Virus record (IMG/VR): IMGVR_UViG_3300037742_000045 | Location: 1-24,889 of that record | Source of the DNA: a virus | Taxonomy: Duplodnaviria > Caudoviricetes | Direction: 5' to 3' (one strand) | Length of the DNA stretch: 24,889 nucleotides | Shown here: positions 1 through 24,889 of the stretch, piece after piece | Layout: every line of letters starts with the position of its first letter | How positions within the stretch are numbered: position 1 is the stretch's first letter | Notes under the pieces: generated by a model | Seen by the model: the letters and a program-made list of their open reading frames with translations, nothing else | What the model was told of the DNA's origin: nothing | The model's database searches: none | Made by a program: the position numbers and the translations under genes

Positions 1-144
1 ACTGAATCTGAAGCAAAAAACATTTGCAGGAGACCAGAAGATTCTGCTTACAAAATAGAATATATTGATAATTTGTTAAAAGCTCAAAAACTAATTATTG
101 ATAGTCAATACGTAGATAAAAACGAACGATTCTTTGAGAAGTAA
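1..144 (+). CDS. hypothetical protein, 5'-truncated by window edge
   Basis: Open frame 1 from base 1 (TESEAKNICRRPEDSAYK...ERFFEK) to TAA at 142-144, co-directional with the following small genes. Confidence 0.65.
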   Translation, partial: TESEAKNICRRPEDSAYKIEYIDNLLKAQKLIIDSQYVDKNERFFEK

Positions 145-161
145 CCCCAATATATTAAGCT

Positions 162-656
162 ATGGAAAATAAAGAAAAAGTGTATTTGAAAGGAAGTCTG
201 TCTTATAGTGACGAATTAAGTTCTAAATTTCAACTATCATTCATTGATTATAAGGAATATTTTATATTGAGAAATAATCACGACGCCTTCTTAAGACAAC
301 CCCTATGTATTTCTCAATTCGTTGCTTGTAAGTTTGTTGGTGGTAAGTGGGTTGTCTTGGAAGAACCTAAAAGAGATTTTGAAGAATATGATGTTACAGA
401 AAGAGGAAGTTCTAAAGATGCGTTCTATGAGGATTATTTTGAATTTCAGGAGGCAAAACAACGTGTATTATTTTCTAATTGCGAATATCTTGGAACTAAA
501 GAAGGAAATCATGTTGTGATGTTTAAAAACGAAAATTCGATTGTAAAAAACTACATTAGAATACCAATCTTTCAGAAATCTACACAAACCATCGAAGACC
601 TAACAAAATACAATTTAGAACTATCAAAAACAGCGGTAAAAACATTGGGATTATGA
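162..656 (+). CDS. phage hypothetical protein (164 aa)
   Basis: ATG in A-rich context; ATGA overlap with next gene; FLRQPL..VLEEP..EAKQRVLF..TIEDL pattern resembles, from memory, Flavobacteriia-phage hypotheticals. Confidence 0.8.
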   Translation: MENKEKVYLKGSLSYSDELSSKFQLSFIDYKEYFILRNNHDAFLRQPLCISQFVACKFVGGKWVVLEEPKRDFEEYDVTERGSSKDAFYEDYFEFQEAKQRVLFSNCEYLGTKEGNHVVMFKNENSIVKNYIRIPIFQKSTQTIEDLTKYNLELSKTAVKTLGL

Positions 657-847
657 ACACAATAGAATATCTTTTAGTAATATCCTGGTTCTTAGGAGCT
701 GGAGTGATTCTTTACATAGTCACCCACGAACAATGTAAATTAAATAAAAAAGACAATTGCCAACATAAAGAAGTGGGCGAATATACAGGCAAAAGAAAAA
801 CCTCTAAAATATGTTTGGATTGTAAGAGTAAATTAAAAAATAAATAG
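653..847 (+). CDS. small membrane protein with C-terminal Cys/His cluster (possible Zn ribbon)
   Basis: N-terminal hydrophobic helix (YLLVISWFLGAGVILYIV), then CQH...CLDC; ATGA overlap with upstream gene. Confidence 0.7.
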   Translation: MNTIEYLLVISWFLGAGVILYIVTHEQCKLNKKDNCQHKEVGEYTGKRKTSKICLDCKSKLKNK

Positions 848-849
848 TT

Positions 850-1083
850 ATGAGAGATAAACAGTTAACACAGCAAAAAGCACAAAGTGAATACGAAATA
901 GATTCGTTAATTCAATTCTTAACCCTACAAAAAAGTAGAGGTGCTACACATTGCCGATGGTGGTGGAGTAAGGATCCAATGTGGGGATTTGAATGGTTCG
1001 AAACATTTAGTAAATTTACTGAAGATGAAATTAAAGCAGCTCAAAAAGCAGCTTTGCAAAAACAAATAGACGAATTAGGATAA
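850..1083 (+). CDS. phage hypothetical protein (77 aa)
   Basis: Starts 2 nt after previous stop; ends directly before terminator. Confidence 0.75.
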   Translation: MRDKQLTQQKAQSEYEIDSLIQFLTLQKSRGATHCRWWWSKDPMWGFEWFETFSKFTEDEIKAAQKAALQKQIDELG

Positions 1084-1084
1084 C

Positions 1085-1121
1085 AAAAAAAAGACGCCAA
1101 TCTAACGAGAAGCGTCTTTTT
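1085..1121. terminator. bidirectional intrinsic terminator at the convergence of + genes and the - strand tRNA/late transcript
   Basis: AAAAAGACGC (1088-1097) / GCGTCTTTTT (1112-1121) inverted repeat with A-tract on the left and T-tract on the right. Confidence 0.8.
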
Positions 1122-1197
1122 AACGTAATAACCAAACTAAAACTATGAAATCGGATAGTGAAGATAATCAAAAATAATTACATACACAAAAAAATAG

Positions 1198-1279
1198 TAC
1201 CGAAGATGGGACTAGAACCCATAAAACTCTAGTTTCTAAGACTAGGCACTCTGCCAATTCGCTTTTATGTCACTTCGGT
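1198..1279 (-). tRNA. trnL: tRNA-Leu(TAG), atypical (expanded D region, short variable loop, T-loop TTCTAGT); possibly degenerate
   Basis: Acceptor ACCGAAG/CTTCGGT + A73; anticodon arm CTAGT-CTTAGAA-ACTAG; T arm ATGGG-TTCTAGT-CCCAT. Confidence 0.75.
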
Positions 1280-1284
1280 GATTG

Positions 1285-1360
1285 AGATAAGTATCGGAAT
1301 CGAACCGATATTAAATTCGTTTTGCAGACGAATACCTTTTCCAATATTGGTTAACTTATC
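1285..1360 (-). tRNA. trnC: tRNA-Cys(GCA)
   Basis: Acceptor GATAAGT/ACTTATC + U73 (Cys identity element); anticodon arm TTCGT-CTGCAAA-ACGAA; T arm ATCGG-TTCGATT-CCGAT. Confidence 0.92.
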
Positions 1361-1366
1361 ATTTTG

Positions 1367-1453
1367 CAGAGAACAAGGGAATCGAACCCTCACCACTTTT
1401 ACATGAAATCGATTAGCAGTCGATCGCAACAACCCAATATTTGCCTATTCTCT
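1367..1453 (-). tRNA. trnS: tRNA-Ser(GCT)
   Basis: Acceptor AGAGAAT/GTTCTCT + G73; anticodon arm ATCGA-CTGCTAA-TCGAT; long variable arm; T arm GAGGG-TTCGATT-CCCTT. Confidence 0.9.
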
Positions 1454-1458
1454 ATTTG

Positions 1459-1545
1459 TGGAGGCAGTAAGACTCGAACTCACACGCCATTACGGCTAAC
1501 TGTTTTCAAGACAGCAACCCATAGACCAACTTGGTTTATACCTCC
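1459..1545 (-). tRNA. trnS: tRNA-Ser(TGA)
   Basis: Acceptor GGAGGTA/TGCCTCC + A73; anticodon arm GCTGT-CTTGAAA-ACAGT; variable arm GCC-GTAAT-GGC; T arm GTGAG-TTCGAGT-CTTAC. Confidence 0.9.
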
Positions 1546-1549
1546 ATTG

Positions 1550-1624
1550 TACTCCTTATGTGATTCGAACACACACCTGTACAGATTTTAAGTCTGATGC
1601 CTCTACCGTTTGGGCTAAAGGAGT
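1550..1624 (-). tRNA. trnL: tRNA-Leu(TAA) with short variable loop
   Basis: Acceptor ACTCCTT/AAGGAGT + A73; D arm GCC..GGC; anticodon arm TCAGA-CTTAAAA-TCTGT; variable ACAGGT; T arm GTGTG-TTCGAAT-CACAT. Confidence 0.9.
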
Positions 1625-1627
1625 TTG

Positions 1628-1700
1628 TGGAAAAGGTTAGATTCGAACTAACAACGCTCAGCTCTTCAAACTGACGCTCTACCAATTTAGCTACATTTCC
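1628..1700 (-). tRNA. trnF: tRNA-Phe(GAA)
   Basis: Acceptor GGAAATG/CTTTTCC (one T-T mismatch) + A73; anticodon arm TCAGT-TTGAAGA-GCTGA; T arm GTTAG-TTCGAAT-CTAAC. Confidence 0.92.
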
Positions 1701-1705
1701 ATTTG

Positions 1706-1786
1706 TGCAAGCGGTAGGATTCGAACCTACATAGAATTAACGACGGGTTTACAATCCGCTGATTTCGCCCACTTACCATCACTCAC
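1706..1786 (-). tRNA. trnY: tRNA-Tyr(GTA), wobble-rich
   Basis: Acceptor GTGAGTG/CGCTTGC (3 G-U pairs) + A73; anticodon arm GCGGA-TTGTAAA-CCCGT; 12-nt variable region; T arm GTAGG-TTCGAAT-CCTAC. Confidence 0.82.
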
Positions 1787-1821
1787 AAAATAAAAAAATC
1801 CCACTCTTTCGAATAGGATTT
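1787..1821 (-). terminator. attenuator (intrinsic terminator) immediately 5' of the tRNA array
   Basis: Minus strand AAATCCTATTC-GAAA-GAGTGGGATTT-TTTTATTTT: 11-bp stem (2 G-U), GNRA loop, U tract ending 1 nt before tRNA-Tyr. Confidence 0.88.
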
Positions 1822-1862
1822 AATTTATATAATTTGAAATTATATCATACCAAATCCCTATC
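1812..1862 (-). promoter_or_regulatory. antiterminator hairpin, mutually exclusive with the 1787-1821 terminator
   Basis: GATAGGGATTTGGT (1862-1849, leader codons 17-21) pairs with ATTAAATCCTATT (1824-1812, terminator 5' arm) with one bulge, closing an inner perfect hairpin ATATAATT-TCA-AATTATAT (1845-1827). Confidence 0.78.
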
Positions 1863-1910
1863 ACCTAAAAGCGAATAACAAAATGATAAATATAAACTTG
1901 TTTTTTTCAT
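1845..1910 (-). CDS. tRNA-array leader (attenuator) peptide MKKTSLYLSFCYSLLGDRDLV
   Basis: ATG AAA AAA ACA AGT TTA TAT TTA TCA TTT TGT TAT TCG CTT TTA GGT GAT AGG GAT TTG GTA TGA; codons 5-15 match the anticodons of the downstream array; lies between promoter and terminator. Confidence 0.85.
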   Translation of the reverse strand: MKKTSLYLSFCYSLLGDRDLV

Positions 1911-1914
1911 ACTG

Positions 1915-1945
1915 CAATACTATAAAATATTTTTCAATCTACAAA
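1915..1945 (-). promoter_or_regulatory. Bacteroidota primary-sigma promoter for leader + tRNA array
   Basis: TTTG (1945-1942) - 19 nt - TAGTATTG (1922-1915), one mismatch to the TTTG-N19-21-TAnnTTTG consensus; predicted start at or near the leader ATG. Confidence 0.7.
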
Positions 1946-2409
1946 GAAAACTTTCGATAAATTTTCCAACACACAAACAAAATCACAATAATTAACGGAA
2001 ACCACCACCATTTTATTAATCCTTCTCGCTCACTTTGCTTTGCTTGGACAGTCTTTTTTGTCTGTTCCTGTTTTTTCGTGTTTGTATTTGTTTTGTCGGT
2101 TGTTTTTTCATTGATTAGTGTATTTGTATTGTTATCAGTTTTTAGTGCCTTATTTCGCTTTATTTTGCGCTGTGTGATTTTCTTGCCAGGTGTTTCAATA
2201 ATCGTTTCTTCAATCACTTCTTTAGTAGAATCGGTAAATACAATTCTAGCTTCTTCTTTTACATTAGAATCAATCACAACATCGTTTTTAATTTCTGTTG
2301 TTTCTTGTTTATTAGCTTCGGTTACTTCCTTTGTCTTTTCGACTTTACGGGCACCGCATCCGAAGCATAAAAATAATAGTAGTATTCCGATTGTGATTTC
2401 TTTTTTCAT
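1939..2409 (-). CDS. unimolecular spanin-like lipoprotein
   Basis: Lipoprotein signal (MKK..ILLLFLCFG-C), T/K/E-rich periplasmic linker, C-terminal TM helix (WWWFPLIIVILFVCW) then basic tail; downstream of endolysin. Confidence 0.75.
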   Translation of the reverse strand: MKKEITIGILLLFLCFGCGARKVEKTKEVTEANKQETTEIKNDVVIDSNVKEEARIVFTDSTKEVIEETIIETPGKKITQRKIKRNKALKTDNNTNTLINEKTTDKTNTNTKKQEQTKKTVQAKQSEREGLIKWWWFPLIIVILFVCWKIYRKFSL

Positions 2410-2522
2410 TTTTTCTCTTGTTTAGGTCTTAGTTTTTCAGGTGGCATTGGAATAGTTTTACTCCCCCTACTTCTTGATGGTTCGTTTATTATGCTTCTGA
2501 GTAGTAATAATTCAAGTATCAT
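2406..2522 (-). CDS. small hypothetical protein, 38 aa (MILELLLLRSIINEPSRSRGSKTIPMPPEKLRPKQEKK), absent from ORF track
   Basis: Fills the gap exactly, with ATGA start/stop overlaps to both neighbours. Confidence 0.65.
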   Translation of the reverse strand: MILELLLLRSIINEPSRSRGSKTIPMPPEKLRPKQEKK

Positions 2523-2749
2523 GACAATAATATTTTAATAGTTTCTTCATTCTGTTTTTGTTGCAGCACATTTCGAACAATTTCGCAATCACTATACATT
2601 TGTTCGGTTTCAAAAACCATTAGTACAATTTCCAAATCACTTATAGTTTTCTCTTTGCACCAATCAATAAACCTCGATTCTGTTTTAATTAATCCACGAA
2701 TCCAAAGCGGGTTAATTAGTTCGTTGTATGCTTTGAAGGAATTTTTCAT
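2519..2749 (-). CDS. hypothetical protein (76 aa)
   Basis: In-operon ORF between endolysin and spanin. Confidence 0.7.
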   Translation of the reverse strand: MKNSFKAYNELINPLWIRGLIKTESRFIDWCKEKTISDLEIVLMVFETEQMYSDCEIVRNVLQQKQNEETIKILLS

Positions 2750-2771
2750 ATCGGAACGGTTTTAAGTTACG

Positions 2772-3332
2772 TCATGCAGTGAACATTTTTTTGTACTTTA
2801 AAAGTAGTGATTTTCTATGTTCTAAACCATTTGTTCCACCATTTATTTTTTTGGTAATGGTTAAAATATCATCTTTATCGGCCCATGTGTTTAAAAGATA
2901 GTTGTTATTCCAAAACCATAAAGCGGAAATCATCGCGTTGCTTTCTTCAAGTAATAGGTCGGGATTTGAAACGAAATCTATTCCTGTTTTTTTTGACAAT
3001 TTAATATAATTTTCTTTGCCAGTTATTTGGATAAATCCACGCCCTCGGTATCTCCATCCGTCCCCACTTTGCTCCGATCCGTTTCCCATACGATTGGCGT
3101 AAACTTTATTCGCAATGTTAATAGGTTTTCTTTGGTAAGATTCCGCACTTTGTTTATCCGGAAAGTATTTTTTAAATGTTGTTTGAAGTCCTATTGATGA
3201 ATAGTTAAGATTTTCAGAAATTGGCTTTAATCCGCTCTCGTGGTCAATCTGAGCAAAGAAGTGAGCCAATCTTAAAGGTGTATTAACTCCGTTATTTGAA
3301 AGTAATGTTTTGTATTTATTTGCTAGTTCCAT
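2772..3332 (-). CDS. endolysin, glycoside hydrolase family 19 (chitinase/lysozyme-like)
   Basis: AHFFAQIDHESG, ENLNYS, GDGWRYRGRGFIQITGKENY, TKKINGGTNGLEHR motifs. Confidence 0.93.
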   Translation of the reverse strand: MELANKYKTLLSNNGVNTPLRLAHFFAQIDHESGLKPISENLNYSSIGLQTTFKKYFPDKQSAESYQRKPINIANKVYANRMGNGSEQSGDGWRYRGRGFIQITGKENYIKLSKKTGIDFVSNPDLLLEESNAMISALWFWNNNYLLNTWADKDDILTITKKINGGTNGLEHRKSLLLKYKKMFTA

Positions 3333-3471
3333 TTCTTTTTTCTTTTATCCAATTTTTAAATAATTGCAATTCTTTTTCCGACCGTTGAATTGATTGTATC
3401 AAAATTTTACGGCTAACATCTATTTCTTCTTTTATGAATTCTATTTTCTGATTCGGTAAACACATATCCAT
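3316..3471 (-). CDS. small helical protein, 51 aa (MDMCLPNQKIEFIKEE...RNGTSK), absent from ORF track
   Basis: TAATG coupling to upstream stop; overlaps endolysin start. Confidence 0.65.
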   Translation of the reverse strand: MDMCLPNQKIEFIKEEIDVSRKILIQSIQRSEKELQLFKNWIKEKRNGTSK

Positions 3472-3719
3472 TATTTCTCCTTTCTCAACTCGATCATGTT
3501 TCTGACGAACTCATTATAAGAGTTGTTCACTTTTATTAAAGCTTCATTCGATGCTCTTAGTTCGGAAATATATTCTTTGTTTAATGTCTGCACATTTTTG
3601 TATAAAAAAACGATTACAGCCCCAAAAGCGAAAACAATAGCGATTAAAACACCTTCCGGCGTAGAATTATTTGTAGTCATCATCTTTTGTAAATCTACTG
3701 CGGTTTGTAAGCTAATCAT
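3471..3719 (-). CDS. holin/antiholin-like protein, single TM + coiled coil (start revised to 3719, 82 aa)
   Basis: ATG at 3719 overlaps upstream TGA (ATGA); TM GVLIAIVFAFGAVIVFLY followed by amphipathic helix. Confidence 0.65.
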   Translation of the reverse strand: MISLQTAVDLQKMMTTNNSTPEGVLIAIVFAFGAVIVFLYKNVQTLNKEYISELRASNEALIKVNNSYNEFVRNMIELRKEK

Positions 3720-4093
3720 AATGATAAACGTTTTTTTATATAAAAAACTAAGGCTAAGGTAATAATAACAGCGCAAATAACGATATTAAAAATCTTTGAA
3801 TATGTTACATAATTCACATGCGTGCCTATAATGTCCACAATATTTATTAATATCAAGCCTATAGGTGCATTTTTGGTAAACCAGCAATAATTGCCTTTGA
3901 AGTTGAAAAGATAAAACGCGATTAAATTTGAAATAATAGAACAGCCAATGGCATTTCCTAAAACAACATAATTATATACAACTCCTTTATAATCAACGTA
4001 GTTTGAAAATAGCGTAGCTAAAAGCATCAGGATAGGCACTAAATAAATGTACCTATCCAAAAATGCTTTTAAATATAACCTCAGCCCGTTCAT
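3716..4093 (-). CDS. multi-pass membrane protein (about 4 TM) in lysis region
   Basis: Four hydrophobic segments in 125 aa; translationally coupled to neighbours. Confidence 0.7.
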   Translation of the reverse strand: MNGLRLYLKAFLDRYIYLVPILMLLATLFSNYVDYKGVVYNYVVLGNAIGCSIISNLIAFYLFNFKGNYCWFTKNAPIGLILINIVDIIGTHVNYVTYSKIFNIVICAVIITLALVFYIKKRLSL

Positions 4094-4395
4094 TATGGTT
4101 TTGGGTTTTTTATGCCACCACCACCAATATCTTCCGGATCTGGTTCAGGGGGCGGCGGATCACCTTCTTTTGACACATAGGCCGAGCTTGCGTTTTCGGT
4201 CATGGTAGATATGACCTTGTCCTTAGCTGTACTCCCAGTACTAGCCCCAAAGAAATACTGCATAACACCACCAATGTATCCAATAAGCGCACCGAGCACC
4301 ATGTCTTTAATGTCTAAGAAAGATATTGCACACATTCCAAAGACTACCACGAAAACCGCCAGAAAAGTTTTTACTGTTAAATTACTTAATTTCAT
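4093..4395 (-). CDS. putative holin, 2 TM with Pro/Gly-rich tail
   Basis: Two hydrophobic helices followed by YFFGASTGSTAKD; first gene of lysis cassette. Confidence 0.65.
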   Translation of the reverse strand: MKLSNLTVKTFLAVFVVVFGMCAISFLDIKDMVLGALIGYIGGVMQYFFGASTGSTAKDKVISTMTENASSAYVSKEGDPPPPEPDPEDIGGGGIKNPKP

Positions 4396-4412
4396 CTCTC
4401 ATTAATTTTTAA

Positions 4413-5051
4413 TTATACCGCAAGCATTTCTGCCCTTTTCGTTTCTAATAGTGGCAATGTTGCAGCCGGTGACAAGCCCTCTACCATAGCAATAACAATA
4501 TCCGCTTTTTCAAAATCCCAATTTGAAACGTGTGAAGATGCACAGGCCCTAAAGTCTTCAATAAAGGAAATAAATATATCATATAAATTAGACTCCGATT
4601 CATGTTTGTGAATAATGAAATCAGATACTTTTTTCGCCCTGTTTCCAGTTGGCGTAAGTCCATGAGAAACAAGTAACGCATCTAATTCCTCGCCTGTTGG
4701 ATAATCTCGACTAAACTCATCAGTAATAGCTCTAAGCATCGTTGAATTTACTTTGTTGCCTTTAGATACATGATATTTTTCATCACGAAGTTTCTTTATG
4801 CTTTCCAAATCAATTCTACTTCCGTCTTTACCCATAGAAGATATCAATGCCCTTGTCATCAATGCGGTTACATTACTCATAATGCGTTCGGTGTAGATAG
4901 GTGTTTTTTCCGCCGCAATTTCTTCCGGCGTTGGTCCGGTAATTTCAATCACTTCATACGGAAAACCCTGCATCTCCACAGGCACTGATACCAAATCTGG
5001 GAACTCTGCATAAGCTCCATTTCCTAAATTTACTCTAATTTTTGTTGCCAT
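4413..5051 (-). CDS. tail fibre-associated protein (chaperone-like), paralog of 5481-6119
   Basis: 212 aa, colinear with 5481-6119 product; position downstream of fibre gene; function inferred. Confidence 0.6.
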   Translation of the reverse strand: MATKIRVNLGNGAYAEFPDLVSVPVEMQGFPYEVIEITGPTPEEIAAEKTPIYTERIMSNVTALMTRALISSMGKDGSRIDLESIKKLRDEKYHVSKGNKVNSTMLRAITDEFSRDYPTGEELDALLVSHGLTPTGNRAKKVSDFIIHKHESESNLYDIFISFIEDFRACASSHVSNWDFEKADIVIAMVEGLSPAATLPLLETKRAEMLAV

Positions 5052-5070
5052 TTTTTATTAATTTTTAAGG

Positions 5071-5484
5071 TTAATTTTTCCAAGCACGTTGACCGAACCA
5101 TTTCACGGCCATATATCTTGTTTTGTTATCAATGTTTCTTAATGACGTTTTGCTTCTGCCGCTCAATTTTGAGGACCATATAAGCATTTCGCTATCAGCA
5201 AAATTACGGTTTCCAATTCTATTTTCATACAAATAATCGTGAATTAAGAACGAAAGTTCTGCGTCACTATCTGTCGGAAACAACCACCACAATAGGCGAG
5301 GAACTGAAGCAAGATCCCAAATATATCCTTTTGGGATCACAACAATATATTTATTTGATAATTCTATCTCTAAAGTCTCCAATAAAATATATTGATTGAT
5401 AGTATTTCTACCATAAACTCGTGATTTTTTAACCGGGTTTTCGCGTTTAAGCAAACCAATAATATTTTCAAGGGTAATTATCAT
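5071..5484 (-). CDS. DUF1353-family protein
   Basis: VIPKGYIWDLASVPRLLW...LIHDYLY...ADSEM...YMAVKWFG signature. Confidence 0.85.
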   Translation of the reverse strand: MIITLENIIGLLKRENPVKKSRVYGRNTINQYILLETLEIELSNKYIVVIPKGYIWDLASVPRLLWWLFPTDSDAELSFLIHDYLYENRIGNRNFADSEMLIWSSKLSGRSKTSLRNIDNKTRYMAVKWFGQRAWKN

Positions 5485-6119
5485 ACTGCTAACATTTCGG
5501 ATCTTAAATCGCTTAATTGTTGTTGTGAAATTTGAATAGGCAAATTCTCAGCCATAACGTTTATAATTTCCGCCTTGTCAAATTGCATTTTTTCAATATG
5601 GGTTAAAGCACAAGTCCTGAAATCTTCTATAAGTGAAATGAAAACACCGTAAATATTTGCCCCGTATTCATACCTAAAAACAATGAATTCGCAAAACTTT
5701 TGCAATTTCGTTCCATTGGGCGTGATTCCGTAAGAAACGAGTAGTGCGTCCAAATCTGATTCATTCGGGTAATCTCGGTTCATTTCGTCAGTAATAGTCT
5801 GAACCATCGACGCATTAACCGTTATGCCTTTCGCTACACTATACTTTTCCTGGTAAATCATTTTTTGACTTTCCAAATAACTGCGAGTGCCTTGCTTCCC
5901 CATAGAAGAGGATAAAGCTCTAGTTGTTAAAGAATTCACGTTTCTTGCTATCCTTTCAATATACAAAGGTGTTTTTTCTAACGCTATTTCCTCTAACGTA
6001 GGCTCAACTATTGGGACAACATCGTAAGGATATCCCTGCAATTCAACAGGGATTAATTCTGCATTTGGGAATTCGGCTGTAGCTCCATTACCCATGTTTA
6101 CTCTGACTTTATTTGCCAT
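5481..6119 (-). CDS. tail fibre-associated protein (chaperone-like), paralog of 4413-5051 (start revised to 6119)
   Basis: MANKVRVNMG aligns with MATKIRVNLG of paralog, giving identical 212-aa length; starts 2 nt after fibre stop. Confidence 0.6.
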   Translation of the reverse strand: MANKVRVNMGNGATAEFPNAELIPVELQGYPYDVVPIVEPTLEEIALEKTPLYIERIARNVNSLTTRALSSSMGKQGTRSYLESQKMIYQEKYSVAKGITVNASMVQTITDEMNRDYPNESDLDALLVSYGITPNGTKLQKFCEFIVFRYEYGANIYGVFISLIEDFRTCALTHIEKMQFDKAEIINVMAENLPIQISQQQLSDLRSEMLAV

Positions 6120-6121
6120 AA

Positions 6122-7765
6122 TTAAAAATATTTTAACCAATTAGGTTTAGCTGCCCAAAATCCTAGAGCCTGCAATCCGAAAATATCTGTATTTGAACCA
6201 GGTGTTGTCGCTAATATTGCACGAACCCCCGTTGAATTGTTTGCGCCTGGTGTATTGTATGCAGGGACGTTTGCCGTAATATCTTCATTGTACACAACCG
6301 TGCCGTCTATTTTTTTGACTTTGAAACGAACCCTTTTATTTACTGCGTCATTGTCAATTACTTCAATCATGCAAAGAAGCCATTCAGTTGCCGTTATAGC
6401 CTGTGATGTCCCAGTAGATACAGATGAAGCGTTTGCGCACTTAGCCTGTATTGTCGCCCCTGTAATATTAAACCATGCCCCTATTGTTGTATTTTCAGTC
6501 ACTCCCGAAATAGAAGCCGCGTGAGGCATTCCAACGATGGCCGATAAATTAGTCGTCACAATTGGGTTTATAATTCCAAAGAAAGTAGTCCCTTTAAAGA
6601 ATTGTGCAGGATAACTATTACCATCCGAAAATCTATATCCGCTATTATTAATCCCAGAAGCTGCAATAAACTTAACAAATGAATTACTATAAGGTGTTAT
6701 GTATGCATTTACAAAAGATTGTAAAGTACCGCTGTTTAATTGGCCCCCGGCAAAAGGATAAGCCCCTGATGCCGCTTGATTAAATTTAACCCATACGCCT
6801 ATATGTTGCAATATAGTGTCTGCGTGTTCAACTTCTAAAATATCACTTGAAACCAGAGCAGACTGGCCACTTCCAACCAATATGTTATTTGGAATGATTT
6901 CAAATATTTGCCCTGTATCCGTGATGTTATATTTTACAATTTCATTTTTTGCAATAGCAAAAGAAGCAACTGCGTTTACGTACGTCAAAAATCCAGCAAT
7001 ATCTTGGGTTGCTAAACTTGCAGAGGTTGTTGTCTTTACTGTTACAAATGCTTTGCTTACTTGATTCCCACTGCCTAAAAGACTATCCCCGTCTAGTGTT
7101 TTAATATTTGTACCTGAAACCAATAACGCCTGATAAGTAGTTGCTATATTGTCAATCAAATACTTAGCTTTCCCGAAAGCCTCTAAAATTGTATTTGAAG
7201 ATGTAAACGTTCCAGAAGCCGCAGACAATCCAGCCAAAACGGTTGCTAATATCGAAGCTCCTGAAGTTGTTTGATTGTTGTTAATCCATTTCTCCCAAAC
7301 ACCATCGTATCCGTTATAATGTAAATAATCGCCAACTTTCAAAGAAATATTTCCACTACCTAAATCAACTGTTTCATTTGCGACAGCCTGCCAATAATCA
7401 CCATTTTGACCTACTCCATCTACCAAAGTAATCGTAGCAGAATCATATTTCCCTTTGTAATGCGATGCCGTAGGGTCAAGAGGTGAAATGTTACTAAAGT
7501 CAAAAGCTGGGTAAAATAATTCTTCCAACCGCAACGAAAGCGCAGTTATTGTCACGAAAGTTTCCGGGGTTCCTGCGCCTGTATCGTCGTAAACGGTTAT
7601 ATTCGCTACATTGTAAACCCTTCTTTTCGATTGGCCTTGCTCAACGATTTGAAATGTTTCAATGTCTTCAGAAAAATAAAATTGCGACAATATAAATTCA
7701 CCCAGGTCGCTGTCAATATGCAGCCAGGTATAATTGCTCTTTTTTCTTATTTGTAATGTTGCCAT
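6122..7765 (-). CDS. tail fibre / receptor-binding protein
   Basis: YKGKYD..GQNGDYW..VGDYLHYNG..WEK and LVSGTNIKTLDGDSLLGSG fibre motifs; beta-rich C-terminal domain; synteny. Confidence 0.75.
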   Translation of the reverse strand: MATLQIRKKSNYTWLHIDSDLGEFILSQFYFSEDIETFQIVEQGQSKRRVYNVANITVYDDTGAGTPETFVTITALSLRLEELFYPAFDFSNISPLDPTASHYKGKYDSATITLVDGVGQNGDYWQAVANETVDLGSGNISLKVGDYLHYNGYDGVWEKWINNNQTTSGASILATVLAGLSAASGTFTSSNTILEAFGKAKYLIDNIATTYQALLVSGTNIKTLDGDSLLGSGNQVSKAFVTVKTTTSASLATQDIAGFLTYVNAVASFAIAKNEIVKYNITDTGQIFEIIPNNILVGSGQSALVSSDILEVEHADTILQHIGVWVKFNQAASGAYPFAGGQLNSGTLQSFVNAYITPYSNSFVKFIAASGINNSGYRFSDGNSYPAQFFKGTTFFGIINPIVTTNLSAIVGMPHAASISGVTENTTIGAWFNITGATIQAKCANASSVSTGTSQAITATEWLLCMIEVIDNDAVNKRVRFKVKKIDGTVVYNEDITANVPAYNTPGANNSTGVRAILATTPGSNTDIFGLQALGFWAAKPNWLKYF

Positions 7766-8286
7766 TAAGCTATTCTTTGTATGAACAATGCAACTATTGA
7801 AGGCTGCATGTTGTTGTGAGCTTCATCATTTCCTGCATCTGTTGTATCGGTATCCCCAAAAGAAAAAGTCCCAGATCCCCCAGCGCTAACCCCAGCAGCA
7901 AGCGTGCCAGATACTTCGTGATTATGGGCAGGCATTTCATCAATAGTCAACACATGATTTTCTTCTCCAAATGTATTTCCTAATATAGAGTAGTCATTTC
8001 CAGAAACGAATGCAGTAGCATCATATCCCACCGGAACTTTTCTTCTATAATCTTCAGTGTTATTGTCTCCGTTGCATATAGCAAATCCTAACATACTATT
8101 CAATCCCAAACCTGTACCATCAAAATTGTCTGAAACAAAATCAGAATCCACGTTAAGCAACTTAACCTCGTTTAACACAAAAACTTCATCACGCAAAGCC
8201 TGAAGAATTGTTCTTACCTCTAATGCCGTGTTGAGTCCGTTGTCGTTTATAGTTCCTATTAATGCATTGAATTGCGCTATTTGCAT
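7765..8286 (-). CDS. tail collar / short fibre-like protein
   Basis: GFAICNG..DYRRKVPVG..GEENHVLTIDEMPAHNH..AHNNMQPSIVALFIQR motif typical of phage tail-collar proteins. Confidence 0.82.
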   Translation of the reverse strand: MQIAQFNALIGTINDNGLNTALEVRTILQALRDEVFVLNEVKLLNVDSDFVSDNFDGTGLGLNSMLGFAICNGDNNTEDYRRKVPVGYDATAFVSGNDYSILGNTFGEENHVLTIDEMPAHNHEVSGTLAAGVSAGGSGTFSFGDTDTTDAGNDEAHNNMQPSIVALFIQRIA

Positions 8287-8297
8287 GATGTTGTATT

Positions 8298-9140
8298 TTA
8301 ATTTGTTAAAAAGTCGTTATTGTTCCAATCGGTATTTATAAAATCATCCGGATGAAGGATGTTAGAAAGAGTTTCGTTATAATTCATCGCTATTTTGAAT
8401 TCAACGTCAGTGATATTTGTTGCTCCGGTAAAATCTTCGGCCGGTATTGTTTGTTTATTCGTCACTCTATAATCGTTCACATAAATCACAGGATGAGTTA
8501 GTAAACAATTCAATCTTCTATATGTGAAATTATCGATTCCGGGGAAAAAATATTTTTCAAACTCTGTTTTTATCAATCTGGAATTTACCTTCAACCCGTC
8601 CAATGTTGTATACTCCGACGACGCACTTTCAGTATCGTTCCCAATAAACGCGCAAGATAACCTTATAGATTGATAATTATTTACTCTATTATACGCTATC
8701 CCATTGAATTCTTTATAGTCTCTATAAACGAACATAGTTGTTTGTTCTAAATCCCTGTCGCTAATTGTTATTGGATTTGTATACCAAACATAATCCGAAA
8801 CAGTGTGTTTGAAGCGAAGTGTTAGGGGCTGTTTATAAAAATCAGTCCCGACATCATCAATCGTAAAATAAATTTGTTGCAACCCTCTATTGTCTGTGAA
8901 TTCTGTTATTTGAACTTTTGCCGTGATATCTAACAATTCCGTTCCGCACAAATCGCACACATAAACACTGTAATTTCCATCAAAGGCAATGTTAGTTTTT
9001 GAATTAGTGATTTGAGAATAAACCCCCGTAGTTGAAAGCTGTATCTGAAAAAAATAATTCAATTTAGCATAAGCGCTTTGCCTGGTTTCTAATGCCTCGG
9101 AAAGCGTTGGTTTTAATCGTATAAATGCTAAATCATTCAT
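8298..9140 (-). CDS. tail tip structural protein
   Basis: 280-aa beta-rich ORF in tail module; synteny only. Confidence 0.6.
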   Translation of the reverse strand: MNDLAFIRLKPTLSEALETRQSAYAKLNYFFQIQLSTTGVYSQITNSKTNIAFDGNYSVYVCDLCGTELLDITAKVQITEFTDNRGLQQIYFTIDDVGTDFYKQPLTLRFKHTVSDYVWYTNPITISDRDLEQTTMFVYRDYKEFNGIAYNRVNNYQSIRLSCAFIGNDTESASSEYTTLDGLKVNSRLIKTEFEKYFFPGIDNFTYRRLNCLLTHPVIYVNDYRVTNKQTIPAEDFTGATNITDVEFKIAMNYNETLSNILHPDDFINTDWNNNDFLTN

Positions 9141-9141
9141 A

Positions 9142-11763
9142 TTACAGAATTGCAGTTAAGGCGTTTGAAAAATCAATTTGATTTGTATACAACGTTCCGT
9201 TTACTTTTATGTTGTAAAAAGATATTGGATTTGCCAATAAAATTGAATTGACATCATACAAACATACAAAATTATTGTTTATTGTGAAAGATTTTAAACC
9301 GATTTCGATGTCGTACCCAACTTCATTGATAAAAATTACATCTCCTGCCTTGTCTATTGCCATAAAATCGCTTTCAAATTTTTCCTCTAACTTCAATACA
9401 AGCTTATTCGTTGCAACCTCAAACTCAGCATCAACAGGATACCCTTTTATAATTTTATTAGCTACTGTTCGTACCCGGAAGAATCCTTTTTCAATTGCAA
9501 TCCGCTGAAACAAATCCTTTGCATTGTCAAAATCACAGAATACGGTGATATTGTGAACAATTGGATTTAATATTTTTTGACTTGCGATATCATTAACCGC
9601 AATTTCTTCTTTGTCGATAATTTCTTCTAAATCAGTGAACAATTTTGATTCAAATTTATCGTTAACACGAAACATGGTGTTTTTGATAGCTTTATCTTTT
9701 AAATATTTAGCGGCAGTAGCCAAAACAGGAAACCAGTGTATCATGTTTCTTTTTATTGTATAAATCAAATTGCTATAATTATCCCCCGAAACTATTCCTT
9801 GTATAGACTCAAAGCCTTCGTTTGTCCTGTTTACATACTGAACATCAGTTAATGGATAGTTTACATGCAAAGACGCACCACCAGAACCCGTAAAAAAAGC
9901 CGGTGATGTAGTTATGACTGTAGCTGTGAAATCAGTAACCGTTACCGATACGTTGTTTATAAGTATTTCATCACCAATATTGAATCCTAACAGATTCCAT
10001 GCAAAAGTGCCGTCGGAAAGAACTTTGTTTCCTGACCATTGCAGTACTGCAGTAAAATCTCCCCTTAATCCTTCTTCTATTGGATAGCAATCTACAAGAA
10101 ATATGCTTTCATCATTTTCGGTGGCCTTATTGTCTTTTACAATTTTCCTTCTTTGTTCTTCCAAAAGGAAAGCGCTTCTGATATGATCCAGCTCAATCTT
10201 TAATATTCCGTCTGTTTTTGTTGTTGGAAACATCCATTGTGTGTCCGTGTGTATATCGTCCCGCGTGTTTTCTTCTTCGTTTATTCGGCCAAAAGATGAT
10301 TTTTTGTATCCGTATTCAAATTGTTTTAAAAAGTATCGTTTATTGTATTCAAAAGTATTTTCCTCGTTTGGCAACTCTTCAAAAACTCCAATCTCTATAT
10401 TTTTATAAAAATCCCGGTACCCCAATACCTCTACTTTATCTTCATTTATCTGATAATCTCCATTTATCTCTTTTGGGATGTTCATCAAATCCTTAAATTT
10501 ATTCACAAAAGGCTTGTCTGTTAACTGAGCTATAAGATATCCGTTCAATGCAAAGTTATCGTAATGATCATTTCCGACATCGTATAAATTTGTTTCTACC
10601 GGAAGCCCTGATATAGAGTCTACATTATGCCTGATTAAATCTATTAAGCGAACACCTTTAACTACACTATTTATAGCTGTTGAAGTTGCAGTTATCTCTA
10701 TAGAATCACATTCCATTAGCCAATCTGTTTCGGAGGTTGGTGTTACAGAAGTCGTTCCGGAATTATCCTTTATAATCATTGCCATCCCTATTTTTTCACC
10801 CTTCTCAAGAACGGGAATGATAATATCTACCTGAAACGTTTCATCGAGGCCTAATGTTGTGTCAACGAAAACTTTGTATACGTCTTTAGAAAACATGTAT
10901 TGCCCATCGATATACCTACTGCCTATTTGAAAAGATTTAGTTGTATTCCCGCCAGTCCCGGACGGGCCGTTGAAAATATTTACATGCAGGTTTGTGATTT
11001 TAATGCGTATATTCGTAAGTCTTTCCCTGGCCTTTAGTAATGTCCCGTAATCCGTAATCGTAACTCTGTCGGTATCGTCTATTTGACCCTCAGTATCGTA
11101 CGTCCTATCCAAACCGATATAGCTATCATCTATATCGAATTTTATAAGTTCCTTTTGTGGAAAGGCAAAGAAAAAATTATTAACCCCATAAGCGACAAAC
11201 GTCCCCAATATAGCATCAGATGTCCATTGACTCGCTTGCTCCAATGGTTTTGATTTCAACAGGATATTAGAAGTCTGGCATGGTGGAATAGTGTTTCCGT
11301 CTAAATCCTTATCTGAAAAAGCATCAACAAAGACATCTTCACGCCTTTTTATCAATTCCCTGTTTGTGTTTTGAATTACACTCACTTCGATTTCATCCTG
11401 GGTTATTTTCAATGTGAAAAACTCCAAAATACCCATTGTAAAAGGAACTCCGTCCTTTTCAATAATATACTCAACTTCACTTTCCCATCCTTGTTCTTCC
11501 AATAATAATGACAAATAATCAAACCCATGCGAAGCGTGATTAAATTCCGTTCCGTCCGGTAGTATTTGATGCTCATACATGCCGTCGAAGTGATCACGGA
11601 ATAATTTTAGCTTAATGTCTTCGTTTCCGATAACGACATCACGGCCATAACGTCCGGAATCCTGAGAGATTTTAAAAGTCTGTCCATCGGATCCAAAAGG
11701 CTCAGCTATTTGAATGGTCCCGATTTTAGGATACGATATAAAGTTTAAAAAATGCTTAAACAT
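9142..11763 (-). CDS. large tail tip/hub structural protein
   Basis: 873 aa, immediately downstream of tape measure gene. Confidence 0.65.
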   Translation of the reverse strand: MFKHFLNFISYPKIGTIQIAEPFGSDGQTFKISQDSGRYGRDVVIGNEDIKLKLFRDHFDGMYEHQILPDGTEFNHASHGFDYLSLLLEEQGWESEVEYIIEKDGVPFTMGILEFFTLKITQDEIEVSVIQNTNRELIKRREDVFVDAFSDKDLDGNTIPPCQTSNILLKSKPLEQASQWTSDAILGTFVAYGVNNFFFAFPQKELIKFDIDDSYIGLDRTYDTEGQIDDTDRVTITDYGTLLKARERLTNIRIKITNLHVNIFNGPSGTGGNTTKSFQIGSRYIDGQYMFSKDVYKVFVDTTLGLDETFQVDIIIPVLEKGEKIGMAMIIKDNSGTTSVTPTSETDWLMECDSIEITATSTAINSVVKGVRLIDLIRHNVDSISGLPVETNLYDVGNDHYDNFALNGYLIAQLTDKPFVNKFKDLMNIPKEINGDYQINEDKVEVLGYRDFYKNIEIGVFEELPNEENTFEYNKRYFLKQFEYGYKKSSFGRINEEENTRDDIHTDTQWMFPTTKTDGILKIELDHIRSAFLLEEQRRKIVKDNKATENDESIFLVDCYPIEEGLRGDFTAVLQWSGNKVLSDGTFAWNLLGFNIGDEILINNVSVTVTDFTATVITTSPAFFTGSGGASLHVNYPLTDVQYVNRTNEGFESIQGIVSGDNYSNLIYTIKRNMIHWFPVLATAAKYLKDKAIKNTMFRVNDKFESKLFTDLEEIIDKEEIAVNDIASQKILNPIVHNITVFCDFDNAKDLFQRIAIEKGFFRVRTVANKIIKGYPVDAEFEVATNKLVLKLEEKFESDFMAIDKAGDVIFINEVGYDIEIGLKSFTINNNFVCLYDVNSILLANPISFYNIKVNGTLYTNQIDFSNALTAIL

Positions 11764-14700
11764 GGAATGATTTTATTTTTAGTCGACTATTCAGTAATTC
11801 TTTCATTTGGCCCTGCTTTTTCTCGAAAAGCCTTTCGCCTTTTGCGTCTTTGATGATAAGCAAACTTTCTCTTTCGCTTATTGTTCTTGATAACTTATTT
11901 ATTCCGTTATCGAAGTCTGATTTACTTAACCCATTGTTCGAATACGAAGATTCTGAGATATTTTTGCTCATAAAAATGCCTTGAAAAAACAACATTTCGT
12001 CCAATTGTTTTTTATGCCATTGCTCAGGCGTATATACTTTCGTACCTTTTGGCTTATTCAACAAAACGTTTCTGTCATTATACTGTGTAGCCTTACCATC
12101 AGGAGTTACAACTGTTTCTTTATAATTAGAGCCTTTGCCGTCATTGATCAACATTCGACCTCCAGGGTGATTTTCAGTCCCTTCAGCATAAGCCGGTATC
12201 TGCTGACTATTAACCATAGCTATTTGAGCAGCTCCAATTCCTGCAAACAAAGCAGCTACAGCGATATTGGCCGGGAAAGAAACTTCTGCCAAGGCCGAAA
12301 CAACTGCCTGGGCTGTATCAATTATAATATTGAAAATAGAAGCCTTCTTTTGTTGCTGCAATTTTCTGCGCTCAATTTCTTGACGTTTCTTTTCATACTG
12401 CCTTTCGATTTCCTCTTTAGCTGTTGCGCTATCACCTGCAAACCTGATAGCGATGTTCTTTTGATTTTCTAATCTATCGAATTCAGCCTGGAAACGCATT
12501 TCCGATTGTTGGTTTATAAACGCAAAAGCTTCTTGAGCGACATCAGCCAATCCATTGAAAGCAATTGCAGCTTTTTGACCAAAACTGTCAGCGCCTTCAA
12601 TTAGTCTATCAAATGTACTTTTCCCGTTTTCATCTAATTTCAAGAAGAAATTTAGAGAACCAAGACCTCCCTTGTCTAAAAATCCGGCTTGGATTTCTTT
12701 AAAGTAGCTCTGGGTGTTTATTATAAGTTGCTTAGTTTTTTCAGCTTCAACTTCCAATCTGGAATTCGTTGCAGATGCCAAAGCTTTCTCAATAGCGATT
12801 TGCTCGCCTTTAAGCTTATTTAATGCTTCTACATTGTCTTTCGTAACATCAAAGGCCTCAATCTCGGCGTTCTTAATTCTTAATTGATGTTCTAGCCTTC
12901 TTTCAGTCGTGTTTTTAGATAATTCAACTTTTAATTTCTCATAACTTTTGTAACGTTTCAAATCACTTTCAATAGTCAAATTCGATAATAACAAATTCAA
13001 TTGTCTTAAATCGTCTAACTCCTGCTGGTCAATTATGTTTAATTTAGCCTGATTCGATACCCTGTCATATAATTCTTTAATTTTTCCTACCGTATCGGCA
13101 GTAATTCCGATTACTTTTTGCGCATGGTCAAATTCAATCTTCTGAATGTTTATATTGCTTTGGGTTATTAAATCCTGTTTTTGCTTTTCTGACAAGCCTT
13201 TTTGAGATAATAAGGCTGCACTCGCCTTTTCTTCTAAACGAATTTCCTCGTTCATTTCCAATGTAGCTAATTGCATCTTTCTCATTTGCAATAATTCAAA
13301 TGATTTTGACCGTTCCTCGTTGGTTTTCTTTTCGTTTTCGTATATCTTTTGATTATTTGATATTTCAGCGTTTAAAATAGCCTGCATCAGAGCAAATTCG
13401 CTGGCCGGGATATCTGCAAGCGTAAGCTCTTTTAATTGCTTAATCTTTTTTTGTCTTTGTTTGTCTTCTTGGTATTCAAGCCCAATTGTTTCCCCTTTTA
13501 AACGAATTATCGTACCATCATTTTTTATAATGGCCTCGGTGTATTTTTGAATTTCCGCATCAAGCTCGATCAACCTTTCTTTTGTCTTATTTTCCTTATC
13601 TCCAATTGCTGCCAATGCTTCCGGTCTTACTGAATCCCTTTTAAGCAATAAAGACAATTGCTTTTGGGTCTGAAGAAGTATTTTTTCTTGAACGTCTCTT
13701 TCTTCGTTTAAGTCAATCAGTTTTTGTTTATTGGCTACATTTAATTCAGTACCTTTTTCGACCTGCTTTCTTTTTTCTAGTGCAGTATTTAATCGATTCT
13801 GCGCTTCTGCGGTCTTTCCTGTCAATATTTGCTCATCAGTTAGGTTCTTGAAATAGAAAGGGTATTGTGATCGCAATTGCTTCAATGCAATGTTTCTTTC
13901 TTCATCACTCAATTTCCTATCCTTAACAACTGCAAGATATTTTTTCAACTCAATAATATCGCTTTGAGCATCTTTTTTTCCAGTTATGCGGGTGTTATTA
14001 AATTCTTTCTGTCTTTTATTCAGTTCGTCCAAAGCATCGCTGGCTCCAAACAATGCTGCAACCCAAATGCCAATTTCTTTACCATAAACAGTGAGCAATG
14101 TAATTCCAACACCCATAAGCGTTTGCCATGACAATAATGCTCCGGCTACTTGACTCAATACGCTTTTTACCGGCTGACCTTGCGCAATCAATTCTTTATT
14201 TTGACGAATCGCATTTCCGATGGCATCTGAGAAAATCGGAATGTTGTTTGATAATGCCATAAATCCAGTCTGTACCGAATAAGTAAACGCCGGCATTTCC
14301 CTAGTTAACTGATTGATGCTATTTGACAACGGATTGAAACCGCTGGCATAATTTCCGACATTTCGGGTGTGCTTACCTACGGTGGCATCAACTGCCTTTA
14401 AAGTTGCATTATATTTTTCAGTTACCCGTCCTAATGTGGCAAGACGAGCCTCTTCTTGCGCGGTTAAATTATTGTAACGTTCTTTTTTTACAGCTAAATT
14501 GTTATAAGCCTGTTGCACCAGGTTTAGCTGCTGCTGAGTCCTGTTATATAGATTTTGAGCTGCATTCAATCGTTGCATCTCTTTTTGGTGTTGCGCTTCA
14601 GCTCGAGCAAAAGCCTTATCCCGATCGGAAGCTAATTTCAATTCAGCAAGTCTTTGGCGCTCAGCATTTCTTACAACAGCATTAGCGACCCTTTCATTTG

Positions 14701-14899
14701 CTTTTTCAATCTTTCCAAAATCAGCAATCACCTTCTGCATTTCGGCTGGATTCTTTGCGGACTTACCGCCAAAGAAATCAATATTCAACTTTGATATTTT
14801 AACGATATCATCATGCGTTTGACCTAAAAGAGTGTGAGCTTCTTTTAACCCGTCGATCGCATTTTTACTATAAATTAAATCAATGAAATTATTTGCCAT
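11756..14899 (-). CDS. tail tape measure protein
   Basis: 1047 aa, largely coiled coil; RNVGNYASGF..INQLTREMPAF..GFMALSNNIP motif, hydrophobic patches, C-terminal IPAYAEGT. Confidence 0.9.
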   Translation of the reverse strand: MANNFIDLIYSKNAIDGLKEAHTLLGQTHDDIVKISKLNIDFFGGKSAKNPAEMQKVIADFGKIEKANERVANAVVRNAERQRLAELKLASDRDKAFARAEAQHQKEMQRLNAAQNLYNRTQQQLNLVQQAYNNLAVKKERYNNLTAQEEARLATLGRVTEKYNATLKAVDATVGKHTRNVGNYASGFNPLSNSINQLTREMPAFTYSVQTGFMALSNNIPIFSDAIGNAIRQNKELIAQGQPVKSVLSQVAGALLSWQTLMGVGITLLTVYGKEIGIWVAALFGASDALDELNKRQKEFNNTRITGKKDAQSDIIELKKYLAVVKDRKLSDEERNIALKQLRSQYPFYFKNLTDEQILTGKTAEAQNRLNTALEKRKQVEKGTELNVANKQKLIDLNEERDVQEKILLQTQKQLSLLLKRDSVRPEALAAIGDKENKTKERLIELDAEIQKYTEAIIKNDGTIIRLKGETIGLEYQEDKQRQKKIKQLKELTLADIPASEFALMQAILNAEISNNQKIYENEKKTNEERSKSFELLQMRKMQLATLEMNEEIRLEEKASAALLSQKGLSEKQKQDLITQSNINIQKIEFDHAQKVIGITADTVGKIKELYDRVSNQAKLNIIDQQELDDLRQLNLLLSNLTIESDLKRYKSYEKLKVELSKNTTERRLEHQLRIKNAEIEAFDVTKDNVEALNKLKGEQIAIEKALASATNSRLEVEAEKTKQLIINTQSYFKEIQAGFLDKGGLGSLNFFLKLDENGKSTFDRLIEGADSFGQKAAIAFNGLADVAQEAFAFINQQSEMRFQAEFDRLENQKNIAIRFAGDSATAKEEIERQYEKKRQEIERRKLQQQKKASIFNIIIDTAQAVVSALAEVSFPANIAVAALFAGIGAAQIAMVNSQQIPAYAEGTENHPGGRMLINDGKGSNYKETVVTPDGKATQYNDRNVLLNKPKGTKVYTPEQWHKKQLDEMLFFQGIFMSKNISESSYSNNGLSKSDFDNGINKLSRTISERESLLIIKDAKGERLFEKKQGQMKELLNSRLKIKSFHV

Positions 14900-15519
14900 T
14901 ATTTACCTTTATTTTGTCGTTTAACCGTTTCTTCAGCTTGCTTTTTGTATTCTTCCCAATCAGCCACGGTGATTTCTTTTGGTTCGATTCTGTACTTCAA
15001 TTCCAGTATTCTGCCAACACTGATCAATTGGCTTTCAATACTCGAAACCTCGCCTTTGTCTTCTTCTTCTAATTCACTTTCATAGATAGCTATTTTTGTC
15101 TTTATTCCCTGGATTCTGTTAGAAATATCTTCTAATTGCTTGAAAATATCTTTTCTTCTGTCAATCCTGTAGTTCCATTTTTCCAACGCATCTACCAACA
15201 ATTCAAATCGCTTAATATTTCCATCTTTTGGAAAATTGTACAGCGCCTTAAGTATCAAACTTACCGTATTGTATTTAGTAGTGTATTTCAGGATATTATG
15301 AATCACACCAAATCTATTGATTATAGAGTTATTCTTTGTCAGTTTCAAATAATGGCCGTAAAATTCAGTCATTATATTTTCCAGATCCTTGTGATGTTTG
15401 AATTCTTTAGTGAAATATCGCAAATCCTTAGTTTTCAAATACTCCAATAAATTCCAAAGAATCATTTCTTGCGGTGTTTCATAGAATGTTATATTTGTTT
15501 TGAATAGTGCTATAGCCAT
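14899..15519 (-). CDS. putative tail assembly chaperone
   Basis: Helical 206-aa protein directly upstream of tape measure; ITVADWEEY C-terminus; function from synteny. Confidence 0.55.
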   Translation of the reverse strand: MAIALFKTNITFYETPQEMILWNLLEYLKTKDLRYFTKEFKHHKDLENIMTEFYGHYLKLTKNNSIINRFGVIHNILKYTTKYNTVSLILKALYNFPKDGNIKRFELLVDALEKWNYRIDRRKDIFKQLEDISNRIQGIKTKIAIYESELEEEDKGEVSSIESQLISVGRILELKYRIEPKEITVADWEEYKKQAEETVKRQNKGK

Positions 15520-15956
15520 TGGTGAATGTATTTTAGTATTTCAGGTTTCAATATTTCTTTATTTACAAAGCTTTCGTTTTCATCGGTAAGCCCGAAAATC
15601 TCTTTTCCATATTTTCGTATCAGTTTCGGTGTTTTTTCGTCATTGGCAAATATTTCTAAAGATAAGTTTTCTTTGTCAATTTTAAGCAAAAACGACCTGT
15701 AAAAAGCACCTGAATAAAACAAAGTAACTCTATCATAAGGCTGCCCAAGCAATTGCTTTACTTCAATAGTAAATGGGCTATAATCCGGAAACAAACCCAT
15801 TCCTTCGCTGTCAATCCCTTTCTCGTATAACTGTGACTGCCTATTCAAATCCAATATAGTAGCGGAATTCAGTTTGATAATTTGCTCCGTTTGATTAGGA
15901 ATGTTATCAATAACGTTTTTCATAAAGTCCATATAGTCTTTTACCGTTCTGCTCAT
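15510..15956 (-). CDS. putative neck/tail completion protein
   Basis: LNRQSQLYEKGIDSEG..YSPFT..RVTLFYSGAFYRSF..KYGKEIFGL; resembles morphogenesis proteins; synteny. Confidence 0.6.
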   Translation of the reverse strand: MSRTVKDYMDFMKNVIDNIPNQTEQIIKLNSATILDLNRQSQLYEKGIDSEGMGLFPDYSPFTIEVKQLLGQPYDRVTLFYSGAFYRSFLLKIDKENLSLEIFANDEKTPKLIRKYGKEIFGLTDENESFVNKEILKPEILKYIHQWL

Positions 15957-15960
15957 TATA

Positions 15961-15968
15961 CAAATTTA
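15961..15968 (-). promoter_or_regulatory. -7 promoter element TAAATTTG for distal tail genes
   Basis: Exact TAnnTTTG just downstream of the terminator, 4 nt before ATG 15956; TTTG at 15994-15991 (22-nt spacer). Confidence 0.55.
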
Positions 15969-15969
15969 T

Positions 15970-16004
15970 AAAAAAAGCCGTGTCCTTTTACAAAACACGG
16001 CTTT
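15970..16004 (-). terminator. intrinsic terminator after major tail gene
   Basis: AAAGCCGTGT/ACACGGCTTT 10-bp stem with T tract on minus strand. Confidence 0.85.
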
Positions 16005-16027
16005 AAAAACAAAATTATGAAAACATC

Positions 16028-16963
16028 CTATAAAACTGTAGTTGTAGCAAGATTTGATTTGAACATAACGCCATCCATATTGATAATGTTTGCTGGCGGA
16101 GAAATTACAGCATCGTACAATTTCAATGTCAACACATCGCCAGTTGCTAATGCAGCTACTGTTAGGGTATATTGCCCCGGGATGGTTGCGCTAGCAGTCA
16201 ACAAAGAAGGAACTACTGTGACACCATCCACTTGATATAGCAAATCGGCTACTACTAATCCTTCCAGGGGAACTAATTTATTATTTGACTTAGCAGATAC
16301 AGTAAACACAACTGTAGTGGCAAGGTTAGCAGGCGCAACCATGGCCAATTCTACGTCGTTGTAGCCGTCAAGGTCTTGCCCTGCGTTAAAATCAAGATTT
16401 TCATTTGTGATCCATGAAACTGTATTGTCAAAATTCTGGCGATCAACTTGTACGGTAATAGTTTGGCTGTTTTCGTTTCCTATCACATACTTTCCAGTGT
16501 CTAATAGCCCTAAATCCAAGCCTCTACCATTACCCTGGGCATCCATAGACATTAAAACGTCTCCTTTAGTGTCAAACAAAATGATATCGTACTGCTCGTT
16601 ACTATCTAATTTAGTAATCGCCTTGTAGAAGTTTAATCCGTTATCAAAGGTAAACGTCCACATATACGGGTGCTTCAATGTTGTGAACATCTTACCTGTT
16701 GCGGCACGAGTTCCGCGATCGTTATCCGGAGTATTGTCTGCAAAATCTACAACTCCCTTAAGAATCGTTGCTTTTCCTTGTTGTTGCAATGCTTGAACAT
16801 ACGCCAAATTGAAATCGTCACCAGGCAAAATCTTTAGTCCTTTTTGAACCAAAGCAATCACCGAAGGTGTACGGAAATCAAATTTACAGAATTTCAATCC
16901 TGTTCCTAAAAGTTCAGCCAATCCACAGCTAACTTTATTAATTATTGTTGAAAATAATGCCAT
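16028..16963 (-). CDS. major tail tube protein with C-terminal beta (Ig-like) extension
   Basis: 311 aa, last gene before a terminator in the abundant structural block; V/T/A-rich C-terminal domain. Confidence 0.75.
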   Translation of the reverse strand: MALFSTIINKVSCGLAELLGTGLKFCKFDFRTPSVIALVQKGLKILPGDDFNLAYVQALQQQGKATILKGVVDFADNTPDNDRGTRAATGKMFTTLKHPYMWTFTFDNGLNFYKAITKLDSNEQYDIILFDTKGDVLMSMDAQGNGRGLDLGLLDTGKYVIGNENSQTITVQVDRQNFDNTVSWITNENLDFNAGQDLDGYNDVELAMVAPANLATTVVFTVSAKSNNKLVPLEGLVVADLLYQVDGVTVVPSLLTASATIPGQYTLTVAALATGDVLTLKLYDAVISPPANIINMDGVMFKSNLATTTVL

Positions 16964-16964
16964 T

Positions 16965-17165
16965 TTATATAATTTTTTGTGATTTTAAGAAATTAATTAC
17001 TCGTTTGTCGTAGTGATTGAACTTTTCCCCTACCAAATAGACCTTGACAACGTTGTCTGGGGTCATGGTTGGAAATTGTTTCAGCACTTTAAACGACTGC
17101 CAATTTTTCTGAACTTCTTTTGGTTGCTCTTGCTCGATTGACTTTTGTTGTTGTTTATTTTTCAT
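16965..17165 (-). CDS. hypothetical protein (66 aa)
   Basis: Tightly packed in-operon ORF. Confidence 0.7.
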   Translation of the reverse strand: MKNKQQQKSIEQEQPKEVQKNWQSFKVLKQFPTMTPDNVVKVYLVGEKFNHYDKRVINFLKSQKII

Positions 17166-17167
17166 TT

Positions 17168-17659
17168 TTAATCGAATTTAATTATTCTGACGCAATCTTT
17201 TGTTATTTCTGCATTTGGTAACCTGACTAATATTGCATCTATAATATCGATCGTTTTGTTTTTGTCGTTATTATCTATTTGACTGTAATTCGGCTTTTTA
17301 AACACTTCATAAACAAAATCGCTTCTAACTATACCTGATCTTATAAATGCTTTTTTTATATTCTCATAAACAGGAACTAAAACATTTTTATAACTTGTCT
17401 CCCATCTTTCGGTGTTAAACATGTCAACATTCAAATTCCTAACAGCTATAAAAAATTCCAGATCAGTTTTTATGTTTTTTCGAATATCATCGTCAGACTC
17501 TCTTTTAATCAACTGCCAAATCAAAGGGTATACAGAATCTGTTGACTTCAATATAAATCGATTGAACTCTACATCGTCACCAAAATGATAAACAGGCTTA
17601 AACCCATCTACTTCTGGCAATTGTTCAAATACTGATATCAAACGCTCTTCTAATATCAT
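17168..17659 (-). CDS. putative tail terminator / head-tail joining protein
   Basis: 163 aa with YPLIW motif, upstream of tail tube; synteny. Confidence 0.6.
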   Translation of the reverse strand: MILEERLISVFEQLPEVDGFKPVYHFGDDVEFNRFILKSTDSVYPLIWQLIKRESDDDIRKNIKTDLEFFIAVRNLNVDMFNTERWETSYKNVLVPVYENIKKAFIRSGIVRSDFVYEVFKKPNYSQIDNNDKNKTIDIIDAILVRLPNAEITKDCVRIIKFD

Positions 17660-18312
17660 AATCCTAAGCTATTAATAACGCTTTGACGAATGAATTTAGA
17701 TGTATCGTAATCATCCGGATTCTTTTGCATAAAATCGTACAAATTCAATTCATTACTTTGAATTGAAGCAAAATATATTCCGTGACCATTCCAATTGTCA
17801 AAATGAGTGTATTTATGACCGTTTGAACAATAACCGTTAGCCATCGAAACAAATTGATTCCACGCTTTTACCTGCTTGTCAGTTGGATTAACCATTGTTG
17901 AATTGGCAGAAGCAGAAGCGACAACTCCCGTCGTGGTGTATGTCGTGAAATCACTACCTAAATAGTGATAAAATATGTAATAAGCTATTAAGCTTACTTT
18001 TTTACCACCTATCGTGTATCTGATTCCTTTCCAGTTATCAGTCGGTTTGCCATCAACAAAGTCTTTCCATTTCTGCAATGCACTTGCTTTGAATGTCCAA
18101 TCAGTACCGGGAGTTACCTGTTCAAATTGGGTAATCAATTCATTGTACTGAGATTCAGTCAAAAACATAAGCAAACACTCACGCTCTCTTTCTTCGATTT
18201 CTTCTTTCAAAGCATCAACAGCCGAAGGCGTATTTGCCCCAATGCTCGGTTGGACCACAGCATTGGGTATAAATACATTTTTATTAAGAAAGTATGAAGT
18301 GTTGATTATCAT
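17656..18312 (-). CDS. putative head-tail adaptor
   Basis: 218 aa downstream of capsid; SLIAYYIFYHY..TTTGVV..KAWNQFV; synteny. Confidence 0.6.
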   Translation of the reverse strand: MIINTSYFLNKNVFIPNAVVQPSIGANTPSAVDALKEEIEERERECLLMFLTESQYNELITQFEQVTPGTDWTFKASALQKWKDFVDGKPTDNWKGIRYTIGGKKVSLIAYYIFYHYLGSDFTTYTTTGVVASASANSTMVNPTDKQVKAWNQFVSMANGYCSNGHKYTHFDNWNGHGIYFASIQSNELNLYDFMQKNPDDYDTSKFIRQSVINSLGL

Positions 18313-18316
18313 TTAC

Positions 18317-18565
18317 TTAGTCTTTTTTAACTACAGTTACAACGGTTTCTTCTTCTCTTTGGGACAACTTAGCCTCTTTTACTTCAGTTGCTCTTTTTAA
18401 TCCGATTAATTTATCGGCCTGAATCTTATGAAGCATTCTAGGTTTATTTAATTTATCCCCGACTAGAACCACAGTTTTGTAATCTTCTCTCTTTTCGAAA
18501 GTTGCTTTTACAGCGGTTTTTAACGCTTCTTTTGGGTCTTTCTCTGCTATTTCAAACTTTGGCAT
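18317..18565 (-). CDS. hypothetical protein (82 aa), capsid-adjacent
   Basis: In-operon ORF after major capsid. Confidence 0.7.
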   Translation of the reverse strand: MPKFEIAEKDPKEALKTAVKATFEKREDYKTVVLVGDKLNKPRMLHKIQADKLIGLKRATEVKEAKLSQREEETVVTVVKKD

Positions 18566-18575
18566 ATCTTTAAAA

Positions 18576-19862
18576 TTAAGGAGTTACTATTGTTAAACTT
18601 GCTTTCACAGCGTCTAAATCCAAAACCATCCATGCTGGCTTTTCGTTGTTTGCGATTCTCAATAAAGAGAATACTTCGCCAATTGCTGTCTTTTCATTTT
18701 CGATAAATTGATTGCCATAAGTACCAACTCTAAAAATGAAATTACTGTGCCATTCTCTGTAAACAGATGCATCACCAATTAAGGCAGTACCTTGAGTGAT
18801 TTTATAAGAAGAGAACACTCTCATTCCATTAATGCTGTAAGATCCATTGTTGTTTACGATGTATGGTTTTAAATCATAGCGACCTTCAGTATCTTGAGTA
18901 AATAAGGCGGTAAAAATATCGCTAGGATTCATTATCACAACATTTGGAGTGAAATACATTCCTTGAATTACTGACTGACCAGCAACAACTGCTAAAGCAT
19001 TATCCGGCTTAACTAAAGTTCCATCTAAAACAGAAGTAGTGTACGCAGTTGCATTTGTTTGAATAGTTGAGATAATACCATCTTGCCATGCACGAATTAC
19101 TTTATCTTCAAATAATCTAACAATTTCTGCAAAAAGCATTTCGTTGTCCATTTCGAATTCTTCAGTCCACTCAATACGACCAGCATATTTTTTACGAAGC
19201 GTTCTATTTCTGATAAAAGTATCAGAAGTTAATGGCTTTGTTCCACCTTCCAGAACAACTGCAACAGCTCCTTCCTCAGTAGCTTGTTCGGTTCTGATAA
19301 CCTCGCTAGGCACTTTCGAAATAAGGGTGTTTGGAATAACTTCAAGAATAAAATTATCAGGGTGACGAATGACAGCAATGTCATTTTCAACTAAGAAGTT
19401 TTCAACTAAAGGAAGTCCAACGCCGGAACCGTTTGAAACGGCAGAAGTCGTTGTAAACATTGCTGCAACCTTTAGAGCTGTAAATTCAAATGCCGGCAAG
19501 TCTTTACCTGATTTGATAGCCTCACAAATTGCTTTGTGATTATCACGCACATACTTTTTTAATTGGAATTTTTCTTTTTCTCCAATCATTTGAGTATGAT
19601 TTCCTTCCATTTTTTCAATAGATTCAGCAATATTTTTCAACTGCTCAGCTAACGGAACGATGTTGCCTTTATCATCTTTTTCGATTGCGCCTAAAGCCTC
19701 AGCCAAAGCCGCTTTCATTGATGCAGAATAACTTTCGTCCGTATCTGCCTGACGTGCTTTTAAAGCCTCGTCTAAAGCTTGCAAGAACTTTTCTTGGTCA
19801 GCTTCAATTGATGCGCCTGCTTTTTTAAGGGCTTCAATTAATGTGATGTTTTTGTTGTTCAT
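18576..19862 (-). CDS. major capsid protein, HK97 fold with N-terminal delta/scaffold region
   Basis: N-terminal coiled coil; EGAVAVVLEGGTKP, KKYAGRIEWTEE, VIMNPSD, INGMRV, ALIGD motifs. Confidence 0.9.
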   Translation of the reverse strand: MNNKNITLIEALKKAGASIEADQEKFLQALDEALKARQADTDESYSASMKAALAEALGAIEKDDKGNIVPLAEQLKNIAESIEKMEGNHTQMIGEKEKFQLKKYVRDNHKAICEAIKSGKDLPAFEFTALKVAAMFTTTSAVSNGSGVGLPLVENFLVENDIAVIRHPDNFILEVIPNTLISKVPSEVIRTEQATEEGAVAVVLEGGTKPLTSDTFIRNRTLRKKYAGRIEWTEEFEMDNEMLFAEIVRLFEDKVIRAWQDGIISTIQTNATAYTTSVLDGTLVKPDNALAVVAGQSVIQGMYFTPNVVIMNPSDIFTALFTQDTEGRYDLKPYIVNNNGSYSINGMRVFSSYKITQGTALIGDASVYREWHSNFIFRVGTYGNQFIENEKTAIGEVFSLLRIANNEKPAWMVLDLDAVKASLTIVTP

Positions 19863-19872
19863 CTTTTTTAAA

Positions 19873-20709
19873 TTAAATAAATGTTAATTTGTTCTTTTTA
19901 TCTTCTTGAGTGCTTTTCTGCGGCTCTGTTTTATTCTCTTGAGTGTCGTCTGACGGCTCTTCTTTTGTGCTTGTAATTACTCCCGTTGATGAATTACTTC
20001 CAAACACAACCAAACTTGATTCTTTTACATTTTGAGCTTCTTTAATTACAAAGAAGTAGTAAATGTATTCGAAATCATCTTTATTGGCTATTTGTGAAAT
20101 ATATTCATCGTATGTTTTTTTTGCTGTTGCATCTTCTGGCGCATTGCTATCCATGGCTAACAAAACAGTCACGTAACGCATTCTAACGCTACCTTCTATA
20201 GCGTCTCCGCTTTCTAGCCATTCTTTTACGTCATCATCTTTTACTTTGTCTTTTGGTACTTTGTAAATCAAAACCTCAGTTTCTCCTTCATAAGGCTTTC
20301 CGATCAAAGAAAATGGTATTTTTGCTGTGAACATTTCTATATGCTCTTTTCTAACTACGATTGATTTGACTCTTAATTCGTGATCAACAACCAAGTAATT
20401 TTTACCTTGTTGGTCTTTTAATGACTTCTTCCAAAGCCCATCGGCATGAAAATCATCGTGTGAATCTAAAATACGAGTAGAATTAACAGCGATATAATAG
20501 AAATTATCATCAATTTTAATTCCTTTTAACTGGTCAGTAAATTTTAATAAATCCAAAGACTTACAAGTAACTGAAATTCCTTTTTCGCAAGATTTTTGAA
20601 TTAAAGACTTTTTAGATTCTATAATTAATTCAGAATCTTCTCTAAGGCTTTTGAACAATTCTTCTTTATTTGAAAACGTTTTATCCGGGAAATAATTTGA
20701 TTTTATCAT
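19873..20709 (-). CDS. prohead maturation protease
   Basis: Between portal and capsid; LDSHDD, LVVDH, EGSVRM, ESSLVVFGSN resemble the HK97-type protease catalytic pattern. Confidence 0.75.
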   Translation of the reverse strand: MIKSNYFPDKTFSNKEELFKSLREDSELIIESKKSLIQKSCEKGISVTCKSLDLLKFTDQLKGIKIDDNFYYIAVNSTRILDSHDDFHADGLWKKSLKDQQGKNYLVVDHELRVKSIVVRKEHIEMFTAKIPFSLIGKPYEGETEVLIYKVPKDKVKDDDVKEWLESGDAIEGSVRMRYVTVLLAMDSNAPEDATAKKTYDEYISQIANKDDFEYIYYFFVIKEAQNVKESSLVVFGSNSSTGVITSTKEEPSDDTQENKTEPQKSTQEDKKNKLTFI

Positions 20710-20804
20710 TTCTTAATTTCTTTGTTATCTCTGATTGATTTTTCTTTTTCCTGCATCTTTTTCAACGCTTCTTTTTTCAACTTTTCTTCATCTTCCTTTT
20801 TCAT
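20706..20804 (-). CDS. small K/E-rich peptide, 32 aa (MKKEDEEKLKKEALKKMQEKEKSIRDNKEIKK), absent from ORF track
   Basis: Starts 3 nt after portal stop; ATGA overlap with protease start. Confidence 0.6.
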   Translation of the reverse strand: MKKEDEEKLKKEALKKMQEKEKSIRDNKEIKK

Positions 20805-20807
20805 AGC

Positions 20808-22070
20808 TTAAAAATTATATTTTCCGTTTAATTGAGAATATGCTTGATTCATATCTTGACCTGCATCGGTTAATTGCGCCAAGTTGTTTATCAAAATAGT
20901 GTCGCTTTCCAAAGAAGTCTTTTTATCTTCTTGCAAAGCTTCTACCTTTGAAAAATCGGGATAGAATTCTATTTCTTCTGGTAGGTAGTAAATCTTATTT
21001 AAGTCTCTTGCTTTATCTTCACACATTGATTTGATAACGTTTTGCCAAAGGCCTTTCTCAGCGTCATTTTTATTCGTAAACGTTGAACTTCCTTTTCTCG
21101 GAATAATTTCGGGGTCAACTCCAAATATCCCCGCTATTTTAATAGCATTTTCTTCAGTTTCCGTAAATGGTTCAAGTTCTTTAATTGTTCCAAGCGTTTT
21201 GATAAACTGCAAAGGAATTGATGAAATGCCTATGAAATTTTTATCTCCCGTAATTCCGTTTCTTGATTGCAAATCTTCTAGCATTCTATCCCTCGTAATT
21301 GGATCAACTGCTTCGGCAATGCTTGAATTTTCTGAATTTGGCGCTTTACTTAAAATGCCCCCGTTACCATTCTTAGCATAAACGTTGTATCGAGCCTGGT
21401 AAACTGCCATAATGTTGTTGATGTTCATTTCAACGGCCTTTAAAGGGCTTCTGCTTCTTCCATCTGAATCAACTCCCAAAGACGTGCGATGCAATACATA
21501 TCTCGGCTCAAGCTCATGTTTATACATGAAATGTGTTTTATAAAAAGCAATCAATTCATCTTTCGACTTAATCAAAAAAGGATTTGGTATTGTCTTTAAA
21601 AACACAGGAGCTGTCACGTTTGGCTTTAACACCCAAATATTCGAAATATTATCGATAGTTGGATTCTTAATTGAATTTGGAGTTTTTGTGTAAACGTAAC
21701 TATTCCCATCTGACAACTCAGAAAAAACGCTTTTATACACCAAATCACTTAATCTATCAAAAGGGTTTGGCTGCTCAACAAGCCTTGCCAAATTCCCCTT
21801 TGGCTCGTAAATCTCTAATGTTTTTTTATTTCTAATAACGTAAGGAACTGAAGCAACCCTATCTGCAATTGCATCAATCGGAATAAATATTTCAGCAACA
21901 TTAGAGGCTAATTCAAAAGCATTTTCATTGCAGAACTTTATTAATTTGTCATTTCCTAATGAATTTATATATTGACTAAAATACTGAAACCATTCCCCGG
22001 AATTGTCCTGTTCGGCAAATCCACTAACCTTTGTTCGTGTTTCTTTCTTCTTGAATGGATTCCAACTCAT
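20808..22070 (-). CDS. portal protein (HK97-like)
   Basis: IDAIADRVASVP, LVEQPNP, DGNSYVY, SPL, IAGIFGVDPEII, FTN motifs; synteny. Confidence 0.9.
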   Translation of the reverse strand: MSWNPFKKKETRTKVSGFAEQDNSGEWFQYFSQYINSLGNDKLIKFCNENAFELASNVAEIFIPIDAIADRVASVPYVIRNKKTLEIYEPKGNLARLVEQPNPFDRLSDLVYKSVFSELSDGNSYVYTKTPNSIKNPTIDNISNIWVLKPNVTAPVFLKTIPNPFLIKSKDELIAFYKTHFMYKHELEPRYVLHRTSLGVDSDGRSRSPLKAVEMNINNIMAVYQARYNVYAKNGNGGILSKAPNSENSSIAEAVDPITRDRMLEDLQSRNGITGDKNFIGISSIPLQFIKTLGTIKELEPFTETEENAIKIAGIFGVDPEIIPRKGSSTFTNKNDAEKGLWQNVIKSMCEDKARDLNKIYYLPEEIEFYPDFSKVEALQEDKKTSLESDTILINNLAQLTDAGQDMNQAYSQLNGKYNF

Positions 22071-22093
22071 TACGACAATAGTTTATTTAATAG

Positions 22094-22101
22094 CAAATAT
22101 A
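22094..22101 (-). promoter_or_regulatory. -7 element TATATTTG upstream of portal
   Basis: Exact TAnnTTTG(C) 23 nt before portal ATG; no clear -33 TTTG. Confidence 0.55.
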
Positions 22102-22133
22102 ATAAAAATACCTTATGTTAATGATTTATTTTA

Positions 22134-22141
22134 TATTTTTG
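22134..22141 (+). promoter_or_regulatory. -7 element TATTTTTG upstream of inverted secreted-protein gene
   Basis: Exact TAnnTTTG, divergent from portal promoter; AT-rich so chance match possible. Confidence 0.45.
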
Positions 22142-22173
22142 TTATTCATTATTAACAATTTAAATTTAAAAAG

Positions 22174-22617
22174 ATGAAAAAAATGTTTTTAGCGTTGACT
22201 TTGATGTTGACATTTTGTGTTTCGGCTCAAGTCACGGGACCGAAATTAACCTATGCTGCGGTAGGAAATTTACTTTCCGAACCAACTCATGCAGCAACTG
22301 ACACAATTACGAATACTACTGTGAAATATCAGTACGGGATTGTAAACGGGTCGAATGTGCATTTCACAATCCAAGCTAATCTGACAAAAATCTCAGGGAC
22401 TGTTGCTGGAACGGTAAAACCACAGGGTTCAGTTGATGGAGTTACTTATATGGATATTGCCGGACAAACCGCATTTACTTTAACAGATGTCGGAAGTCAA
22501 AGTTGTGTTTTTGTGATCGCTCCTTCTGCCTTTCAGTATTACAGGGTAGTAGTAACGCCTTCGGGAACGCAAAGCACGAAGATATCTAGTTTAGGATTAG
22601 TCAGACGATATAATTAA
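22174..22617 (+). CDS. secreted/periplasmic beta-rich protein (moron-like, opposite strand)
   Basis: Sec signal peptide MKKMFLALTLMLTFCVSA|Q; A-rich start context; QGSVDGVTY...YYRVVV reminiscent of galactose-binding/discoidin-like folds; own terminator. Confidence 0.85.
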   Translation: MKKMFLALTLMLTFCVSAQVTGPKLTYAAVGNLLSEPTHAATDTITNTTVKYQYGIVNGSNVHFTIQANLTKISGTVAGTVKPQGSVDGVTYMDIAGQTAFTLTDVGSQSCVFVIAPSAFQYYRVVVTPSGTQSTKISSLGLVRRYN

Positions 22618-22666
22618 AGAAAATAGAACGGAAGTTACAATGAAACTACGTGTAGCGCAATACTAC

Positions 22667-22694
22667 AAAAACCACTCAGTAACGAGTGGTTTTT
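22667..22694. terminator. bidirectional intrinsic terminator between terL and inverted gene
   Basis: AAAAACCACTC-AGTAAC-GAGTGGTTTTT perfect 11-bp inverted repeat. Confidence 0.88.
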
Positions 22695-24149
22695 TTATGC
22701 ATACAAAAATTTCTTATACTTTATCTTCAATATAGCGGCCGCACTACATAAAGCATCGATTGCGTCTTTCTTATTTTTATTTTCACCCTCACGTTCGTAA
22801 GCAACAACATGCTTAATAAATGTATGATATTCTGGATTCGATTTGTAATTAATATCAAACACGAAATACTTCTTCACGAACTCATAATTGGATAATATAC
22901 GGACTTCTTTTTGAACGCTTGAGTTAAATGGTTTTACAGTTGAATGATTTGAAACATCTTTTTTCAACAACATATAAGCGGCCAATCCCACACCATTAGC
23001 TTCCAAAAATGATTCTTCAATATGCTGTAGCCTGGATTTCATAATATAACGATCTGTGACTACTTCTATCCCTTCTTTTGAATGAATCACGTCTTTTACG
23101 AAGCATCCTAATTGTCCGTCAATCATTGCAACATGCATCATAGGGAACGAATAATGATCCCCGCCCTGATCGGCCGGATCGCCACAAGAGAATTTGAAAA
23201 TAATATTTTCTTCTGGGATGCTATCTAAATCTTCAAATCGTAAAGACTCCAATGGCAACAATTTACCTTTTGGAGATTTAGGATTCTGTTGATATTGCGT
23301 TTCAAAAACACTTTCGTCAGCTTCACGTATTTTTTTTAATTCCGCTAAAGTCTGCTTAAATTCCCACAAAGCAGTTTCTTCTCCGTTTTCGTCTGTTTGG
23401 ATGCAAGGTAATTCAATTAAAGTCCACTGGTCAGGTTCATTAGATGTTAAATAGCCTATCAAATCATTTTCATGTAATCTTTGTCCAATTACAATAATTG
23501 GCGTGTTACGGCTATTTGTACGGCTTCGAATCGTTGTTTCAAATCTTTGGTTTACCTTCTCTCTTTTTGTTTCACTTTCCGCATCATCTGGCTTTAATGC
23601 ATCATCAATTATTATTGCGCCGGCAAAGCGATTATTTGTGTTCTCTGAAATAAATTCTTCAATATCATCGACCTCTTCGTCAACTTCACCAGCTCCAAAC
23701 CCAGTAATTTGCCCGCCAGTAGCGGTTGCGTAAACACCGCCGCCCTCGCTGGTGTACCATTTATTTTTTGCTGTACTGCTTTTATCCATTTTAACATAGG
23801 GAAACAAATCCCTATACTCTTGCTCTTGAATAAAATCGCGGCATTCTTCGGAGTTGTCCAAAGCTAACGATTGAGAATAAGAAAGATGGATAAATTTTGA
23901 TGATGGGTTTATTGCCAATCCTGACGCTATAAACGTTTTAACAGCTAATTCCGTCTTCCCGTAACGCGGGGCTATAGCGATAGCTAGTTTTTTTATTTTA
24001 CCCTCTAAGACATCATTCAAAGCGTTACAAATTATTTCGTGATGGGAGTTAACTACGAACTTTCTTTTGAATCTTATTTTAAAGAAATACCTGGTAAAAA
24101 ATAATGTATCGGATATTACTTTAGCTCTTATAATATCTAATTCAGTCAT
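22695..24149 (-). CDS. terL: terminase large subunit
   Basis: Walker A-like IAPRYGKT, GQITGFGAG, Walker B IIIDD, IGQRLHEND, FETQYQQNP, nuclease DPA...DAID. Confidence 0.95.
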   Translation of the reverse strand: MTELDIIRAKVISDTLFFTRYFFKIRFKRKFVVNSHHEIICNALNDVLEGKIKKLAIAIAPRYGKTELAVKTFIASGLAINPSSKFIHLSYSQSLALDNSEECRDFIQEQEYRDLFPYVKMDKSSTAKNKWYTSEGGGVYATATGGQITGFGAGEVDEEVDDIEEFISENTNNRFAGAIIIDDALKPDDAESETKREKVNQRFETTIRSRTNSRNTPIIVIGQRLHENDLIGYLTSNEPDQWTLIELPCIQTDENGEETALWEFKQTLAELKKIREADESVFETQYQQNPKSPKGKLLPLESLRFEDLDSIPEENIIFKFSCGDPADQGGDHYSFPMMHVAMIDGQLGCFVKDVIHSKEGIEVVTDRYIMKSRLQHIEESFLEANGVGLAAYMLLKKDVSNHSTVKPFNSSVQKEVRILSNYEFVKKYFVFDINYKSNPEYHTFIKHVVAYEREGENKNKKDAIDALCSAAAILKIKYKKFLYA

Positions 24150-24649
24150 TATATATTTTTGTCTAAATTATCTAGCAGTTCTTTTGCTTGTTGTGGATTC
24201 ATTGGGATAATAGTAGTTCCTTTTATTTCCCCGGAATGTTCGGTTTGTAGTTTATCAGAAAGCCCTAGTTTTCTTGCGATTATGTTCGGATTGAAAGCCC
24301 CTACAGTCGCGCCTTCAAACTGTTGAGATTCAATAATTAGTTTGATTTGTTTAGTGACACGGAAAAAATCTTCGTACCCTGGAGCTTTTAAATAGTTATC
24401 AAAAGTACTTTCATCTATGTCAGCAAACAAGCAAAAAGACCCTATACTCATAGGAGTTGATGTCGGGATGTCAATTAATTCACCTGCAGCCATTCCTGAC
24501 TTTATAGGATCTTTTTTATTCCAAACTTTATCCTTCATCCATTCAAAATAATTAACAGCTTCGTCCCATAAATCATCAGGAGTATACGCGTGATTTCTCC
24601 CGTGCTTATTCCTGAATTCCCAATAATTATTTCCCTTTGGTGCTGGCAT
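24149..24649 (-). CDS. terS: terminase small subunit (P22 gp3-like DNA packaging protein)
   Basis: MPAPKGNNYW..GR..TPDDLW..YFEW..GAFNPNIIARKLGL; directly upstream of terL. Confidence 0.88.
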   Translation of the reverse strand: MPAPKGNNYWEFRNKHGRNHAYTPDDLWDEAVNYFEWMKDKVWNKKDPIKSGMAAGELIDIPTSTPMSIGSFCLFADIDESTFDNYLKAPGYEDFFRVTKQIKLIIESQQFEGATVGAFNPNIIARKLGLSDKLQTEHSGEIKGTTIIPMNPQQAKELLDNLDKNI

Positions 24650-24764
24650 CTTCTTCTGTATTTAGGTATGGCACATCATTTTCAAACAAACCTTTCTTTT
24701 TAATCATGTGGTATTTTGTGTTTTCTTTCAGTTTCTCCGGAATGTTATTTGTGATTGCCTTCAT
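24627..24764 (-). CDS. possible small protein, 45 aa (MKAITNNIPEK...ASTKGK)
   Basis: Fills gap between upstream gene and terS; no other support. Confidence 0.4.
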   Translation of the reverse strand: MKAITNNIPEKLKENTKYHMIKKKGLFENDVPYLNTEEDASTKGK

Positions 24765-24770
24765 TCCTGT

Positions 24771-24887
24771 TTAATATGATTGTTTCCATATCAGTTCTTC
24801 GTTTGTTAATGCAAAATATAGGTTTTGAAGTTGGTGGACGTATTTTAAAATCACCCTATTTTTATCACAAATAAACATACCATCAAA
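24771..24887 (-). CDS. phage hypothetical protein, 5'-truncated by window edge
   Basis: C-terminus ...LKYVHQLQNLYFALTNEELIWKQSY*, a motif I recognise from Bacteroidota-phage hypotheticals. Confidence 0.75.
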   Translation of the reverse strand, partial: FDGMFICDKNRVILKYVHQLQNLYFALTNEELIWKQSY

Positions 24888-24889
24888 CG

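Follow-up and report, generated by a model that had tools for sequence, protein, structure and literature searches.

In the window (the whole 24,889-nt stretch of DNA analysed, which is an entire viral record), seven tRNA genes lie behind a short leader open reading frame (ORF) and a terminator of the intrinsic type. Leader and terminator probably form a ribosome-coupled transcription attenuator, in which slow decoding of the leader would let transcription enter the tRNA genes; we give this reading a probability of about 0.83. The element is real, conserved and co-evolving and, to judge from comparison of sequences, probably works like a multivalent leader-peptide attenuator. Its parts and their order, the alternative folds predicted for it and a covariation of codons and anticodons across a large phage family were established as described below.

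Attenuator control is a mechanism known from amino-acid operons. No description of a leader-peptide attenuator on tRNA genes was found in the full-text literature, a body that mostly leaves out subscription papers.

The leader and the tRNA genes of the window

Genes for terminase, portal, capsid, tape measure and endolysin mark the window as a tailed-phage block for structure and lysis. The capsid protein had its nearest match in Olleya phage Harreka_1 (50% identity), and 11 of its 14 matches were phages of Flavobacterium, Olleya or Cellulophaga; by sequence similarity the host is probably a member of the Flavobacteriia. In the tail region two similar-looking ORFs, possibly paralogues, lie either side of a 137-aa ORF (4413-5051 and 5481-6140).

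The features of the locus are listed in Table 1. The sequence-only reading had described, on the minus strand, a promoter, an ORF, a terminator and seven tRNA genes in this order, and the unit was found as described: the ORF gives the translation shown, and the stem and U-tract of the terminator are present.

Table 1. Features of the leader-tRNA locus in the window.
Feature	Position	Strand	Remarks
Predicted lipoprotein gene	1939-2409	-	End of lysis/structural block, upstream of leader; stop overlaps promoter
Bacteroidota sigma-A-type promoter	1915-1945	-	TTTG 1945-1942, 19-nt spacer, -7 box TAGTATTG 1922-1915
Leader ORF	1845-1910	-	21 codons; translation MKKTSLYLSFCYSLLGDRDLV, then stop
Control-codon block (segment 1)	1866-1898	-	Codons 5-15, all array-readable; predicted pairing with segment 2 if untranslated
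Segment 2	1849-1858	-	Mimics terminator 3' arm; partners: segment 1 or terminator 5' arm
Predicted antiterminator hairpin (2:3)	1810-1863	-	-13.9 kcal/mol; z -3.4, limits chosen post hoc
Intrinsic terminator (3:4) and U-tract	1787-1821	-	Stem 1821-1796; z -4.4; stops right ahead of first tRNA
tRNA-Tyr(GTA)	1705-1786	-	tRNA call and Rfam
tRNA-Phe(GAA)	1627-1700	-	tRNA call and Rfam; anticodon loop U32 and G37
tRNA-Leu(TAA)	1549-1624	-	tRNA call and Rfam; variable arm short
tRNA-Ser(TGA)	1458-1545	-	tRNA call and Rfam
tRNA-Ser(GCT)	1366-1453	-	tRNA call and Rfam
tRNA-Cys(GCA)	1284-1360	-	tRNA call and Rfam
tRNA-Leu(TAG), atypical	1198-1279	-	D-arm enlarged, short variable arm, A37, T-loop atypical
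Bidirectional terminator-like hairpin	1085-1121		Separates tRNA operon from convergent plus-strand ORFs; z -4.8

The promoter held in part. Its TTTG element and its -7 box are both present, the box matching TAnnTTTG with one mismatch, but the motif alone is not significant: three matches occur in the window and 12 of 100 shuffles reach three. The promoter is kept in nine aligned homologues. Cultured phages that were found via their tRNAs have 12 leaders, and 9 of these show the 4-nt promoter spacing of the window. A sigma-70 promoter scan was unsuited to this Bacteroidota-type promoter. The TAnnTTTG box is placed at -12 to -5 in the available part of PMC9723704, and the first transcribed nucleotide in the window would therefore be the A of the leader ATG. 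By the position of the box the leader transcript is probably leaderless, a class that makes up 5.5% of mRNAs in the same part of that study.

No terminator-like site was found between the lipoprotein gene and the leader promoter, and a lysis transcript from upstream may also enter the leader. At the other end of the locus, the loop of the bidirectional terminator (1098-1111) appears inverted relative to about 4995-5030 of L001, the nearest relative.

All seven minus-strand tRNA genes are present with the anticodons claimed earlier. Six exceed the Rfam cut-off; Leu-TAG scored 22.4 bits against a cut-off of 29. The start of this last gene, formerly put at 1263, was corrected to 1279; the gene so delimited has a perfect 7-bp acceptor stem. 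Short variable arms are unusual for bacterial tRNA-Leu, and both Leu tRNAs of the window have them.

As the sequence-only reading had stated, all eleven leader codons 5-15 can be read by the array, ten of them without superwobble, and every tRNA is represented. The array reads 18 codons, which make up 24% of the codons in 19 window genes, and the chance of an 11-codon run at this usage is 0.242^11 = 1.7e-7, the limits of the block having been chosen after the fact for the window and fixed beforehand for the family tests. When the 33 nt of the control block were shuffled, 56 of 200,000 shuffles were readable throughout and 4 of 200,000 also sampled all seven tRNAs. The sole Ser-GCT codon of the window leader is codon 5, at the edge of the block, where the family match is weak. 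Reading of the leader CTT by Leu-TAG needs superwobble, and the genome used as proxy host has Leu-GAG, the normal reader of CTT; the one-to-one coverage proposed earlier thus stands for codon boxes but not for exact anticodons.

Codon content of leaders and tRNA content of arrays

The leader family was searched for with a codon-blind pattern (promoter box, ATG, U-tract and T-loop), which yielded 67 matches in 66 viral loci, 61 of the 67 heading a tRNA array. To these were added the window, L001, a single cultured phage and the units from a looser scan that covered 22 of 64 parts, and genome-scan loci and single-tRNA units were excluded; where two promoters were found, the nearer was used. The resulting main set comprises 91 units, each with two or more tRNAs, and 63 different leader peptides; promoter spacing and U-tract were imposed by the search pattern. 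The leader ORF is 15-26 codons long in all 63, a length range reached by 19% of shuffles.

Among the 63 leaders, a fraction of 0.70 of codons 5-15 could be read by the leader's own array, against 0.34 with arrays permuted (0 of 20,000 permutations). The signal is absent past codon 15 (0.176 from codon 16 onward vs 0.170 permuted), and frames +1 and +2 gave 0.20 and 0.23. The match was strongest at codons 7-14, with 0.76-0.94 at codons 9-14, and weak at codons 5 and 15 (0.35 at the latter); it persisted with one representative per cluster at 38, 34 and 12 clusters. The leader peptide is unconstrained in sequence apart from the content of the tRNAs that follow, and C-rich and purine-rich leaders match the other arrays that they precede. 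The comparative check suggested by the sequence-only reading, whether leader codons co-vary with array anticodons, was therefore strongly positive, both in these fractions and in the close-pair swaps described below.

The match is one-way: a tRNA implies its codon, and the reverse is looser. For 51 untruncated arrays, which encode 270 tRNA species, the leader holds a cognate codon for 256 of these (permuted mean 128, maximum 189). Leader codons for which no tRNA was called concern Leu in 12, Ser in 11, Cys in 6 and Phe in 5 of the 51 arrays, and are due partly to ARAGORN misses and partly to gene losses.

Similar arrays that differ in single tRNAs were also compared. For 21 Pro-first arrays, the Glu codon follows tRNA-Glu in 20 of 21 (p=3e-5). 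Counted as both, codon only, tRNA only and neither, the 24 Ser/Tyr arrays gave 9, 2, 0 and 13 for Phe, 9, 4, 0 and 11 for Cys, and 7, 1, 0 and 16 for Trp, and permutation within this class never reached the observed match (0 of 20,000). When the control block was left out of the tree, 6 gains or losses of tRNA-Glu were required (shuffled mean 7), more than one inherited event would give; this tree is poorly resolved, with 2 well-supported branches that force only 2 changes.

Codon swaps were found in close pairs. The leaders of L142 and L453 are identical at 62 of 66 nt, and GAA in one is replaced by CAA in the other, in step with the presence or absence of tRNA-Glu; L090 and L096 differ by TTA AGT against TTT TGT, a change that goes with Phe and Cys tRNAs. 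The TAT of the window leader is replaced by GAT in L001, which encodes tRNA-Asp; in L001 both Ser genes and Cys are missing, yet its leader keeps Ser and Cys codons. The first tRNA gene of L001 is Tyr-like by eye only, and an exact tRNA-Phe pattern matched the L001 contig only. The L001 array ends at 4844-4921 in a Leu-TAA/Leu-TAG chimera joined at the T-arm and lacking an acceptor stem, the product either of array contraction by recombination between tRNA genes or of misassembly.

The leaders track isoacceptor boxes. Arg control codons are CGN in 19 of 19 cases in the 22 arrays with Arg-ACG or Arg-TCG (CGN is 41% in window genes), and the remaining 29 arrays have no Arg control codon at all. 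For the 13 arrays with Leu-TAG only, 17 of 20 Leu codons belong to the CTN box (background 28%). Arrays are sorted by anticodon base 36, with 26 of 51 A36-dominant and 23 G36-dominant (purity 0.73 vs 0.58), two classes that we take to be MiaA and TrmD substrates. In terms of the first codon base, the arrays, among them those of L384 3391-6777, form UNN sets and CNN sets (plus Glu), each with its own leader, and a purine-start set with its own leader is found in phi38:1, Calle_1 and Panino. This sorting could be explained by modification class, nuclease class or the pairing needs of segment 1.

The match was replicated with 115 loci from a metagenome scan that covered 18 of 64 parts. Their 42 units included 21 distinct leaders that were new and stood before two or more tRNAs. 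In these 21, the readable fraction was 0.52 vs 0.26 permuted (0 of 20,000) and 82 of 94 tRNA species were covered; 3 of the 21 units did not fit.

Six of six cultured Flavobacteriia phages (phi10:1, phi19:1, phi38:1, Calle_1, Panino and Gundel_1), reached by blastn essentially via their tRNA genes, carry matched leaders. These number 12 in total, Calle_1 nearly repeating phi38:1 and one Gundel_1 leader peptide being already in the codon-blind pattern set. Cellulophaga phi38:1 has three leaders, one per sub-array, for example MNVTLLHQEPLEQLRLP ahead of Pro, Glu, Gln, His, Leu and Arg tRNAs. Six non-coding RNAs of this phage are reported in an RNA-seq study (Table S4 of PMC5335546, available part).

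The second leader of Gundel_1 (L385 5371-6517) is separated from its tRNAs by a gene for an HNH endonuclease, inside the predicted attenuated unit. An uncultured jumbo phage (L434 3231-3375) has a 29-codon Leu/Ser/Cys leader with a sigma-70-like -10 box, followed by a terminator and then an ORF ahead of Leu, Ser and Cys tRNAs, so that the switch may also act on a protein gene. On inspection, no clear leader was seen in Acinetobacter phage AM24, and 80 loci of endolysin homologues contained no tRNA arrays.

Among 120 loci from a scan of bacterial genomes (27 of 64 parts) there were 11 promoter-tRNA units, and just two of them, L210 and L261, fitted when inspected by eye. Both (L210 is from a MAG titled Flavipsychrobacter) are bacterial-genome contigs with matched leaders before one to three tRNAs; they were kept out of the statistics. 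With two of 120 loci fitting in this partial scan, the element is therefore mainly viral.

The predicted RNA switch

We infer that the leader is translated and that its translation decides between two folds. Host RNA polymerase would begin at the leader AUG. When tRNA is plentiful, the ribosome would reach the stop codon and cover segment 2, 3:4 would form and transcription would end; an untranslated leader would by default adopt 1:2 plus 3:4. A pause anywhere at codons about 6-14 would free segment 2, which would capture the terminator 5' arm and give read-through, so that one missing tRNA would suffice (an OR gate). The new tRNAs would relieve the pause, which amounts to negative feedback.

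The minimum free energy fold of the full window leader was 1:2 plus the terminator (z -3.9). Taken singly, the 2:3 hairpin is predicted to be about as stable as the terminator (-13.9 vs -13.4 kcal/mol). In the model, 2:3 can form with the ribosome masked at codons up to about 13 and is lost from codon 15. The segment-2 duplex alone is not significant in the window (p=0.195). The modelled 1:2 helix of the window is weak, and its naked transcript, cut at the 5' arm, favours 2:3 already (0.77, vs 0.81 with a stalled ribosome). In an equilibrium model of the window, the terminator wins after stalls from codon 11 onward as soon as its full hairpin has been transcribed; the switch would therefore need kinetic trapping. 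The value of 0.09 obtained for the fold with the ribosome at the stop codon is nearly forced by masking and was excluded as evidence. A consensus fold of nine homologues showed 1:2 and 3:4, with 2:3 absent; both-side changes in this consensus are partly register artefacts and were given little weight.

A terminator was found in all 63 distinct leaders (median -14.4 kcal/mol, the U-tract being imposed by the search pattern), at a median of 24 nt from the stop codon (10th to 90th percentile, 20-28 nt). In none of the 63 does the best upstream partner of the terminator 5' arm begin before nt 40 (median start 52, quartiles 49-53), and the pairing reaches p<=0.05 in 36 of 63. A ribosome covers 10-13 nt past the codon that it reads, and the partner site lies about one such footprint beyond codon 14, where codon matching ends. 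The 1:2 protector helix had z<-1.64 in 36 of 63 leaders. Capture of the 5' arm rose from 0.40 in the naked transcript to 0.71 with a ribosome at codon 10, and was higher in 57 of 63. An antiterminator, mutually exclusive with the terminator and located 3' of the control codons in the geometry of an attenuator, is thus predicted. It was absent from the sequence-only reading, whose interpretation as a leader-peptide attenuator is supported by the comparative test.

The weak 1:2 and 2:3 statistics in the window, together with the lack of 2:3 in the consensus fold, leave some room for a translated and codon-matched leader that acts via transcript stability, Rho, processing or its peptide, the hairpin being a fixed terminator or processing signal. 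We consider this improbable: the partner of the terminator arm lies just beyond the control block in 63 of 63 leaders, where codon matching stops, and the peptide is constrained by nothing save the tRNAs that follow. Sensing of tRNA independently of the ribosome, in the manner of a T-box, or protein-mediated antitermination is very unlikely. A terminator/antiterminator pair before translation-related genes is indeed the T-box layout, but there is no T-box match in Rfam at E<=1 in positions 1000-2600, and the signal is an in-frame run of several codons in an ORF of fixed length, lost in other frames. That a T-rich ORF arose by chance ahead of a terminator that merely ends the lysis operon is extremely unlikely, even though the lysis block enters the site with no other terminator-like site and the promoter motif alone is not significant; composition-preserving shuffles, frame controls and replication speak against it, and C-rich or purine-rich leaders match other arrays. 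Chance as the source of the codon match was refuted by frame controls, shuffles, replication and close-pair swaps.

What the switch would sense

For the attenuator, we lean slightly towards a loss of functional host tRNA in infection, by cleavage through defence nucleases or by undermodification, as the trigger. It is favoured because extra tRNA would cure a shortage of tRNA, not of amino acids, and because phage anticodon loops often differ from host-type loops. G001 served as proxy host for the comparison of loops; 29 tRNA species were recovered from it, Ser-TGA not being among them. Of the six comparable anticodon loops of the window, four differed. Family-wide, the Pro, His, Gln, Arg-ACG and Leu-TAG tRNAs have A37 in 99 of 144 phage genes where the proxy host has G37, and G37 takes the place of the proxy host's A37 in 12 of 19 phage tRNA-Phe genes. 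These differences fit nuclease evasion, as proposed in the available part of PMC10264068, and equally fit independence from position-37 modification.

The same switch could have another purpose, general tRNA-supply homeostasis under amino-acid or nutrient limitation, high demand late in infection or a shortage of modification. If the element is an attenuator, this is a real if tentative possibility, and it competes with the trigger, not with the mechanism. A leader that senses pauses does not distinguish between their causes (his leader, PMC4046918, available part), and homeostasis is also in keeping with the sorting of arrays by base 36 and with the A37 of phage G36 tRNAs. Against this, amino-acid starvation would not be cured by more tRNA, the loop changes have also been proposed for nuclease evasion (PMC10264068, available part), and rescue from a retron effector by a phage tRNA-Tyr depends on promoter strength in the accessible part of PMC11555353. 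Returning to tRNA loss as the trigger, we see an even chance that Bacteroidota phages possess a widespread modular tRNA sensor, with one leader per sub-array that samples the codons which this sub-array reads and turns it on when any of them is decoded slowly. Such a leader would be rewritten codon by codon as tRNAs come and go, and the main job of the sensor would be to detect and, on demand, repair the destruction of tRNA by host anti-phage systems.

Among amino-acid-operon attenuators the thr and ilvGMEDA leaders are multivalent, and pheM-pheST is also leader-attenuated. With this group, represented by the his leader of Salmonella (PMC4046918, available part), the phage element shares a short ORF, control codons, a putative default 1:2 pairing (weak in the window), a predicted antiterminator, a terminator and read-through as the predicted result of stalling. 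It differs in that it would control tRNA genes where the known leaders control enzymes or a synthetase; in that the window leader samples five amino acids and seven tRNA species about once each, not in runs; in that it tracks isoacceptor boxes on a probably leaderless transcript; and in that it is phage-encoded, with the leader rewritten as the array changes. Clues of such leaders ahead of amino-acid operons are reported for Flavobacterium (PMC9723704, available part). The amino-acid leader families (trp, his, leu, thr and phe) gave no Rfam match at E<=1, and the downstream genes are tRNAs. By sequence, the element lies outside every described leader family.

In the T-box riboswitch, too, tRNA status sets the choice between terminator and antiterminator, but one tRNA is sensed by one specifier codon without translation; no T-box stem I with specifier loop and no T-box bulge was matched by Rfam in window positions 1000-2600.

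A phage tRNA reportedly counters PARIS. The tRNA-Tyr of T5-like phages replaces the host tRNA cleaved by retron Eco7/Ec78 PtuAB, and its expression level matters (PMC11555353, available part); the anticodon-loop hypothesis likewise concerns phage loops that differ from host-type loops (PMC10264068, available part). Unlike the phage leaders, the counter-defence tRNAs rely on a strong promoter or on sequence changes, and no sensing step is described in the available parts of these two papers, in whose texts the string 'attenuat' has 0 occurrences. The trn operon of Anabaena PCC 7120 is also made up of accessory tRNA genes, which are off by default and come on under translational stress (PMC8421152, available part), but its repression acts at initiation and is not codon-specific (PMC8421152 and, for TrcR, PMC10272220, available parts); 'attenuat', 'leader' and 'terminator' have 0 occurrences in the PMC8421152 text.

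The purpose of phage tRNAs is an old open question, in which support of codon usage stands against replacement of destroyed host tRNAs. If the present reading is true, the sensor would reveal what the phage measures, the insult that opens the switch would be what phage tRNAs are for, tRNA genes under direct feedback would join amino-acid operons as targets of attenuation, and the element would be a natural multi-input reporter for tRNA-targeting defences. Where degenerate tRNA genes escape the tRNA finders, the leaders can in addition predict what an array contains.

At about 1090 nt past the leader start, L089, L101, L116 and L137 each have a putative tRNA with anticodon TTA, which is ochre-suppressor-like (ARAGORN, relaxed threshold).

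Follow-up and report, generated by a model that had tools for sequence, protein, structure and literature searches.

Why would a phage place a short open reading frame (ORF) crowded with Ser, Leu, Tyr, Phe, and Cys codons, and an intrinsic terminator, directly in front of seven tRNA genes? This question is raised by a viral record of 24,889 bases (CheckV completeness 64%), the whole of which is hereafter called the window. Our answer, drawn from sequence comparisons and folding models, is that the element is very probably a ribosome-dependent transcription attenuator, such that the tRNA operon would be transcribed mainly when host translation of its codons is slow. The minus strand of the window carries terminase, portal, major head, and endolysin genes, and the order on this strand is the lysis block, a 156-aa ORF, the short ORF (1910-1845), the terminator, and the seven tRNA genes (Table 1). 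The stop codon of the 156-aa ORF (1939) falls inside the leader promoter. A tyrosine integrase domain is present in two of five related records and absent from the closest complete related record. The host of the window phage is likely to belong to Bacteroidota, because the promoter is of the type used there and because the same design is found in cultured phages described below.

According to the available portions of two reports, the consensus of the Bacteroidota promoter is TTTG/-33 and TAnnTTTG/-7 (PMC7366714), and the -7 box of this promoter type lies at -12 to -5 (PMC9723704). Because the same placement at this locus makes the A of the leader AUG the +1 position, we infer a leaderless transcript starting at 1910. 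The U-tract of the terminator is 12 nt upstream of tRNA-Tyr, and no promoter box of the form TAnn(T/A)TTG was found within 1909-1190; therefore, the tRNAs are expected to be made by read-through only. A sigma-70 promoter scan (3 found, 5.7 expected) used a model that is not suited to the Bacteroidota promoter type. All 11 control codons of the leader encode S, L, Y, F, or C, which are the amino acids of the seven downstream tRNAs. The operon anticodons read 10 of these 11 codons with standard wobble, and CTT requires four-way wobble of tRNA-Leu (TAG). In 11 window ORFs (5010 residues in total), the same five amino acids make up 24%, and they form runs of at most 7. Six of the tRNAs were confirmed by Rfam, and tRNA-Leu (TAG) is below the gathering score.

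Table 1. Features of the leader, the tRNA operon, and the upstream genes in the window
Feature	Position	Strand	Basis or remark
Endolysin (phrog_181), last of the structural/lysis block upstream	2772..3332	-	phrog match
156-aa ORF upstream of the leader	1939..2409	-	weak phrog_5885 match
-33 element TTTG, Bacteroidota sigma-A type promoter (predicted)	1942..1945	-	19 nt upstream of the -7 box
-7 element TAGTATTG, one mismatch to TAnnTTTG	1915..1922	-	-12..-5 relative to A of the leader ATG
Leader ORF MKKTSLYLSFCYSLLGDRDLV, 21 codons and TGA	1845..1910	-	translation
Control codons 5-15, AGT TTA TAT TTA TCA TTT TGT TAT TCG CTT TTA	1866..1898	-	sequence
1:2 protector (anti-antiterminator, predicted), control codons pair with the switch strand	1840..1895	-	folding
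Switch strand (segment 2) GGGAUUUGGU, may reach 1862	1849..1858	-	folding
8-bp A/U hairpin inside the antiterminator loop	1827..1845	-	-1.3 kcal/mol alone
Segment 3, shared by the antiterminator (1824-1815, paired with the switch) and the terminator (1821-1811, its 5' arm)	1811..1824	-	folding
Intrinsic terminator (3:4), 11-pair stem, GAAA loop, U-tract from 1798, abuts tRNA-Tyr	1787..1821	-	folding
tRNA-Tyr (GTA)	1705..1786	-	tRNA call and Rfam
tRNA-Phe (GAA)	1627..1700	-	tRNA call and Rfam
tRNA-Leu (TAA)	1549..1624	-	tRNA call and Rfam
tRNA-Ser (TGA)	1458..1545	-	tRNA call and Rfam
tRNA-Ser (GCT)	1366..1453	-	tRNA call and Rfam
tRNA-Cys (GCA)	1284..1360	-	tRNA call and Rfam
Atypical tRNA-Leu (TAG)	1197..1279	-	ARAGORN 1197-1263; 5' end 1279 from acceptor stem ACCGAAG/CTTCGGT
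Terminator-like hairpin closing the tRNA operon	1085..1121	-	-14.3 kcal/mol

The earlier note had claimed that the 5' arm of the terminator can pair either with its own 3' arm or with leader codons 17-21. All strings involved are in place on the minus strand: GATAGGGATTTGGT (1862-1849) corresponds to codons 17-21, the terminator is formed by AAATCCTATTC (1821-1811), the loop, and GAGTGGGATTT (1806-1796), and ATATAATT-TCA-AATTATAT occupies 1845-1827. Dinucleotide shuffles served as null models, and both folds are better than these: for the terminator region 1825-1790, z = -5.4 with 0 of 200 shuffles as good, and for the antiterminator region 1862-1811 (-12.4 kcal/mol), z = -3.1 with 1 of 200 as good. 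The predicted antiterminator helix pairs GGGAUUUGGU (1858-1849) with AUUAAAUCCU (1824-1815) and leaves GAUA (1862-1859) unpaired; at -11.4 kcal/mol (1858-1815), compared to -12.3 kcal/mol predicted for the terminator (1821-1796), its energy is close to that of the terminator. The 8-bp hairpin that was thought to nucleate the alternative fold is present, but its stability alone does not support nucleation, and it therefore appears to shorten the antiterminator loop instead. The note had further seen no 1:2 protector hairpin; this does not hold, since the region 1910-1826 is predicted to form a hairpin of -14.5 kcal/mol (core 1895-1840; z = -2.3, matched by 4 of 200 shuffles). In this hairpin, the switch strand is paired with the control codons, and its mean pairing is 0.78.

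Folding predicts three mutually exclusive pairings, the 1:2 protector, the 2:3 antiterminator, and the 3:4 terminator, and these suggest the following sequence of events. When the control codons are read fast, a ribosome at codon 15 or beyond would cover the switch, and the terminator would form. Conversely, when charged, intact tRNA for Ser, Leu, Tyr, Phe, or Cys is in short supply, a ribosome stalled at codons about 5-12 would open the protector and leave the switch free. The free switch would then capture the 5' arm of the terminator in the 2:3 pairing, allowing the polymerase to enter the tRNA genes, and the tRNA products would relieve the stall in the leader, which amounts to negative feedback.

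We represented a stalled ribosome by masking the RNA as far as 13 nt from the first base in the A site; the remainder was folded at equilibrium to three free RNA ends, which in the window are 1801 (two bases before the U-tract), 1799, and 1796. The model uses general values for the ribosome footprint and the 9-nt hybrid. With the free end at 1801, the terminator probability in the window is at most 0.24 for A-site codons 2-12, 0.65-0.69 for codons 13-14, and 0.97 for codon 15 and beyond. In the strictest setting, with the free end at 1796, switching was found for codons 6-9 only.

To compare the window with related loci, two routes were used. A search by tRNA similarity, without any assumption about a leader, yielded four loci (L118, phi10:1, phi4:1, and Gundel_1). 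In all four, an ATG follows 4 nt after a promoter box, and a short ORF, a terminator, and tRNAs are present. Pattern scans required only the promoter end with the ATG, a T5 run, and a tRNA T-loop; because the pattern fixed the promoter-ATG spacing, the T5 run, and the T-loop distance, these are not independent evidence in the survey, whereas ORF length was not part of the pattern. The scans gave at least 276 distinct matches in 376 sequences, at least 95 of them with a tRNA call within 330 nt. Among the matches listed, TA at -12/-11 is present in 70 of 95 tRNA-linked matches, compared to 26 of 181 others. An ORF of 14-33 codons is found, again among the matches listed, in 69 of the 70 tRNA-linked matches with TA, compared to 39 of 181 without a tRNA and 8 of 25 tRNA-linked matches without TA, and a hairpin precedes the U-tract in 69 of the same 70. 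We left out the 25 matches without TA, one of other ORF length, and L296 (no terminator), and added phi10:1 by hand. The final set of at least 69 loci forms 51 clusters at 80% identity, 46 of which have three or more called tRNAs. Judged by sequence, the putative attenuator design recurs in at least 51 non-redundant loci. Among 80 loci of endolysin relatives, two had any tRNA call and none had this leader type; the exact 26-nt leader start had 0 matches in viral contigs; and the leader pattern, which is strict, was found neither in 3 cellular genomes nor in a sample of 401 from the class to which G001 belongs.

Several of the loci encountered differ in detail. L137 and L242 have 15-codon leaders in which the switch strand lies just past the stop, within reach of the terminating ribosome. 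Eight loci (L141, L146, L160, L218, L219, L232, L235, and L249), detected in the metagenome scan only, among the matches listed, and on contigs that may be viral or cellular, form a further leader class, MKTTTIQ..., with Pro/Ile-TAT/Gln/Cys/Phe tRNAs. In the unrelated phages L120 and L121, a promoter-like stretch is followed immediately by two tRNAs (Ser-GCT and Phe-GAA), and this leader type is absent.

If the leader reads the supply of the tRNAs encoded behind it, its codons are expected to follow the content of the array. In the 46 loci, 346 of 506 codons at positions 5-15 (68%) are cognate to tRNAs of the same locus, whereas permutation gives 32.6% across arrays and 46.9% within the two main classes (0 of 100000 each, although the survey loci are related and permutation p-values overstate their independence). 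It should be noted that ARAGORN misses degenerate tRNAs and that some flanks are short, both of which work against a match. No cognate excess is seen outside the control zone, namely in codons 2-4 (18/138) and in the last five codons (45/230). Conversely, 193 of 215 tRNA amino-acid types are represented in the control zone of their own leader. The presence of single codons follows single tRNAs: a Trp codon is found in 11 of 12 loci with tRNA-Trp and in 3 of 34 without it, and the same numbers were obtained for Glu codons and tRNA-Glu (11/12 versus 3/34). Natural swaps point the same way; for example, Tyr12 is replaced by Asp in L118, the array of which contains tRNA-Asp, and L127 lacks both the Phe and Cys codons and the Phe and Cys tRNAs, while L316 and L321 combine the tRNA set of the window with SLYLSFCYSL. 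There is also evidence to the contrary: 160 of the 506 codons in the control zone are non-cognate, Thr and Asn codons often occur where the corresponding tRNA is absent (21/44 and 16/37), and Ser and Cys codons persist in L118, the array of which encodes neither a Ser nor a Cys tRNA. By eye, the array of L118, the closest relative (reverse strand, about 1330-1680), looks decayed, with a degenerate tRNA-Tyr, an added tRNA-Asp, and the two Ser and the Cys tRNAs lost; its last tRNA looks like the 5' part of Leu-TAA fused to the 3' end of Leu-TAG.

The codon match exists in the AUG frame only (z = 10.9, compared to -1.3 and 1.2 in the shifted frames), and the control zone is open in the AUG frame, with 20 and 38 stops in the two shifted frames. 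This bears on a model in which the tRNAs bind the codon run directly, as in a T-box, and no ribosome is involved. Codons complementary to anticodons do stand in a leader ahead of a terminator/antiterminator pair; however, the match confined to one open frame is not expected under direct binding, eleven adjacent codons could hardly all act as specifier loops at once, and the Rfam search of the window returned tRNA matches only, with no T-box. We therefore rejected a T-box riboswitch, the probability of which we regard as close to negligible.

The second prediction of the attenuator model is that the end of each leader pairs with the terminator arm of its own locus. Because an alignment of eight sequences showed that the switch register shifts between loci, pairing of own versus foreign arms was used rather than column-wise pair counts. 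The switch sequences of phi10:1, phi4:1, and Gundel_1 differ, yet each pairs with its own terminator arm (GAGAGGU/ACCUCUU, ACAGGAUC/GAUCCUGU, and AGCAGGAU/GUCCUGCU, respectively). Over the 51 loci, the mean own-arm duplex is -11.6 kcal/mol, compared to -7.9 kcal/mol for permuted arms (0 of 100000, z = -12), and the control duplex with DNA upstream of the promoter has a mean of -7.3 kcal/mol (48 loci). The signal is strong in aggregate; the own arm is ranked first by only 10 of 51 leaders, and z < -2 against base shuffles was obtained in 32 of 51. Both the codon test and the own-arm test hold at 75, 70, and 66% clustering (42, 36, and 33 loci). Relative to the stop, the start of the best duplex ranges from 45 nt upstream to 7 nt downstream, and at most loci it is 10-28 nt upstream. 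Cognate codons become scarcer about 13 nt upstream of the switch (at -5 codons in 34 of 46 loci, at -4 in 21, and at -2 in 10), and about 13 nt is the distance covered by a stalled ribosome. The protector was compared to codon-order shuffles, and the switch is paired upstream with a median of 0.71 versus 0.53, higher in 44 of 51 loci (p = 2e-7); in these folding models, the protector is under selection in the surveyed family. Covariation across homologs, which the earlier note had named as a check, thus favors a conserved antiterminator sharing the terminator 5' arm in own versus foreign arm tests over 51 loci, and, together with the stall model, the outcome of which depends on the assumed free RNA end, it supports the proposal that a stalled ribosome would give read-through and a ribosome at the stop would permit termination.

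These comparisons also bear on the simpler possibility of a constitutive, leaky terminator that ends the late/lysis transcript or damps the tRNAs, with an ORF that is incidental or acts independently through its peptide. In its favor, no other single hairpin is as stable as the terminator, which prevails in 1862-1787 at full equilibrium, and no terminator was called between the upstream 156-aa ORF and the leader. Such a terminator, however, does not account for codons that match in frame and change as tRNAs are gained and lost, or for leaders of unrelated sequence that are complementary to their own arms; moreover, the peptides encoded at the leader position are varied, which argues both against chance and against a conserved peptide. 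We consider it very unlikely. A single conserved peptide function was rejected as well, given that the peptides at this position vary among loci.

When the stall model was applied to the family, 46, 26, or 12 of the 51 loci switched at free ends of +0, +2, and +5 bases. Foreign chimeras and shuffled leaders served as controls. In the first setting, own leaders were antiterminated at stall in 46 of 51 loci, compared to 45% of 612 foreign chimeras and 26% of 612 shuffles; in the second setting, the values were 25 of 51, 10% of 612, and 3% of 612. The phi10:1 locus does not switch in this model (terminator 0.95 when stalled). Since own leaders outperform foreign and shuffled ones, the switch appears specific, and its strength is likely to depend on kinetics beyond equilibrium folding.

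The same model addresses what happens without any ribosome. The earlier note, having seen no protector, had suggested that the untranslated default may be ON, so that general translation shut-off would induce the tRNAs and any ribosome would serve as the signal, codon identity being secondary. With the free end at 1801, naked window RNA is indeed antiterminated (terminator probability 0.01), aided by an extra 1:4 pairing, and 18 of 51 naked loci do not exceed 0.5 at that setting; in addition, the 2:3 fold (-17.0 kcal/mol) is more stable than the 1:2 fold (-14.5 kcal/mol) once segment 3 is out. However, two more free bases bring termination in the naked window RNA to 0.86 (0.95 at 1796), and naked RNA terminates (>0.5) in 33, 50, and 50 of the 51 loci across the three settings. 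Furthermore, a protector is present in the window and selected in the family, and an any-ribosome switch leaves the tracking of tRNA content by codons unexplained. As the main mode of action it is unlikely; at the window locus, the absence of translation may act as a secondary input. For the surveyed family, the models lean toward an untranslated default of OFF.

Outside the pattern scans, we inspected all tRNA blocks in fetched stretches of three cultured phages, phi4:1, Calle_1, and phi38:1; Calle_1 and phi38:1 are nearly identical there, and two of the phi4:1 leaders had already been found. In each phage, all three blocks have a leader, with 9-11 of 11 codons cognate, and all nine blocks have a terminator-like hairpin with a U-tract. 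The block sets are P/E/Q/H/L/R, Y/S/N/W/F/C, and K/I/G/M/D/T/V/R(/A), the last of which has a 5' untranslated stretch. Blocks are largely sorted by the first codon letter (U, C, or A/G) in phi4:1 (L496), Calle_1 (L495), phi38:1 (L497), and the survey loci. In the 46 loci, which are related to one another, 162 of 242 tRNAs share the commonest first codon letter of their block, compared to 130 +/- 4 in shuffled data.

In the GenBank records of L122/L496 (phi4:1) and L497 (phi38:1), the leader ORFs are unannotated, and several tRNAs are missed or called small hypothetical CDS (for example, Phi4:1_gp076 over tRNA-Ser-TGA). In Gundel_1 (L123), an HNH endonuclease gene (3422-4120) is located between the second leader/terminator (MKTNNLHIQQNNLPV...) and the Pro/Gln/Met/Asn/Leu tRNAs; being downstream of that terminator, it would also fall under the attenuator.

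As for the signal, the likeliest trigger of the proposed attenuator is loss of functional host tRNA in infection rather than amino-acid hunger, because extra tRNA would cure the former and not the latter. Another candidate trigger is that tRNAs for UNN codons are under-modified at position 37. Tentatively, and with slightly less than even confidence, we suggest that these phages split their tRNA operons by first codon letter (UNN, CNN, and purine-NN), each behind a leaderless codon-checklist attenuator, as a class-specific, on-demand counter-defence. If so, the leaders would let the phage detect the class of host tRNA that is cleaved or under-modified and transcribe the matching replacements alone, and the leader sequence would show which tRNAs the host attacks.

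The nearest known systems are the leader-peptide attenuators of amino-acid operons, in particular multivalent ones (trpL, hisL, thrL, and the ilvGMEDA leader) and the pheST attenuator. In our models, the window element works like a multivalent leader-peptide attenuator, sharing with these systems the short ORF of control codons, the 1:2/2:3/3:4 pairings, the intrinsic terminator, and ribosome position as the switch. It lies outside the amino-acid operon families (trp, his, thr, ilv, and pheST) because the genes downstream are seven tRNAs, so that the adaptor would be restored rather than the amino acid or the synthetase. It further differs in being viral, in covering five amino acids in 11 codons, in having a probably leaderless transcript, and in that the codon set changes with the tRNA set between loci.

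Partial analogies are found in the available text of several reports. The polycysteine sORF attenuators of mycobacteria are likewise leaderless short ORFs that sense ribosome stalling, but they respond to cysteine and control translation initiation of the following gene, whereas the window has a terminator before tRNAs (10.1101/834739). The Anabaena trn operon is likewise a silent, mobile tRNA array that is induced when translation is impaired; unlike the window, it is controlled by the protein repressor TrcR at the promoter and not in a codon-specific manner (PMC8421152, PMC10272220), and 'attenuat', 'leader', and 'terminator' have 0 occurrences in the main text of PMC8421152. Putative leader-peptide attenuators with the same promoter type are described for Flavobacterium psychrophilum, suggesting that this host group plausibly supports ribosome-coupled attenuation, although these serve chromosomal amino-acid biosynthesis operons rather than tRNAs (PMC9723704). 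The likely trigger in the window is suggested by phage tRNAs that replace host tRNAs destroyed by defence systems (PMC11555353, PMC10264068), such as the tRNA-Tyr of T5-like phages, which counters the PtuAB of retron-Eco7 (PMC11555353). Expression of the T5-like tRNAs is credited to a strong promoter, and the portion of that report available to us describes no sensing device and has 0 occurrences of 'attenuat' (PMC11555353). In the literature searched, judged by titles and abstract openings and including few subscription papers, no description of attenuation of tRNA genes was found. The proposed element would extend attenuation from amino-acid supply to tRNA supply. Why phages carry tRNAs, for codon compensation or for replacement of host-destroyed tRNAs, is a long-standing question, and a sensor makes it testable, since constitutive compensation needs none, whereas on-demand replacement does. 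The design is present in cultured phage-host pairs (Cellulophaga phages phi4:1, phi10:1, phi38:1, and Calle_1, and Tenacibaculum phage Gundel_1), and the leaders are ready-made reporters of the tRNAs that fail during infection.

Several features of the window genes are worth recording. Both tRNA-Leu genes (1549-1624 and 1197-1279) are without a long variable arm, and the survey median is 75 nt; in tRNA-Leu (TAG), the D region is also enlarged and the T-loop altered. The tRNA-Phe (1627-1700) has G37 (loop UU GAA GA), where the usual base is A. G37 is present in 8 of 19 Phe loops of the survey, and 8 of 15 Leu-TAA loops are UU UAA GC; these loops possibly represent an escape from nucleases or from the need for A37 modification. 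In the tail/lysis region, the ORFs 4413-5051 and 5481-6140 (212 and 219 aa), with a 137-aa ORF between them, are alike at both ends and look like the result of a gene duplication.
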